From NCBI GenBank assembly GCA_963724765.1, contig CAVRVY010000004.1, positions 864,001 through 928,000 of the forward strand: a DNA stretch of 64,000 nt, written 5' to 3'. The notes beneath the pieces were generated by a model, which was given only the letters and a program-made list of their open reading frames with translations, ran no database searches and was not told where the DNA came from. The position numbers and the translations under genes were made by a program. Origin of the DNA: an uncultured delta proteobacterium. GTDB taxonomy: Bacteria > Desulfobacterota > Binatia > Binatales > Binataceae. The first letter of the stretch is position 1, and every line of letters begins with the position of its first letter. Shown in pieces: positions 1 to 64,000 of the stretch.

Positions 1-2
1 CG

Positions 3-569
3 ACCTTCAATGCCGGAACGTACACGTTTTGCGGTGCCGTCGACATCGTCGGCAACAACACCGTCACTTTGCAGCCTGGTACGTATTTCGGCGGAATCAA
101 GATCAGCGGCAATGCCAGCGTAAGCTTCAGTCCGGGCACCTATATCCTGGCCGGCGGCGGTCTGACGGTTACCGGCAACTCCACGCTGAAGGGCACCGGT
201 GTGACTTTCTATAACACCAGTGCGACAGGATACGCGTACGCGCCAATCGACTTGACCGGCAATGAGACGGCCAACCTCAGCGCTCCCACCTCAGGGGCCT
301 TCGAAGGCTTCCTCCTCTTCCAGGATCCGTCGATCCCTGTCGGCTCCGCGGCTATCACTATCGTTGGCAACTCGTCGTCGACCTTCGATGGCATCATTTA
401 CGCACCCAAAACCGCGATCACTTACGTCGGCAACTCCAGCGGCGCCGGCTACACGGTTTTGATCGGCTATACAATCTCGGTGACCGGCAACTCCACATTA
501 AACATCGGTAACAGTTACTCCTCGCTTGCCCACGGATCGCCGATAAAGTCGAGCGCGCTCTATGAATAG
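3..569 (+). CDS. TadG-like / Tad-associated minor pilin or adhesin, C-terminal part (5' end outside window)
   Basis: Frame open from window start; repeated 'PGTY..GG..I.GN' beta-helix-like motifs and 'G.IYAP' motif; overlaps start of a TadE-like gene. Confidence 0.7.
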   Translation, partial: TFNAGTYTFCGAVDIVGNNTVTLQPGTYFGGIKISGNASVSFSPGTYILAGGGLTVTGNSTLKGTGVTFYNTSATGYAYAPIDLTGNETANLSAPTSGAFEGFLLFQDPSIPVGSAAITIVGNSSSTFDGIIYAPKTAITYVGNSSGAGYTVLIGYTISVTGNSTLNIGNSYSSLAHGSPIKSSALYE

Positions 570-1038
570 CCATCGCGCAAGCAGAACTTCCGGATGGCGA
601 CGGCTTTGGGCTGGTCGTGGCCAGAGCTATGTCGAGTTGGCCTTCGCGCTTCCAGTACTTGCGATTGTTTTGGTGGTGGCAGCCGATTTCGGACGGCTCT
701 TCTACACTTATGTCGAGGTGATCAATGCAGCGCGCGCCGCGGCGCAATATGGATCGAATAGCGTCGTTACCGCCGCCAACTCGACCGGGATGATTGCCGC
801 GGCTAAGCAGGATGGCGTGAATGTGGCCAATTTGACGGTGACCGCCAGCCAGTGTACGTGCGCAACCGCGACCTCATCTGTTCCCGCCTGTTCATCGAAC
901 TACTGCACCGATGATCCGCAGGGAAACTATGTTGTCGTCAATGCACAGGCTCCGTTTGCCACAATAATGAAATACCCGGGAATTCCCTCCTCCGTCACCC
1001 TCGACAGTCAGGCCGTGATGCAAGTTCAGCAACAATGA
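562..1038 (+). CDS. tadE: TadE/TadG-family pseudopilin
   Basis: Prepilin motif RGQSYVELA + hydrophobic helix + 'AARAAAQY' motif. Confidence 0.85.
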   Translation: MNSHRASRTSGWRRLWAGRGQSYVELAFALPVLAIVLVVAADFGRLFYTYVEVINAARAAAQYGSNSVVTAANSTGMIAAAKQDGVNVANLTVTASQCTCATATSSVPACSSNYCTDDPQGNYVVVNAQAPFATIMKYPGIPSSVTLDSQAVMQVQQQ

Positions 1039-1469
1039 GAAGACCTTTCATTGCTGTGGTTGCGAAGCGTACGCCTGGCGCAGGGACGGTGGAATTTGCG
1101 TTAGTGGCTACCGTCTTCCTTTTGCTAACGTTTGCGATAATCCAGATGGCGATAGTGGTGTACTCGTATAACACCATCAGCCAAGCCGCCCGCGAATGCG
1201 TGCGCTACGCCATCGTGCATTCGCCTACTGGCCCCAACCCGGCGACGACCGCTCAGATCGAGAACGTCACGGTTGGTTATGCTGACGTGCCTGCACCAAA
1301 CCAGCTAACGCCGAGCGGGGTTACGGTGACTTGGCCAGCCGATTCGAGTCTTCCCTCGCAGGCCGATGCGCAGTGCAGCATCTCTTTGAAATACAACCTG
1401 CAGATACCTTTTCTGCCATCGATGACGCTGCCGCTTACCGCTAGCGCACGGATGCTGGTTTCTCAGTAA
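1035..1469 (+). CDS. tadE: TadE-family pseudopilin
   Basis: GAGTVEFALV prepilin motif, TM helix, 'AARECVRYA'; ATGA overlap with upstream gene. Confidence 0.85.
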   Translation: MRRPFIAVVAKRTPGAGTVEFALVATVFLLLTFAIIQMAIVVYSYNTISQAARECVRYAIVHSPTGPNPATTAQIENVTVGYADVPAPNQLTPSGVTVTWPADSSLPSQADAQCSISLKYNLQIPFLPSMTLPLTASARMLVSQ

Positions 1470-1480
1470 CTGAGTAGCTA

Positions 1481-1509
1481 GGGTTCGCCTCGCGCGATGA
1501 GGCGGACCC
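1481..1509. terminator. Stem-loop between convergent genes (possible terminator)
   Basis: GGGTTCGCCTC/GAGGCGGACCC 11-bp stem (one G-U), 7-nt loop; no U-tract. Confidence 0.45.
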
Positions 1510-1537
1510 GTCCGCCCAACCGCCAAGGCCGTGACGC

Positions 1538-2560
1538 CTAGTGCGGGAACTCGACGATCACCTTGGCCCGGCCGCCCGGCTTGCGCAGCGCCTGGAACAT
1601 CTCGGGCACCTGGTCGACACCGATCACGTCGGTAACCATCGGTCGCGGGTCGACCTTGCCGGTCTCAAGCGCGTCGATCGTCTCCTGGAACTCCGCGTCG
1701 TTGTAGCCGAGCACGAAGTTGACCGTGACCTCCTTGAAAATGCATCGCACCGGCGTGATCTCATCCGGCTCCATGCACACCCCGAGCACCACCACCCGTC
1801 CCAGCGTCGCGACCATGTTGATCGCCGACTCCAGCGTCGACTTCACGCCGATGCACTCGAAGACGAGATCGGGGCCGCGCCCGGTCAACTCGCGCATCCG
1901 CTCGGCCGGATCCTTCTCTGTGGGATCGACGACTTCGGTCGCGCCGAGCCGCCGGGCCAGATCGCCGCGCCCCCGCGCCAGCTCGGATACGATCACCGTT
2001 GTCGCGCCCTTGGCCTTGCACCATATCAGGGTCGAGAGTCCGATCGGCCCGGCGCCCATCACCACGCACGCGGCGCCCGGACCCAGCCCGGAGCGGTTGA
2101 CGCCGTGCAGGCCGACCGAGAGCGGCTCGACCAGTGCGCCCAGTTGCGAGCTTACGTTGTCGGGCAGCTTGAAAAGGCTCTTCGCTCCACACATCACGTA
2201 CTGGGCGTAGGCGCCTGGAAGCTGTCCCAGGCCGAGCCCGCGGATGTTCTCGCAATGCATCCCATGGCCGGCAAGGCACCGCTCGCAGGTGTTGCATCCG
2301 ATATACGGGAGCGAAGTCACGCGGTCGCCGATCGCGTAGCCGGTGACCTGCGGGCCGAGTTCGACGATCTCGCCGCAGAACTCGTGCCCCATCACCGAGT
2401 CGGGCGGCATCCCGAAGCCGAATTGCACGGCGTGCAAATCGGAACCGCAAATTCCGCAGTCATGGACCTTGAGCACGACCTCGCCGGGCCCGGCCGTGGG
2501 CCTGGGCACGTCGACCACGGCCATCTCGTTCTGCCGTTTGTAGACCGCGGCTTTCATCAA
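1538..2560 (-). CDS. Zn-dependent alcohol dehydrogenase (MDR family)
   Basis: CGICGSDLH, GHEFCG, structural-Zn C..C..C.......C, GAGPIG motifs. Confidence 0.92.
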   Translation of the reverse strand: MMKAAVYKRQNEMAVVDVPRPTAGPGEVVLKVHDCGICGSDLHAVQFGFGMPPDSVMGHEFCGEIVELGPQVTGYAIGDRVTSLPYIGCNTCERCLAGHGMHCENIRGLGLGQLPGAYAQYVMCGAKSLFKLPDNVSSQLGALVEPLSVGLHGVNRSGLGPGAACVVMGAGPIGLSTLIWCKAKGATTVIVSELARGRGDLARRLGATEVVDPTEKDPAERMRELTGRGPDLVFECIGVKSTLESAINMVATLGRVVVLGVCMEPDEITPVRCIFKEVTVNFVLGYNDAEFQETIDALETGKVDPRPMVTDVIGVDQVPEMFQALRKPGGRAKVIVEFPH

Positions 2561-2597
2561 AGTTTCTCCCGCGGGATTTTATAAATTCGCGGTGCCG

Positions 2598-2981
2598 CTA
2601 TTTGCGCTCGATCAGCTCGATCTTGTAGCCGTTGGGATCCTCGACAAACGCAATCACCGCGCCGCCGAATTTCATCGGACCGGCCTCGCGCGTGACCTTC
2701 ACGCCCTTGTGCTTGAGTTCCTCGCAGGTCTTGTGGACGTCGTCGACGCCGACCGCGAGATGGCCGAATGCGGTACCCAGGTCGTAGCTCTTGGTCTCCC
2801 AGTTATGGGTGAGCTCGACGACCGTCTCGTCCTCCTCGTCGCCATAGCCGACGAAGGCCAGGGTGAATTTTCCGTCGGGATAATCCTTGCGCCTCAGCAA
2901 TTTCATTCCCAGCGCGCCGCAGTAGAACTTCAGCGTCTCGTCGAGATCGTTGACCCGGATCATCGTGTGCAAAAGCCGCAT
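2598..2981 (-). CDS. gloA: Lactoylglutathione lyase (glyoxalase I)
   Basis: MRLLHTMIRV, ELTHNW, FGHLA, FVEDPNGYKIELI signatures. Confidence 0.95.
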   Translation of the reverse strand: MRLLHTMIRVNDLDETLKFYCGALGMKLLRRKDYPDGKFTLAFVGYGDEEDETVVELTHNWETKSYDLGTAFGHLAVGVDDVHKTCEELKHKGVKVTREAGPMKFGGAVIAFVEDPNGYKIELIERK

Positions 2982-3335
2982 CGTGGTTCTCCCTTGTTGG
3001 CACGCCCACTGCCGAGCGCCGCAAACGCGAGTGGTTCACTTTTTCATGGCCGTATTGGCTCTTTTTCCGCGATTGGGCGCGGGATGTCAATCGTGCCCTT
3101 GTGCGCCTACCTTCTTCGCAGCGCGACGGGCTCCGCAGGTTTTTTGCAGGGACGTTTCGGGAACCGCCCTTCTGATTCAGATCTGACGGGCCGTTCTCTA
3201 ACGGCCCCTACAAAACCCGATTGGGGGCGCGCTGTCTTGCCGCGCTGCCGCCCCGGCGAGGCTTTGAAAACCGGATGTGATATGCATTTTTGGAAGCTGC
3301 GGGCTCGCAGAGTAAGGAGGCACGCAAGGAGGCAA

Positions 3336-4517
3336 ATGGACTTCAACTACAGTCCCGAGGACGAGGCGTTTCGGGCCGAGTTCCGCGCCTGGCTTGAAAA
3401 AAACCGCCAGTACGCCACACCCGCGCGCGAGCCGCTGACCGACGAATCCGACGACGAGTGGGAGGCGCGCCTGCGATGGCATCGCAAGCTCAACGAGGGC
3501 GGATGGATCGGACTTAGCTGGCCCAGGGAGTACGGTGGCCGCGGCGCATCCCTGCTCCAGAGCATCATCTATGAGCAGGAGCTCGAGCGCGCCGGCACCG
3601 CCGTGCCGTTCGTCGGCTTCGGCATTTCGCTGCTCGGTCCCACGCTTATCCACTGGGGCACCGACGAACAGAAACGCCGCCATCTGCCCAGGATTTTCAC
3701 CGCCGAGGAAATCTGGTGTCAGGGCTACTCGGAACCCAACTCGGGCTCCGACCTGGCCTCGGTGCAGACCCGCGCGGTCGAAGAGGGCGATTACTTCGTC
3801 GTCAACGGATCGAAAATCTGGACCTCCTCTGCGCATCACGCCGACTGGATATTTCTGCTCACGCGCACCGATACCGAGGCGCCCAAACACAAGGGCATCA
3901 GTTACCTGCTGGTCGATATGAAAACGCCCGGAGTTACCGTGCGGCCGCTGGTCCAGATGACCGGCGCGCGCGGCTTCAACCAGGTCTTCTTCGAAGACGT
4001 CCGCGTGCCCAAGGCTAACATCGTCGGGCACAAGAACCAGGGATGGCAGGTCGCGATCACCACGCTGATGTTCGAACGCTCGGGCGGCCATGACCGGGGG
4101 CTGATGCGCCAAGTGCGCGAGCTGACGACACTCGCGAAGCGGCTGCCGCGCAATGGGCGCAACGCCTGGGACGACACCAGCGTGCGACAGCGGATCGCGC
4201 AGTTCGCGATGGAGGTCGAGGCGATCAAGTACACGGGCTTTCGCAACCTCACGCGCCAGCTCAAGGGACTGCCGCCGGGGCCGGAGGGCTCGATGATGAA
4301 GCTGTGCGCCACCGAGCTGGGCTTGAAGATCGCGATGTTCGCGATGGAATTGCTGGGGCCGTATAGCCAGTTCGAGTACGGTGCGGCCTTCGCCATGGAT
4401 CACGGCACCTGGTCGCAGCGGATGCTGGCGGCGCGTGGCCCGACGATCTACGCCGGGACCAACCAGATCCAGCACAACATCATCGGCGAGCGCGTGCTGG
4501 GCCTGCCCAAGGGATAG
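3336..4517 (+). CDS. Acyl-CoA dehydrogenase family protein
   Basis: WCQGYSEPNSGSDLAS, NGSKIWTS, FNQVFFEDVRVP, IIGERVLGLPK; start moved to ATG 3336 after AAGGAGG RBS. Confidence 0.93.
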   Translation: MDFNYSPEDEAFRAEFRAWLEKNRQYATPAREPLTDESDDEWEARLRWHRKLNEGGWIGLSWPREYGGRGASLLQSIIYEQELERAGTAVPFVGFGISLLGPTLIHWGTDEQKRRHLPRIFTAEEIWCQGYSEPNSGSDLASVQTRAVEEGDYFVVNGSKIWTSSAHHADWIFLLTRTDTEAPKHKGISYLLVDMKTPGVTVRPLVQMTGARGFNQVFFEDVRVPKANIVGHKNQGWQVAITTLMFERSGGHDRGLMRQVRELTTLAKRLPRNGRNAWDDTSVRQRIAQFAMEVEAIKYTGFRNLTRQLKGLPPGPEGSMMKLCATELGLKIAMFAMELLGPYSQFEYGAAFAMDHGTWSQRMLAARGPTIYAGTNQIQHNIIGERVLGLPKG

Positions 4518-4559
4518 TACGACACGGCTCAGCGCCCTGCACTCCGTCAGAATCCAGAA

Positions 4560-5879
4560 CTAGCGGCCCCGCGGTGCGGCCGGGCCTGCGCTCGCCGCCA
4601 CATGCTGCTGTAGCGCGCGAACGCTGATACCGAGTTTGCGCGCGGCCGCCGTCCGGTCGCCGCCGCATACCACCAGCGCCTGCATCACCATCTCGCGCCG
4701 CATCCGGAACGGACTCGACTTCCAGATCGAGGGAGCGATAAGAGGTCCGACGAGTTCGGGGCGGAGGTCGTCGGCTTCGATAAGCTGGCTCGCGCCGTCG
4801 TGCTGCAGGATCGCGAACCGCGTAACCAGATTGTGCAGCTCGCGCACGTTGCCCGGAAATGGATAGTTGCCCAGCGCCCTGAGCGCTCCAGGCGTGAAGC
4901 TCAGTTGGGACGCCGCGACGCGCAGGAAGCCGGCTGCGAGCAGCCCGATGTCGTCGCGGCGCTCGCGCAACGGTGGCACTCCCAGGGTCAGAACGGCGAG
5001 CCGGTCGTAGAGCTCGCGCCTGAACCGGCCCTTCAAGACCATCGGCCCCAAAGGCCGGTTGGTCGCCGATACCAGGCGGGCGCCGGGCCGGATTTTTCCA
5101 ACCTCGGAATCGCTCGCCACGGAATCACCGGCTCTCAAGATCGCGCGCAGCACTCGGCTCTGCGAGGCGGGTGAAAGTTCCGAAACCTGGTCGAGGAACA
5201 GCGTGGTGCCAGAGGCCGCGCACAGCTCGTCGAGCCGGTTTTCGCCGCCCGCCGCGCCGCGCACGGCATCGCCGGACGCATCCTTTTCAGGGCCGCGATC
5301 AACCCTGCGCGGTCCCAGGGCAGGATCGTTGAGTGCAGCGCAGTTGACCGAAGACATTCCGCCAGCGCGTCCGCTGGCGGCGTGAATCAGACGCACCAGC
5401 AATTCCTTGCCAGTGCCTGTCTCGCCGGTCACCAGGATCGGCGAATCCACCTGCCCTGCGCGTGTAGCGGCGCGAATGACCGCGAACATCGCGGCGTCGG
5501 CGGTCAACAGCGGCGGAGAAAGTCCGAAAGCTTGCGAGACGATATAACTCGCCGCGGCCCACACGCCGCCGGGTCCTTCGAATTCGATTGCGTCAATCCT
5601 ATCAGCGCGCCCGTCGGCGCGTTCGATCCGCAACCGCGCCGTGGAACCGCCAGCTCGACCGTCTGCCGCAAACGATTCGAACGCTTCGACCGATTCGACG
5701 CGTATCGTGGCGCGCTCGCGATCGTTTGGCGCAAGCAATTCGATTCCCAATCCCGAGAGCAACGGTTCCATCGATCGCGGCAATGCCGGCGCCAGCCAGA
5801 CCCTTTCGCAGCTCGTATGCGCGCTGCCCGTCTTCTGAATTTCAGTCTTCGCGATTTCAGTCTCCATGTGATCTTTCAT
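4560..5879 (-). CDS. Degenerate sigma54-dependent (NtrC/Fis-type) transcriptional regulator
   Basis: GETGTGKE Walker A, ATNRPL, FPGNVREL, C-terminal Fis HTH; GAFTGA loop absent, Walker B reads LFLDQV; start uncertain (GAGGG precedes ATG 5879). Confidence 0.8.
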   Translation of the reverse strand: MKDHMETEIAKTEIQKTGSAHTSCERVWLAPALPRSMEPLLSGLGIELLAPNDRERATIRVESVEAFESFAADGRAGGSTARLRIERADGRADRIDAIEFEGPGGVWAAASYIVSQAFGLSPPLLTADAAMFAVIRAATRAGQVDSPILVTGETGTGKELLVRLIHAASGRAGGMSSVNCAALNDPALGPRRVDRGPEKDASGDAVRGAAGGENRLDELCAASGTTLFLDQVSELSPASQSRVLRAILRAGDSVASDSEVGKIRPGARLVSATNRPLGPMVLKGRFRRELYDRLAVLTLGVPPLRERRDDIGLLAAGFLRVAASQLSFTPGALRALGNYPFPGNVRELHNLVTRFAILQHDGASQLIEADDLRPELVGPLIAPSIWKSSPFRMRREMVMQALVVCGGDRTAAARKLGISVRALQQHVAASAGPAAPRGR

Positions 5880-6101
5880 CCGACCCTCGCAAAATCCTGC
5901 CCGCACCGATCACCCTTGCCCGCCTCACTCGCTCACCGATCTGCGACCTCTACCGCCGCTCCCGCCGGTCAGCTAGCTCACCGATCTTCGACCTTGCCGA
6001 CGGTACCCCTCATCCTGCTCATCCGCCTGCGACCCTCGCCCACCGCGCACTCCGCTGCCGGCGCCGTTTACATCCGCCGCGTGTTCTCTGAGAACGGTAG
6101 G

Positions 6102-6118
6102 TGCAAGGCGGATACCAA
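6102..6118 (-). promoter_or_regulatory. Putative sigma54 (-24/-12) promoter
   Basis: Minus strand TTGGTATCCGCCTTGCA = GG-N10-GC with TTGCA -12 element, facing gene 4560-5879. Confidence 0.6.
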
Positions 6119-6454
6119 ACCGGCGAAAGAGCCAAAACTCAAACAAGCGGAGCAGAACTCGCCATTGCCATCAGACGACGAAAAGTTGGCGACGAAAATC
6201 CGCTCTATGCGTCGGATGAGCGTGTAAACAATGGCGAAAGGCGGAGCGCCGATGGACCGCCCCGGAGACACACTTGATCCGCGCGTGATACGTCCGTCAG
6301 GTAGCGCACGGGTGTGAGACGTTTTCGCGTGACCAACTCGCTGGCTTTTTTGCGTCCCGATGTTCTACACCCTTGGTTGAGTTGATGAGGTAAAATTATC
6401 GGCGCGCAAAAAAGTCGCGGAAAATCGAACGACGCGCACCGCGGAGCGATAACG

Positions 6455-8212
6455 ATGGCGAACGCGCATCAAAGTGAACTGGCCTTCAAAGTCGTGGTCG
6501 AAAAGGATCAGCCGATGCGCACGCGCGATGGCGTGTGCCTGCGTGCCGACGTGTATCGTCCCGACGCGCCGGGACGGTTCCCGGTGCTGCTGGTGCGCAC
6601 GCCATATGACAAGGGCGCCGGGATGGCGCTGACTGAGAAGGACTACTTTCCCCCACGCGGATACGTCGTGGTGGTGCAGGACACGCGCGGACGCCATAGC
6701 TCGGAGGGCGACTTCTATCCCTTCATCCACGAGGCGCGCGACGGTTACGACGCCGTGGAGTGGGCGGCGGCGTTGCCCTGCTCGGACGGCCAGGTCGGGA
6801 TGGTTGGGCAGTCGTACCTCGGACTGGTGCAGTATTACGCCGCCAGTCTGCGACCGCCGCATCTGCGCATCGCCGCGCCTGTTTCAGGACCGGTCAGCTA
6901 TTTCGAGAATTTCGCGTACCGGCGCGGCGCGCTGGAACTGGGATGGATGCTGTCCTACTTCATGTTCATGGCGCGCGACACGCTGGCGCGCAAGGGGATT
7001 TACGACCAGCATCGCGAGCGGCTGGACAGCTATGTCTCGCGTCCGGACATCCCGATGGCTCCGCTCAAGCGCGACGCCTACCAACATTTGCCGGTTGGCG
7101 ATTGGGGCGAGCGGCTGAAAGATGGCGCGCCGTATTTTGCTGACTATCTACGCCATTGGACTGACTGTCCGTATTGGGCGGCGACCGATTTGCGCTCACG
7201 CTTCGGCGAATTCGACACGCCGATGTTTCACGTCGGCTCGTGGTACGACGTGTTCCAATACGACACGCTCGCGATGTACCTCGGGATGCATGACGGCGCG
7301 CGCAGCGCGCCGGCGCGGCGCGCGCAGAAGTTGCTGATGGGTCCGTGGGCGCATCTGCTGCCCTACTCGATCCCGACTTCGCGCGGTACCGGGGATATCG
7401 ACTTCGGCCCCGAGGCCTCAATCGAGCTGCACGCCCTGCAACTGCGATGGTTCGATCACTTTCTCAAGGGGATCGGCAACGGCGTGCTCGAGGAGCCGCC
7501 GGTGCGGCTGTTCGTGATGGGCGAGAACCGATGGCGCGACGAGAACGAATGGCCGCTCGCGCGTACGCGATACACCGAGATGTTCCTGCATAGCGGCGGG
7601 CACGCCAACAGCCTAAACGGCGACGGGCGGCTCGGTCCTGCGAGGCCGGGCGAGGAGCCGGCCGATCGTTACGTCTATGACCCCAATGATCCGGTGCCGA
7701 CGCGCGGCGGCACGACGCTGGGGTTGAAGGCCGGGGTCTTCGATCAGCGCGAGGTCGAGCAGCGGGGCGATGTCCTGGTCTATACCGGCGAAACGCTGGC
7801 GGACGACCTGGAAGTCACGGGGCCGGTGACGATGATTCTGTACGCGGCCTCGTCAGCGCCGGATACTGACTTCACGGCGAAGCTGTGCGACGTGCGGCCG
7901 GATGGCTATGCGCAGAATATCGTGGAGGGCGTGGTGCGCGCGCGTTTTCGCGAGTCGCTCGCAGTGCCGTCGCCGATCGTACCGGAAAGGGTCTACGAAT
8001 ACCGGCTCGACCTGTGGGCGACCAGCCATCTGTTCAAGGCCGGGCATCGCCTGCGACTGGAGGTTTCGTCGAGCAATTTTCCACGCTACGACCGCAACCC
8101 CAACACTGGCAAGGATCTGTTCGCCCACGCCGAGCTTGCACGGGCGCATCAGAGCGTCTTCCACGACAGCCGCTACTCCTCTCGCGTGGTGCTGCCGATG
8201 ATTCCGCGTTAG
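6455..8212 (+). CDS. CocE/NonD family hydrolase (peptidase S15)
   Basis: RTPYDK, QDTRGR..SEG, GQSYLG nucleophile, GSWYD, GPWAH, SSSNFPRYDRN. Confidence 0.93.
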   Translation: MANAHQSELAFKVVVEKDQPMRTRDGVCLRADVYRPDAPGRFPVLLVRTPYDKGAGMALTEKDYFPPRGYVVVVQDTRGRHSSEGDFYPFIHEARDGYDAVEWAAALPCSDGQVGMVGQSYLGLVQYYAASLRPPHLRIAAPVSGPVSYFENFAYRRGALELGWMLSYFMFMARDTLARKGIYDQHRERLDSYVSRPDIPMAPLKRDAYQHLPVGDWGERLKDGAPYFADYLRHWTDCPYWAATDLRSRFGEFDTPMFHVGSWYDVFQYDTLAMYLGMHDGARSAPARRAQKLLMGPWAHLLPYSIPTSRGTGDIDFGPEASIELHALQLRWFDHFLKGIGNGVLEEPPVRLFVMGENRWRDENEWPLARTRYTEMFLHSGGHANSLNGDGRLGPARPGEEPADRYVYDPNDPVPTRGGTTLGLKAGVFDQREVEQRGDVLVYTGETLADDLEVTGPVTMILYAASSAPDTDFTAKLCDVRPDGYAQNIVEGVVRARFRESLAVPSPIVPERVYEYRLDLWATSHLFKAGHRLRLEVSSSNFPRYDRNPNTGKDLFAHAELARAHQSVFHDSRYSSRVVLPMIPR

Positions 8213-8468
8213 GCTCTAGCGTGCGAATGGCCGAGCGCTTCCGGCCTCCTTTCCCTCGTCTTGAGAGGGGAAAATGGCGATTTTCCTCGCGCTCGACAAC
8301 CCTGATAGTATCCACCCAATCAAGCTCGCGGTTACCGAAACGATCAGGCGACGGCGGATTCGCGTCGCGCCGGGAGCATTGAAACTCAGCGCCGCGAGGC
8401 CAGGACTTCGAGAGTCAACACTGAGAAGCCAAGACTGAAAAGCCAAGGACTGAGAGGACAGACTCAAT

Positions 8469-9722
8469 TTGGCCGCACACAGCTTGCCAGGCAGCTTGCC
8501 CTCGCCTGTCCATCATAAGCCCCGTTTCCTCATCGCCGATCGAATCGCCAATCGCGCATCTCGGTCCGCCAGCGTCATACGGATCGCGCGGATCGGAGCC
8601 GCCATCACGCTCGCCGCCGCGCTCGGCGCGGGATGCTCGAAGTCCGGGCCCGTCGCCACCGGCGGCTTCATGAACGGACCCGTCCCGGTGCTGATTGCCC
8701 AGGCCGTACAGAAGACGGTCCCGATTCAGCTCCATGCCATCGGCACGGTCGAGGCCTACTCGACCGTCTCGGTGAGGTCGCAGATCGATGGCAAAATCGC
8801 CGAGGTTCATTTCCACGAAGGCCAGGACGTAAGAAAGGGCGACCCGCTGGTCACGATCGATCCGCGCCCGCTCGAGGCGTCCCTGCATCAGGCCCAGGCC
8901 AATCTCGCCCGCGACCGCGCGCAGCTTGCGCAGGCAACCAACGACGATAAGCGCTACGGCTACCTGTTGGAGCAGCACGTGGGTTCGCGCGAGCAATACG
9001 ACCAGGCCCATGCCACCGCACAGGCGCTGCGCGCGACCGTGATGGCTGACCAGGCGGCCGAGCAGACGGCGCAGCTCAACCTCGAGTACACCGAGATCCG
9101 TTCGCCGATCGACGGCCGCACCGGCAACCTGATGCTGCATCCGGGCAACCTGGTCAAGGCCAACGATTCCGCCAGCGCGATCGTCGTGATCAACCAGCTC
9201 CAGCCGATCTACGTCGATTTCAACGTGCCCGAGAAGGACCTCGACGAGGTCCGCCGCGACATGAGCGGCCATCAGCTCGCCGTGCTGGTGCGGCCTCGCA
9301 GCCGGGAACTCCAGGCGGCTTCGGAGAGCGGCACGCTCAGCTTCATCGACAACGCCGTCAACGCCAACACCGGCACCTTCGAGCTCAAGGGGATATTCGC
9401 CAATCAAACGCAACGGCTGTGGCCGGGCCAGTTCGTCGACGTCACTTTGACTCTCAGCGAACTCCCGGACACAATTCTGGTGCCGTCGCAAGCAGTGCAA
9501 ACGGGACAGGACGGATCCTTCGTGTTCGTAGTCGAACGGGATATGTCGGCCAAGACACGTCCGGTGGTAGTGGGCGACTCGCTCGAGGGTCAAACGGTGA
9601 TCAAGCGCGGACTCAAAGCCGGTGAAACGGTGGTCACCGACGGCCAATTGCGCCTGTTCCCAGGCGCCAAGGTGAAAATCAAGAGCGGACTGGATCAGCC
9701 GGCGCAGCAGGTGCCCTCGTGA
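8469..9722 (+). CDS. RND efflux periplasmic adaptor (MdtA-like MFP)
   Basis: Lipobox LGAGC, IRSPIDGRTG, LWPGQFV, VVTDGQLRL; start codon uncertain. Confidence 0.9.
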   Translation: MAAHSLPGSLPSPVHHKPRFLIADRIANRASRSASVIRIARIGAAITLAAALGAGCSKSGPVATGGFMNGPVPVLIAQAVQKTVPIQLHAIGTVEAYSTVSVRSQIDGKIAEVHFHEGQDVRKGDPLVTIDPRPLEASLHQAQANLARDRAQLAQATNDDKRYGYLLEQHVGSREQYDQAHATAQALRATVMADQAAEQTAQLNLEYTEIRSPIDGRTGNLMLHPGNLVKANDSASAIVVINQLQPIYVDFNVPEKDLDEVRRDMSGHQLAVLVRPRSRELQAASESGTLSFIDNAVNANTGTFELKGIFANQTQRLWPGQFVDVTLTLSELPDTILVPSQAVQTGQDGSFVFVVERDMSAKTRPVVVGDSLEGQTVIKRGLKAGETVVTDGQLRLFPGAKVKIKSGLDQPAQQVPS

Positions 9723-12700
9723 ACCTGGCCGAGGGCTTCATCCGCCGCCCGGTGATGACGACGCTGATTTCGCTGGCGATCGTTTTCTTCGGCTTGATGG
9801 CCTACCGGATGCTGCCGGTAAGCGACCTGCCCAACGTCGACTTTCCCACCCTCGTGGTCAGCGCCACCTTGCCTGGCGCCAGCCCCGAGACGATCGCCTC
9901 GTCGATCGCAACGCCGCTGGAACGGCAGTTCTCGACCATCGCCGGCCTGGACCAGATGACTTCGACCAGTATTCAGGGCCAGACCAGCATCACGCTCGAG
10001 TTCGCGCTCGACCGCAACATCGACGCCGCCGCGCAGGACGTGCAGGCGGCAATCGCGGGGGCCCAGTCGCAGCTCCCGTTGGGGATGCCGAGCCCGCCCT
10101 CTTACGAGAAGGTCAACCCGGCCGACAAGCCGGTGCTCTACCTCGGGCTGAGCTCACCGACCCTGCCGCTCTCGCAGGTCGACGAGTACGCCGAGACTTA
10201 CCTCGCCGAGCGCATCTCGATGATCAGCGGCGTCGCGCAGGTCGCGGTGTACGGCTCGCAGAAGTACGCAGTGCGTATCCAGGTGGATCCGCAGGCGCTG
10301 GCCTATCGCGGCATCGGTATCGACGAGGTCGCGCAGGCGATCGAGAACGCCAACGTCAACCTACCCACCGGCACGCTCTACGGTTCGCATGAGGCCTTCA
10401 CCGTTCAGGCCAACGGGCAGCTCACTAACGCCGCCGCCTACCGGCCGATAATCGTGGCTTACAAGAACGGGGCGCCCGTGCGGCTGGAAGAAGTGGGGCG
10501 AGTGCTGGACGGCGTCGAGAACGACAAGGTGGCGGGATGGGTCGGCGACCAGCGCGCGGTGGTGCTCGCAATCCAGCGCCAGCCGGGCACCAACACGGTC
10601 GAGGTAGTGAACGCGATCAACAGGATCCTGCCGTCGTTCCGCACCGAGTTGCCGGCCTCGGTCAGCATTACGAATCTGTACTCGCGCGCGGATTCGATCC
10701 AGGCCTCGGTCGCCGACGTGCAGTTCACGCTGCTGTTGACCGTGTTCCTGGTGGTGATGGTGATTTTCCTGTTCCTGCGCAATATCTCCGCCACGGTCAT
10801 CCCGAGCGCCGCGCTGCCGATGTCGATCATCGCCACCTTCGCGGTGATGTGGGCGCTCGGCTACACGATCGACAACCTTTCGCTGCTCGCGATCACACTT
10901 TCGGTCGGCTTCGTGGTCGACGACGCGATCGTGATGCTCGAAAACATCGTGCGCCACATGGAGATGGGCAAGAGCGTGATGGAGGCGGCGCTCGACGGCT
11001 CGCGCGAGATCGCGTTCACGATTCTTTCGATGACCTTCTCGTTGGCCGCGGTTTTCATCCCGGTCCTCTTCCTCGGCGGGATCATGGGCCGCCTGCTGCA
11101 CGAGTTCGCCGTCACCATCGCCGCCTCCATCCTGGTCTCGGGCTTCGTCTCGCTGAGCCTCACCCCGATGCTCTGCAGCCGCTTCCTGCGCCCGCCCGGG
11201 GCCGAGCGCCACGGCCGCCTCTACCTGGCAACCGAGCGCGGGTTCGACCGGATGCTCGAGGGCTATCGCCGCAGCCTGTCCGCCGTGATGAATCATCGGC
11301 GCGCGACGCTCGCGGTAGCGCTGGGATTGCTGCTGGCGACTTTCTACCTGATCGCGGTCATCCCCAAGGGCTTCCTGCCCAGCGAAGACCAGGACCAGGT
11401 GCTGATGTTCACCAAGGCGGCGCAGGGGATTTCGTACGACTCGATGGTCAGGCACCAGGAGGCGATCGCCGATATCATCCGGCGCGATCCCAACGTCACG
11501 ACTTATTTCTCCAGCGCCGGCGCAACCGGTTTCAGCGGCAGCGGCAACACCGGCATCCTGTTCGCGCGCCTGAAGCCGCGCAGCGAGCGCAAGCTGAACG
11601 TCGACCAGATAATGGCTGAGCTGCGGCCCAAGCTGGCCGCCGTGCCCGGCATCATAGCCTTTTTGCAGAACCCGCCGCCGATCCAGATCGGGGCCAAGTT
11701 CACCGAGGCCACCTACCAGCTCGCGCTGCAGAGCCCCAATAGCGACGAGCTATACAAGTACGCGCAGATCCTGGAGCACAAGATGCGCGGGATGCGCGAG
11801 CTGACCGACGTCACTAGCGACCTGCAAATCTCCAACCCGCAAGTCAACGTGGTGATCGACCGCGACAAGGCGCATTCGCTCGGCATCTCGGCCCAATCGA
11901 TCGAGGACGCACTCGACAGCGCCTACGGCCAGCGCCAGATCTCGACCATCTACGCGCCCAACAACGAATATCACGTGATCCTGGAAGTCGAGCCGCAGTA
12001 CCAGGCCAACCCGGCGACGCTCGCGCTGCTCTACGTGCGCGCGCAGAGCGGGCAACTGGTCCCGCTCGACACCGTCGCGCGCCTTCAACCCACGCTGGGG
12101 CCGCTCGAGATCAACCACTCTGGACAGCTCACCGCGGTCACCATCTCGTTCAACGTCGCGCCCGGGGTCTCGCTCGGCAAGGCGCTCGACGATGTGAAAC
12201 TGCTCTCCAACGACACCGTGCCGGCCAGCGTCAGCACCGCCTTCCAGGGCACCGCCGAGGAATTCCAGTCCTCGATGCGCAATCTCGGAATCCTGCTCGT
12301 GATGGCGATCCTGGTCATCTACATCGTGTTGGGCGTGCTCTACGAAAGCTTCATCCATCCGGTGACGATTCTCTCGGGATTGCCGGCGGCCGGCTTCGGC
12401 GCGCTGCTCACGCTGATGATCTTTCACATGGAGCTCGATCTGTTGGCCTTCGTCGGCATCATCATGCTGGTCGGCCTGGTCAAGAAAAACGCCATCATGA
12501 TGATCGACTTCGCGCTCGACGCCCAGCGCACCGAGGGCAAGAGCGCGGCCGAGGCGATCTTCGAGGGCAGCATCATTCGCTTCCGGCCGATCATGATGAC
12601 CACGATGGCGGCGCTGATGGGCACGCTGCCGATCGCGCTCGGGATGGGCGCGGGCGCCGACTCGCGCCGCCCGTTGGGCGTGGCGGTCGTGGGCGGGCTG

Positions 12701-12883
12701 TTCTTCTCGCAGCTCCTCACCTTGTACATCACGCCCGTCATTTACACGTATATGGAGTCCTTCCACGATTGGATAACCGGACGGCGCAGCCACCAGGCGG
12801 CTCCGGTTGAAGCGGGGCCTCATCTGCTGGGCGGCGGCAAGCGGGCCGAACGAGAACCTCCGCGCCGCCGCGCCGCGTCGTAG
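9719..12883 (+). CDS. RND efflux permease (MdtB/MdtC-like)
   Basis: 1054 aa, VGFVVDDAIVMLENI, RFRPIMMTT; no outer-membrane factor adjacent. Confidence 0.93.
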   Translation: MNLAEGFIRRPVMTTLISLAIVFFGLMAYRMLPVSDLPNVDFPTLVVSATLPGASPETIASSIATPLERQFSTIAGLDQMTSTSIQGQTSITLEFALDRNIDAAAQDVQAAIAGAQSQLPLGMPSPPSYEKVNPADKPVLYLGLSSPTLPLSQVDEYAETYLAERISMISGVAQVAVYGSQKYAVRIQVDPQALAYRGIGIDEVAQAIENANVNLPTGTLYGSHEAFTVQANGQLTNAAAYRPIIVAYKNGAPVRLEEVGRVLDGVENDKVAGWVGDQRAVVLAIQRQPGTNTVEVVNAINRILPSFRTELPASVSITNLYSRADSIQASVADVQFTLLLTVFLVVMVIFLFLRNISATVIPSAALPMSIIATFAVMWALGYTIDNLSLLAITLSVGFVVDDAIVMLENIVRHMEMGKSVMEAALDGSREIAFTILSMTFSLAAVFIPVLFLGGIMGRLLHEFAVTIAASILVSGFVSLSLTPMLCSRFLRPPGAERHGRLYLATERGFDRMLEGYRRSLSAVMNHRRATLAVALGLLLATFYLIAVIPKGFLPSEDQDQVLMFTKAAQGISYDSMVRHQEAIADIIRRDPNVTTYFSSAGATGFSGSGNTGILFARLKPRSERKLNVDQIMAELRPKLAAVPGIIAFLQNPPPIQIGAKFTEATYQLALQSPNSDELYKYAQILEHKMRGMRELTDVTSDLQISNPQVNVVIDRDKAHSLGISAQSIEDALDSAYGQRQISTIYAPNNEYHVILEVEPQYQANPATLALLYVRAQSGQLVPLDTVARLQPTLGPLEINHSGQLTAVTISFNVAPGVSLGKALDDVKLLSNDTVPASVSTAFQGTAEEFQSSMRNLGILLVMAILVIYIVLGVLYESFIHPVTILSGLPAAGFGALLTLMIFHMELDLLAFVGIIMLVGLVKKNAIMMIDFALDAQRTEGKSAAEAIFEGSIIRFRPIMMTTMAALMGTLPIALGMGAGADSRRPLGVAVVGGLFFSQLLTLYITPVIYTYMESFHDWITGRRSHQAAPVEAGPHLLGGGKRAEREPPRRRAAS

Positions 12884-12917
12884 CATCCGCCGGAGCGCCT
12901 GTGGCCTCTTTCCCCGG

Positions 12918-12958
12918 CGGCGCTCTTTATTTCCTGCGCGCAAGTGCGCGATAAATAA
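12918..12958 (+). repeat. Promoter-region direct repeat, copy 1 (copy 2 at 15356-15395)
   Basis: CGGCGCTCTTT...CTG.GCGCAAGTGCGCGATAAATAA; final 21 nt identical in both copies, each about 35-40 nt upstream of a start codon. Confidence 0.85.
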
Positions 12959-12997
12959 AGGTGGAGCGCAAACGACTTCCGTCAAACGGAGGACCCG

Positions 12998-13540
12998 ATG
13001 GCACGGCTCAGTTCGATCCCATTTGAAAAAGTCGATCCGGAGCTGCAGGCGGTCATGCGCGAGTATGACGTAGAACTCGGCGGTTCCGGATTTGTCCAGG
13101 TCCTGGCCCACGCACCGGAGGTCTTCAAAGACTTCATCAAATTTTACTTTCCTTTGGTCAGCACCACGCGTGGATCGGTCAACATGAAGTTGACGGAACT
13201 CGCCCGCCTCAAGGTTGCGGAAAAGAATGAGTGCGGCTTGTGAATGGGCGCCAGGTTTGCCTTGGCAAGGCAACAAGGACTGACCGAAGAACTGGTCGCT
13301 GAACTACCTCATTTTGAAAGCAGCCGAAAACTGACAGGCCAGGAAAAAGCGGCGATTCGCTTCGCCGAGATACTTGCGGGCGATCATCGGCAGGCCTCGC
13401 AGCAAACCTTCGATGTCTTGCGCGAGCATTTTACCGAAAGCGAGATCGTCGACCTCGGCTTCAGGATAGTGACCTTCGTCGGCTACGGCCGCTTGATTCA
13501 CGCCCTGGGTCTGGAGATCGGAAAGACCTGCCCGCTGTGA
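12998..13540 (+). CDS. Carboxymuconolactone decarboxylase / AhpD-like protein, probable selenoprotein (Sec at TGA 13241-13243)
   Basis: Two in-frame ORFs (12998-13243, 13244-13540) join into one CMD fold: ELARLKVAEKNEC-G-L-[TGA]-MGAR...EKAAIRFAE...LREHFTESEIVDL; TGA sits at the second Cys position of CxxC; GGAGG RBS before 12998. Confidence 0.82.
13255..13274 (+). promoter_or_regulatory. Candidate bacterial SECIS hairpin
   Basis: Perfect 7-bp stem TTGCCTT(13257-63)/AAGGCAA(13267-73), loop GGC starting with G, 20 nt after the TGA. Confidence 0.6.
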
Positions 13541-13642
13541 GCAAACACAGCAAGCTTGATCCGAGTCCCGCGGCCTACAGCGCCTCCCGCGCTCCGCGCG
13601 GAAACTGTTTCGTCGGGAGGTTCAAAACAACCCGAGCGAAGA

Positions 13643-15082
13643 TTATCGATGAAGCTCCTCTAGTTTGCTGATATCGTACAAATTCAAGACCTCCTGTGCA
13701 GTCGGGACGGGAAATCCGACTCCATAACCGATGATGATCGTACCGCGGCTGTTCTGGAGGTCCATCACGGGTACGCCCGTGAAAGTCGTGGAATGGGCGC
13801 CCTGGTTCATCTCGGACCATTCGTTCGTATAGGTCTCGCTCCACTTCTTAGGATATTCCCAGATTTTCCACAATTTTCCGCCACGATCGAAGGCTACCTC
13901 GAACCAACTATCCCAGTTTTCCGAATCCCAGAAATTGAGCACGGCGCTATAGGGCGCGCGTGGGTCGATTGGCGTGCGTTCAATCACCGCGAATTTGCGC
14001 ATTGACCAACCCGGATCGTTCACGATGAGACCGTTCGTCCCGTAGCAGTGCAGGTAGAGCTTCTGCTGATCCATCAGCCCCAGAACCTCTTTCCAGCCGA
14101 GGAATTTCCACTTCCAGTCGAGCTCGCGGTCGGCGAACCCGTAAAAGTCGGCGATAGTATGATCGGTACCCATCATCGAATCAGACTTAACCTCGGCGGA
14201 AATGCGGCGCACGCGACGGAGCTGCGGAATATAGGCCCAGCCGTCGTCGGGACGATGAGGGTCGCTGTAGCGATAGACTATGAAAACCGTCCCACGAATA
14301 TCGAACGGCGCCTGAAACCCGGTAAACTCTTTGAACTCAAACAGTTTGGCGTCTGGCACTGGCAGTAGACCGCCATTCTTTTGCTCTTGTGCCAAGTGAC
14401 TGAAATAGACGCGGCGGTAATATGCTCCCAGGTTTCGCTGAAAGGAGCCTCCACCACCATATTCCTCGCTGATGTTAGGCGGAAAACGGGTTTTGATATT
14501 GAAGCCGGCAAGCCATTCCGAGGGCACTTCAGGAACTATCGACGGCTGCTCGCCGCTATGTTCGCCACCGAAACGAACCCAAGTCAGATTCCAGCTCACG
14601 CCGATGAGGCCAAAATTCTGCCAGCGATACTCGAAATTCCAGGCAGCCTTTAATCCTGAATCGGAATCTTCGGTACTCAGAGAGGCGTCGGAAAAGGGCT
14701 GTCCGCATACGTAGTTGGCCATGGTGCCATCTGGATTGAGCCTCACCTGGCTCTGATACTTCTCGGTGCACTCCATGTAGTCTTTACGCGGCTGGTGGCT
14801 TTGGACCCGTTGAACAGCCAGCTTGAACTCTGGAAAGTCAAGCTGCTCGATGAACCCCGGAATTATGAAGGGCCGCAGCTTGTCCGTGTCTTTCGAAGTC
14901 AGCACGTCGCCCGGCTTGAAAGCCGGTTTGGCATCTTGGTACTGATGCAGCCACTTGAGATAGGTGTCGAGAGTAAAAGTCTGAATGGCCTGCGCACTGG
15001 CGGGTGGTGCTTTAAGCGCAACGGTCAATAGCAAAAGGAGGAACCAAAACGATCGCACTCTTCGCAATTTCCTACTCTGCAT
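13643..15082 (-). CDS. DUF1329 family exported protein
   Basis: Signal peptide, G.PF...KAAWN, WAYIPQLRRVRRIS, FDRGGKLWK motifs; AAGGAG RBS before ATG 15082; visibly more AT-rich than flanks. Confidence 0.85.
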   Translation of the reverse strand: MQSRKLRRVRSFWFLLLLLTVALKAPPASAQAIQTFTLDTYLKWLHQYQDAKPAFKPGDVLTSKDTDKLRPFIIPGFIEQLDFPEFKLAVQRVQSHQPRKDYMECTEKYQSQVRLNPDGTMANYVCGQPFSDASLSTEDSDSGLKAAWNFEYRWQNFGLIGVSWNLTWVRFGGEHSGEQPSIVPEVPSEWLAGFNIKTRFPPNISEEYGGGGSFQRNLGAYYRRVYFSHLAQEQKNGGLLPVPDAKLFEFKEFTGFQAPFDIRGTVFIVYRYSDPHRPDDGWAYIPQLRRVRRISAEVKSDSMMGTDHTIADFYGFADRELDWKWKFLGWKEVLGLMDQQKLYLHCYGTNGLIVNDPGWSMRKFAVIERTPIDPRAPYSAVLNFWDSENWDSWFEVAFDRGGKLWKIWEYPKKWSETYTNEWSEMNQGAHSTTFTGVPVMDLQNSRGTIIIGYGVGFPVPTAQEVLNLYDISKLEELHR

Positions 15083-15272
15083 AGTCCCACTCCTTGTCGG
15101 CCAAAGGTGGACGTAACACGCTCGCTGGCGCGATGCTGTCGCATGGTAGGGAGGAAAGGAATTTCCTGGATCGGCACTTCGCGTAATCCTTCGAGAGGGG
15201 TTCCCTCCCCCGAATAGAGCACCGAGCACCTGTAACAGCCGCATATCACAGTCAACCTGAGCCGTCAAACCG

Positions 15273-15335
15273 CTTGCACGAGCCTTTTACCGAACCCGAG
15301 ATCGTCGGAGATCAGAAAGACCTGCCCGCTGTGAG
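15273..15335 (+). pseudogene. Decayed copy of the 3' part of the CMD/AhpD gene
   Basis: 15273-15307 matches 13417-13451 (31/35); 15307-15335 matches 13513-13541 (28/29); the roughly 60 nt in between are deleted. Confidence 0.85.
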
Positions 15336-15355
15336 ATGACTCGGGGCATCTCCGA

Positions 15356-15395
15356 CGGCGCTCTTTTTTGCTGAGCGCAAGTGCGCGATAAATAA
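15356..15395 (+). repeat. Promoter-region direct repeat, copy 2
   Basis: Near-identical to 12918-12958. Confidence 0.85.
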
Positions 15396-15430
15396 GCGCG
15401 GCTAAGAACTCGCGGCGGGAGGTCCTTGCC

Positions 15431-16876
15431 ATGGCGGTTCCGATATACCGGCTCTTCATAGACGGCCAAGCGGTCGATACCCCCGACCATTACGAATTGC
15501 GCTATCCGTTCAACGGCGAACTGGTCGGCATGGTCGCGCGAGCCGGCGAGCATGAGATCGACGCGGCGATCGCGGGCGCGGCGCGCGCCTATGAGGAGAC
15601 CCGCCGCTTGGGGCGGGCGCGGCGCGCCGAAATTCTGAGCGCGCTGAGCCGCGGCGTGGCCGAGCGGCGCAGCGACTTCGAACGCGCCATCACGCTCGGC
15701 ACCGGCAAACCGATCGACTACGCGCGCGCCGAGGTCGGCCGCACCGTGGGCGTCCTCGCGCTCGCTGCCGAGGAGATCAAGCGCTTCGGGCAGAGCGCCG
15801 AACCGATCGATTTCGAGGCCGCGCACTCGGGCTCGGTCGGAATCGTCGAACGCTTCCCCATCGGCCCCATCTCCGCGATCGCGCCGTTCAATTTTCCGCT
15901 CAACCTGGTCACGCACAAGGTCGCCCCTGCCATCGCCACCGGCAACACGATGGTCGTCAAGCCGCCGCCGCAATGTCCCGGGCCCGCCCTGATGCTGGCC
16001 GAGCTGGCCACCGACGCGGGGCTGCCCAAGGGCGCGCTCAACGTCATCTCCGCCGATCCGCCGGTCGCCGAACGCCTCGCCGTTGACGAACGGATCAAGA
16101 TGGTGAGCTTCACCGGCAGCGCGAAGGTCGGATGGGCGCTGCGGGCGATGGCCGGGAGCAAGCGCGTAGCGCTGGAACTCGGCGGCAACGGCGGCCTTAT
16201 CGTCGACGACGGCGCCGACCTCGAATACGCCGCGACGCGTACGGCGCGCGGCGCGTTCGTGCACGCCGGCCAGGTCTGCCTCTCGGTCCAGCGCATCTTC
16301 GTCCATCGCAATGTCTACTTCGCATTCCTGAAGCACCTGGTCGACGCGACCGAGCGGCTCGGCGTGGGCGATCCGATGGACGAGCGCACGGTGGTCGGGC
16401 CGCTGATTTCGAGCGCGGCGGCCGACCGCGTAACGGAATGGATCGGCGAGGCCAAGGCGGCCGGCGCCGGGATTCTCACCGGCGATCGGCGCACGGGCAA
16501 CGTGGTGGCGCCGACACTGGTCGAGCTTTCCGAACCGAAGCTCCATCGCCTGCGCGTATGGTGCGAGGAGATTTTCGGACCGGTCGCAACCGTCGAACCG
16601 ATCAACTCGTTCGCCGAAGGAGTCGCGGCGACCAACGATTCACCCTACGGCCTGCAGTCCGGCGTCTTCACCACCAATCTCGAACACGCCTTCATGGCGT
16701 TTCGCGAGATCGAGGCGGGCGCGGTGATCGTCGGCGACACCGGCGTGTTCCGCGTCGACACCTATCCGTTCGGCGGCGTGAAGGGCTCGGGGCTGGGGCG
16801 TGAGGGCGTGCGCTGGGCGATGGAATCGATGACCGAGCCGCGGATGCTGGTGCTGAGCCTGCGCGGCCACGCCTGA
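15431..16876 (+). CDS. Aldehyde dehydrogenase family protein
   Basis: PFNFP, SFTGS, LELGGN, GQVCLS, EEIFGP, PFGGVKGSGLGREG. Confidence 0.94.
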   Translation: MAVPIYRLFIDGQAVDTPDHYELRYPFNGELVGMVARAGEHEIDAAIAGAARAYEETRRLGRARRAEILSALSRGVAERRSDFERAITLGTGKPIDYARAEVGRTVGVLALAAEEIKRFGQSAEPIDFEAAHSGSVGIVERFPIGPISAIAPFNFPLNLVTHKVAPAIATGNTMVVKPPPQCPGPALMLAELATDAGLPKGALNVISADPPVAERLAVDERIKMVSFTGSAKVGWALRAMAGSKRVALELGGNGGLIVDDGADLEYAATRTARGAFVHAGQVCLSVQRIFVHRNVYFAFLKHLVDATERLGVGDPMDERTVVGPLISSAAADRVTEWIGEAKAAGAGILTGDRRTGNVVAPTLVELSEPKLHRLRVWCEEIFGPVATVEPINSFAEGVAATNDSPYGLQSGVFTTNLEHAFMAFREIEAGAVIVGDTGVFRVDTYPFGGVKGSGLGREGVRWAMESMTEPRMLVLSLRGHA

Positions 16877-16959
16877 AGCGTCGGCGCGGCGGCGGCATCC
16901 ATTTTGCGCCGGCGGTTGAATCTGTGCGAAGATTTCTCCGCATCGGCTAGCGAGGAATC

Positions 16960-18153
16960 ATGGATTTCAAGTTCAGCGCAGAGGACGAGGCTTTCCGCGT
17001 GGAGCTGAGGAGTTGGCTCGAGGCCAACCTGCCCCGCCGCGAACGTAGCGAGGACGTCGAAGATTCTTTCTCCGAAGGGAACGCGAGCCACTGGCAGCGG
17101 CGTCTGGCGTGGCACAAGAAGATGCACAGCGGCGGATGGGTCGGCATCAGCTGGCCCAAAGAATACGGCGGCCGCGGCGCCACGCTCACCCAGCAGCTGG
17201 TCTACGGCGAGGAGATGAGCCGCGCGCACGCGCCCGCACTGGTCAACCAGCTCGGGACGATGCTGGTCGGGCCGACTCTCATCCAGTGGGGCACCGAGGA
17301 ACAGAAAAAGCGCTACGTGCCGAAAATTCTCTCGGCCGACGAGATCTGGTGCCAGGGTTACTCCGAACCCAACTCCGGGTCCGACGTCGCTTCGCTGCAG
17401 ACCCGCGCGGTCGAGGACGGCGACTACTTCGTCGTCAATGGCCAGAAAGTCTGGACCTCCGACGCGCATCACGCCGACATGTGCATCCTGCTCGTGCGCA
17501 CCGATCCCGACGCGCCCAAGCACAAGGGCATCAGCTATGTCCTGGTCGACATGCACAGCCCCGGCATCACGGTGCGCCCGCTGACCCAAATAACCGGCGA
17601 GCGCGGCTTCAACGAGGTCTTCTTCGAGGACGTGCGAGTACCGAAGAAAAATATCGTGGGCGAGAAGAACCACGGATGGCAGGTCGCGATCACCACGCTG
17701 ATGTTCGAGCGCACCGGCGTCGGCGATCCCAACATGAACACCAACCAGGTACTGGAGCTCGCGCGTCTCGCGCAATCAATCCCGCGCAGCGGCGCGAGTG
17801 CATGGGACGACACCAGCGTGCGTCAGCGGATCGCGCAGTTCGCGGCCGAGGCCGCCGCGCTCAAGTACACCGGCTATCGCCAGATCACGCGCCGGCTCAA
17901 AGGATGGCCGCCGGGGCCTGAAGGCTCGGTGATGAAGCTCGGCTCCAGCGAGCTTCATCTCCGGATGGCCAAGTTCGCGATGGAACTGCTGGGGCCGTAC
18001 AGCCAGTTCGAGCACAAGGCGCCGTTTGCGCTCGGCCGCGGCGTATGGAGCTACCGGATGCTCGGGGCGCGCGCCTACACGATCGCGGGCGGTACGAGCG
18101 AGATTCAACACAACATCATCGGCGAGCGCGTGCTCGGCCTGCCCAAGGGCTGA
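16960..18153 (+). CDS. Acyl-CoA dehydrogenase family protein
   Basis: WCQGYSEPNSGSD, NGQKVWTS, IAGGTSEIQ; GAGGA RBS. Confidence 0.93.
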   Translation: MDFKFSAEDEAFRVELRSWLEANLPRRERSEDVEDSFSEGNASHWQRRLAWHKKMHSGGWVGISWPKEYGGRGATLTQQLVYGEEMSRAHAPALVNQLGTMLVGPTLIQWGTEEQKKRYVPKILSADEIWCQGYSEPNSGSDVASLQTRAVEDGDYFVVNGQKVWTSDAHHADMCILLVRTDPDAPKHKGISYVLVDMHSPGITVRPLTQITGERGFNEVFFEDVRVPKKNIVGEKNHGWQVAITTLMFERTGVGDPNMNTNQVLELARLAQSIPRSGASAWDDTSVRQRIAQFAAEAAALKYTGYRQITRRLKGWPPGPEGSVMKLGSSELHLRMAKFAMELLGPYSQFEHKAPFALGRGVWSYRMLGARAYTIAGGTSEIQHNIIGERVLGLPKG

Positions 18154-18185
18154 GCGCGAAACCGCTCGCGAGAAACGGGAGCGCA

Positions 18186-19370
18186 ATGGATTTCAAGCTG
18201 AGCGCGGAGGACGAGGCGTTTCGTCAGGAACTCCGGTCGTGGCTCGACGCGAATCTGCCCGAGAGCGAGCGGCGCAATCGCTTCTCGCTGGAATTCATGC
18301 ACAGCGAAGCGGGCGAGGAGTGGACGCGGCGGGTGGCGTGGCACAACAAGATGCACGCTGCGGGATGGATCGCGGTGCATTGGCCCAAAGAGTGCGGCGG
18401 GCGCGGCGCGACGCTGACGCAACAGATGATCTACCAGGAGGAACTCGAACACGCGCGCGGGCCGGTGCTGGTCAATGGCCAGGGTATCGGATTAGTCGGG
18501 CCGACGCTGATGCTCTGGGGCACCGAGGAGCAGCGCCGGCGCTACATGCCGCCGATGCTCGCGGCGGAGGAGATCTGGTGCCAGGGCTATTCGGAACCCG
18601 GCTCGGGATCCGACCTCGCTTCGCTGCAGACGTGCGCGGCCGAGGACGGCGACTACTTCGTCATCAACGGGCAGAAGGTCTGGACCTCCGACGCGCATCA
18701 CTCCGACATGTGCTTTCTGCTGGTGCGCACCGACCCCGACGCGCCCAAGCACAAGGGCATCAGCTACGTCCTGGTCGACATGCACAGCCCCGGCATCACG
18801 GTGCGCCCGCTAACCCAGATGACTCGCGACACCGGTTTCAACGAAGTCTTCTTCGAGGACGTGCGGGTGCCGAAGAAGAACGTGGTCGGCGAAAAGAACA
18901 ACGGATGGCTGGTCGCGCTGACCTCGCTGATGTACGAGCGGCGCTATCGCGGACTGGATAACAATATCGGCGAGCTGGTCGATCTGGCCAAGACGGTGCG
19001 GCGCAATGGCCGCGTCGCGTGGGAAGACGACGACGTTCGCCAGCAGATTGCGCAATTCGCCTGCGAGGTCAGCGCGCTTCGGTTGCTCAACCTGCGCCAG
19101 CTCACACGCCAGCTCAAGGGATTGCCGCCGGGGCCGGAAAGCTCGATCGTCAAGGTCGTGACCACCGAGATAAATCTAGGAATCAACAAGTTCGCCACCG
19201 AACTGCTCGGCGCTTATAGCCAGATCGAACTCGACGCGCCGTTCGCGATCGCCGAGGGGCGATGGCTCTACCGGATGCTGGCGTCGCGCGGGCTGACGAT
19301 CGCGGCCGGACCGAGCGAGATTCAGCGCAACATCATCGGCGAGCGCGTGTTGGGATTGCCCAAGGGCTAG
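18186..19370 (+). CDS. Acyl-CoA dehydrogenase family protein (tandem paralog)
   Basis: MDFKLSAEDEAFR start equivalent to paralogs, GGGAG RBS, same motifs. Confidence 0.93.
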   Translation: MDFKLSAEDEAFRQELRSWLDANLPESERRNRFSLEFMHSEAGEEWTRRVAWHNKMHAAGWIAVHWPKECGGRGATLTQQMIYQEELEHARGPVLVNGQGIGLVGPTLMLWGTEEQRRRYMPPMLAAEEIWCQGYSEPGSGSDLASLQTCAAEDGDYFVINGQKVWTSDAHHSDMCFLLVRTDPDAPKHKGISYVLVDMHSPGITVRPLTQMTRDTGFNEVFFEDVRVPKKNVVGEKNNGWLVALTSLMYERRYRGLDNNIGELVDLAKTVRRNGRVAWEDDDVRQQIAQFACEVSALRLLNLRQLTRQLKGLPPGPESSIVKVVTTEINLGINKFATELLGAYSQIELDAPFAIAEGRWLYRMLASRGLTIAAGPSEIQRNIIGERVLGLPKG

Positions 19371-19379
19371 AGATTTTTC

Positions 19380-20729
19380 TTACGGCGCGGTGAGCGCTTC
19401 GACTTCGTCGATCGTCTTGGGAATCGCCGCGGTCAGCACTTCGTGGCCCTCCGCGGTGACCAGGACGTCATCCTCGATCCGGATGCCGACGCCGCGCATC
19501 GGCTCGGGCGCGCTCTCGTCGTCGGGCGCAATGTAGATCCCCGGCTCGACCGTCAACACCATCGAAGGCTCGAGCGCGCGCGAGCCTCCGCCGACGCGGT
19601 ACAGCCCCACGTCATGCACGTCCATCCCGAGCCAGTGGCTCGTCCGATGCATGTAGTAGCGGCGATACGTCGCGGTCGCGATCGCGTCGTCGAGCGGCCC
19701 CTTGACGAGGCCGAGCTCGATCATGCCCTCGACCAGCACGCGCAGAGCGGCTGCATGCACGTCGTCAAAGCGCACGCCCGGCTTTATCGATTCGATCCCG
19801 CGCCGCTGCGCTTCGAGCACGACCGAGTAGAGCGCGCGCTGCGCGGGGTTGAAACGCGTGCCGACCGGAAAGGTGCGGGTCACGTCGGAGGCGTAAAAGT
19901 CGACTTCGCATCCCGCGTCGATCAGCAGCAGATCGCCGCCTACCATCTTGCGGTCGTTGTGGATGTAGTGGAGCGTCGCGGCGTTCGGACCCGAAGCGAT
20001 GATCGACGGATAGCTGGGGCCGGCTGCGCCGCGCGAGCGAAACGCGTAGTCGACAAGCGCTTCGATCTCCCACTCCATCATCCCGCCTCGCGCCCGGCGC
20101 ATCGCGTCCTTGTGCGCCTCGCACGAAATCGCAACCGCACGGCGCATCGCGTCGAGCTCCTCGGGCCGCTTCTTCAGCCGCGCCTCATGGATTAGCTCGC
20201 GCGGATCGAGCATCGCCACCGGTCCCGAGCCGGTCCGCGGCCGCATCGCCTGCGCCCCGCGAATCAACTCGAGCACCCGCGCATTCATCCGCTCGTTGTT
20301 GCCGAGCGGGTAGTAAACGCGCTCGACGCCTTCGAGATAGCGCGGCAGCACACGGTCCAATTCGTCGATGACGTAGGCCTTGTCGGCGCCGTAATCGAGC
20401 ATCGCGCCTTCGACCCCGGCGCGCCGTCCGGTCCAGGTCTCGCGCTCGCGATCGCGCGGCCGCACGAACATCACGAATTCGCCGTCCTTGTGGCCCGGGG
20501 CGAACAGCGCCACCGACTCGGGCTCGGCAAACCCGGTCAGGTAGTAGAAATCATTGTCCTGGCGATAGACGAACTCTACGTCATTGGAGCGCACCGCGAC
20601 CGGCGCGCTCGGCACAATCGCGGCCGCCGCGCCGATCTCCGCCATGAAGCGCGCGCGCCGCTCTTTGAAAATCTCCGTGCGGCCGTTGGGATTCGTTTCA
20701 CTCACGCCGCCGCTCCCCGTCTGCGCCAT
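19380..20729 (-). CDS. pepP: Xaa-Pro aminopeptidase (M24B)
   Basis: AMP_N YRQDNDFYYLTG, LHY, DAG, DVTRTFP, HWLGMDVHD, TVEPGIY, GIRIEDD. Confidence 0.93.
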   Translation of the reverse strand: MAQTGSGGVSETNPNGRTEIFKERRARFMAEIGAAAAIVPSAPVAVRSNDVEFVYRQDNDFYYLTGFAEPESVALFAPGHKDGEFVMFVRPRDRERETWTGRRAGVEGAMLDYGADKAYVIDELDRVLPRYLEGVERVYYPLGNNERMNARVLELIRGAQAMRPRTGSGPVAMLDPRELIHEARLKKRPEELDAMRRAVAISCEAHKDAMRRARGGMMEWEIEALVDYAFRSRGAAGPSYPSIIASGPNAATLHYIHNDRKMVGGDLLLIDAGCEVDFYASDVTRTFPVGTRFNPAQRALYSVVLEAQRRGIESIKPGVRFDDVHAAALRVLVEGMIELGLVKGPLDDAIATATYRRYYMHRTSHWLGMDVHDVGLYRVGGGSRALEPSMVLTVEPGIYIAPDDESAPEPMRGVGIRIEDDVLVTAEGHEVLTAAIPKTIDEVEALTAP

Positions 20730-20732
20730 CGC

Positions 20733-21575
20733 CTACGGAAAACCTGCGCCGGCAACCTCGACCTCCGTGGTCTCGATCCGCGAGTTGCGCTTGGCGCGGA
20801 GCACGTCGGGGTCGATCGACTCTGACGTGAGCAAAAAAAGCGTACGGCGCCCGGGACCGCCGAGCATGCATGCGATCGGCATCTGCTCGCGCGTGATCCG
20901 CTCGGTCACCTGACCGCCCTGCTTCACCCGCAACAGCTCGTGGGTAAATGGCGAGGCCACCCAAATCGCGCCCTCGGCGTCGAGCGCGATTCCGTCGGGC
21001 ACCCCCTCGCCCAGCTCGGCCCACACGCGGCGGTTGGTGAGCGTGCCGTCGGCGGCAATGTCGAACGCAGTCAACCGATGGCCCATCGTCTCGCCCACCA
21101 CCAGTGTCTTGCCGTCGGGCGTGATCACGCTGCCGTTGGGAAACTCAAGATCGCGCGCCACCACGCGCGCCGCGCCGTTGGGCTCGACCATCACCAGCTC
21201 GGCCGGCTTCTGCGGCGCATGCGAAATGATGTCGTAGCCGAAATTGCCGACGTAGGCACGGCCGCGGCCGTCGACCACCATGTCGTTGCAATGATACGAG
21301 GCGAGCGCGCTGAGGTCGGCGTGCAGCTTGAGCCCGACGGCCTCGTGGCGCAGCAGCTTGCGGTCGGTCATCGAGACCACCAGCATCCGCCCGTCCGCAA
21401 GCCATCCCAGGCCCGAGGGCCATGCCGCGACTTCAGCGATCACCGTGTTGCGGCCTTGCATATCGACCGCGTTCACCGTATGCGCGTGCATGTCGGAGTA
21501 ATAGAGCTTCCCATCATGCCATCGCGGCCCTTCGCCGAAAGCCAGGTTGTCCAGCAATGCTTTGAATTGTCTCAT
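20733..21575 (-). CDS. SMP-30/gluconolactonase family protein
   Basis: FGEGPRWHDG, NDMVVDGRGRAYVG, FPNG, PDGIALDAEG; GGAGG RBS before 21575. Confidence 0.9.
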   Translation of the reverse strand: MRQFKALLDNLAFGEGPRWHDGKLYYSDMHAHTVNAVDMQGRNTVIAEVAAWPSGLGWLADGRMLVVSMTDRKLLRHEAVGLKLHADLSALASYHCNDMVVDGRGRAYVGNFGYDIISHAPQKPAELVMVEPNGAARVVARDLEFPNGSVITPDGKTLVVGETMGHRLTAFDIAADGTLTNRRVWAELGEGVPDGIALDAEGAIWVASPFTHELLRVKQGGQVTERITREQMPIACMLGGPGRRTLFLLTSESIDPDVLRAKRNSRIETTEVEVAGAGFP

Positions 21576-21624
21576 GGCTCCTCCGGAACAATTAGTGCCT
21601 GCGCGTAACCGTATTGCGTAATTG

Positions 21625-22863
21625 CTATTCCAACGCGCCGGCCGCACGCAGTTGTGCAACCTCGTCGGCACTATAGCCTAGCACCTGCGTGAGCACTTCG
21701 TCGGTATGCTGTCCGATAAGCGGCGCCGGCGCGCGAACCCCGCTTTCGGTGCGGCTCATCCGCCACGGGATTCCGCAATGCTGCTGCACGCCGACTTCAG
21801 GGTGGTCGAGGTAGACCCAGTAGCCGCGCTCCTTCAAATGAGGATCCTCGGAGACGAACTTGTTGGGCGCGCATACGGCCGCCGCCACGCCGGCAGCCTG
21901 GAGGATTTGTTCCGCCTCGGCGGCGCTGCGCTGCGAGGTCCACGCGGTGATCGCGGCCTCGAGATCGTCCTCGTTGTGCTTGCGCGCCGCGGCGGTAGCG
22001 AAGCGCGCATCGCGCGCCATCTCGGGCCGTCCGATCGCGCCCGCCAACCGGCCGAACTCGGCGTCGTCGGCGGCCACGATCGACACCCACATGTCGATTA
22101 TGATGCCGGTGTTCTCGAATCGATCCCTGGACGGGAAAATGCCGTGGGGCGCGATCAGCGGATCGCGATTTCCGTCGCGCGCGGGCTCGTGCCCGTTCAT
22201 CGTGTAGTCCATTATTCCTTCGGGCAGCAGCCCCATCGCGCACTCCCACTGGCTCATGTCGATGTACTGGCCTTCGCCGGTTTTCTTGCGATGGTAGAGC
22301 GCGGCCAGGAGCGCGAACGCGCCATGCACGCCGGCATTGGGATCGGCGTAGCTGAAACCGGTATGCATCGGCCGCCATCCCTTGTAGCCGGTGAGCGAGG
22401 AGAAGCCCGAGAGCGGCACCTGCGCCGGCCCATAGGCGACGTATTCGTGGTACGGTCCCGTGTCGCCATAGCCGGAGAGCGAGATCATGATGAGGTCGGG
22501 CTTGATCTTGCAAAGCGCCTCGTAACCCAGTCCCAGCCTTTCCATCACGCCGGAGGCGAAATTGTTGGTGACTATGTCACTCGCCTCGACCAAGCGGCGC
22601 GCGACATCGAGCGCACCCGGCTTCGCGTAGTTCAGCGTCAGCGAGCGCTTGCCCTGGTTATACTGGTTGAAGTAGCCGGAGCGATTGATGCCGGGTTTGC
22701 CCTCGGGCCACGGCGGCAGCATCCGCGTCACGCACGGCCGCGTGCGGGTCTCGATGCGAATTACATCGGCGCCGAGATGGGCGAGCTGGAGCGTGCAGTA
22801 CGGCCCCGCCCATACCCAGGTGAAGTCGGCAATTCTCACGCCTTCAAGTGGAAGCTTCGCCAT
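21625..22863 (-). CDS. Class III CoA-transferase (CaiB/BaiF), catalytic-type subunit
   Basis: WAGPY...LGADVIRIE, NQGKRS, GFSYADPNAG with catalytic Asp, GEGQYID. Confidence 0.92.
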   Translation of the reverse strand: MAKLPLEGVRIADFTWVWAGPYCTLQLAHLGADVIRIETRTRPCVTRMLPPWPEGKPGINRSGYFNQYNQGKRSLTLNYAKPGALDVARRLVEASDIVTNNFASGVMERLGLGYEALCKIKPDLIMISLSGYGDTGPYHEYVAYGPAQVPLSGFSSLTGYKGWRPMHTGFSYADPNAGVHGAFALLAALYHRKKTGEGQYIDMSQWECAMGLLPEGIMDYTMNGHEPARDGNRDPLIAPHGIFPSRDRFENTGIIIDMWVSIVAADDAEFGRLAGAIGRPEMARDARFATAAARKHNEDDLEAAITAWTSQRSAAEAEQILQAAGVAAAVCAPNKFVSEDPHLKERGYWVYLDHPEVGVQQHCGIPWRMSRTESGVRAPAPLIGQHTDEVLTQVLGYSADEVAQLRAAGALE

Positions 22864-22913
22864 CGTTTAATCTCTATTTGCTCTCGCCGTGGCGCTCGCG
22901 TCACACTGCGCGC

Positions 22914-24122
22914 TCAGATCACTCCCGCGCGCCGCAACCCGTCGATATGCGCCGGTTCCAAGCCCAGGCGCGCGCCGAAAATCTCCTCGTTATGCTGCCC
23001 GAGCGTCGGCGCCGGGCGGCGAATCTCCCACGGGGTGCGGCCGTACTTGAGCGGCGCGCCGGGATACTTGTGCGTGCCTGCCACGGGATGCGCTATCTCA
23101 ACAAAGAAGCCGCGCTTTTTCAGATGATCGGAGCTGAGCAGATCGCCCATGGTCGAGACCGGCGCGAAGGGGATACGCCGCGCCTGCGCTTTCTTGTAGA
23201 GCTCGAGCGCGCTCTGATCCTTGATCCAGTCCTCCAGAAAAACCTTGAGCGCGTCCCAGTTGACACCGCGTTTGAGCCGGTCAGCGAAAATCTCTTCCGA
23301 CGCCCACTCCGGATTGCCCATCAGCTCGACGAAATTGCGCCACTGATGCTCCTCGACGCAGCAGACGAAAATATAACCGTCGCGGCATTCCATCACTTCG
23401 AGCGGCTGGATTGGCTTCTGCCCCAGCCGCGACGCGACCATATTCATGTAGGGCCAGAATTCGAAGAACATCTCCATCTCGGCGGCCAGCGATTCGTAAA
23501 TCGAAACCTCAACGTGTTGGCCTTCGCCGTCGCGCACTTGCGCGAACACCGCGCCCATCGTCGCGACCGCCGCATGCGCTCCGCCCTGGAAGCCGGCCTG
23601 CTGGCCGAAGGTCTTGAGCGGCGGCAACTCGGGATACTGCCAGCCGCCGCCGTTGACGTAGCAGACGCCGCCCGCGCTCCACAGCGTCAGATCTTCGGCG
23701 CGCCAATCGCGCTTGGGCCCGCTTAACCCCCACGGCGAAATCGAGGTCATCACCAGACGCGGATTGCGGGTGCGCAGGCGTTCGAAGCTGAGCCCGATAC
23801 GGTCCATATCGGCCGGCGCGACGTTGTGAATGAGAACGTCGGCGTCGGCGGTTAACCGTTCGAGCAACGCGAAGCCCTCGGGAAGCGCCAGGTCGAGCGT
23901 GACCCCGAGCTTGTTGGTATTGAGGTAAAGATAGAGGCCGCTTTTTTCCGGATGCGTCTCGCCGCCGGGAAACGGGCCGCGCGAGCGCGCGCGGTCGCCG
24001 GCGCCCGGCCGCTCGATTTTGATCACCTCCGCTCCCATGTCGGCCATCAGCTTGGCCGCGTAGGGAGCGGCGACCATCTCGCCCAATTCGACGACTTTAA
24101 GCCCTGAGAGCGCGCCGGCCAT
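22914..24122 (-). CDS. Class III CoA-transferase (CaiB/BaiF), second subunit
   Basis: MGAEVIKIERP, LNTNKLG, GEGQHVEVS, APTLGQHN; no Asp at the catalytic position. Confidence 0.9.
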   Translation of the reverse strand: MAGALSGLKVVELGEMVAAPYAAKLMADMGAEVIKIERPGAGDRARSRGPFPGGETHPEKSGLYLYLNTNKLGVTLDLALPEGFALLERLTADADVLIHNVAPADMDRIGLSFERLRTRNPRLVMTSISPWGLSGPKRDWRAEDLTLWSAGGVCYVNGGGWQYPELPPLKTFGQQAGFQGGAHAAVATMGAVFAQVRDGEGQHVEVSIYESLAAEMEMFFEFWPYMNMVASRLGQKPIQPLEVMECRDGYIFVCCVEEHQWRNFVELMGNPEWASEEIFADRLKRGVNWDALKVFLEDWIKDQSALELYKKAQARRIPFAPVSTMGDLLSSDHLKKRGFFVEIAHPVAGTHKYPGAPLKYGRTPWEIRRPAPTLGQHNEEIFGARLGLEPAHIDGLRRAGVI

Positions 24123-24139
24123 TGCTACGCACCACCCGA

Positions 24140-24412
24140 TTATTCGGGCAACACCTTGCGGAACGGCTTGACCTCGACTCGCTCGAACACGCCGTCGCGA
24201 GCGTACGGATCGTTGCTCGCGAATTCGAGCGCCGCCGCCTCGCTCTCCATGTCGACGATGATCAGGCTGCCGCTGCCGTCAGTGAACGGGCCGCCGATTA
24301 GCATCTTGCCGCTCTGGGCGACCGGCCCCACGTACGCGAGATGGCGCGGACGCACCGTGGGCCTGAGCGCGGCGCCGTTGGGTCCGTCGTGGCCGATGAT
24401 CACGAACAACAT
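24140..24412 (-). CDS. YciI family protein
   Basis: R..HL, GGP...GSL, DPY...GVF motifs. Confidence 0.85.
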   Translation of the reverse strand: MLFVIIGHDGPNGAALRPTVRPRHLAYVGPVAQSGKMLIGGPFTDGSGSLIIVDMESEAAALEFASNDPYARDGVFERVEVKPFRKVLPE

Positions 24413-24490
24413 GCTGTTCCTCCTGCCCAGCGCGAAGTTAGCATGCACGCCGCGCGCCGCCCAAGCGCCGTCAAGGGGTTCGGGTGCGCG

Positions 24491-25276
24491 TCAGGTGGCC
24501 GAAATAGCGCCGTAGCCGGTGTAGTAAATCATGAAATACGCAGCGCCCAGCGCAAACAGCGCCACGGTTGCCGCGACGTCGCTCGGTTCGACCGGGTAGT
24601 CGATGAAACTGGTCGGCTGACGGCTCATCCCGAAGCCGCGCGCCTCCAGTGCCATCGCCATCGAATTGGCCTTGCGCAACGCTCCCATGAAAACAGGAAT
24701 CAGGACTGGCACGTAGCGTTTAACTCGCTCCAGCGGGCCACCGCGATTGAAATCGTAGCCGCGCAGGTTCTGCGCCTGAACCACGGTGAGCGCCGAATCG
24801 ATGAACAGCGGCACCAGGCGGAACGAAAGCGTGATCGCGAAGCCTACGCGGTAGGGTACGCCCAAACGCGCGAGGCCGGCGGTGAATTCCTCGACCTTGG
24901 TGGTCGACAGGAACAGCACCGAGGTCGCGAGCAGTTCGGCCAGCTTCAGACCGCGCCCCAGCCCGAACACCAGCGACGCACGGCTCAGATGGATGAGCGG
25001 CAGATTTATCAGCGCCGGCCCCTTGCGATAGAAAACCATCCAGGCGAGCGTGGTGGACAGGATCACCAGGATGAAGAGCCAGCGCAGGCGATAAAAGTTC
25101 GGCCAGGCGCCGGTGAACTCCGCGAGCGCCAGCATCACCAGCCCGAGCGGCAGCAGGGCCAGCGGATGGTCGACCCAGTAGACCGACCAGAACATCACGA
25201 ACAGCGCAAAAACCTTGACCGTCGGATGGAGCCGATGGATGAAGGTGGCGCGCTCGATGTAGAGAAAGATCGGCAT
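24491..25276 (-). CDS. ECF transporter T component (EcfT/CbiQ)
   Basis: IHRLHP..K, AQNLRG and ALEARGF conserved Arg motifs. Confidence 0.9.
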   Translation of the reverse strand: MPIFLYIERATFIHRLHPTVKVFALFVMFWSVYWVDHPLALLPLGLVMLALAEFTGAWPNFYRLRWLFILVILSTTLAWMVFYRKGPALINLPLIHLSRASLVFGLGRGLKLAELLATSVLFLSTTKVEEFTAGLARLGVPYRVGFAITLSFRLVPLFIDSALTVVQAQNLRGYDFNRGGPLERVKRYVPVLIPVFMGALRKANSMAMALEARGFGMSRQPTSFIDYPVEPSDVAATVALFALGAAYFMIYYTGYGAISAT

Positions 25277-25277
25277 T

Positions 25278-27047
25278 TCAGCTCTGCGCTCTCAGCCACG
25301 CGGCGAGTTCGTCGGGCCCAAGCGCGACCGTGCCGAAGCGGCGCGAAAGCTCGGTCGCCTCGGGCGCGCGAAACGACGAGGAGGCGAGCAACTCGTCGTG
25401 GGCGAAAAATTCGCGCACGCCGCCGTCGAAGAGCTTGCGCCCGCCGCGGATCAGGACCACGCGGCGCGCGTACTCGGCGACCAGCCACGGCGTATGCGTG
25501 ATCATCACGATCGCGATTCCGTCGCGGTTGAGATCGGTCACCAGCGCCATCATGCGGCGCTGCTCGCGATAGTCGAGACCAGTAGTCGGCTCGTCGAGAA
25601 TCAGCAGGCGCGGGCGCAACGCGAGCACGCTCGCCACTGCCAGGCGCTGGCGCTCGCCCTTGCTAAGCAGGAATGGGTCGAGCGCGCGCGCATCCTGAAG
25701 CCCCACCGCGCGAAGGACTTCGCCACATCGGCGTTGAATCTCGCCGGGCGCGAGGTCGAAGTTGCGCGGCCCAAAAGCTACCTCGTCCTCGACGGTCGCG
25801 GCGAAAATCTGATTGTCGGGATTTTGGAAAACGTAGCCGACCTCGGCGGCGGTCTCTGCCGGGCGCATCGTGGTGCGGTCGCGTCCGTTGAGCATTACAG
25901 CGCCCGCGATGGGCCGCAGCAGGCCGACCAGATGCTTGGCCAGCGTGGTCTTCCCCGAGCCGTTCTGGCCGATGATCGCGACGAATTCGCCCGGGGCGAT
26001 CCGCAGATCGATCGAATCGAGCACCGGCGGCCCGTCCGGGTAGTTGAATTTGAGCGCGCGCACCTCGACCAGAGGATTTGCGCCATTGGCGATCGGCGCA
26101 TCCTGGGCACAAGCATCGGGGGCGGCGCCGGAAGGATGAGACGAAGCACCGAGATGTGGCAGCGCGCTGCGAATCAGCGCCTCGGCTTCATCCACGCTTG
26201 CGGCATGGGCCGCAATTCCCGAGGAGGCGAGCACGCGGTTCAGGTCGGGCGGATGAACTCCGCACTCCTCGAGCAGTTCGAGCCGCGTCATCAGATCGTG
26301 CGGCACGCCCTCGGCGATTATCTCTCCCTGGCGAAATAGCACCAGGCGATCGGCGCCGCGCAGTACCTCGGCCTCATGCTCGATCACGATCAGGCTGAAT
26401 CCCTGCTCGCGCAGGCTGCGAATCAGCGCGAAGATCTCGGCCTTGCCTTCGGGGTCAAGATCGGTGGTCGGCTCGTCGAGCACGATCACCGACGGGCGAA
26501 GCGCGAGCACCGAGGCGATCGCGAGCCGCTGCTTTTCGCCGCCCGAGAGCGAGGTCGGGTCGCGATGCTCGAAGCCGGCCAGGCCGACCGCCTCGAGCGC
26601 GGGGCGGATGCGGCGCGCCATCTCGCTGCGCTCCATCCCGACCTGCTCCATTGCGAACGCGACTTCGTGCGCGACGTTGGTGGAAAAGAGCTGCGCCTCG
26701 AAATCCTGGAAGACCATCCCGACCCGCGGCGCGACCTCGCAGACGCGCGCGCCGTCAAGCGAGCGGCCGCCGATTCGCACCACGCCTGCAAATGCACCGC
26801 CCTCGAACTCGGGCACGATCCGATTGAGGCACTTGGCGAGCGTCGACTTGCCCGCGCCGGACGCGCCCATCACACCGACCATCTCGCCTGCGGCGACCGT
26901 AAAGCTGATGCGGCTGAGTGCCGGACGCTCGCCCTCGTGATAGGTGAAGCTTACGCCTTCGAGCGCCACGGCGTGCGCGGCGGCGGCCGCACCGTCGTCC
27001 AGTCCTACTGCGCCGGACGCTCCGGAGGCGGGATTGCCGTCCTTCAC
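25278..27047 (-). CDS. ECF transporter fused double ATPase (EcfA-A')
   Basis: Two ABC cassettes (GASGAGKS/LSGGEKQR; GQNGSGKT/LSKGERQR); GTG start overlapping upstream stop (GTGA). Confidence 0.9.
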   Translation of the reverse strand: MKDGNPASGASGAVGLDDGAAAAAHAVALEGVSFTYHEGERPALSRISFTVAAGEMVGVMGASGAGKSTLAKCLNRIVPEFEGGAFAGVVRIGGRSLDGARVCEVAPRVGMVFQDFEAQLFSTNVAHEVAFAMEQVGMERSEMARRIRPALEAVGLAGFEHRDPTSLSGGEKQRLAIASVLALRPSVIVLDEPTTDLDPEGKAEIFALIRSLREQGFSLIVIEHEAEVLRGADRLVLFRQGEIIAEGVPHDLMTRLELLEECGVHPPDLNRVLASSGIAAHAASVDEAEALIRSALPHLGASSHPSGAAPDACAQDAPIANGANPLVEVRALKFNYPDGPPVLDSIDLRIAPGEFVAIIGQNGSGKTTLAKHLVGLLRPIAGAVMLNGRDRTTMRPAETAAEVGYVFQNPDNQIFAATVEDEVAFGPRNFDLAPGEIQRRCGEVLRAVGLQDARALDPFLLSKGERQRLAVASVLALRPRLLILDEPTTGLDYREQRRMMALVTDLNRDGIAIVMITHTPWLVAEYARRVVLIRGGRKLFDGGVREFFAHDELLASSSFRAPEATELSRRFGTVALGPDELAAWLRAQS

Positions 27048-27829
27048 ATCAGCCCCACGCCCACCACGGCCAGCAGGATGAACGGGCTCACGACGATCGC
27101 GATCTCCTTGTCGTACGGCGCCTGCGTCATCGCCGCCGACAGAAACGACGGCGCCCAATAGCCGGTGGAAACCAGGTTGCCCATCAGCCACGCGCCCGCC
27201 TCGCCCGCCACCAGTATCGCGAGCCCGGCCGCGCGCACGCCCCATCGGCGCTCTTTGAACTCGGGCATCACGTCGGTATACAGCATCCGCCCGCGCGCCA
27301 CCCGGGGATAGACCGCGATCAGGATGAGCGGCGAGAGCACCAGGGCCGAGGCCATGTTGTTGAACACGATCACGTTGCCCAGGATGCTGAAGGGCCGCAG
27401 GCCGAGCAGGTTGTCGCCCCATCCGACGATATCGGCGCAAATCACGGAGGCGGCCAGACATGCCGCTACGTATTTGGCGATCGCTGCGGGCGAGCGCGTA
27501 ATCGGGCTCTGGCCTTGGGCGACCACGTTCCAGACCTTGTATGGGATGTATCCGTACAGGAGGTTGGCGAAGAAACCGAAAATGTCGCCAGGACCAACGC
27601 CGCCGAAGAAATCACCGATCATGTTGCCGATCGCCGAGCCCCAGGCCGCCGCCGGCCCGAACAGAAACGAGCACACGATCGGAATCGCATTGGCCGGACG
27701 CAATTCGGTGACGCCTGGGATGAGCGGCACCACTTTGAACGGCACCAGCACGGCGGCATAGAGCGCGGCCGAGATCGCGCATAGCACGACCATCCGGGTG
27801 TTGCGCCACATCGCGCCTAGCTCTCTCAT
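27044..27829 (-). CDS. ECF transporter S component (QueT-like family)
   Basis: Multi-TM protein, ELRPANAIP..LFGP.AAWG..IGN.IGD motif; in operon with EcfA/T. Confidence 0.78.
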   Translation of the reverse strand: MRELGAMWRNTRMVVLCAISAALYAAVLVPFKVVPLIPGVTELRPANAIPIVCSFLFGPAAAWGSAIGNMIGDFFGGVGPGDIFGFFANLLYGYIPYKVWNVVAQGQSPITRSPAAIAKYVAACLAASVICADIVGWGDNLLGLRPFSILGNVIVFNNMASALVLSPLILIAVYPRVARGRMLYTDVMPEFKERRWGVRAAGLAILVAGEAGAWLMGNLVSTGYWAPSFLSAAMTQAPYDKEIAIVVSPFILLAVVGVGLM

Positions 27830-28004
27830 CGCGCGCGCTTTCCGCTCGGGTCCATCTCGACGCCAAGCAGTATCCTGCCGCCGATCCACTGATCAAGCGG
27901 GGGGTGGCGTACTTTCAATTTACGGACGCAGGGCGGCGCTCTTGCCCTCGCCGCGCGTGGAACGGAAAATCGAGGCGTACTCCGCCAGGTGGAGTTTTGC
28001 CGGA

Positions 28005-28373
28005 ATGCCGATCTACGAATATCAATGTGAGAAGTGTCGCAAGCGCACCAGCGTGCTCACGATGCGCGTGAGCGAGCGGGTCGAGGCGGTATGCAAGCAT
28101 TGCGGGAGCGCGCGGATGCGCCGTCTGATGTCGCGCTTCGCGACGCCGCGCAGCGAGGAGTCGCGGATGGATTCGCTGTCGGATCCCTCCGGCTTCTCCG
28201 ACGTCGACGAGAACGACCCCAAAAGTATCGCGCGTGCGCTCAGGAAAATGGGCAAGGAGATGGGCGACGAGATGGGCGGGCCGGAATTCGATGAAGCGGT
28301 GGACCAACTCGAGCGCGGCGGCGGTTTGGATGACGACGGCGGCGACGATGGCGGTGGCGGCGATGATCTGTAG
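28005..28373 (+). CDS. FmdB-family zinc-ribbon regulatory protein
   Basis: MPIYEYQCEKC...CKHCGS, acidic tail. Confidence 0.88.
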   Translation: MPIYEYQCEKCRKRTSVLTMRVSERVEAVCKHCGSARMRRLMSRFATPRSEESRMDSLSDPSGFSDVDENDPKSIARALRKMGKEMGDEMGGPEFDEAVDQLERGGGLDDDGGDDGGGGDDL

Positions 28374-28417
28374 CTGTCAGCGACTGGCCGGTCCGGCCTG
28401 ATTCACTTCTTAACTCT

Positions 28418-29017
28418 TCACTTCTTCTTCACTGCCTCGACATCGATTGACACCGAGACTTCGTCGCCCACCACGGCGCCGCCGGCTTCGATCATCTTGT
28501 TCCACGTAAGCCCGAAGGCTTTGCGGCTGATCTTGGTGGTCGCGGACGCGCCGGCGCGTGTGTTGCCCCACGGATCCTTGATTGGCGCGGTCGGCCCATC
28601 AACCGCGAGCGTGACCTCCTTGGTGACGCCGTGGAGCGTGAGGTCGCCGACGACGTTCCACTTGCCGGGACCCGCCGGCTCAACCTTCTTCGACTTGAAG
28701 GTCATCCTTGGATACTTCGCGACGTCGAGGAAGTTGGCGCTCTTGAGGTCGGCGTCGCGGTCCGAGGAGCGCGTATCGATCGACGCGGTATCGATGGTCA
28801 CATCGATCGAAACCGATGCGGGATCGTTGCCCTTGGCGGTGATGGTGCCCGCGACTTTGTCGAACTGGCCCCTGACGCTCGAGATAGTCATGTGCCGCAC
28901 GGTGAAGCCGACGGTGGTGTGACCGGGATCGATCTGCCAGGTATCCGCCGACGCGGCGAGCGGGACAGCGATTACCAGCGCTAGTGCGATCAAACTTCGC
29001 AACATCCAGTTTTTCAT
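28418..29017 (-). CDS. YceI family periplasmic polyisoprenoid-binding protein
   Basis: Signal peptide, WQIDPGHT, RD.DL.S..FLDV.KYP, GDLTLHGVTK. Confidence 0.92.
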   Translation of the reverse strand: MKNWMLRSLIALALVIAVPLAASADTWQIDPGHTTVGFTVRHMTISSVRGQFDKVAGTITAKGNDPASVSIDVTIDTASIDTRSSDRDADLKSANFLDVAKYPRMTFKSKKVEPAGPGKWNVVGDLTLHGVTKEVTLAVDGPTAPIKDPWGNTRAGASATTKISRKAFGLTWNKMIEAGGAVVGDEVSVSIDVEAVKKK

Positions 29018-29080
29018 CAGCGCTCCCCAAGCCGGACACGGGCGTCCGTTTTTCCGTTCAACCCAAGAGCCAGTAGCAGT

Positions 29081-29560
29081 CTAGCCGGCCTCCAGCAACA
29101 CCACGGCGGCCGCCGCCATCCCTTCGCCGCGCCCGAGCGCGCCCAATCCTTCCGGACTCGAGGCCTTGACGTTGAGCATCGCCGGCTCCGCGCCGAGCGC
29201 GCCCGCCATCCGCTCCCGCATCGCGTCGACGTAAGGCGCAAGCCGCGGGCGCTGCGCGAAGATCGTAAGGTCGGCGTTGACCAGACGCCATCCGCGCCCG
29301 CTCGCGAGCTTCCAAACCTCGGCGAGCAGCGCGAGGCTATCGGCGTTCTTGTAGCGGGGGTCGCTGTCGGGGAAATGGCGGCCGAGGTCGCCCTCGCCCA
29401 GCGCGCCAAGGATGGCGTTGGCCAGCGCATGGGCGGCGACGTCGGCGTCGGAGTGTCCGTCGAGTCCCGTGTCATGGCGGATCGTTACGCCGCCGAGCTT
29501 GAGCGCGCGGCCCGGACGCATCGGATGGAAGTCGAAGCCCTGCCCCACCTTAAGCCGCAT
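29081..29560 (-). CDS. ispF: 2-C-methyl-D-erythritol 2,4-cyclodiphosphate synthase
   Basis: GQGFDFH, GHSDADV..HA, GDLG.HFPD, GRGEG. Confidence 0.92.
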   Translation of the reverse strand: MRLKVGQGFDFHPMRPGRALKLGGVTIRHDTGLDGHSDADVAAHALANAILGALGEGDLGRHFPDSDPRYKNADSLALLAEVWKLASGRGWRLVNADLTIFAQRPRLAPYVDAMRERMAGALGAEPAMLNVKASSPEGLGALGRGEGMAAAAVVLLEAG

Positions 29561-29679
29561 CGCGCCCGCCCTTCAGTCCGCAGCGGATTCCACCGGGCAT
29601 CGCACCGAGCGCGTTGACAATACTTGGGACGGCGTCCAAGCTTTGACGCAGTCCGTTGTTACGGGCGCCAGGAGGGGAC

Positions 29680-29967
29680 GTGGCCGCACCGGCATTCGTC
29701 AAAAATCCGAAGTTCATTGGTGGTGTGATCGTCGTCCTGTGGGTCGCCTATGTCGTCTACTGGAACTATCGGCTGACTCCGATCTATATCCAGCTCTTTC
29801 CATTTCTGAAACCCGCGCAACTCAGCGTCTCCTCGGTAATCATCGGCGCCGCGCTCTTCGGATGCCTCGCCACGATTGCGGTTCAGTTCCTGTGGCGCAG
29901 GGGCCGCTCGAAAAACGGCTCAGCCGCATCGACCGCGGCCGCTGACAGCAACAAAACCGTCGCCTGA
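29680..29967 (+). CDS. Small two-TM membrane protein (LapA-domain-like)
   Basis: AGGAGG RBS + GTG; TM-N...V/I.I...-TM-basic tail layout; overlaps moeA 3' end. Confidence 0.6.
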   Translation: MAAPAFVKNPKFIGGVIVVLWVAYVVYWNYRLTPIYIQLFPFLKPAQLSVSSVIIGAALFGCLATIAVQFLWRRGRSKNGSAASTAAADSNKTVA

Positions 29968-31145
29968 GCGCCGGCCTTGAGCAGGGTCGCGTCCGACGGG
30001 CCAATCAGCAGCGCGTCGGCGCGCGCGAGCGAGCTCAGGATTCCCGATCCCTGATTGCCGGTCGGCGCAGCGTAAAGGTCGCCGCCCTCGCGCCGCAAGC
30101 GCACGCGCACGAATTCCGTCAGGTCCTTCGCGGTTTTGATATCCTCCGCGCATCGCACCGCCACGCGCGGCAATCCGAGGTCGCGCCGCCCGCCCATCTT
30201 CAGCAGCGCCGGCCGCACATACAGGTAGAAACACACCATCGTCGAGACCGGGTTCCCCGGCAGACCGAAAATCGGACGGCTGCCGACGGTGCCGAACTTG
30301 AGCGGACGTCCGGGCCGCTGCGCCACGCCATGAAAGAGCTGGCGCATGCCCAATTCGTCGAGCGCGCCCTTGACGTGATCGAACTGGCCGACCGACACGC
30401 CGCCGGTCGAGAGCACGGCGTCGAAGGCGAATGCTTCGGTCAGACGGGCGCGTATTTCCTCGGGACGGTCGCGCGCGACTTTCAGGATGACGGGTTCGCC
30501 GCCGGCCTCACGCACCGCGCCCGCGAGCGCGTAGGCGCTGGAGTTGACGATCTGCGCGCCGGTCGGAACTTGGTCGACGTCGACCAGCTCGTCGCCGGTT
30601 GCGACGATCGCGACGCGGGGACCTCGACATACGTCGATCATCGAGCGGTTGAGCGACGCGAGCATCCCTAGGTCGGCCGCGCCCAGCCGCTTGCCGGCTT
30701 CCATCACCAGCTCACCCGCGCGCAGATCCTCGCCGCGCGGGCGGATGAAGTTGCCTCGCGCGGCGGCGGACAGAATCTCGACCCTGTCGCCGCTCGTGCG
30801 CGTCTGTTCGACCGGCACGATCGCGTCGGCGCCCGCGGCCATGGGCGCGCCGGTCATCGTACGCATCGCGGTGCCCGCCTCGACCCGCACCGCCGGCATC
30901 GCACCCGCCGCCACGGTGCCGAGCACGCTGAGCCGCGCCGGACTCGACGCGCTGGCCTGAGCGATGTCAGCGGCGCGCACGGCGTAACCGTCCATCGCGG
31001 AATTGTCGAAGCCAGGAATATCGCGGGGCGCGCGGATTTCCTCGGCGAGCACGCGGCCGAGCGCGGCGAGAATCGGCGTCCGCTCGACGCCGAGCGGCGT
31101 CACGTTTTCGAGCACCAGTTGCAGGGCTTCGTCCGCGCTGATCAT
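29883..31145 (-). CDS. moeA: Molybdopterin molybdotransferase
   Basis: GRVLAE, FDNSAMDGYA, TGDEL, STGGVSVG, LPGNPVS. Confidence 0.95.
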   Translation of the reverse strand: MISADEALQLVLENVTPLGVERTPILAALGRVLAEEIRAPRDIPGFDNSAMDGYAVRAADIAQASASSPARLSVLGTVAAGAMPAVRVEAGTAMRTMTGAPMAAGADAIVPVEQTRTSGDRVEILSAAARGNFIRPRGEDLRAGELVMEAGKRLGAADLGMLASLNRSMIDVCRGPRVAIVATGDELVDVDQVPTGAQIVNSSAYALAGAVREAGGEPVILKVARDRPEEIRARLTEAFAFDAVLSTGGVSVGQFDHVKGALDELGMRQLFHGVAQRPGRPLKFGTVGSRPIFGLPGNPVSTMVCFYLYVRPALLKMGGRRDLGLPRVAVRCAEDIKTAKDLTEFVRVRLRREGGDLYAAPTGNQGSGILSSLARADALLIGPSDATLLKAGAQATVLLLSAAAVDAAEPFFERPLRHRN

Positions 31146-31341
31146 TAATCGAACCTTAACCCGAAACTGAATCGGACCTTAAGATGTTGAGCGAAACTGC
31201 TCAAGTGTCTCGCACCAAAGACCGAAAATCAGGATACGCGGGTTCGCCCGCGATTAGAACCACGGCTGATGCGAGTGCCAGTGCAACAATTGAAATGAGG
31301 CAGGCGCCGACGGAGTAAACGATGCGAACGCGGGCCGGGAT

Positions 31342-32358
31342 TCAGAAGATCTGCATCGCGCCGATATCCCGCGCGTCGGCACTTTCCTGAAGCGGAAGCC
31401 GCAACTCGTAACCCGGGCCCGGCGGGACACGGTTGTGCAGGATGGCCGGGTTGTACTCGCGCAGCACGCTCACGGAGACTCCCGTCTGGCGCGCGACCTG
31501 GGAGAGCGTCGTACCGCCCTTGACCTTGATCGTGCGGAAGCTCTCCGGCTCCGTGTAGTTGACCGGTTCGAGGCCGTAGCGTTCGGGCTGATGGGCGATG
31601 ATCGCGACCGCCATGAAACGGTTGAGGAGCGAGCGGGTATTGTACGGCAGACGCGAGGTCAGGCTGTTGTAGTCTACGCCACGCAGCGAAAAATAGTCGT
31701 TCATCGCCGTTTCGCCCCGGTTCCATCCGACCAACGCCACGCGCCAGTCGCCAACCTCGTTATGCAGAGCGGCCAGGTATTGAGCGGCGGCACGTGTCGA
31801 TTTTATCGGGTCGCGCCGCTCATCGATGTACCGGTCCACCCTGAGATTGAAGCGCCGCGCGGTCGCCACACTAAGCTGCCATGGCCCGGCGCCCTTACTG
31901 GAAAACGAACTTTCGGCGAATGAGAGATAAACCAGGTCCGGCGGCAGGTCGTGGTTTTCCATGACCTTGACCATCATCGGCAGGTACGGACGGCTGCGGC
32001 GGAATGACTCCCTGATACCCTCGTTGTGCTCAGCGAAGGAGTCGACGTAACGCTGGACAGTTTGGTTAAGGACCAGCGGGAACGGCACCGCCTTATGGGG
32101 ACCGCTGCGGACGTATGGAATACCCTCGGCGAGGGCCACGGCAGCGTCCATATCGGCGGCGTCGCGCGAGGCTGCCGTAGAGGTAGAGGTCTTAGCTGTT
32201 GCGGGATGCGGGTACCCGCCAACGGGGGCATTAGCGATCAGGGAAAAGCGATCGCCTGGATTGGATGCGAGGTCACTGGCTGGATTTGACACACAACCGC
32301 TAAGGGCTGCGCCCAGCAAACCGACCACCGCTAGCGATGTGACAAGACTCCCCCTCAT
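31342..32358 (-). CDS. Lytic transglycosylase (SLT) lipoprotein with LysM-like domain, MltD-like
   Basis: Lipobox LSGC, LP.DL.YL..AES, G.WQL, DERRDPIKSTRAAA.YL, C-terminal TLSQVA...L..YNP. Confidence 0.85.
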   Translation of the reverse strand: MRGSLVTSLAVVGLLGAALSGCVSNPASDLASNPGDRFSLIANAPVGGYPHPATAKTSTSTAASRDAADMDAAVALAEGIPYVRSGPHKAVPFPLVLNQTVQRYVDSFAEHNEGIRESFRRSRPYLPMMVKVMENHDLPPDLVYLSFAESSFSSKGAGPWQLSVATARRFNLRVDRYIDERRDPIKSTRAAAQYLAALHNEVGDWRVALVGWNRGETAMNDYFSLRGVDYNSLTSRLPYNTRSLLNRFMAVAIIAHQPERYGLEPVNYTEPESFRTIKVKGGTTLSQVARQTGVSVSVLREYNPAILHNRVPPGPGYELRLPLQESADARDIGAMQIF

Positions 32359-32555
32359 GAACGAACCGAACTGACCCGGGCCAACCCTACAGACCCGGCA
32401 GGGCCACAATCAACCCCTGCGACCGTGGTTTGTCGTTAAAAAAACTAATAACAGAAATCGATTATATTAGCGGCAAAGGTATTTTTCTCCTCCATGACAC
32501 CTGTTCTTAGGCCATCGCACGCATTGTGATACCGTGCGATTTGGTCGCCGCTGTC

Positions 32556-33743
32556 ATGCGCAAGCCCCCCCCAATTCCCACTGGTCTCTGGCAGGAAATC
32601 GTCGACAGCCTTAGCGACGCGGTTGTGGTTTTCGACCCCGCTCTCGCTCCAATCGCAATGAACCCGGCGGCCGAAACCCTTTTCGGCGTCTCGCACCTTA
32701 ATGAGGCCGCCGTCGGCGCTTTCATGCGCCACAACGAATGGCTGCTGCGGATGGTCGAGACCTGCCTGGGCAGTGGGCAAAACCTGTCAGATGCTGAGGC
32801 CAGGCTCAGCTTAGGAACGCGCTTGGCGACAGTCAGCGCCGAGGTCGCGCCACTTCTGACCGCGGGGGGAACGAGCCGAGGCGCGGTGGTGCTGCTGCAT
32901 GATCTCGCGCTCCATCGCGGCGCCGCACAGGCGCTCAATATGGCCGAGCCCGATCTCAAGCTGTCGCCGGCGGGGCTCGCACATGAGGTCAAAAATCCGC
33001 TGACCGGAATCAAGGGAGCGGCCGAGTTGCTGGCGGGGCGCCTGCGCGCCGACCCCCGCGCTCAGCAGTATTGCGGGCTCATCCTGGAGGGCGTCAACCG
33101 TATCACGGCGCTGGTCGAGCAGGTTCTGACGGCCAGCGCACCGCAGCGGCTGAGCTTTGGGCCGGTCAATATCCATCGCGTGCTTCACCAGGCGCTCAGG
33201 ATGGCCGGGCTGCATCCGCATCCGCCCGAAGGCATGACGATCGAGCAGCTTTTCGACCCGAGCCTGCCCGAGATCAGCGCCGACGCCGCGGCACTCGAGC
33301 GCACCTTTCTCAACCTGTTGCGCAACGCCGCTGAAGCAATCGGCGCGGCCGGGACGATCCGGCTGCGGACGCGGATGGAGACCGAATTCCGCCTCAGCGC
33401 CGAGGGCCGCCGCCGGCAGTTCCTGCGCGTGGAGGTGAGCGACAGCGGCCGCGGCATGAACTCAGCCGAAATGGCGCAGCTCTTCACGCCGTTCTTCACC
33501 ACCAAGCCGTCGGGCACCGGCCTAGGCCTGGTGCTGAGCCAACGGATCGTCTCGGCTCATGGCGGCAAGCTGTGGGCCGAGGCGGGTGGCGTAAGCCCTG
33601 CGCGAGCGGCACCGGCGATTCATGCGGCCGGTCCGCATCCCGCCCATCCGGCCAACCCCGACGAGCATCGCGCGCGCGGGATGACCTTCAAGGTCACATT
33701 GCCGGTGGGTTCGCGCGATCCGGAACCGTCCGAGGCAGCATAA
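32556..33743 (+). CDS. ntrB: PAS-domain sensor histidine kinase, NtrB-like
   Basis: PAS (NPAAE.LFG), LAHEVKNPLTGIKGAAELL, FDPSLPEI, NLLRNA, PFFTTK.GTGLGL. Confidence 0.8.
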   Translation: MRKPPPIPTGLWQEIVDSLSDAVVVFDPALAPIAMNPAAETLFGVSHLNEAAVGAFMRHNEWLLRMVETCLGSGQNLSDAEARLSLGTRLATVSAEVAPLLTAGGTSRGAVVLLHDLALHRGAAQALNMAEPDLKLSPAGLAHEVKNPLTGIKGAAELLAGRLRADPRAQQYCGLILEGVNRITALVEQVLTASAPQRLSFGPVNIHRVLHQALRMAGLHPHPPEGMTIEQLFDPSLPEISADAAALERTFLNLLRNAAEAIGAAGTIRLRTRMETEFRLSAEGRRRQFLRVEVSDSGRGMNSAEMAQLFTPFFTTKPSGTGLGLVLSQRIVSAHGGKLWAEAGGVSPARAAPAIHAAGPHPAHPANPDEHRARGMTFKVTLPVGSRDPEPSEAA

Positions 33744-33835
33744 TAGATGTTCACCTCCGGCGGGCGCATCGCAGGCAAAATCCACGGTTTCGGAGCCGTT
33801 GCCGCGTTTGCCGATACTGTTATCATGGAAGCCCA

Positions 33836-35341
33836 ATGAGTGAGACCGAACAAAATCTCGGCGGCGTGGCCGAGGCGCGCGCTATTCGTGCGCTGATTGC
33901 CGATGACGACCCGGCTATCCGTCTCGTCGTGCGTCATCGGCTGGAGGCCGAGGGATGGCGCGTCGAGGAGGCGGCCGATAGCGGCGCCGCCCTCCAGGCG
34001 CTGGGCAGCGGGCGGTTCGACGTCGCGCTGGTTGACATCATCATGCCCGGCGTGGGCGGCCTCGAAGTGCTCACGGCCGCGCGCGAGCAGGGATGCGCGA
34101 CGCCAATCGTCGTAATCACCGCGGCCAGCACGATGAACAACGCTATCGAGGCGCTCAAGCGCGGCGCTCGCGACTACCTCACCAAGCCGTTCGAAAACCT
34201 CGACCTGGTGCTGACGACCGCGGCGCGCGCGGCGGAGACGGCGGCGCAGGCATCCGAACTGGAAAGAGTCAAGAAAGAACTCGACCGCAAGCTGATCGGC
34301 GGTGAGATCATCGGCCATAGCGCGGCCATCCAGGAGGTCTACAAGCTCATCGGGCGGGTGGTCAGCAACGACAAGATCGACGTAGTGCTGGTCAGCGGCG
34401 AGAGCGGCACCGGCAAGGAACTGGTGGCGCACAAGATCCATAGCGAGTCGCGCCTCCGCGAGCCCTTCATCCCGGTCAACTGCTCGGCCATCCCGCACGG
34501 CCTGGTCGAGAGCGAGTTGTTCGGTCACGAGCGCGGCGCGTTCACCGGCGCGGCCGAGCGGCGCGCGGGCAAGTTCGAGGCGGCGGGCGAAGGCACGCTG
34601 TTCCTCGACGAGATCGGCGATCTGCCGCTGGAGCTGCAGCCCAAGCTGTTGCGCGCACTCCAGGAGCGCGAGTTCACCCGGATCGGCGGCTTCGAGACCC
34701 AGCGCCTGCAAGCCCGCATCATCGCGGCCACCAACCAGGACCTCGAAACGGCGGTCGCCGCGCGCCGTTTCCGCGAGGATCTTTACTTCCGCCTGCGCGT
34801 CATCCTGATCAACCTGCCGCCGCTCCGCCAGCGCCGCGAGGACATCCCCGAGTTGACCGACTACTTCGTCGCCAGGGCGGTCCGCGATATGGGATCGCTT
34901 GTAACCGCGGTTAGCCCCGAGGCGCGCGCGAAATTGCGAGCCTACGACTGGCCCGGCAACGTGCGCGAGCTGGAGAACACGATGCTGCGCGCCGCGCTGC
35001 TCGTCTCGGGCAACACCATCCGCGCCGACGACATCTCGCTTGTGCGAAGCCCCTCGATGGCCGCCGCCGTTTCCGAAACTGAGAGCGACGCTGCCGACTC
35101 CTTCGCCGCGCTCATCGGACGCCGCGTGGCCCAGTACCTCGAGAAAGCCAATGGCGAGGAGCCGCGCGGGCTTTACCAGAAGCTGGTCGCCGAGATCGAA
35201 CGTCCGCTCATCGAGCAGGCGATGCGCCGGGCCGACGGCAACCAGGTGCGCGCCGCGCGCATCCTGGGGCTCAACCGCAATACGCTGCGCAAGAAGCTCG
35301 TCGATCTCGGAATCGCAACCCGCAAGCTGCCGTTCGATTAG
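33836..35341 (+). CDS. ntrC: Sigma54-dependent response regulator, NtrC-like
   Basis: REC domain, [50 protein letters not shown]. Confidence 0.85.
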
Positions 35342-35362
35342 CCGCACGCGCCGCGGCTCGCG

Positions 35363-35980
35363 ATGAAGCTTCCCTCGCACTTCTATGCGATGGTCGATCC
35401 GGCGGGCGGCCACGAACCGACTGCGCTCGCGCGCATCCTGCTCGACGCCGGCGCGCGGATAATGCAGCTTCGGCTCAAAAGCGCGCCGGGCCGCGAACTG
35501 CTCGCGGCGGCGCGTGCGATCACCGCGATGTGCCGCGAGCGCGGCGCGATGCTAATCATTGACGACCGCGCGGATATCGCGATGCTGGCCGGGGCCGGCG
35601 GCGTTCATCTCGGGCAGGAGGACCTGCCGCTTAAGGCCGCGCGCCAATTGGTCGGCCGCGAAATGATCATCGGAATCTCCACCCATAACGTCGAACAGGC
35701 GCTCGCCGCCGAGCGCGGGGGCGCCGACTACATCGGATTCGGCCCGCTCTATCCGGGCGGGTTACGCAACAACGCGGCGGGCAAGGGACTCGCGAGCTTG
35801 CGCGAGGTGCGCGCGGCGGTGAGCATCCCGATTGTCGCGATCGGCGGCATCACCGAGACCACGATGCCCGAGGCGCTCGCGGCCGGCGCGGACGCCTGCG
35901 CGATCATCACCGACGTGGTTCGCGCAGCTGACATCACCGGCAAAGTCCGCGCGATACTGAGCTTGAATCGTTCGCCTTGA
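35363..35980 (+). CDS. thiE: Thiamine-phosphate synthase
   Basis: QLRLK, IIDDR.D, GVHLGQEDL, IGISTH, VAIGGI. Confidence 0.9.
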   Translation: MKLPSHFYAMVDPAGGHEPTALARILLDAGARIMQLRLKSAPGRELLAAARAITAMCRERGAMLIIDDRADIAMLAGAGGVHLGQEDLPLKAARQLVGREMIIGISTHNVEQALAAERGGADYIGFGPLYPGGLRNNAAGKGLASLREVRAAVSIPIVAIGGITETTMPEALAAGADACAIITDVVRAADITGKVRAILSLNRSP

Positions 35981-36061
35981 ATCGCGCAACCTGAATCATT
36001 CGCCTGAGGTCTTCGGGAAAATTTGGGGAGATCTTCAGGACCTCTTCGGGAGGACTTGTCG

Positions 36062-36817
36062 ATGGGAAAACTGCAGGACAAAGTCGCGCTGATCACCGGC
36101 TCCAGCTCCGGTATCGGACGCGGTGTCGCGATCGCGTTCGCGCGCGAGGGCGCCAAAGTCATCGTCAACTATCCCGATGACTCCGAGACGCAAAACGCCG
36201 CCGGGGTCCGTGCCGAGATCGAACGGATCGGCGTGCAAGCGCTCGACGTGCGCGCCGACGTCTCGGTCGAGCACGAAGCGCAGACGCTGGTTGAAACCGT
36301 GCAGAGGAATTTCGGACGCATCGACGTGCTGGTGAACAACGCCGGCATCGGCAATGTCGCGCGGGTCGAGGCGATGGCGCCGAGCCAATGGGACCGGATG
36401 ATCGCGGTCAACCTGCGCAGCGTGTTTCTGTGCACGCATTTCGTGCTGCCGATCATGTACCGGCAGGATTACGGCAGGATCATCAGCACCGCTTCGCAAC
36501 TCGCCTACAAGGGCAGCGCGGGGCTTGCGCACTATTGCGCGGCCAAGGCCGCGGTCATCGCGTTTACCCGCGCGCTCTCGCACGAGATCGGCACCAGCAA
36601 CATCACCGCCAACTGCGTCGCGCCCGGCGCCACCCAGACCCGGATGGTCGAGGGCCTCGACAAGGATTTGATGGCGTCGCTGCTGGCCTCGATTCCCAAG
36701 CGACGCCTGGCGACGGTGGACGAAATCGTGCCGGCGTACGTGTTCCTGGCCTCGGACGAGGCGCGCCATTTCGTGGGCCAGTGTCTGAGCCCCAACGGCG
36801 GCGACGTGATGCTTTGA
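36062..36817 (+). CDS. SDR family oxidoreductase
   Basis: TGSSSGIG, NNAG, YCAAK; GGAGG RBS before 36062. Confidence 0.92.
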   Translation: MGKLQDKVALITGSSSGIGRGVAIAFAREGAKVIVNYPDDSETQNAAGVRAEIERIGVQALDVRADVSVEHEAQTLVETVQRNFGRIDVLVNNAGIGNVARVEAMAPSQWDRMIAVNLRSVFLCTHFVLPIMYRQDYGRIISTASQLAYKGSAGLAHYCAAKAAVIAFTRALSHEIGTSNITANCVAPGATQTRMVEGLDKDLMASLLASIPKRRLATVDEIVPAYVFLASDEARHFVGQCLSPNGGDVML

Positions 36818-36931
36818 GCTTTGCGTGTCGCACAAGGATTTCAGTATCGCGCTCTAGGAATCATGCCGAAGCCTGACGAGATCGTGTGGCATTGGATCGG
36901 CTCGCACGCCGACTACGACAAGCTGATCTGA
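36818..36931 (+). pseudogene. C-terminal remnant of a RelE/ParE-like toxin
   Basis: Translates ...GFQYRALGIMPKPDEIVWHWIGSHADYDKLI*, matching the YRALG...W.WIGSHA.YD C-terminus as I recall it; N-terminus absent. Confidence 0.7.
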
Positions 36932-37061
36932 AAGCCGGCGCGCGTTTGACGCAAAATTGACAATGTGAAAAGGATCGCTGGTCGATTCCGATCCGCGCCG
37001 ATCCGCGTGCCACGCAACCTTTGTTTCGGCGTCGAGATTTCCCAGCCCAGGAGGACGTTCC

Positions 37062-37505
37062 ATGAAAGTGCAAACTTTCGCCGGACTGACGGTCGCGCTC
37101 GTCTTCGCATCAATTCCTGTTTGCGCGCACGCACAGGGCGCCGCGGGCACAGTGCCGGGGGCGTCGTCAGCGCCGTCAATGCCGGGCGCACCTTCGATGC
37201 CGGGTTCATCGTCGATGCCCTCGATGCCCGGCGCGCCTTCGATGCCCGGCGGTGCATCGGCAGCACCGGGCATGCCGTCAGTCCCGGGTGCTTCGTCGAT
37301 GCCCTCGATGCCTGGGGCGCCGTCGATGCCCGGCGGGTCATCACTGCCCTCAGTGCCCGGCGCGTCCTCGATGCCGGGGGCACCGTCGATGCCGGGCGCT
37401 GCATCGGCGGCACCGGGCGCGCCGTCAGTGCCGGGTGCTCCTTCGGCGCCCTCAGTGCCGGGCGGGCCGTCGATGCCGGCCGCTCCTTCGGGCGGGGGCT
37501 ACTAG
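37062..37505 (+). CDS. Secreted low-complexity Pro/Ser/Gly/Ala/Met repeat protein
   Basis: AGGAGG RBS, signal peptide ending AHA, tandem (A/S)PSMPG-like repeats. Confidence 0.8.
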   Translation: MKVQTFAGLTVALVFASIPVCAHAQGAAGTVPGASSAPSMPGAPSMPGSSSMPSMPGAPSMPGGASAAPGMPSVPGASSMPSMPGAPSMPGGSSLPSVPGASSMPGAPSMPGAASAAPGAPSVPGAPSAPSVPGGPSMPAAPSGGGY

Positions 37506-37586
37506 CGCGGCAGACTTCATAAATATCGGGTAAATTATTCGTAAATATCGCGAAACTATCGCGAGTTACCGCTTGACCAATTCGCG

Positions 37587-38597
37587 TTACGCCAGTGGGG
37601 CGAGGCGATGGCCGATGACCTCGCGCGCCTCGGCCGCTATCCGCCGCACGATCTCGCCCGCTGGCGCGACGTCCTTGACCAGCGCACACGACATCCCGGC
37701 GTAGAACGCGAACTCGTCGAGCTCGCCCTCCAGATACTCAGCCGGCGGCATCACCGTGTATTTCACCAGCGGCGGCATCGCCATCCCGGCGTGCTTGAGC
37801 GTGCCCACCACTTTCCCCTCGCCCGGGCGCTTGCCGCTCTCGGGCCGCCCTGCGCGCTCCCATTCTTCATAGACGGCGGTGCGCAGCACGCGATGCGCCG
37901 CGTCGGGCCATCCCATGTCGTAGAGCTTGGTGTGGACGGTGTCCTCGGCGCGCGCGCTCACGATGCCTTCCTTATAAGAGGGATGGGCGGCCGACTCGCC
38001 CGACGCCAACAAACGCGTACCGAAAACCGCGCCGTCGGCGCCCAGCGCGAGCACCGCCGCGAGCCCGCGGCCGTCGGCCAGACCGCCCGCCGCGAGCATC
38101 GGCAGGTCGCCGATCGCGTCGCGTACCTGGGGCACCAGCACCAGCGTCGAGACGAGGCCGCGCACGTGTCCGCCGGCCTCGACGCCCTGCGCGATAATCA
38201 TGTCGGCGCCAGCGCTCTTGGCGGCGGCCGCCTCTTCAGCCGAGCCGCACTGCCAGATGACCTTCTTGCCAGCGTTCTTGAAGCGCGCGACGTGCTCGAC
38301 GGGAACGCCCCAAAAGAGCGTCACCGCATCGACCGGCGCCGCGGCGGCGGCCTCGGCCACGCCCGGCTGAAGAAACGGAATCAGCAGGTTGCAGGCGAGT
38401 GGCTTTCCGGTCAGCCGGCGGGCGGCGGCGATCTCGTTATGGATTCCCTCGGGAGTGAATCCGGCCAGCGCCACCGTGCCCATCCCGCCAGCCTCGGAGA
38501 CCGCGGCGGCGAGGTCGGCGAGCGCGATCGTACCCATCCCGGCCAGCATGATCGGCAACTCGACGCCGAACAGCTCGCAGAACCTGGTCTTCAGCAT
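37587..38597 (-). CDS. Nitronate monooxygenase / FabK-like flavoprotein
   Basis: LAAAVSEAGGMG, QGVEAGGH, AAGGLADGRG, GTR. Confidence 0.9.
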   Translation of the reverse strand: MLKTRFCELFGVELPIMLAGMGTIALADLAAAVSEAGGMGTVALAGFTPEGIHNEIAAARRLTGKPLACNLLIPFLQPGVAEAAAAAPVDAVTLFWGVPVEHVARFKNAGKKVIWQCGSAEEAAAAKSAGADMIIAQGVEAGGHVRGLVSTLVLVPQVRDAIGDLPMLAAGGLADGRGLAAVLALGADGAVFGTRLLASGESAAHPSYKEGIVSARAEDTVHTKLYDMGWPDAAHRVLRTAVYEEWERAGRPESGKRPGEGKVVGTLKHAGMAMPPLVKYTVMPPAEYLEGELDEFAFYAGMSCALVKDVAPAGEIVRRIAAEAREVIGHRLAPLA

Positions 38598-38666
38598 GTC
38601 ACGCGAACCTCCCCATCGAGCCTGCCCTTTGAGAGCAGTCCCGCTCTCGCGTGGAGAGCGTCCCGC

Positions 38667-39176
38667 CTAGCGCAGTCCCGGCGGCAGGGCCACGGATTTC
38701 GGCCCCGACGGTGAAGGATTCAGCCATGGGTCAAACGGCTCTCCGGAAGACGGAGGGGCATCCCCGGCCGCTGGCGCGGAAGTGTTGGCCGTTTGCCCGG
38801 CCGTGGGAGCGGACGAGTCCTCGCCGGCGGGCGTCCCCGCCTCAGCATCATCGCCAGTCGCCTGCTCATCGGTCGGGGCGCCGGGGTCGTCAGGGTTGAT
38901 GGGGTTCTTGATGATGCGGACTGGAAAGCCGTTCAGCTCATGCGGCAGCTGGCGCATCTGGTCCGTGACAACGTCCGCATGAAGTTCTATCTCGGGCGCA
39001 CCGCCGGGCGGCTCTCCAACACTGACATCGGTGACCCCGGGAATCGAGGACAGCCAATCCGCGTAGTAATCCTTCACCTTGGCGACCTCCCCGAGGTCGC
39101 TCTGCGCAAGCGCGCTCGTACACACGCATAGCGCCGCCACGAACAACATCAAAGTGACTATCTTCAGTACACGCAT
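38667..39176 (-). CDS. Secreted hypothetical protein (small domain + acidic disordered tail)
   Basis: GAGG RBS, signal peptide ending ALA, IPGV..V.VG...LP.ELNGFPV motif. Confidence 0.7.
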   Translation of the reverse strand: MRVLKIVTLMLFVAALCVCTSALAQSDLGEVAKVKDYYADWLSSIPGVTDVSVGEPPGGAPEIELHADVVTDQMRQLPHELNGFPVRIIKNPINPDDPGAPTDEQATGDDAEAGTPAGEDSSAPTAGQTANTSAPAAGDAPPSSGEPFDPWLNPSPSGPKSVALPPGLR

Positions 39177-39346
39177 GATCTAAAACCTCACGAGCGTACC
39201 CCCCGCCGCGCTACGGCACGGCAATTCGCCGGTCGCCGCTTCTTAACATTGTGCGACTTTACGGCGGCGGGCGATAGTCCCGCCGCACGCGCGTCCGATT
39301 CAAACGCCTCTTTGCTCCAATGCCCTTGCTCTAACGCCCTTTGCCT

Positions 39347-40174
39347 CTAGCGTCCTTTGAACGTGGGCTGGCGCTTTTCCATGAACGCTTTGACCGCGTC
39401 CTTGTGATCTTCGGTGCGTCCAGTGAGCGTCTGGCCGACCGCTTCGCGATCGAGCAGCGTCCGAAGATCGGCGGTGAGCGCGGCGTTGATGTTGGCCTTC
39501 ATGTAGCCGTAAGCAATCGCCGGCCCCGAGGCGATTCGTTTCGCCAGCGCGCCGGCCTCGGCCATCAGAGACGCCGCCGGCACCACGCGGTTTACCAGCC
39601 CCAGCGCGAGCGCCTGGTTGGCCTCGATCGGATCGGCAAGAAAATAGAATTCCTTGGCGCGTGCCGGTCCGACCAGCCGCGTCATCAGCCAGGTGCCGCC
39701 GAAGTCGCCGGAAAATCCCACACGTGCGAAGGCGGTGACGAGCCGCGCCGAGTCGGCGGCAATCCGCAGGTCGCAAGCGAGCGCGATACCGAGGCCGGCG
39801 CCAGCCGCCGCTCCATTGATCGCCGCGATCGTCGGTTTGGGCAGTTCGTGGAGCAAGAGGCTCACGTCCTCGGCGCGGCGCAGCCCCGCTATCCGCTGCT
39901 CGACGGTCTGCTCGCCAGTCTTGCCGGAGCCGCCGCCCTCGTTGCGATCGCGCATCCGGCTCACGTCGCCACCCGAGCAGAAGCCGCGGCCTGCGCCGCT
40001 CAGCACGACGCATCGCACCTCGGTGTCGTGCGCCGCGCGGCTGAGCTGTTCGAGCAACCCGGCGATCATCTGATCGCTCAGCGCATTGAGCTTGTCGGGC
40101 TGATTGAGGGTCAGGTTGAGCACGCCGTCATGGCGCTCAGCGATCAGATGTTCGGTAGTCTGTTCGGGACTCAT
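39347..40174 (-). CDS. Enoyl-CoA hydratase/isomerase (PaaG-like)
   Basis: PDKLNAL, FCSGGD, AAGAG..IALACDLR, EKRQPTFKGR; GGAGG 9 nt before ATG 40174. Confidence 0.92.
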   Translation of the reverse strand: MSPEQTTEHLIAERHDGVLNLTLNQPDKLNALSDQMIAGLLEQLSRAAHDTEVRCVVLSGAGRGFCSGGDVSRMRDRNEGGGSGKTGEQTVEQRIAGLRRAEDVSLLLHELPKPTIAAINGAAAGAGLGIALACDLRIAADSARLVTAFARVGFSGDFGGTWLMTRLVGPARAKEFYFLADPIEANQALALGLVNRVVPAASLMAEAGALAKRIASGPAIAYGYMKANINAALTADLRTLLDREAVGQTLTGRTEDHKDAVKAFMEKRQPTFKGR

Positions 40175-40264
40175 CGGGGGCATCCTCCAAAAAAAATTTG
40201 CACAGAGGTCTGCTCGACCGGCCATGCGCCGCGCGCGGCGCGCAACGATCGTTCAGTTCTCGTA

Positions 40265-41137
40265 TTACTTCAGGCGGGCCAGGCGGTCGAGCGCGGCCGC
40301 GACCGCCTGCGTCCCGTCGAGGTCATGGCCGAGCGCGGCCGCCGCATTGAACATCGATTGCATCAGCGCGAGGCCCGGTAGCGCGAGGCCGCTCTCGCGC
40401 GCGGCGTCGCCGACCAGGCGCAGGTCCTTGCGGATGAGCTTGATGAAAAAGCCAGGGCGCCAATCGTGCGCGATTATCTTGGGACCCAGGTTGGCGAGTT
40501 GCCATGAGCCGGCCGCGCCCGCGCCGATCGCCTCGAGCACACGCGCGCGGTCCAAACCACCGCTCTCGGCCAACGCCAGCGCTTCGGCCGCCGCCTCGAG
40601 CGCCAACGCAACCGCGATCTGATTGGCGAGCTTGGTCATCTGGCCCGCGCCCGGCGGCCCCATGTGGGTGACGCGCCGGCCGAGCTTCTCGAACAATGGG
40701 ATCGCGCTCTTGTAGGCCGGCTCGGCGCCGCCCACCATGATCGTGAGCGTGCCTTCGATAGCGCCGCCTTCGCCGCCTGAGACGGGAGCGTCGAGGTAAG
40801 CGACGCCGGCCTTCGCCAGGCGCTCCGCGATCGCGCGCTCGGCGGCCGGCGCGACGGTGCTCATGTCGATCACCAGTTGGCCCTTGTGCAGTGCCGGTTC
40901 GATTCGCGCCACGACGCTTTCGACGTCGGGCGTGTCAGGCACCATGATGAAGACCGCGTCGGCGCCACCGGCCGCCGCGGCCGGGTCAGCCGCGACAGTG
41001 ATTTCGGATCCTTCGGCGGCGAGGGCCACGGCTCTTTTGGCCGTTCGGTTATGCAGACGCAGGCGATGCCCCGCGCGCATCAGGTTGCGCGCCATCGGCG
41101 CACCCATGATCCCGGTTCCAATCCACGCGATTTCCAT
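40265..41137 (-). CDS. Beta-hydroxyacid dehydrogenase (3-hydroxyisobutyrate DH / tartronate semialdehyde reductase family)
   Basis: IGTGIMG, DMST, DAPVSGG, KLANQ, KDL. Confidence 0.9.
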   Translation of the reverse strand: MEIAWIGTGIMGAPMARNLMRAGHRLRLHNRTAKRAVALAAEGSEITVAADPAAAAGGADAVFIMVPDTPDVESVVARIEPALHKGQLVIDMSTVAPAAERAIAERLAKAGVAYLDAPVSGGEGGAIEGTLTIMVGGAEPAYKSAIPLFEKLGRRVTHMGPPGAGQMTKLANQIAVALALEAAAEALALAESGGLDRARVLEAIGAGAAGSWQLANLGPKIIAHDWRPGFFIKLIRKDLRLVGDAARESGLALPGLALMQSMFNAAAALGHDLDGTQAVAAALDRLARLK

Positions 41138-41170
41138 CGATGTCGACTCCCTTCCTGGCAACGCAAGATG

Positions 41171-41653
41171 CTAGGCCGCCTTCGAGATCGGACCGCTCTT
41201 GCGCCAGGAAAATCCGCCGGGCGCAATCGCGCTCATCGCGGCCACCGGCACCCAGAGGGTGAAGATGACGCCGAGCGCGATCGAGTGCCACAACCAGAAA
41301 AGCCCATACAGAAGGAAGGCGGCGGTGAGGATCAGATGGAGCGTCACGCGCGCGTCGCTCACGCCCGGCAGCCTGGGCGCGAAGAGCTTCGAAACGAGCA
41401 CCGCCTGCCCGCCGCAATGCCAGGTCGCGTAATGCCGGCATCGGCGGCACATCGCGAGACTCATATCGAGCCAGTTGACCGCAAACAGCCCGGCGAGAAC
41501 GAAGAACGGCACCGCGCCGCCGCCCAGCGCCGCCTCGCGCAGCGCGAGCAGCGTGAAGAGGACGCAGCCGCCCACTGCGACCAGCCGATAGAATTGGCGC
41601 GTTTGGGCGAAGTAGATGAACGGTTCGAAAGGACCGGGGTTTACTCTGGACAT
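41171..41653 (-). CDS. Hypothetical four-TM membrane protein with Cys/His cluster
   Basis: Hydrophobic helices flanking CRRCRHY..WHC. Confidence 0.65.
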   Translation of the reverse strand: MSRVNPGPFEPFIYFAQTRQFYRLVAVGGCVLFTLLALREAALGGGAVPFFVLAGLFAVNWLDMSLAMCRRCRHYATWHCGGQAVLVSKLFAPRLPGVSDARVTLHLILTAAFLLYGLFWLWHSIALGVIFTLWVPVAAMSAIAPGGFSWRKSGPISKAA

Positions 41654-41761
41654 GGTGAGTGACCGCGCGAGGCTTAATCTACTCGACGGCGCAGCGTGCG
41701 CAAAGCGCGCGCGCGTCACTGGCATGAGCGCCGACATCAAAGGCGCGCGCGACGGATGATG

Positions 41762-41797
41762 AAAAAAAGGGCCGGACGCTCCGAGCGTCCGGCCCTT
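41762..41797 (-). terminator. Rho-independent terminator of hppA
   Basis: GGGCCGGACGCT/AGCGTCCGGCCC perfect stem followed by T7 on minus strand. Confidence 0.88.
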
Positions 41798-41821
41798 GGT
41801 ATTGCGCAATAGCCGCGGAGA

Positions 41822-44098
41822 CTACGCAGCCGCCTTGGCCTGGCCCGTCTGGCCCTGCTCTTCCGCGATCGATCCGCGCTTGGAGAGCGCCACCGCGATC
41901 GCGAGCATCACGACCGAGAACACGGTAATCGCGACCCTGCTCCAGCTGAAGCCAACCTCGATCGAAGTGAACGGCGCGGCAAGGATGCCGACCAGGTTCA
42001 TCACCTTGATCATCGGGTTGAGCGCCGGACCGGCGGTGTCCTTGAAGGGATCGCCGACGGTGTCGCCCACGACGGTCGCTTTGTGGACCTCGGTGCCCTT
42101 GCCGCCAAGGAAGCCGTCCTCGACTTTCTTCTTAGCGTTGTCCCAGTTGGCGCCGGCGTTGGCCATAAAGACCGCGAGCAGTTGTCCGGTCACGATAGTG
42201 CCGGCGAGAAATCCGCCGAGCGCGCCCGCGTCCAATCCGAAACCGACCATCAGCGGCGCGAACACCGCGAGGATACCGGGGCCGAGCAACTCTTTCTGCG
42301 CGCTCGCGGTGACGATATCGACGCATCGCGCGTAGTCGGGCTTCTCCTTGTACTCCATGATTCCCGGATGCTCGCGGAACTGGCGGCGCACCTCGAAAAC
42401 CACCTGGTAAGCCGCACGGCTCACGGCCTTAATCGCGAACGCGCTGAACAGGAAGGGCACCGCTCCGCCGATCATCAGGCCGACGAACACGGTCGGCATG
42501 TTGACCTGGACGCCGAGCAGCCCGATGTGGGCTTCGTCGATGAATGAGCGGAACAGCGAAACCGCCGCGATGACCGCGGTGGCAATCGCGAGCCCCTTGG
42601 TCAGCGCCTTGGTGGTATTGCCGATCGCGTCCATCCACGACAGCGTGCGCGAGGCCTCTTCCTGATGGATACCGCCCATCTCGAAGATGCCGTGGGCGTT
42701 GTCAGTGATCGGTCCGTAAGTATCCATCGCAAGGATGAAGCCGGTGGTGGTCAGCAGCCCCAGGCCGGTAAGCGCAATGCCATAGAACTGCAGCGCCAGC
42801 GAGCCACGGAAGATGACCATCGCGCCGATGATGCACAACACGATAACCACCAGCGCCCACACCGAAGACTCCAGCCCCTCGGCCATGCCGGACAGGATGA
42901 GCGTCGCCGGGCCGGTGCGCGCCGCGTAGGCGGTCTCGGTGACCGGGCCGCGATCGGGATGCGTAAAGTAGTTGGTCAGCCACAGGGTGACGATGGCGAG
43001 AATGATGCCGAGCGTGGCGCACCAGGCGAAGCGCCAGTCGGGCGCTCCGGTTCGAGGATCTTCGAGGTAGAGCCAGTTGACGATGAAAAAGCCGACCACC
43101 GAGGCGATGGCCGAAGTCAGGTAGCCGATGTTGATCGGGCGCATCGGATCGCGCATCTCGCCCGGCGGCACGCGCACCGCGATGATGCCGAGGATCGAGG
43201 AAAACACGCCGACCGCGCGCAGGATGAGCGCGAAGACAATGAGCTTCATCGCGAACATGCCGGCCATCGCACCGTACAGGTCGATGAAATCCTTTTCGCT
43301 CAGCGCATAGGCCGCGAGGATGATCGCCGCGACCAAGGTGACTTCGTACGACTCGAACACGTCGGCCGCCATCCCGGCGCAGTCGCCGACGTTGTCGCCG
43401 ACGTTGTCTGCGATCGTTGCGGCGTTGCGCGGATCGTCCTCGGGGATTCCTGCCTCCACCTTGCCGACCAGGTCGCCGCCGACGTCAGCCGCCTTGGTAT
43501 AGATGCCGCCGCCCACGCGCATGAAGAGCGCGGCCAGCGAGCCGCCGAAGCCGAACCCAATCAGCACCTTCATCGCGTTTTCCTGGAAGACCAGGAAGAT
43601 GATGGTCGCGCCGAGCAATCCAAAGCCGACCGTGAACATGCCCGAGACGCCGCCGGCCTTGAACGCGATCTCCATCGCGTCTTTAAAGCTGGTGAGCGCG
43701 GCGTTGGCGCTGCGCACGTTGCCCTTGACCGCCAGCTTCATCCCGACCAGTCCCGCGCCATAGGAGGCGCTGACGCCCATCAGGAAGGCGATCGCGATTC
43801 CGATCGCCAGCGTCAGGTTGTCCGGATAAACACGGCGGTACATAAAAAAGAGCGCGAGCGCGATCACGATGACGAACCAGATCATCGTTTTGACCTGGCG
43901 TCTCATGTAGGCCATCGCGCCTTCCTCGACCGCGTCGGCGACGTCGGTCATCGACTTGGCGCCGGGGCTGGCGGCAAGCACAGTCCGCGCCAGCGACCAG
44001 CCGTAGAGCAGTGCGACCAGCGCGGAGGCCAGCACCGCCCATAGGATAATCAACTGGTTGCCGGTCAGGTGCGGCAGAACAATATTAGCTTCGCTCAT
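41822..44098 (-). CDS. hppA: Membrane-bound pyrophosphatase, K+-independent type
   Basis: KAADVGGDLVGKVE, DNVGDNVGD, GNTTKA (Lys determinant of K+ independence). Confidence 0.95.
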   Translation of the reverse strand: MSEANIVLPHLTGNQLIILWAVLASALVALLYGWSLARTVLAASPGAKSMTDVADAVEEGAMAYMRRQVKTMIWFVIVIALALFFMYRRVYPDNLTLAIGIAIAFLMGVSASYGAGLVGMKLAVKGNVRSANAALTSFKDAMEIAFKAGGVSGMFTVGFGLLGATIIFLVFQENAMKVLIGFGFGGSLAALFMRVGGGIYTKAADVGGDLVGKVEAGIPEDDPRNAATIADNVGDNVGDCAGMAADVFESYEVTLVAAIILAAYALSEKDFIDLYGAMAGMFAMKLIVFALILRAVGVFSSILGIIAVRVPPGEMRDPMRPINIGYLTSAIASVVGFFIVNWLYLEDPRTGAPDWRFAWCATLGIILAIVTLWLTNYFTHPDRGPVTETAYAARTGPATLILSGMAEGLESSVWALVVIVLCIIGAMVIFRGSLALQFYGIALTGLGLLTTTGFILAMDTYGPITDNAHGIFEMGGIHQEEASRTLSWMDAIGNTTKALTKGLAIATAVIAAVSLFRSFIDEAHIGLLGVQVNMPTVFVGLMIGGAVPFLFSAFAIKAVSRAAYQVVFEVRRQFREHPGIMEYKEKPDYARCVDIVTASAQKELLGPGILAVFAPLMVGFGLDAGALGGFLAGTIVTGQLLAVFMANAGANWDNAKKKVEDGFLGGKGTEVHKATVVGDTVGDPFKDTAGPALNPMIKVMNLVGILAAPFTSIEVGFSWSRVAITVFSVVMLAIAVALSKRGSIAEEQGQTGQAKAAA

Positions 44099-44404
44099 CT
44101 GAGTCTGGATCTCCTGAAATTTGACACTTCTTCGCCGAGGCCCGGCTCAAAAAGACCGGTTGCAAATGGCTCTTTATCTGAGGAGCAGCAGCCTACGGCG
44201 CATAGTTACTTGGGTCAACCGAGGAAGTCTAGGGATTCTACGGCTTTATGTCCAGCCGTCGCAGCTCCGGTTTCCGTCACCCCGTAGATCGTCAGGCCGT
44301 CACAATCGCCACGGGTCTGATGTGCTCCATTTTGCCACAGCTTTCTGTTGGCGCGCGATTGATTGTGCCGTGCGGGGTATGTTTAGTTAAATGTTCCACC
44401 AACT

Positions 44405-45727
44405 ATGAATGTCAATCTTGAGAGCCCTTCGGCGCTTCGGCGCAAACTGACCATCGAACTCGAACCGGCCGAGATCAAGACCGAACTCGACCGCGCTTAC
44501 AATGACCTGCGCCGCAACGTGGTGCTCAAGGGCTTCCGCCCCGGTCACGCGCCACGCACGATGCTCGAGCGCCTGTTCGGCGACCGAGTCCGCGGCGAGA
44601 TCGTGCAGAAGCTGATCAAGGAATATACTGACAAGGCGCTGGAAGAGCAGAACTTGAAGCCCCTGCTGGCGCCGGAGATCGTCACCGAGGAAAGCGACCT
44701 CGCCAAGGCGCTGCGCTTCAGCGCGACCTTCGATCTGCGCCCCGAAATAGTGGTGCGCGACTACCAGGGCCTGCGCGTGCCGCGGCCGCAAGTCCAGGTC
44801 AGCGACGAAGAAGTGCAGAAGATGCTCGAGGAGCTGCGCGAGCGCTCGGCCACGCTCAAGAAGGTCGAAGAACGCACGCGGGTCGAGCGCGGCGACCTGG
44901 TGCTGGCGGAAATCGAGGGCCACGTCGACGGCAAGCCGCTGGAAGGTGCGAAAATCGGCCAGCGCATCCTCGAAGTTTCCCCCGAGCGCCTCGCCCATGG
45001 GCTCGACGAGGTGCTGGCTGGGGCCGAAGTCGGGCATCCGGCGCACGCGACGCGCAGCTACGCGGCCGACTACGCCGAGAAAGACCTCGCCGGAAAAAGC
45101 GTCGAGTGGCGCGCGGCGGTCAAGGAAATCTACATCAAGGTGCTGCCGGCGCTCGACGACGAATTCGCCAAGGACCTGGGCGACGTCGCCTCGCTCGACG
45201 AGTTGCGCGCCAAGGTGCGCGAGCAGCTGATGCAACGTGCGAGCGAGGAGGCCGACATGCGCGCGCGCCAGGGACTGCTCGACCTTGTGATCGAGCGTAA
45301 CCCGGTCGAAGTGCCGCAGTCGCTCGACGATCGCGAGCGCGAGCTGATGGAATCCGAGATGACCGGCGCGCTGATCGGTGCGGGGATGCCGCGAGAGGCG
45401 GCGGCCGAGCGGGTGCGCAACAGCGCGGAGGAAATTCACACGCGGGCGCACAAGCGGGCACTCAGCTCACTCATCGTCGACGCGATCGCCGAGCAGGAAA
45501 AAATCGAAGTAAGCGACGACGAGCTGGCCGCACGGGTCGCGCAGATCGTGACCCGCAGCTCCGGACGCGAGCGTGACCACGTGGCCGAGCACTACCGCAG
45601 CGAGGAGCATCGCGCGCTGCTCAAGCAGTCAATGCGGCGCGAGAAAACGCTCGACGCTTTGCTCGAGCGCGCGCAGTCGGAAACCGGGGACGCGGCCGGC
45701 GAGGCGCCCTCGGACGCACAGGCGTAG
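44405..45727 (+). CDS. tig: Trigger factor
   Basis: KGFRPGHAP ribosome-binding motif, LPALDDEFAK; upstream of clpP. Confidence 0.95.
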   Translation: MNVNLESPSALRRKLTIELEPAEIKTELDRAYNDLRRNVVLKGFRPGHAPRTMLERLFGDRVRGEIVQKLIKEYTDKALEEQNLKPLLAPEIVTEESDLAKALRFSATFDLRPEIVVRDYQGLRVPRPQVQVSDEEVQKMLEELRERSATLKKVEERTRVERGDLVLAEIEGHVDGKPLEGAKIGQRILEVSPERLAHGLDEVLAGAEVGHPAHATRSYAADYAEKDLAGKSVEWRAAVKEIYIKVLPALDDEFAKDLGDVASLDELRAKVREQLMQRASEEADMRARQGLLDLVIERNPVEVPQSLDDRERELMESEMTGALIGAGMPREAAAERVRNSAEEIHTRAHKRALSSLIVDAIAEQEKIEVSDDELAARVAQIVTRSSGRERDHVAEHYRSEEHRALLKQSMRREKTLDALLERAQSETGDAAGEAPSDAQA

Positions 45728-45834
45728 CGGCACGCCGCAGATTTCAGGTTGCCGCGCTATCTCAAACTGGATAGAATTTTACGTGGGGTGCCTGCACGGA
45801 GAAATCATCGCCGGCCGCGCCGAGCCGGGGTCTT

Positions 45835-46431
45835 ATGAGCAGCCTGATTCCGATGGTCGTCGAACAGACTGGCCGCGGCGAGCGTGCCTACGATATATAC
45901 TCTCGCCTGCTCAAAGACCGCATCGTTTTTCTCGGCACTGAAGTCAATGACGACGTCGCCAACCTGGTGACCGCGCAGTTTCTATTCCTGGAGTCCGAGG
46001 ACCCGGAAAAAGAGATCAGCTTCTACATCAACTCGCCGGGCGGCTCGGTCACGGCGGGCCTGGCGATTTACGACACCATGCAGTTCATCAAGCCTCCCGT
46101 TTCCACGCTATGCCTGGGACAGGCGGCGAGCATGGGTGCGGTGCTGCTGACGGCCGGCCACAAGGGACGGCGGTACGCGCTGCCGCACTCAAGAATTATG
46201 ATTCATCAGCCGCTCGGCGGCGCGCAGGGTCAGGCGGTCGACCTCGAGATCCAGGCGCGCGAAATTTTGCGCATGCGCGAAGAGCTCAACAACATCTTTG
46301 TGCGCCATTCCGGGCAGAAGCTGGGCAAGATCGAGAAGGACACGGACCGCGACATGTTCATGTCACCCGAGCAGGCGGTTGAATACGGACTGATCGATGA
46401 GGTAATCGTTAGGCGGGGGTCCTCCAAGTGA
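45835..46431 (+). CDS. clpP: ATP-dependent Clp protease proteolytic subunit
   Basis: [29 protein letters not shown]. Confidence 0.98.
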
Positions 46432-46450
46432 AGGGCGGTGGGAGGCATTA

Positions 46451-47701
46451 ATGGCCAAGCATGACGACCGCTCGGGCAACCTGGTCTGCTCGTTCTGTGG
46501 CAAGAGCCAGGATGAAGTCCGCAAGCTGATTGCGGGCCCGACGGTTTATATCTGCGACGAGTGCATCGACCTCTGCAACGACATCATCGCGGAGGAGACC
46601 GATAGCGAAGAGGCCTTCAGCCAGACCTCGGCGGTGCCCAAGCCGGCCGAGATCAAGCGCGTACTCGACCAGTACGTGATCGGCCAGGAGCGGGCCAAGA
46701 AGATCCTCTCGGTCGCGGTGCACAACCACTACAAACGCATCGACTCCCAGATGGTGACCGGCGAGGTCGAGCTGCAGAAGTCCAACATCCTGCTGATCGG
46801 CCCGACCGGTGTGGGCAAGACCCTGCTGGCGCAGACGCTCGCGCGTTTCCTGCAGGTGCCCTTCACCATCGCGGATGCGACCTCGCTGACCGAGGCCGGC
46901 TACGTCGGCGAAGACGTCGAGAACATCATCCTGTCGCTGCTGCAAAACGCCGACTACGACATCGAGCGCTGCCAGCGCGGCATCGTCTACATCGATGAAA
47001 TCGACAAGATCGCGCGCAAGGGCGACAATCCCTCGATTACGCGCGACGTCTCGGGCGAGGGCGTGCAGCAGGCGCTGCTCAAGATCGTCGAAGGCACGAT
47101 GGCGAGCGTGCCGCCCAAGGGCGGCCGCAAGCATCCGCAGCAGGAATTCCTGCAGGTCGACACCACCAATATCCTGTTCATCTGCGGCGGCGCCTTCGTG
47201 GGCCTCGACGACATCATCCGGCGGCGTATCGCGGGCAAGACGATGGGCTTTCGGGCCGACCTCTCCCATCGCGATCCCAAGACGGTCTCCGAGCTGCTCA
47301 ACGAAGTGCAGCCCGAGGATCTGCTCAAGTTCGGGCTGATCCCGGAATTCGTCGGACGCCTGCCGGTAATCGCGACGCTCGGCGAACTCGACGAGGACGC
47401 GCTGGTGCGGATTCTGACCGAGCCCAAGAACGCGCTAGTGCGCCAGTATCAGAAATTGTTCGACATGGAGAACGTCCACCTTAAATTCACCCAGGGGGCG
47501 CTGCGCGCGATCGCGCGCGAGGCGCTCAAGCGCAAGTCGGGCGCCCGCGGCCTGCGTGCTATAATGGAAGCCATCATGGTGGACCTGATGTACGAGATTC
47601 CCTCACAGCCCAACATCAAGGAGGTTCTGATTTCCGAGGAGGTGGTCACACAGAAGGAACAGCCGTTGCTGGTTTACCAGAAAACCGCCGAAACCGCCTG
47701 A
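46451..47701 (+). CDS. clpX: Clp protease ATP-binding subunit
   Basis: CSFCGK Zn finger, [21 protein letters not shown]. Confidence 0.98.
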
Positions 47702-47723
47702 ACATCTCAGGAATTGATAACCG

Positions 47724-50216
47724 ATGCTTTTTCGCAATGACAAGGACAAGAACGACAAGAAAGACGGCCGCGACGCGCAGAGCGATACAGTTCCGCTTCT
47801 GCCCTTGCGCGAGTTGATCGTTTTCCCGCACCAGGTTTACCCGATCTTCGTCGGCCGCCAGAAGTCAATCAAGGCGCTGGAAGCCGCCGAGGCGCGCAAG
47901 CAGCCGATCTTGCTGGTCGCACAAAAGGACGCCAAGGTCTCCGACCCGGGCCCGCAGGACATCTACGCCACCGGCACGCTGGGCGTGGTGGTGCAGTTGC
48001 TGCGCCTGCCCGACGGCACCGTCAAGGCGCTGCTCGAAGGCAAGCGCCGCGCGCGTATCGTGCGCTACGCCACCGAGGAGGAATATTTCCAGGTCGAAGT
48101 CGAGCCGATCGAAGAGGTCTACGATCGCACGACCGAGGTCGAGGCGCTGATCCGTTCGGTCAACGCGACCTTCGACAACTACGTACGCCTGAACAAGAAG
48201 ATCCCGCCCGAGATGGTCACCTCGATCGCTGCGGTCGACGATCCCGCCTACCTGGCCGACAAGCTGGTCGAACATCTGGGCATCAAGCTCGAGGACAAGC
48301 AGGCGCTGCTCGAATGCGCCAATCCGGCCGAGCGGCTGGAGAAGATTCTCGGTTACATGCGCTCCGAACTCGAAATCCTGGAGGTCGAAAAACGCATCCG
48401 CTCCCGGGTCAAGAAGCAGATGGAAAAGACCCAGAAGGAGTACTACCTCAACGAGCAGATGCGGGCGATTCAGAAGGAATTGGGCGAGAAAGACGAATTC
48501 AAGAACGAGATCCAGGAGCTCGAAGAGAAGCTGCGCCAGAAAAAGATGCCGGCCGAGGCTCGCGAGAAATGCGAGCGCGAAATCAAAAAGCTCAAGATGA
48601 TGTCGCCGATGTCGGCCGAGGCGACCGTGGTGCGCAACTACCTCGACTGGTTCCTGGCCCTGCCCTGGTTCGAGTACACAGAGGACAAGCTCGACATCAA
48701 GGAAGCCGAGCGCATCCTCGAGGAGGACCACTACGGGCTGGAAAAGGTCAAGCAGCGCATCCTCGAATACCTCGCGGTGCAGACCCTGGTGGGCCAGATG
48801 AAGGGTCCCATCTTGTGCCTGGTCGGGCCGCCAGGTGTGGGCAAGACTTCGCTCGGAAAATCGATCGCGCGCGCCACCGGGCGCAAGTTCGTGCGCGTCT
48901 CGTTGGGCGGAGTGCGTGACGAGGCGGAGGTCCGCGGCCATCGCCGAACCTATATTGGCGCGCTGCCCGGCAAGATCATCCAATCGATGCGCAAGGCGAG
49001 CTCGGGTAACCCCGTGATGTTGCTCGACGAGGTCGACAAGATGTCGACCGACTTCCGCGGCGACCCGTCCTCGGCGCTGCTCGAAGTGCTTGATCCCGAG
49101 CAGAACTGCACCTTCAACGATCATTATCTCGATTGTGACTACGACCTGGCCAAGGTGATGTTCGTCACCACCGCCAACACGCTCGAGCGCATCCCGCGCC
49201 CTTTGCAGGACCGGATGGAAATCATCCGTATCCCGGGCTACACCGAGACCGAGAAGCTCAATATCGCCAAGCGCTACCTGGTGCGAAAACAGCGCGAGGC
49301 CAACGGGCTGAAGGAGGAGAACATCGAGTTCTCCGACCAGGCGATTCTGCAAATCATCCGGCTCTACACGCGCGAGGCCGGAGTGCGCAACCTGGAACGT
49401 GAGATCGCCTCGATTTGCCGCAAGGTCGCGGTCGAGGTGGTCAAGACAGACCGTAGCGCGCACGTCCGCGTCTCGGCTTCCAGCCTGGCCAAGCAGCTCG
49501 GCCCGCCGCGCTTCCGTTACGGGATGGCCGAGACCGAGCCGCAGGTCGGCATGGCAACGGGTCTCGCGTGGACCGAGATGGGCGGCGAGTTGCTTGGGGT
49601 CGAGGTCACCATCGTGCCAGGCCGCGGCAAGCTGACCGTGACCGGGCAACTGGGCGAAGTGATGCAGGAGAGCGCGCATGCGGCGCTGTCGTACATCCGC
49701 TCACGCGCTGACACGCTGGGACTGGCGTCCAGCTTCTACCAGAAGATCGATATCCACATCCACATTCCTGAAGGCGCGACGCCCAAGGACGGCCCCTCAG
49801 CCGGCATCACCCTGGCGACGGCGCTGGCCTCGGCGCTGTGCCGCGTACCGGTGCGCAACGATCTGGCGATGACCGGCGAAATCACGCTGCGTGGACGCGT
49901 ACTGCCGATCGGCGGGCTCAAGGAAAAAATCCTCGCGGCTCATCGCGGCGGCGTCAAGACCGTGCTCATCCCCAAGGAAAACGCCAAGGATGTGGACGAT
50001 ATCCCGGCGCCAATTCTGAAAAACGTGACGCTCATCCAGGTCGAGCACATGGACGAGGTGCTACGCCACGCCCTGGTGCTATCGGACCCGGAGGCGTTCT
50101 TCAAGGTCAAGCCGGCCGCCATTGACTACCGCACGGCGGCCGAGAGCAAGGAAGAGCTGGTGGATGACGAGGCGGAGGACGACTCCACTATCCCCTCGCC
50201 CACCAATTTGTCCTGA
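47724..50216 (+). CDS. lon: Lon protease
   Basis: [26 protein letters not shown] catalytic Ser. Confidence 0.98.
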
Positions 50217-50306
50217 GGCTCGGCAACGGGGGAACCGCGCGCGCACCGCACACGCCGATGGGCGCGCCGTAACAAGCCCAATGGTACGGGGGGCGGGAGG
50301 GACTAA

Positions 50307-50624
50307 ATGACAAAGGCCGAACTAATCGAGGGACTGGCCAATAAGCTCAACCTCAACAAGGCCGAGGCCGAGAAGGCGGTCAACCTCCTACTCGACGACA
50401 TCGTCGCTGCGCTCAAACAAGGTGAGCGGGTCAATATCTCGGGCTTCGGGACGTTTTCGGTTTCTGAGCGGGCTTCGCGGGTAGGGCGCAATCCGAAGAC
50501 CGGCGAAGCGATCCAGATTTCGGCCAGCCGCTCGGCCAAGTTTCGCGCCGGCAAACAGCTCAAGGATTCTCTCAACGACGCCGCTCCCGGCGGCGGCTCG
50601 CAGGCAAGTCCTCCACCGGCCTGA
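50307..50624 (+). CDS. hup: HU family DNA-binding protein
   Basis: MTKAELI, GFGTF, GRNPKTGE. Confidence 0.93.
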   Translation: MTKAELIEGLANKLNLNKAEAEKAVNLLLDDIVAALKQGERVNISGFGTFSVSERASRVGRNPKTGEAIQISASRSAKFRAGKQLKDSLNDAAPGGGSQASPPPA

Positions 50625-50831
50625 ATCCGCCGCGCGGCGGGAGCCCGTTTTGGCGACAGACGCCGCGTCCGCAAAGGCGCGGCGTTCGTTTGTATGGAGG
50701 CGAAGCTTCGAGCGCCGGAGGGTTAGGTTCCTGCAATTATGTGGAGTTCTCTTGATCAACGAAGCTCGAGTGCGATTTGCTTAGATCGACGTCGAGAGAC
50801 TGGGCCGCTTTTTTGATGTATTGAAGCCGAA

Positions 50832-50906
50832 GGGCGGTTAGCTCAGCGGTAGAGCATCGGCCTTACAAGCCGAGGGTCGCAGGTTCGAAACCTGCACCGC
50901 CCACCA
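50832..50906 (+). tRNA. tRNA-Val (anticodon TAC)
   Basis: GGGCGGT acceptor stem, D arm, TCGGC-CTTACAA-GCCGA anticodon arm, GTTCGAA T loop, encoded CCA. Confidence 0.97.
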
Positions 50907-51029
50907 ATGAAATCAAGGCCTTTCTGAGGAACAGAGAGCGCCCATTGAGCGCCGGTGCCATTAGGGTGCCATCTTTACCCGAGTCCCCAGAGGCCACAGC
51001 ATCATCGCGAGTGCCTTGCACGCTGCCGA

Positions 51030-51238
51030 ACACGCGTGCCGAATCCGGCCCACCTGGCGAGTACGCGCTCATCATGGCGACGATCGCGGTCGTGGTCTAC
51101 AGCGCCTACCGTAAGTTGGGCAACAACATCGGTTCGCTCGCCAGTGGCGTCGATTCCGCTCTGGCCAACTCGCAAGCAGGCCGAGCGGCAGCGGCAAATC
51201 ATCGACGAAATTCCCAAGGAGATAGCCAGACCCCGTGA
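51030..51238 (+). pseudogene. Flp/Fap (type IVc) pilin remnant
   Basis: EYALIMATIAVVVYSAYRKLGNNIGSLASGVDSAL pilin helix; leader corrupted (SGPPGEY instead of GxxxxEY); no convincing start. Confidence 0.7.
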
Positions 51239-51751
51239 AGGATAGCGCACCTGATGACGCGCAGGAACTATGGCTTCTGGCCGCCTGGGTTGTGTGGGTC
51301 ACGTTCCGCCTCGCCCCGCACCCCGTCAGGCCTGTGAGGAGCATCCATGCTTGGCGGGCGACGATACTTGTCTCGCGGTCGGGCTAGCGGTGTGGATGCT
51401 TCACGGCGCGCAAATCGCGGTGCGCGTGCTCGATATCAAACCAGCCCCGCCAGTCGTCACCAGCTATCGCCTTGACCGCGGCTGAAACCGGCCCATAGCC
51501 CCCAGGAGCCGATGTGGGCCGTCCGCCCGCTCGGGACGCTCCCGACCCCTGCTTCGCCAGCCCGGAGGCACCAAGAATTAACGACAAAATTATTGGCGCA
51601 CGTTCCCGCGGCCTAGCCGGCCGGCAATCGACACGATATGAGACGGGGCGGCCCTTCTTACGGCATCTCGCGCGTATTCGCGTGTGGCTTGAAATCGAAG
51701 CGGGACCGCCATGGAACGCGGCCCCGCTTCGAGGTGTTCACGCAAAGCGGC

Positions 51752-52342
51752 TCACGGGAGGGTCACGCTTGTTTTCCCATTGGCTTCGGCCCATTGAAAG
51801 AAACCGAGCCCGCCCGCAGGTGGCGCCAGAGTGAAGCCGACCTCAGTGTAGGTGGAGCTCCCGGTCGCGCCTTTGTATATGCCCGTGCCGGCGAATAGCG
51901 TGTCGGTCTCGGTTACAGTGAATTCTCCGCTTGTAAGGTTGATACAGCCGCTTCCCGAGGCACCGCCATAGAAAGTAGAGCCAAGGGGTCCATCAACTGC
52001 GGAGGCCGATCCTATGAAATCAAGATTCACACCGGTTTCGCTTTCACCGAAAACACCAGTGAAGCTGCAGGAGGTAGTGCCTTCGCTGTATTCACTCACC
52101 GACTGAAAGCTATAAGCGCCACCCAAAATTGGCTTCTTCGGGAAAATAGACGTTCCTGAGCCCGTGCCCAGGGCGGCAGTCGAAGTCGTGTCAGCTGTGT
52201 CGAAACTGAACGACCCGCCCATGCTCACGGCCGTGCCTCTGGAATGGAACGTACCCTTGAAGGTTTTCGCATCAGCCTTTGGCGCCAGAAACACTCCCAC
52301 TGAGAGAGCCAGGACCACGATACCCGTTAGCTTCGAAAGCAT
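51752..52342 (-). CDS. Secreted beta-rich hypothetical protein
   Basis: GGAGG RBS, signal peptide ending ADA, AGTG.YKGATG motif reminiscent of dirigent/AOC-like barrels. Confidence 0.72.
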   Translation of the reverse strand: MLSKLTGIVVLALSVGVFLAPKADAKTFKGTFHSRGTAVSMGGSFSFDTADTTSTAALGTGSGTSIFPKKPILGGAYSFQSVSEYSEGTTSCSFTGVFGESETGVNLDFIGSASAVDGPLGSTFYGGASGSGCINLTSGEFTVTETDTLFAGTGIYKGATGSSTYTEVGFTLAPPAGGLGFFQWAEANGKTSVTLP

Positions 52343-52767
52343 CGCTCTACCTCCCTGTTAGGGTTGATTCTCAGCGTAGCCGGGAAACCGGCAGCGGCCA
52401 CAAGGCAAGGCGTCCGACGCTCAATTAAGACCACCAAAGCTCAGTTATAGTTTGTGCACGTTAACGTCAAACACTCGGTCTTGTGCGATGGCTTCGCGGG
52501 GTCCTCCGAATTTCGTAAAAGTTCCCGGGACCACGGGACCCCACGCGCGAAACGCGATCGCGATTTTTGGGGGTACCCTGGCCCGACCTGGCAAAGCATC
52601 CTTCGAAAGGACAGTCCCCGCCGGTGCCAAACTCGGTGCCGAACTAGCGCCAACCGGGCATCTCACTGCTTACTACTCAGTACAACTCAAAGTAAGGATG
52701 GGCCGTATATCGACTGAGGTTTTGAGATGGAGCGCGCTATAGATACTGGACTATTTGCGGGCCAGTT

Positions 52768-52815
52768 TCGGCCTTACAAGCCGGTCGCAAATTCGAAACC
52801 TGCACCGCCCACCAA
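52768..52815 (+). repeat. att-like degenerate copy of tRNA-Val 3' part (50857-50907)
   Basis: TCGGCCTTACAAGCCG-GTCGCAaaTTCGAAACCTGCACCGCCCACCAA; 3-nt deletion and 2 mismatches relative to the tRNA. Confidence 0.92.
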
Positions 52816-52924
52816 GTACCGACGGCCTCTCGTGAATATGCGGCTTGCGCAGCTGACGCGAGTCGCAGACGAGTCGCAATCTGGGGTCGCCTTGAGCCAG
52901 AGCGGGGATCACTGTACAGGCTGT

Positions 52925-53212
52925 CTCAAGGTGAGCGGAGTAAAGCGCGTGGTGAATGAACTGCAGGTGTAGCCGAGCGCGCAGCAGAACGCTGTCAATG
53001 CGAGCGACGACGAGATCCAGCGTCAGGTCAGGAAGGCTCTCGACGATCATGGGTTCAATAACCTCGGCTTGGACGTGCGCAACGGCGTCGCGCGTTTGAC
53101 GGGGCACATTCCAACCGAAGCGCGGTATCTAGAGGCCGCTGTCGTAGCGCGTTCGGTCCGAAGCATGCGCGCGCTCGAAGACGACCTGCGCCTTCGGGCG
53201 GGCGATCATTAG
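52925..53212 (+). pseudogene. BON-domain (OsmY-like) protein remnant
   Basis: KVSGVKRVVNELQV*PSAQQ...DDEIQRQVRKAL...LDVRNGVARLTG...LEDDLRL; in-frame TAG at 52970-52972; 5' part missing. Confidence 0.78.
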
Positions 53213-53451
53213 CCCAGCGCGGCAGCGCCCCGACATCACACATCTCCTTATGCAAAAGCGATACGCGGCAAGCTTAAAACCTGTTCTCTGGGGCACTAAT
53301 AGTCAACTTGAAACCCTGGCCGCGCTTGTCGCGAAGCGAGCAATATCGGAATGTGGACTAAATGAATGCATGAACGTATGAACAGCGCAGATGTATTGGG
53401 TAACCTGATCATGTGACTGAACAATGACTTGACCGACAGGAAGACAGTATA

Positions 53452-53631
53452 ATGAGCGGAACCAGCGACAAGATCAAAGGCCGTGTAAAGGAAGCAGTGG
53501 GTGTTTTAGCCGATGACCAACGTTTAAAGGACGAAGGAAAGCTGGACCAGACCACCGGTAAGATCAAGGAGACCGTGGAGAGCGTGATCGACAAGGCAAA
53601 GAATGCTGTAAAGGGTCCCGCGAAAAAATAG
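53452..53631 (+). CDS. CsbD family stress protein (59 aa, below ORF-track cutoff)
   Basis: MSGTSDKIKGRVKEAVGVLADDQRLKDEGKLDQTTGKIKE. Confidence 0.9.
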   Translation: MSGTSDKIKGRVKEAVGVLADDQRLKDEGKLDQTTGKIKETVESVIDKAKNAVKGPAKK

Positions 53632-53762
53632 CATTTCTTCCGCTACCACAGTAACCAAAACCGATTCGTACCGGAGTAATGATCATGAAGAAGATGAAGA
53701 AAAGCACAACCAGGTTCGTCGCCATGACCGCGAAGGGCGTGCAATTAATGATAGCGCCATTA

Positions 53763-53912
53763 ATGATTAAGAGGGTTGCGTTGATTCTCGCGACGGTGTT
53801 GATGGCGAGCTGCTTCCCCATGGAATCTCGCCCACAGCAGCAGACCACCACGACGACAACCACTACGTGCCCCCCGGGGACGCAGCTTGGTAGCGATGGG
53901 ATATGTCGCTGA
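53763..53912 (+). CDS. Small predicted lipoprotein with Thr run and C-terminal Cys pair
   Basis: MIKRVALILATVLMASC lipobox-like; TTTTTTTTCPPGTQLGSDGICR; start uncertain (53679 possible). Confidence 0.55.
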   Translation: MIKRVALILATVLMASCFPMESRPQQQTTTTTTTTCPPGTQLGSDGICR

Positions 53913-54130
53913 GCAGTGAGGCAAACGTCATAACATACCGACAATTCAGATTCTGCGGCTACTCTCCACTAGAGGTCGTCGCGCGAACGCCCCCAACGAT
54001 GCCCGGACCACGCGAATCCCTGCTTGCTTAAGTTGATTCCGAGAGTTGCCGCTTGTTTGTTTCATTCCTACCCTGTCGCGCATACGTTTAGGAGAAACTG
54101 GACATCGATAGATACAGTTCGCGCCTAAAC

Positions 54131-54316
54131 TTGGCCTTGCTGGTCGGTATGATGCTCGGCGCTGCGGGGACTGTACTGGCGCGGCAGGCGCTACCCAATA
54201 ATCCGGGGAAACAAATGTCGATATTCAAAGGCACAGTGGCACAATACTCGCTCACGCCGCGCGGCGACGTGGACGGCCTGATGCGGCGGATTTCGACCTT
54301 GGCCTGGCCCCTCTAA
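54131..54316 (+). pseudogene. Truncated exported hypothetical protein
   Basis: KGTVAQYSLTPRGDVDGL motif resembles the N-terminus of a longer conserved hypothetical family (from recall); ORF ends shortly after it. Confidence 0.45.
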
Positions 54317-54517
54317 ACGGGATCGAAGGGATAAGACGTAATACCAGCTAATTCTGTTCCAGAAGGTAGCGACACGCATTGACTATAAGTTCGTGAACGT
54401 CGGCCTCGGACAATATTCCTTGTCGTTGCGATACGGTGCCGGACTCATTTCAATGTAACTGAGAGATTATGAATTTCCATTTAGTAAGATGGTTCCGTTG
54501 GTCGTAGTCCGTGACTT

Positions 54518-54916
54518 ATGAGACGCTTAATCAAAATAGAAATTGGATCTGTCGGCAGTCGGATAGTGAGGATTTTGGCAGCGCTGCTTTTCGCGACTCT
54601 GGCGACGGGTTGTTACGTCGGCGGTCCCGGTTGGTGGGGTGGTCGAGGTGGAGGCTACTACAGCGGCGCAGGCGGCTATTACGGGAGCAACTACTACGAG
54701 AGGAACGTCTATCGGGGCTACGGCGGGCATCCGGAGTCCGGTATGTTCGGCGGCTATCCGCCGGCTCACGAAGCTTGGGACGCGAGCAGCCGGGGCAGGG
54801 CCAGCTATGGCAGCGGAGGCGGATCGAGGGGCGGACATAGCGGCGGGGGAGGCGGTGGACACACCGGCGGCTCCGGAGGCGGCGGACATGGTGGAGGCGG
54901 CGGTCATGGCCACTAA
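54518..54916 (+). CDS. Glycine/tyrosine-rich predicted lipoprotein
   Basis: Hydrophobic segment ending LATGC, GGYY repeats, SSRGRASY and Gly/His tail. Confidence 0.62.
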   Translation: MRRLIKIEIGSVGSRIVRILAALLFATLATGCYVGGPGWWGGRGGGYYSGAGGYYGSNYYERNVYRGYGGHPESGMFGGYPPAHEAWDASSRGRASYGSGGGSRGGHSGGGGGGHTGGSGGGGHGGGGGHGH

Positions 54917-54938
54917 TCGTGGATGCCGGGGAAAAGTA

Positions 54939-55925
54939 ATGCTTCCACTAAATAACAATCGAAGAAGCGCTACGGGTTGGCTAGCTATCCGGATTATGTG
55001 GGTCAGCCTCGTACTTTGGCTTGGCAGCGCCGGGGCGGTCTTGGCGCAAGCGCCGGGCCAGAAAACGTTCAATTCGGCTGCGGAGGCAACCGACGCTTTC
55101 GCCTTAGCCGTGCAGAATCACGATGAGGCGACGATGCTGGCGATCCTGGGCCCGTCCGGACGGGACTTGATTTCCTCCGGCGATCCGGTCGCCGACAAGA
55201 ACAGACAGGATACCTTTTCCGCGAAGTATCATGCGTCGCATCAGTTTGCCTCGGCCGGCGACGGACGAACCTTCCTCTACATAGGCACCGGGAATTGGCC
55301 GACTCCGATACCGCTGCGGCAAAATGGATCTCAGTGGTACTTCGACACGGATTACGGCAAGCTGGAGATCCTGTATCGGCGGATCGGCGCCGACGAACTG
55401 AACGTGATCAAAGTCTGCGCTGCAATCGCCGATGCCCAGCGAGACTATTACGCCTCGCTGCACGACGGTGCGTCGGAGCATCAATACGCTCAGAAGTTCC
55501 GGAGCACGCAAGGAGCGCAGGACGGCTTGTACTGGGAGGTCAAGGCGGGCGCACAGCCGGAGAGTCCGCTGGGTCCCCTGGTCGCTGAAGCGGCTAGCGA
55601 AGGCTATCAACGCCAGGCCACCGGCCAACCGCATCCTTTCCACGGCTACGTTTACCGGATGCTAACCAGTCAAGGAGCCAACGCGCCGGGCGGCGCGCGA
55701 AGCTATATCGTCGATGGCAAGATGACCGGAGGATTTGCGGTGGTTGCGTATCCGGTCAGCTATCGCGACTCCGGGGTGATGACCTTCATCATCAATCAGG
55801 ACGGCCAAGTCTATCAAAAGGACCTGGGCCCCCACACCGATCAGATAGCCAGCGAGATGGTGTCATACGATCCGGATGCGACCTGGCAACCCGCGAACAA
55901 AGCGAGCGTTGCCGCGCACAAATAA
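54939..55925 (+). CDS. DUF2950 family exported protein
   Basis: QKTF.SA, WPTPIPL, RRIG..EL, YAQK..S..G..DGLYW, PFHGY, YQKDLG. Confidence 0.88.
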   Translation: MLPLNNNRRSATGWLAIRIMWVSLVLWLGSAGAVLAQAPGQKTFNSAAEATDAFALAVQNHDEATMLAILGPSGRDLISSGDPVADKNRQDTFSAKYHASHQFASAGDGRTFLYIGTGNWPTPIPLRQNGSQWYFDTDYGKLEILYRRIGADELNVIKVCAAIADAQRDYYASLHDGASEHQYAQKFRSTQGAQDGLYWEVKAGAQPESPLGPLVAEAASEGYQRQATGQPHPFHGYVYRMLTSQGANAPGGARSYIVDGKMTGGFAVVAYPVSYRDSGVMTFIINQDGQVYQKDLGPHTDQIASEMVSYDPDATWQPANKASVAAHK

Positions 55926-56007
55926 GAAGAATCACGAGCTCAGGCCGAGCCGTACGCGCGCATCGAGCTCGGCGGAACTGTAGAAGTCGAGGAGTAATAT
56001 AGTATTT

Positions 56008-56523
56008 ATGGAAATGCTTGTGAAAACCAAGAGTCGAATGATCATTGCGATGGCGGCCGTCTTACTCTCCACCCTGGTGCCGATTCGGGCGCGTGCGGCC
56101 GACAATATAACGGTAAAAACCGGCTATTTAACCTGCCATGAAGCGAGCGGGTGGGGGTTTATCATCGGTTCGTCGCACGCAATCCACTGCACATATACGT
56201 CGAATAAGCATCGAACCGAATACTACACGGGCTCCATTTCCAAGTTTGGCGCCGATATTGGCTATCTGCAGTCCGCGGTTATCCTGTGGGCTGTCGCCGC
56301 TCCGACTACTGATCTGAACCCTGGAGCGTTGGCGGGAGACTACGGCGGCGTTCAGGCGAGTCTGGCCCTGGGAGTGGGTGCGGGTGCGAATGTTCTGCTC
56401 GGCGGCTTTCATAAGTCGATCGCGCTGCAGCCGGTCTCAGTCGAAGGCCAGAACGGTTTGAACGTGGCCGCAGGCATCGCGGGGATGAGCCTCCATTACG
56501 AGGGACTTAAGGCTCCTCGCTAG
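56008..56523 (+). CDS. DUF992 family exported protein
   Basis: G.LTC....GFIIGS, Y.G.ISKFG.DIG, W.V.AP, GANVLLGG...SIALQPVSV. Confidence 0.88.
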   Translation: MEMLVKTKSRMIIAMAAVLLSTLVPIRARAADNITVKTGYLTCHEASGWGFIIGSSHAIHCTYTSNKHRTEYYTGSISKFGADIGYLQSAVILWAVAAPTTDLNPGALAGDYGGVQASLALGVGAGANVLLGGFHKSIALQPVSVEGQNGLNVAAGIAGMSLHYEGLKAPR

Positions 56524-56538
56524 ACCCCAGATACCGTT

Positions 56539-56643
56539 GGATTCCTCTAGCGAAACGACACCCTCAGCTCCAGCCTTCTCGAACGCATCTGCGGCCAGTT
56601 CGCCGACTGTCAGATCGTTGTGCGCGGATATAGCCGCTATCTG
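56539..56643 (-). pseudogene. groEL: Internal fragment of a chaperonin GroEL gene
   Basis: QIAAISAHNDLTVGELAADAFEKAGAEGVVSLEES resembles the GroEL QVATISAN.D..IG..IA.AM.KVG.EGVI.VEE segment. Confidence 0.75.
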
Positions 56644-56811
56644 GAGGCGACAGCCAAGAAGGTGCCAATCGAAGCCGCGCACTGAATCAGGCGGCCGACA
56701 ACGTCAAGTCACCCGCCGTGGCGGAGCCTCCGTTACGTCGCCAGCGCCAGACGGGCAATGCTGAGGAGACGCCACTTCGACCAGTGCGACTAGCGCCTGA
56801 GTGATCCCGCT

Positions 56812-57243
56812 ATGCTGCAACTCTACAAGACCATCCTATGCCCGGTCGACTTTGACGATAGCTCTGTCGTCGCCCTCAGGCATGCGGCGCAGCTTGCGGC
56901 ACAGGTGGACGCAACGGTCCATCTTCTGCACGTCACCCCGATAATCCCGACCGCGCCCGAAATCGTTCAAAGCTTTGAGCCTCAAGGTGAGTTGTCGGCT
57001 CGTCGTCGGCTCGAGAAGATGGCGAACGACGAGTTGGCCGGAATCAAACATCAGATCCACACCAAGGTTGCATTCGCCTCTCACATCCCAAAGAGCATCC
57101 TTGCCGCGGCTCGCGAGGCCGGCGCCGACCTTATTGTGATCGCAACGCATGGACGTTCCGGGCTCCCGCGCCTGTTGCTCGGCAGCGTCGCGGAAGCGGT
57201 CGTGCGCAACTCCACTTGCGCGGTGCTGACCGTTCGGCCTTAG
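56812..57243 (+). CDS. Universal stress protein (UspA family)
   Basis: [24 protein letters not shown]...[11 protein letters not shown]. Confidence 0.92.
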
Positions 57244-57327
57244 TCAGGTAGCAAGAACAGGCGGGCGGGCGGCTTTGGACACAGGCGCCAAGCGCACGGC
57301 GCACCTGTCGAGTCGAGGGAGAGGACC

Positions 57328-59361
57328 ATGGCATTGGACGCGTGGGGCCGTGCCGAGGGGGTTTTGACCCCGCTCGGCGCGACCTGGATCGAATCCGCCG
57401 AAGCTTACAACTTCGCGCTCTATTCAAAGAACGCCACGGCGGTTTCACTGCTGCTCTACGGCGACGGCGATTTCGTCAAACCGATCAGGACTTTTGCCTT
57501 CGATTTTCCCGCGCACAAAACGGCCAGGATCTGGCACATGCTCGTGCCGGCCGCGGAAATCGCGGGAGCAAAATACTACGCCTATAAGGTCGACGGCCCC
57601 TTCGGTCCCGGCCTCGGCGAGCGCTTCGATCGCGGCAAAGCTCTTCTTGACCCGTACGCCAGAGGCATTTTCCTCCCGCCCGCCTTCAGCCGCGAGGCGG
57701 CGCGCGCGCCCGGCCCCAACGACGGCAAGGCGCCGCTCGGGATTCTTCCTCCCAAGGCCTCCGCCGGCCCGATCCATCTGGACGACCCGCCCGCCCGGCA
57801 TACCCATGACCTAGTCATCTACGAGCTTCACGTACGCAACTTCACAAGGCATCCGAGCGCCGGACTGGACGAGCGTACACGCGGGACTTACGCGGGCGTG
57901 GCCGCGATGGTTCCGTATCTGAAAGACCTCGGGGTCACCGCGGTCGAGTTGATGCCGGTGCATCAGTACGACCCGCAAGAGAGGAGCCATTGGGGATATA
58001 TGACCCTTGGATTCTTCGCGCCCCATCATACCTATGCGCGGGATTCCGACGCCGAAGCGGCCGCCGGGGAGTTCCGGGCCATGGTCGAAGCCCTTCACGC
58101 GGCCGATATCGAAGTAATCCTCGATGTGGTTTACAACCACACGACCGAGTGCGATCAGAACGGCCCGACCTACAGCTTTCGCGGAATCGACAATTCAACC
58201 TACTACTCACTCGACCCCGGCGACCTCTCCCGCTACTTCAACTTCAGCGCCTGCGGCAACGATCTGCGCACCTCTCATCCGGCGGTACGCAGGCTCGTGG
58301 TCGACAGCCTTCGTTATTGGGCCTCTGAAATGGGCGTCGACGGGTTCCGCTTCGACCTTGCCTCGGTCTTCATGCGCGATGACGCGGGGAATCTGAATTA
58401 CCACGATCCGGCGATCATCTCCGCGATTAGCGCCGACGCGACACTGGCCACTCTGCGGCTTATCGCGGAGCCCTGGCAGGGCGAGTTGGGAGGCGGCTAC
58501 GTCCTGGGCCGGGCGTTTCCCGGTTTGACCTGGCAGCAATGGAACGGAAAATTTCGCGACGATGTCAGGCGGTTCGTGAAGGGCGACAATGGATTGGTGT
58601 CCTCCCTGATGACGCGCCTGCACGGCAGCACCGATCTCTTCCCCGATGATCTGCCCAACGCCTTCCGTCCCCATCAGAGCGTCAATTTCGTGACCTGTCA
58701 CGACGGCCTCTGCCTGTACGACGTGGTCTCCTACACCAACGGCGGACAGAACAGCTGGAACTATGGGTGGGAAGGTGAGGCTGGCACGCCGCCGGAAGTG
58801 GCCGCCCTGCGCAAGCGGCAAATCAAGAACTTTTGCTGCCTGCTGATGCTCGCCAACGGAGCGCCGATGTTCGTCGCAGGCGACGAGTTCATGAACACGC
58901 AGCGCGGCAACAACAATCCCTACAACGAAGACGGCGAGATCGTCTGGCTCGATTGGCGCCGGCTGGACGCGAACCCGGATATTTTCAGATTCTTCAAAAC
59001 CATGATCGCGTTCCGCAAGGCTCATCCGTCGATTGGTCGCAGCACCTTCTGGGAGGACGACGTTCGCTGGCACGGGCTGAGCGCGGACCCGGATCAATCG
59101 TATTCCTCGCACACGCTGGCATTTTTCCTGCGCGGCGGCCGGCTTCACGACTCCGATCTCTACGTAATGATCAATTGCTATTGGGAGGATCTGGACTTCA
59201 CCATCGGAGAGGGCGAGGCGCACGAATGGCTGAGGGTCGTCGATACCGCCCAGAACAGTCCCAACGATATCGTTGAGCCCGGAGCGGACGAGCGCCTAAC
59301 GTCGCTTCGCTACAAGGTTGGGGCGCGGTCAGTCGTAGTGCTGGTCCGCCGGATCCCCTGA
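57328..59361 (+). CDS. glgX: Glycogen debranching enzyme / isoamylase (GH13 with CBM48)
   Basis: IYELHVR, VELMPVHQ, DVVYNHT, DGFRFDLAS, IAEPW, FVTCHDG. Confidence 0.9.
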   Translation: MALDAWGRAEGVLTPLGATWIESAEAYNFALYSKNATAVSLLLYGDGDFVKPIRTFAFDFPAHKTARIWHMLVPAAEIAGAKYYAYKVDGPFGPGLGERFDRGKALLDPYARGIFLPPAFSREAARAPGPNDGKAPLGILPPKASAGPIHLDDPPARHTHDLVIYELHVRNFTRHPSAGLDERTRGTYAGVAAMVPYLKDLGVTAVELMPVHQYDPQERSHWGYMTLGFFAPHHTYARDSDAEAAAGEFRAMVEALHAADIEVILDVVYNHTTECDQNGPTYSFRGIDNSTYYSLDPGDLSRYFNFSACGNDLRTSHPAVRRLVVDSLRYWASEMGVDGFRFDLASVFMRDDAGNLNYHDPAIISAISADATLATLRLIAEPWQGELGGGYVLGRAFPGLTWQQWNGKFRDDVRRFVKGDNGLVSSLMTRLHGSTDLFPDDLPNAFRPHQSVNFVTCHDGLCLYDVVSYTNGGQNSWNYGWEGEAGTPPEVAALRKRQIKNFCCLLMLANGAPMFVAGDEFMNTQRGNNNPYNEDGEIVWLDWRRLDANPDIFRFFKTMIAFRKAHPSIGRSTFWEDDVRWHGLSADPDQSYSSHTLAFFLRGGRLHDSDLYVMINCYWEDLDFTIGEGEAHEWLRVVDTAQNSPNDIVEPGADERLTSLRYKVGARSVVVLVRRIP

Positions 59362-59398
59362 CGAACGGGATTCAAATAGCGCTGGCCGCCCAACGCAA

Positions 59399-59413
59399 TG
59401 GCACGCAAATCGC
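59399..59413 (+). promoter_or_regulatory. Orphan sigma54-type motif
   Basis: TGGCACGCAAATCGC (GG-N10-GC); no sense gene downstream. Confidence 0.35.
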
Positions 59414-59489
59414 GTTCTGTCAGATGAAGCCAGCAAGGCCTGGAGGCGCTTCAGCCGGAGGTTCCTGGAAGGATTGGCGCGCGACCGCC

Positions 59490-61955
59490 TCACAATGCAC
59501 TCACTGCCGTCTCGACTTCATGTGCCAGCTCGACGTAGTCGCCGCCCTTGAGCTCCATCGGCGATCCGAACGCCACTTCGACGGGACCCGGATGAATCAT
59601 CCTTGAGTAGCGATGCAGCACGTGGTCGAGGCCTCTCAAACGGATGGGCACTACGGGCACTCGCAGCCTCGAACCGACCATACCGACCCCCGGTTGGAAC
59701 GTCCCTATTTGCCCGGTCATGGTGCGCTCACCCTCAGGGAAAATCAGGACCGACCAACCTTCACTTACGAGGTCACCGATATGACGCATCGTTTCGCGCA
59801 GTCCAGCTTCCTCTTGCGAAAGCGGAAAGCCATTGAAGAGCAGGGTTGCCAAGTAGTAGTTGGCGCTACTGCTCAGCCATTGCGGACGGGTATGACGCTC
59901 GGGATGGAAGTGGGCGTCGAAAAATTCTTTCCACATCGCGGGAACGACCGAATGGCGCCATGGTGGCGGCAACGCGGCCAGAATCACCGGTGTATCAAGG
60001 TGGCTCTGATGATTCGAAGCGAAGATGACAGGACCTTTTAGAGAATCGAGGACGTCGAGCCCGCGGACCTGGATGTGCGAGCAGAGGTGTGTAATCGGAA
60101 GAATGAGCCCGGCCAGTGCAATCCGCCGGACCAGGCACGCCGGAGCGCTCCGATTCCAGCTCAGCGACACCGCCGGTTCCTGCGGGGGTACCGCTCGAGA
60201 GAGCTGCTCGGTGAGATCGCCGAGCATGCGCGCCTCGCTGAAGGCGCGCTCGTCGAGCGTGACGTTGAAGCGCTCCTCCAACTCGACCATCAGCTCGACC
60301 TGTTCGAGCGAGCTCAAGCCGAGTTCCTTGAGCGTGGTGTCAGGCGTGATTGTCCGATCGGGGGCGTAGCGATGGAGCACAGCGATGATTTCGCTGTGCT
60401 CGCCGGGCGTCGTTTGCGGCAGCGGAGCGCCCGCATCTACCCATTTCTGGATCGTCGGGCGTTTGAGCTTTCCCGTACCTTCGGTGCGGGGCAGGTCCCC
60501 CGTGCTCCACACCGAAACGCTGCGGATCTTCTGATGCTCCTCGAGCTGGTCGTTGGCGCGGCGGACGACCTCATCCTGATCGGCCCCGCTATCCAGGACG
60601 AGCACGGCATGAACACGCTCCCTGCCGACGACGGCGCAGTCGCGAACTCCCGGGATTCGGCTGAGGACCAGTTCGACGTCGTCGGGAAAAACCTTGAGGC
60701 CCTCGGGCGTGACGATCATTTCGCTCAAGCGTCCGCGCACGATGAGGTAGCCGTCGCGGTCGAGCGCGCCGATGTCAGCGGTGTGGAACCAACCGTTCTC
60801 GAAGGCCCGGGAAGCCTCGGCCGGAGCGCCGACGTAACCCGGGGTCACGATATCGCCCCGCACCAGGATTTCGCCGTCGGGCGCGATCCGCAGATCGACC
60901 CCGGGCAACGGTCTCCCCACCGTCCCGGGCTTGAGATGGAACGGATGATTGAAGCTGATGATCGGCGCGGTCTCGGTGAGCCCGTACCCCTGCACGACCA
61001 TGAAACCGAGTTGCCGCCAGAATTCCTCGAGGCCCGTCTCGAGCGGCGCGCCGCCCACGACGAAGCCGAAGAACTTCCAGCCGAAGGGGCGATGGACTTT
61101 GCGATAGCGCCAGCGGCGGGCGAGCCACGATAAGGCATTAGGCTTGATGCGCGCGAGGTCGGGAAACTCGCGCAGCAAGTACTGGCGGAGAACCTGGAGC
61201 ATCTTTGGCACCGCGACCAGGAACGCCACGCGCTTGCCCCGGATTTGGCGGACGATCTCGTGTGGGGCGTAGCCGCGCATGAACACCACGGTCGCCGGCA
61301 CCATCGGCGGAAAGAACGTCGCCAAGGCCTGCCCGAACATGTGGCTGAGCGGCAGCAGGTTGAGCAGCCGGATCGGAAAGAGCGGGCGGACATAGCGGCG
61401 GTACTTGAGCACTTCGCGCTCGATCGGGATCAGGTCGGCGACCACGTTGCGATGGGTGATCACGACGCCCTTGGGGGCCGCGGTCGAGCCCGAGGTGAAG
61501 ACGATTTCAGCGATGTCGTCGGCCGTGAGCGCAACCGCCGACCTGGTATCCGCGCTGCGCGAAAGGTCGAGGTCGGCAAGCCGCCAGACAGGCGCCGCCT
61601 CGCCCAGGCCGTCGCCGCGGACTTCGTCGCCGACCAGGATGGCGCGTGCCTGTACCAGGCCCTGGATGCTGCGCAGCACCTCGGCCGAAGATCGGTAGTC
61701 AATCGGAACGACGATAACTCCACCCAGCAGGCATCCCCAGAACGCGGCCAGCCATTCGGGACGGTTCTCCGACCAGAACAGAACTTTCTCGCCCTTGCCG
61801 ATACCCTCGCGCTCAAGCCGCGCCGCGAAGGCGCGGGCGGCGCCGGCAATTTGCCGATATTGATAGGTCCAGAAGCGGAAGCCGTCGTCGTGGATTACGA
61901 ACTCGGCCGATGAATCGGCGAAGTCGTTGAAGAAGTCGAGCAGGGTTGTGTGCAC
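59490..61955 (-). CDS. Fused long-chain acyl-CoA/AMP ligase - acyl carrier domain - PlsC-type acyltransferase
   Basis: FTSGSTAAPKG, QGYGLTE, LGLSSL carrier motif, NHQSHLD and FPEG acyltransferase motifs; GTG start. Confidence 0.88.
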   Translation of the reverse strand: MHTTLLDFFNDFADSSAEFVIHDDGFRFWTYQYRQIAGAARAFAARLEREGIGKGEKVLFWSENRPEWLAAFWGCLLGGVIVVPIDYRSSAEVLRSIQGLVQARAILVGDEVRGDGLGEAAPVWRLADLDLSRSADTRSAVALTADDIAEIVFTSGSTAAPKGVVITHRNVVADLIPIEREVLKYRRYVRPLFPIRLLNLLPLSHMFGQALATFFPPMVPATVVFMRGYAPHEIVRQIRGKRVAFLVAVPKMLQVLRQYLLREFPDLARIKPNALSWLARRWRYRKVHRPFGWKFFGFVVGGAPLETGLEEFWRQLGFMVVQGYGLTETAPIISFNHPFHLKPGTVGRPLPGVDLRIAPDGEILVRGDIVTPGYVGAPAEASRAFENGWFHTADIGALDRDGYLIVRGRLSEMIVTPEGLKVFPDDVELVLSRIPGVRDCAVVGRERVHAVLVLDSGADQDEVVRRANDQLEEHQKIRSVSVWSTGDLPRTEGTGKLKRPTIQKWVDAGAPLPQTTPGEHSEIIAVLHRYAPDRTITPDTTLKELGLSSLEQVELMVELEERFNVTLDERAFSEARMLGDLTEQLSRAVPPQEPAVSLSWNRSAPACLVRRIALAGLILPITHLCSHIQVRGLDVLDSLKGPVIFASNHQSHLDTPVILAALPPPWRHSVVPAMWKEFFDAHFHPERHTRPQWLSSSANYYLATLLFNGFPLSQEEAGLRETMRHIGDLVSEGWSVLIFPEGERTMTGQIGTFQPGVGMVGSRLRVPVVPIRLRGLDHVLHRYSRMIHPGPVEVAFGSPMELKGGDYVELAHEVETAVSAL

Positions 61956-61994
61956 GCGAGCTGGCCAAGCTGACGATTATTGATGGTAGTTTAC

Positions 61995-62009
61995 GCATGT
62001 GCCGTGCCA
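61995..62009 (-). promoter_or_regulatory. Putative sigma54 promoter of the ligase-ACP-acyltransferase gene
   Basis: Minus strand TGGCACGGCACATGC, 40 nt upstream of start. Confidence 0.6.
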
Positions 62010-62134
62010 GTCACGATGCGAATTACGGAGGAGGGCGCCGTGGACGCCTCGCATGAGGCTGCCGAACGGGCTGCGGACGGTCAGACTTCTTGGAACGAAC
62101 CGACCATCTTCTCGACGTCCCTCAAGGCGATCGG

Positions 62135-62320
62135 TTAAGAAAGCTGGAGACGCTCCATAATTCGGTCGAGCCGCTCTTTGACGACCAGTTCGAGGGAGTT
62201 GGTAAAGAGCAGCTTGCAGCCCGGAGCAGCGCCTTGCGGCAGCTCGGCCATATGGGTGACGAGGCTGCTGTTCACCCAAACCGCCTGATTGGTACCCTGG
62301 TCCGTCAGCTCAAGCCACAT
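62135..62320 (-). CDS. Small hypothetical protein (FlbD-like pattern)
   Basis: AGGAG RBS; LT......VWVN...V......L.VKE..D.I pattern. Confidence 0.6.
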   Translation of the reverse strand: MWLELTDQGTNQAVWVNSSLVTHMAELPQGAAPGCKLLFTNSLELVVKERLDRIMERLQLS

Positions 62321-62683
62321 ATATGCATTCTCCTGTGAACACGATTTTGGTTGCGGCTCGATTTCGAATCCGCCTTCGACAAGCGAACCCTGAAATAGAG
62401 TCGTCCGCAGGTGACCACCTCAAGGTTGCTCTGGACCACGCCGAGCAACGCGTTGTCGCGCATGGGAGGAATGCACCGATCATGCCGCGTACGATGGTCA
62501 CTGTCATCACGGTTCGTGCTCATGCCGCGGCGACTGAAGCTGAGCACCAGGTGCACAGGAAACCCCCTCCCCTGCTTGTCGTGCAGATAGCAAACGCGCA
62601 GGGATGACTCTCGCGGCCCGCTCTCTGGTACCCCCTCTCGTTCGCGCCATCGAGACCACGACCCGTCCGCGCAAATCGCTCGA

Positions 62684-64000
62684 CTAGCGGATGCTGTGCT
62701 TGTTGAGCAGGCGGTGAAGCGTCTTGCGATCGACCCCGGCCTTGCGCGCCGCCTGCGACACATTGCCGCCCTCGCGCCGGAGCAATTCTGCCACGTAGGC
62801 GGACTCGAGCTCGCTTACCCAGCGCTCCTTGGCTTCTTTCAGAGTAAGTTTGCTGGCGCCCTCGCCGGAAGATGGATGATCCGCCGGCGGCACCACGGTC
62901 CTGAGATGAGCGGGCAGGTCGGCGAGCGTGATCATCTCGCCTTCGGCCAGCGCGCAGGCCCGTTCGATCACGTTTTGCAGCTCGCGCACATTGCCGGGCC
63001 ACGAATACATCTCCAGCGCCGCCATCGCTTCCGGCTCGAATCCCTTGGGCGTCGCTTCGTCACGACGGGCGAATTTCTCCAGAAAGCTCATTGCCAGCAG
63101 TTCGACGTCGCCCTGGCGCTCGCGTAGCGGCGGAAGCGCGATCTCGATGACGGCGAGGCGGTAGTAGAGATCGTCGCGGAACTCGCCGGCCTTCACCAAC
63201 GCTCGCAGGTCGCGATTGGTGGCGCAGACGACGCGAATGTCAACGTCGATCTGCCGCGTGCCGCCCACTCGCCGGATCTGCCGCTCTTGGAGCGCACGCA
63301 GGAACTTGACCTGCAGGCTCAGCGGCAGCTCGCCAATCTCGTCCAGGAACAGCGTGCCGCGATGGGCGCTCTCGATGAGTCCCTGCTTCGCCGCCGTCGC
63401 ACCTGTGAATGCGCCCTTCTCATGGCCGAAGAGTTCCGACTCGAGCAGGTTTTCCGGCAGCGAAGCGCAATCCACCGGCACGAAGGGTTCGGCCGCGCGC
63501 GGGCTGTTGGCGTGGATCGCGCGCGCGATCAGCTCCTTGCCGGTTCCCGATTCGCCGAGCACCAGCATGTTGGCCTCCGAACGCGCCGCCTTGCGCACCA
63601 GCTCGAGCACCTGTTGGAGCGTACTGCTGCGGCCGATGATGTTCTCAAAGCCGAAGATTCCGCGCAGCTGCGCGCGCAGATGGAGGTTTTCCAGCTCCAG
63701 TCGCCGCCGAGTAAGTGCCCGTTCGACCGCAACCTTGAGCTGGTCGATTGAAAACGGTTTGGCGAGATAGTCGAACGCCCCCGCCTTCACCGCCGCGACC
63801 GCGGACTCAAGTGTCGCATGTGCGGTAAGCAACACGACCGGCATCTGCGGATCGATTTCGCGCGCCCTCCTCAGCATCTCCATTCCGTCCAACTCGGGCA
63901 TGCGAAGGTCGGTGAGCAGCAGATCAGGACGCTCCATCCCGAGCAGGCTCAAGGCCTCCCGCGCGTCATTAGTCGTGAGACATTGATAGCCGGCCGCACC
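62684..64000 (-). CDS. Sigma54-dependent response regulator (5' end outside window)
   Basis: REC (DLRMP..DG, YLAKPF), [31 protein letters not shown], Fis HTH; frame open to window edge. Confidence 0.93.
   Translation of the reverse strand, partial: GAAGYQCLTTNDAREALSLLGMERPDLLLTDLRMPELDGMEMLRRAREIDPQMPVVLLTAHATLESAVAAVKAGAFDYLAKPFSIDQLKVAVERALTRRRLELENLHLRAQLRGIFGFENIIGRSSTLQQVLELVRKAARSEANMLVLGESGTGKELIARAIHANSPRAAEPFVPVDCASLPENLLESELFGHEKGAFTGATAAKQGLIESAHRGTLFLDEIGELPLSLQVKFLRALQERQIRRVGGTRQIDVDIRVVCATNRDLRALVKAGEFRDDLYYRLAVIEIALPPLRERQGDVELLAMSFLEKFARRDEATPKGFEPEAMAALEMYSWPGNVRELQNVIERACALAEGEMITLADLPAHLRTVVPPADHPSSGEGASKLTLKEAKERWVSELESAYVAELLRREGGNVSQAARKAGVDRKTLHRLLNKHSIR

Follow-up and report, generated by a model that had tools for sequence, protein, structure and literature searches.

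An AhpD-like selenoprotein gene split by gene callers at an in-frame UGA in an uncultured Binatia bacterium

What is encoded by two abutting open reading frames (ORFs) that share a frame and are separated by nothing but a TGA codon? In the 64,000-nucleotide stretch of DNA analysed here (the window), taken from a contig of an uncultured Binatia bacterium, one such pair lies at 12998..13243 (81 aa) and 13244..13540 (98 aa), with the TGA at 13241-13243 as the sole separator. Read-through of 12998-13540 gives 180 residues with KTCPL at the C-terminus, just as the original prediction had it, followed by a stop codon (TGA 13538-13540), and it places the first TGA within the motif N-E-C79-G-L-[TGA82]-M-G-A-R. 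We conclude that 12998-13540 is a real selenoprotein gene which gene callers split in two at a selenocysteine (Sec) UGA. Very probably it encodes a 180-residue AhpD-like (COG2128/YciW-type) thiol/selenol oxidoreductase with the active site Cys79-Gly-Leu-Sec82, the UGA being recoded via a hairpin. The features of the locus are:

12988..12993, + strand: Shine-Dalgarno-like GGAGGA, read from the sequence, with a spacing of 4 nt to the ATG
12998..13540, + strand: complete selenoprotein gene of the AhpD-like/CMD fold, 180 codons plus stop (ORFs, PF02627, structure model, conservation)
13232..13234, + strand: codon of Cys79 (TGC), first residue of CxxU; C in 31/33 close and 11/11 distant rows
13241..13243, + strand: in-frame UGA, selenocysteine 82; TGA in 44/81 homologous sequences, TGC/TGT in 37
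13257..13273, + strand: SECIS-type hairpin with a 7-bp stem and apical loop GGC at 13264-13266 (conservation, covariation)
13529..13531, + strand: codon of Cys178 in the C-terminal G-x-x-C-P-L tail, candidate third redox residue; C in 33/33 close-clade rows
13538..13540, + strand: true stop, TGA again; best downstream stem 5 pairs, loop ATC

At the Shine-Dalgarno-like site the block CAAACGGAGGACCCGATG has the same letters in the window and in three relatives (L001-L003). A promoter scan found no promoter-like site, and a terminator scan returned a single candidate, within the gene but on the other strand, no more than chance would give.

The two ORFs had been proposed to form a single CMD-fold protein, and the domain and structural evidence bears this out. 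The Pfam CMD domain PF02627 matches residues 40-124, crossing the TGA, at 33.2 bits (gathering score 23). The predicted structure (pLDDT 93.1, 11 helices) compares with 2prr, 6k40 and Bmp8 6ohj at TM 0.80-0.81 (0.81 for 2prr and 6k40), and by this model the protein is an all-helical AhpD-core fold of the CMD/AhpD-like superfamily. TIGR01926 (peroxidase-related enzyme) and NF053654 (YciW-related (seleno)protein) are the top NCBIfam matches for 44/44 family members. The window protein scores below their curated cut-offs (46.1 vs 81.8 and 54.8 vs 310, respectively), so that this is a subfamily related to both models but belonging to neither by the curated rule.

Homologous loci were divided into a close set of 41 (L001-L041; 52-98% identity, mostly from Binatia and Gammaproteobacteria MAGs) and a distant set of 39. 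Had the close relatives all carried TGC or TGT at codon 82, the reading of this codon as Sec would have been in doubt; TGA was found instead in 39/41 close loci, with TGC in the other two (L020, L024). In the distant set TGA occurs in 4/39 loci (L043, L060, L067, L073) and TGC/TGT in 35/39. Over all homologous sequences the count is TGA in 44/81 and a Cys codon in 37/81, every non-TGA homologue having Cys. The TGA therefore occupies, as predicted, the second Cys position of CxxC, since homologues carry Cys there and the codon aligns with Cys51 of the AhpD-like protein PA0269. A tree of the family has one Cys clade nested within a TGA clade, with codon states taken from the alignments. Some genomes carry two TGA-bearing copies (OY761159.2, L008 and L022; CBDDQA010000005.1, L009 and L023; CAVWXK010000001.1, L036 and L037), and a second copy is adjacent in L014 and L018.

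Both sides of the TGA are retained together. Matches in tblastn run over residues 1-180, through the TGA. In each close row, residues 1-81 and residues 83-180 show similar identity to the window (L004 89/89, L008 74/73 and L022 63/63, for instance), indicating from the alignments that the segments before and after the TGA are equally constrained and that both are translated. In many loci the codon after the TGA is AAG, AGG, ATC, ATA, ATT, CTG or CAG, and a restart codon is not conserved at this place.

The active-site residues follow the AhpD pattern in part. Active sites of the AhpD type contain a Glu ... Cys-x-x-Cys-x-x-x-His relay, the His being called invariant within the set of proteins treated in the relevant section of PMC3141380. 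Here the Glu and the two redox residues are present: Glu67, 12 residues ahead of Cys79, and U/C82 are each found in 44/44 rows, and Cys79 in 42/44. The relay His is absent, the position four residues past the second Cys being Arg86 in 43/44 rows and Asp in 1/44. His130 is conserved in 43/44 rows and might substitute for the relay His. In two relatives (L034, L037) Cys79 is lost and Sec kept, within the motif A-K-P-U; both retain Cys178, which is invariant across the close clade, Cys forms and both AxxU variants included, and is possibly a resolving thiol.

If the UGA is decoded as Sec, the mRNA just downstream should be structured accordingly. Under bSECISearch-model criteria, a bacterial SECIS element is a 3' stem-loop whose apical loop lies ~16-37 nt from the UGA, with a G among the first two loop bases. 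The hairpin TTGCCTT-GGC-AAGGCAA at 13257-13273 answers to this description: it has 7 perfect Watson-Crick pairs (-6.4 kcal/mol alone), and its GGC loop begins 20 nt past the UGA. The 7-bp stem and G-initiated loop of the original prediction were confirmed, with the refinement that the 20 nt given there is the distance from UGA to apical loop, the stem itself beginning 13 nt past the UGA. No comparable hairpin lies downstream of the terminal TGA at 13538-13540. Judged from the window sequence alone, the hairpin is weak evidence and indistinguishable from shuffles: single-sequence folds of 45 and 60 nt gave z = +0.59 and -0.65, and a perfect hairpin of at least 7 bp, lying 16-37 nt downstream and having a G at one of the first two loop positions, follows ~0.9% of + strand positions and 14/812 TGA triplets on the + strand.

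It is the comparative evidence, namely conservation, covariation and linkage to the TGA, that raises the hairpin well above chance. At least 6/7 pairs form in 43/44 TGA sequences, in one of two registers (A, with loop GGC at nt 24-26; B, with a 4-nt loop, GGTC, AGTT or AGGT, at nt 21-24), the exception being L043, which has a shifted variant with a 7-bp stem and loop GGTCG. By comparison, 0/37 Cys-codon homologues reach 6/7 pairs at the hairpin register. The apical helix is 90.6% paired across the 29 sequences of register A, with 4 pairs changed on both sides and 0/500 shuffles as high, and 96.4% paired across the 8 sequences of register B, with both-side changes in 2 pairs. For 15 selected diverse sequences, 97.1% of cells are paired and 5/7 pairs show compensatory changes; again 0/500 shuffles were as high, but because the sequences are related such shuffles overstate independence, and the fairer slid-partner controls for the same 15 sequences gave 37-51% paired. 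Some of the changes in the hairpin alter residues (Arg to Ala/Gly, Gln to Arg), and its geometry is held down to 35% protein identity. The proposal that this is a SECIS-like element is thus upheld by a structure that is conserved, carries compensatory changes and is tied to the TGA. A lower helix (nt 7-12 with 37-42) was considered and dropped, being just 56% paired. No Rfam family matches the hairpin; the sole match in the whole window at gathering score was a tRNA-Val, and around the site at E up to 10 only a snoRNA match was returned, by chance.

Genes for Sec decoding were sought in the sequences at hand. ARAGORN found no tRNA-Sec in the 64-kb window, where it reported only the tRNA-Val, or in 45 loci; no SelA, SelB or SelD family (Pfam) was found among the 45 window ORFs scanned; and E. 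coli K-12 SelA, SelB and SelD had no tblastn match in the window plus 80 loci (825,721 bases). These sequences are a small sample of each genome, such that the null result is silence rather than absence. The neighbouring genes compared include no redox partner. In the window the gene lies beside an RND pump (HlyD_D23, ACR_tran) and DUF1329, with no adjacent or co-transcribed ahpC, and no peroxiredoxin or thioredoxin is a conserved neighbour in 42 sequences (41 close loci and the window stretch). The neighbourhood is not conserved across clades, where genes for an RND pump, Leu/Phe-tRNA transferase, short-chain dehydrogenases, GST, luciferase-like proteins and enoyl-CoA hydratase occur; the commonest neighbour, a short-chain dehydrogenase, is found in 11/42 sequences. 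A scan of the window for in-frame TGA codons gave four candidates besides this gene, all discounted as having wrong-frame composition or being just adjacent genes, and the same kind of scan in 45 loci returned only further copies of this AhpD-like family.

Other explanations for the interrupted frame must be weighed against selenocysteine. If a Cys-type CMD gene had recently acquired a nonsense mutation here, or if the TGA were a read error, the locus would be a pseudogene, and Cys-codon homologues do exist (TGC in L020 and L024; C in P0002-P0009); yet 43 further independent assemblies share this TGA, at protein identities as low as 35%, the two halves are equally constrained and a covarying hairpin goes with the TGA, which leaves this explanation with next to no probability. 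It is also very improbable that the locus makes two small proteins, through a stop at the UGA and restart at the adjacent AUG (coupled termination/reinitiation), with non-covalent assembly of the halves. The codon next to the TGA is indeed ATG in the window and many relatives (MGAR, MHAR, MNAR), and public gene callers list the C-terminal half as a protein, but the next codon is a non-start elsewhere (AAG in L014-L016, AGG in L019, ATC/ATA in L022-L031, CTG in L032-L033, CAG in L034), ending the chain at the UGA would break the CxxC motif and interrupt a helix within one domain, and both the Cys homologues and the TGA-linked hairpin would be left unexplained.

The UGA might instead be translated as something other than Sec, through a reassigned code (Trp/Gly), near-cognate read-through or Cys insertion, the hairpin serving only as a stimulator of read-through. 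Three public protein records do show W at codon 82 (P0011-P0013, CFLW), and the Sec machinery was not seen in the window and loci sampled. However, TGA is an ordinary stop in this genome, and because it ends 18/42 Pfam-supported window ORFs, this gene included, the code has not been reassigned. As for the W records, the simplest reading is probably that these genes were called with a different translation table. Codon 82 is Cys in 37/37 non-TGA homologues, the classic Sec/Cys pair. We therefore consider a non-Sec reading improbable, and favour recoding of the UGA as selenocysteine.

How does this selenoprotein relate to known ones? The original prediction took AhpD/CMD-like selenoproteins to be already described, and those with CxxU are in print (PMC1088965, PMC2398784, PMC13188914, PMC9312934). 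Passages of the 2005 and 2008 papers place AhpD-like CxxU selenoproteins among the commonest families in ocean metagenomes, with 27 sequences in the Sargasso Sea and 299 'AhpD-like 1' in GOS (PMC1088965, PMC2398784), and entries in reviews list them under COG2128 (YciW) and TIGR01926 (PMC9312934, PMC13188914). With the AhpD-like COG2128/YciW family of Zhang, Gladyshev and co-workers the window protein shares CxxU with Sec second, the fold family and widespread Cys homologues; the excerpts on that family make no mention of Arg at the relay His position or of an invariant C-terminal Cys-Pro tail, both of which the window protein has. The gene is a new, unannotated member of a long-known kind of selenoprotein, and no new kind of system.

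Among solved structures the best sequence match is PA0269 of Pseudomonas aeruginosa (2ijc, 2o4d, 7xw1), an AhpD-like weak hydroperoxidase (E 4.4e-21, query positions 39-167; TM normalised to target 0.77-0.82). Its Glu36, Cys48 and Cys51, whose roles are covered in part of PMC3141380, align with E67, C79 and U82. PA0269 differs in having 145 residues, a Cys-Cys pair and His55 opposite Arg86, and in having no counterpart of the first ~38 residues or of the Cys tail at the C-terminus. Full-length structural matches are 2prr, 2oyo and 2pfx ('uncharacterized peroxidase-related'), D. radiodurans AhpD 6k40 and Bmp8 6ohi/6ohj (TM 0.78-0.81 over 174-192 aligned columns; sequence E 3e-12 to 5e-6), all of them Cys proteins with identity of just 16-19%. 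Bmp8 is a debrominase, and by the title of its structure entry the fold is reportedly capable of reductive dehalogenation instead of peroxide reduction. M. tuberculosis AhpD (1gu9, 1lw1) has the two-helix CxxC active-site motif and Glu-Cys-Cys relay logic in common with the window protein, as far as the account in PMC3141380 goes, but its topology differs (TM 0.38-0.44, Foldseek E ~1), and the window gene has no adjacent ahpC and an Arg in place of the relay His.

By the known bacterial mechanism, SelB carrying Sec-tRNA(Sec) would bind the mRNA hairpin at 13257-13273 as the ribosome arrives at the UGA, leading to insertion of Sec, while the second, hairpin-less TGA (13538) would direct termination. 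The product would then contain selenium as Sec82 in place of the second Cys of CxxC, as homology to M. tuberculosis AhpD and PA0269 suggests. Sec82 may attack an oxidised substrate or partner, such as a peroxide or a protein bearing a sulfenic acid or disulfide, and the resulting adduct could resolve into a selenenylsulfide with Cys79 or possibly with Cys178. Glu67 would form part of the conserved acid/base relay, with Arg86 at the usual His position of the family.

A more far-reaching scheme, which we hold to be unlikely though worth stating, is a three-residue selenol/thiol relay in which Sec82 would pair with Cys178, possibly across subunits of an AhpD-type oligomer, with Arg86 standing in for His. 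Cys79 would be dispensable in such a relay; it is missing from the natural A-K-P-U variants L034 and L037, both of which have Cys178. Together with the close structural resemblance to Bmp8 and the absence of a peroxiredoxin partner, the relay could point to reductase chemistry other than AhpC recycling, and the scheme extends to routine use of Sec in Binatota. A search of the literature on selenoproteins or selenocysteine in Binatia/Binatota found nothing relevant, only a mention in a reference list.

The expectation that annotation pipelines would split this gene proved correct. In a protein search, 108 of the 120 matches listed span just 42-61% of the query, about half of it, and 12/29 aligned protein matches begin at the Met directly after the TGA. 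The gene is mis-annotated in every place where it is found. Named matches carry the labels 'hypothetical protein', 'alkylhydroperoxidase family enzyme' or 'carboxymuconolactone decarboxylase family protein', and JGI names the halves 'alkylhydroperoxidase family enzyme'. None of the curated NCBIfam selenoprotein models reaches this subfamily at its cut-off.

Looking ahead, a Sec-aware model of the subfamily would rejoin hundreds of genes now called in two pieces in Binatia, Gammaproteobacteria, Rokubacteria and marine metagenomes, and would mark the genomes that carry the gene as Sec users. The active-site variants (Arg in place of His, a Cys in the C-terminal tail, a missing first Cys) lend themselves to simple mutational tests. 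The AhpD-like family seen here is a well-sampled case of Sec/Cys exchange, and the three-residue relay scheme, if true, would document that members of the uncultured phylum Binatota use selenocysteine routinely, their genomes often having at least two paralogues.

The AhpD-like, CMD-fold gene at 12998..13540 on the forward strand is a single gene. As originally predicted, two abutting ORFs in the same frame, separated by one TGA, form one 180-residue reading; with the TGA taken as selenocysteine (U), the product reads ...KNE-C79-G-L-U82-M-G-A-R... and closes with the predicted KTCPL. Residue numbers follow this read-through product, and the elements of the gene are:

12998..13243, forward strand: N-terminal ORF, 81 aa, ended by TGA
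13241-13243, forward strand: in-frame TGA (codon 82), the sole break between the two ORFs
13244..13540, forward strand: C-terminal ORF, 98 aa, same frame, beginning at the codon right after the TGA
13257-13273, forward strand: hairpin TTGCCTT-GGC-AAGGCAA, its stem beginning 13 nt and its apical loop 20 nt past the UGA
13538-13540, forward strand: terminal stop TGA, after ...GKT-C178-P-L
4 nt before the ATG, forward strand: GGAGGA box, found by sequence inspection

Searching proteins with the read-through product gave 177 matches at E ≤0.001 among 263 candidates. Among the 120 listed, query coverage was 98-100% in 12 and 42-61% in 108; of the 29 that were aligned, 12 half-length proteins start at the Met immediately past position 82. 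Gene callers therefore routinely cut the gene at the TGA, as had been anticipated. Position 82 is Cys (C-R-L-C) in six full-length proteins of this alignment and Trp (C-F-L-W) in three public records (P0011-P0013), which are most simply explained as TGA called by some pipelines under a code in which it means Trp. In the window, TGA is the stop of 18 of the 42 Pfam-supported ORFs, the focal gene included, indicating that the genetic code has not been reassigned.

A scan of genome contigs gave at least 600 matching stretches, 489 of those listed encoding a relative; the analysis kept the best 80 loci. The close loci (L001-L041, 52-98% identity) carry TGA in 39 cases and TGC in two (L020, Nevskia; L024, Rhodospirillales), whereas the distant loci (L042-L080, 34-41% identity) carry TGC in 30, TGT in five and TGA in four (L043, Dehalococcoidia; L060, Methylomirabilia; L067 and L073, Rokubacteria). 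Thus the UGA is conserved at a redox Cys position, the second Cys of the CxxC motif as proposed: TGA in 39/41 close loci, a Cys codon in 35/39 distant ones. In every close row, identity to the window is equal before and after the TGA, indicating that both halves are selected as protein. A conserved restart is excluded, since many loci follow the TGA with AAG, AGG, ATC, ATA, ATT, CTG or CAG, none of them a start codon. Among the best 80 loci, close relatives are mainly MAGs of Binatia/Binataceae with some Gammaproteobacteria. The host of the window most likely belongs to Binataceae, since the nearest loci are L001-L004 (97-98% and 88%).

The original prediction placed the hairpin 20 nt downstream, which is accurate for the distance from UGA to loop. 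Folding energies of the 45 and 60 nt segments in the window were no better than those of shuffles (z = +0.59 and -0.65), and no Rfam family matched the hairpin. Qualifying hairpins (≥7 bp without mismatch, loop led by G, 16-37 nt downstream) follow about 0.9% of forward-strand positions in the window and 14 of its 812 forward-strand TGA triplets. The window sequence alone thus exceeds chance only modestly; it is the comparison with relatives that carries the case.

Counting the U of the UGA as nt 1, the relatives fold in two registers. In register A, nt 17-23 pair with 27-33 around a GGC loop (the window and 31 close loci, plus L060, L067 and L073); in register B, nt 14-20 pair with 25-31 around GGTC, AGTT or AGGT (eight loci, mostly gammaproteobacterial). 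At least six of the seven pairs form in one register in 43/44 TGA sequences, the exception (L043) having a 7-bp stem with a GGTCG loop from nt 25, as against none of 37 Cys-codon homologues, which attain at most five in either register. For register A, pairs were counted in 29 of 32 sequences, leaving out L010, L011 and L028, which duplicate L007/L012 and L026 across the 60 nt compared. In this set 90.6% of the apical helix is paired, with four pairs altered on both sides, a covariation matched by 0/500 shuffles; the two helices combined are 75.8% paired vs 40-49% for slid controls. Register B (8/8 sequences) is 96.4% paired with two compensatory pairs. A set of 15 sequences, hand-picked to cover each distinct stem variant (10 register A, three distant TGA loci, two second-copy paralogues), is 97.1% paired with five of seven pairs compensatory (0/500 shuffles as high; slid controls 37-51%), its share of covarying cells exceeding that of the unselected set because its rows were chosen for diversity. 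The hairpin is therefore conserved, covarying and tied to the UGA. Some compensatory changes alter the protein (F-A-L-A-R-Q to F-A-L-A-A-R in L014-L016), which constraint on the protein would not by itself readily explain.

A lower helix (nt 7-12 with 37-42) was just 56% paired in the register A set and was rejected, and no comparable hairpin lies behind the true stop at 13538. Six Novosphingobium-type Cys forms (L044, L045, L054, L055, L058, L066) share a 7-bp hairpin with a GAAGA or GAGGA loop beginning 31 nt from the Cys codon; this hairpin may be a SECIS relic or simply reflect common descent.

In a maximum-likelihood tree of 44 rows, rooted only at the midpoint and with codon states read from aligned DNA codons, seven close-clade Cys rows (protein records P0002, P0004, P0006, P0008 and P0009, with L020 and L024) form one clade (support 100/99) nested in a clade of 33 rows (97/92), the remaining 26 of which have TGA. 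The distant TGA clade (L060, L067, L073) has the hairpin geometry of the close clade. The simplest reading would be that Sec with a SECIS of this geometry is old in this family and has been swapped for Cys more than once.

The protein has the AhpD-core fold, consistent with the CMD assignment originally made. Pfam CMD (PF02627) spans the TGA, covering residues 40-124 (33.2 bits vs a cut-off of 23), and an AlphaFold2 model from the 44-row alignment is all-helical (pLDDT 93.1, pTM 0.87). Foldseek against the PDB gave TM 0.80-0.81 over ~174 columns with the 'peroxidase-related' AhpD-core proteins 2prr and 2oyo, Deinococcus radiodurans AhpD (6k40) and the debrominase Bmp8 (6ohj); Mycobacterium tuberculosis AhpD (MtAhpD), whose topology differs, was predictably a poor match (TM 0.38-0.44). 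Among solved proteins PA0269 is closest in sequence (E 4.4e-21), and E67, C79 and U82 align onto its Glu36, Cys48 and Cys51. According to the available portion of PMC3141380, these residues belong to the proton-relay/redox set of PA0269 and MtAhpD, Cys130 and Cys133 of MtAhpD are catalytic, and the fourth relay member (His55 in PA0269, His137 in MtAhpD) is invariant within that paper's set. Here, however, Arg86 takes the place of the relay His in 43/44 aligned family members. Other conserved polar residues are His130 (43/44) and Arg70 (44/44). All 33 close-clade rows, whether Sec or Cys forms, have Cys178, which most of the distant clade lacks. Two loci, L034 and L037, read S-A-K-P-U over codons 76-82 of the match, having lost Cys79 and kept Sec82 and Cys178 (G-G-P-C-P).

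If decoding follows the route established in bacteria, SelB carrying Sec-tRNA(Sec) would bind the hairpin and deliver Sec at UGA 82. Following AhpD-family chemistry, Sec82 would be the attacking residue, as its equivalent Cys133 is in MtAhpD, and Cys79 would resolve the adduct to a selenenylsulfide. Given its conservation pattern, Cys178 could plausibly serve as a further resolving residue or take the place of Cys79 in this role, in line with the original prediction.

Gene neighbourhoods of the window and close loci contain no conserved peroxiredoxin, thioredoxin or other redox partner. An RND pump lies upstream in the window, L001, L003 and L004, and a DUF1329 gene downstream in the window and L004; the neighbour is a Leu/Phe-tRNA protein transferase in L006-L012 and a short-chain dehydrogenase in L021-L031. 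Among the best 80 loci, OY761159.2, CBDDQA010000005.1 and CAVWXK010000001.1 each contribute two TGA-bearing loci. Moreover, scanning loci for in-frame TGA located a second, diverged CxxU paralogue (H-N-A-C-T-L-U-R-G-A-V-Y) beside the first copy, arranged in tandem in L014 (TGA at 5834, forward strand) and divergent in L018 (4602, reverse strand), both with a 7-bp GGC-loop hairpin spaced as in the first copy.

GC3 is 0.66-0.70 in the focal gene, 0.63 in the convergent DUF1329/LolA-like gene (13643-15268) and 0.8-0.9 in flanking genes. An AT-rich inverted repeat, CTTTATTTCCTGCGC / GCGCGATAAATAAAG (12925-12960; 15-nt arms, 80% complementary, 6 nt spacer), lies 38 nt upstream of the ATG, has no T-run following the stem in either orientation and is only partially retained in L001 and L004; it might be an operator or the transcript end of the RND operon. 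Further along, an ordinary housekeeping cluster (trigger factor, ClpP, ClpX, Lon, HU; 44405-50624), followed by tRNA-Val (50832-50906), indicates that the window is chromosomal. Directly 3' of this tRNA (50900-54600), GC falls from ~0.63 to 0.48-0.57, no long ORF has the genome's GC3 pattern and none of seven ORFs tested matches Pfam; the segment could represent a long non-coding stretch or an insertion, foreign or decayed, at the tRNA gene.

The tRNA-Val is the sole tRNA in the window, which has no tRNA-Sec, and SelA, SelB and SelD families matched none of its 45 ORFs scanned (42 had some Pfam match). Escherichia coli SelA, SelB and SelD found no match in 825,721 bases of window and loci, nor was tRNA-Sec found in 45 loci scanned, each a small sample of its genome. 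It is mainly because Sec machinery was not seen in the stretches sampled that our confidence in the selenoprotein reading is not higher.

That AhpD/CMD-like selenoproteins were already described, as originally stated, is borne out by the available parts of the literature, and the kind has been known for two decades. The Sargasso Sea survey of 2005 listed CxxU forms as 'AhpD-like protein' (COG2128, 27 sequences) and 'CMD domain-containing protein' (Pfam02627, four sequences; PMC1088965), and the GOS survey of 2008 as 'AhpD-like 1' (COG2128, 299 selenoproteins vs 902 Cys homologues) and 'AhpD-like 2' (pfam02627, 70 selenoproteins, commoner in non-marine samples; PMC2398784). Genome surveys and reviews, in the portions available, also include CxxU selenoproteins of this fold (PMC1794560), catalogue AhpD-like ones as COG2128 (YciW; PMC9312934) or TIGR01926 (PMC13188914), or use the family as the BSepDB browsing example (PMC13326102). 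A literature search joining Binatia/Binatota with selenoprotein/selenocysteine found nothing beyond one reference-list mention. The best NCBIfam models for 44/44 members are TIGR01926 and the YciW-related (seleno)protein NF053654, but none of the window protein's scores reaches the curated cut-off, which places it outside both families under the curated-model rule. Most probably it resembles the AhpD-like (COG2128) selenoproteins in its mode of action and represents a diverged subfamily of them; published supplements could list this subfamily.

In summary, the original prediction appears correct and well-read, and sequence comparison argues for a genuine selenoprotein gene. The finding is of value for repairing annotation and for a few testable particulars of the active site.
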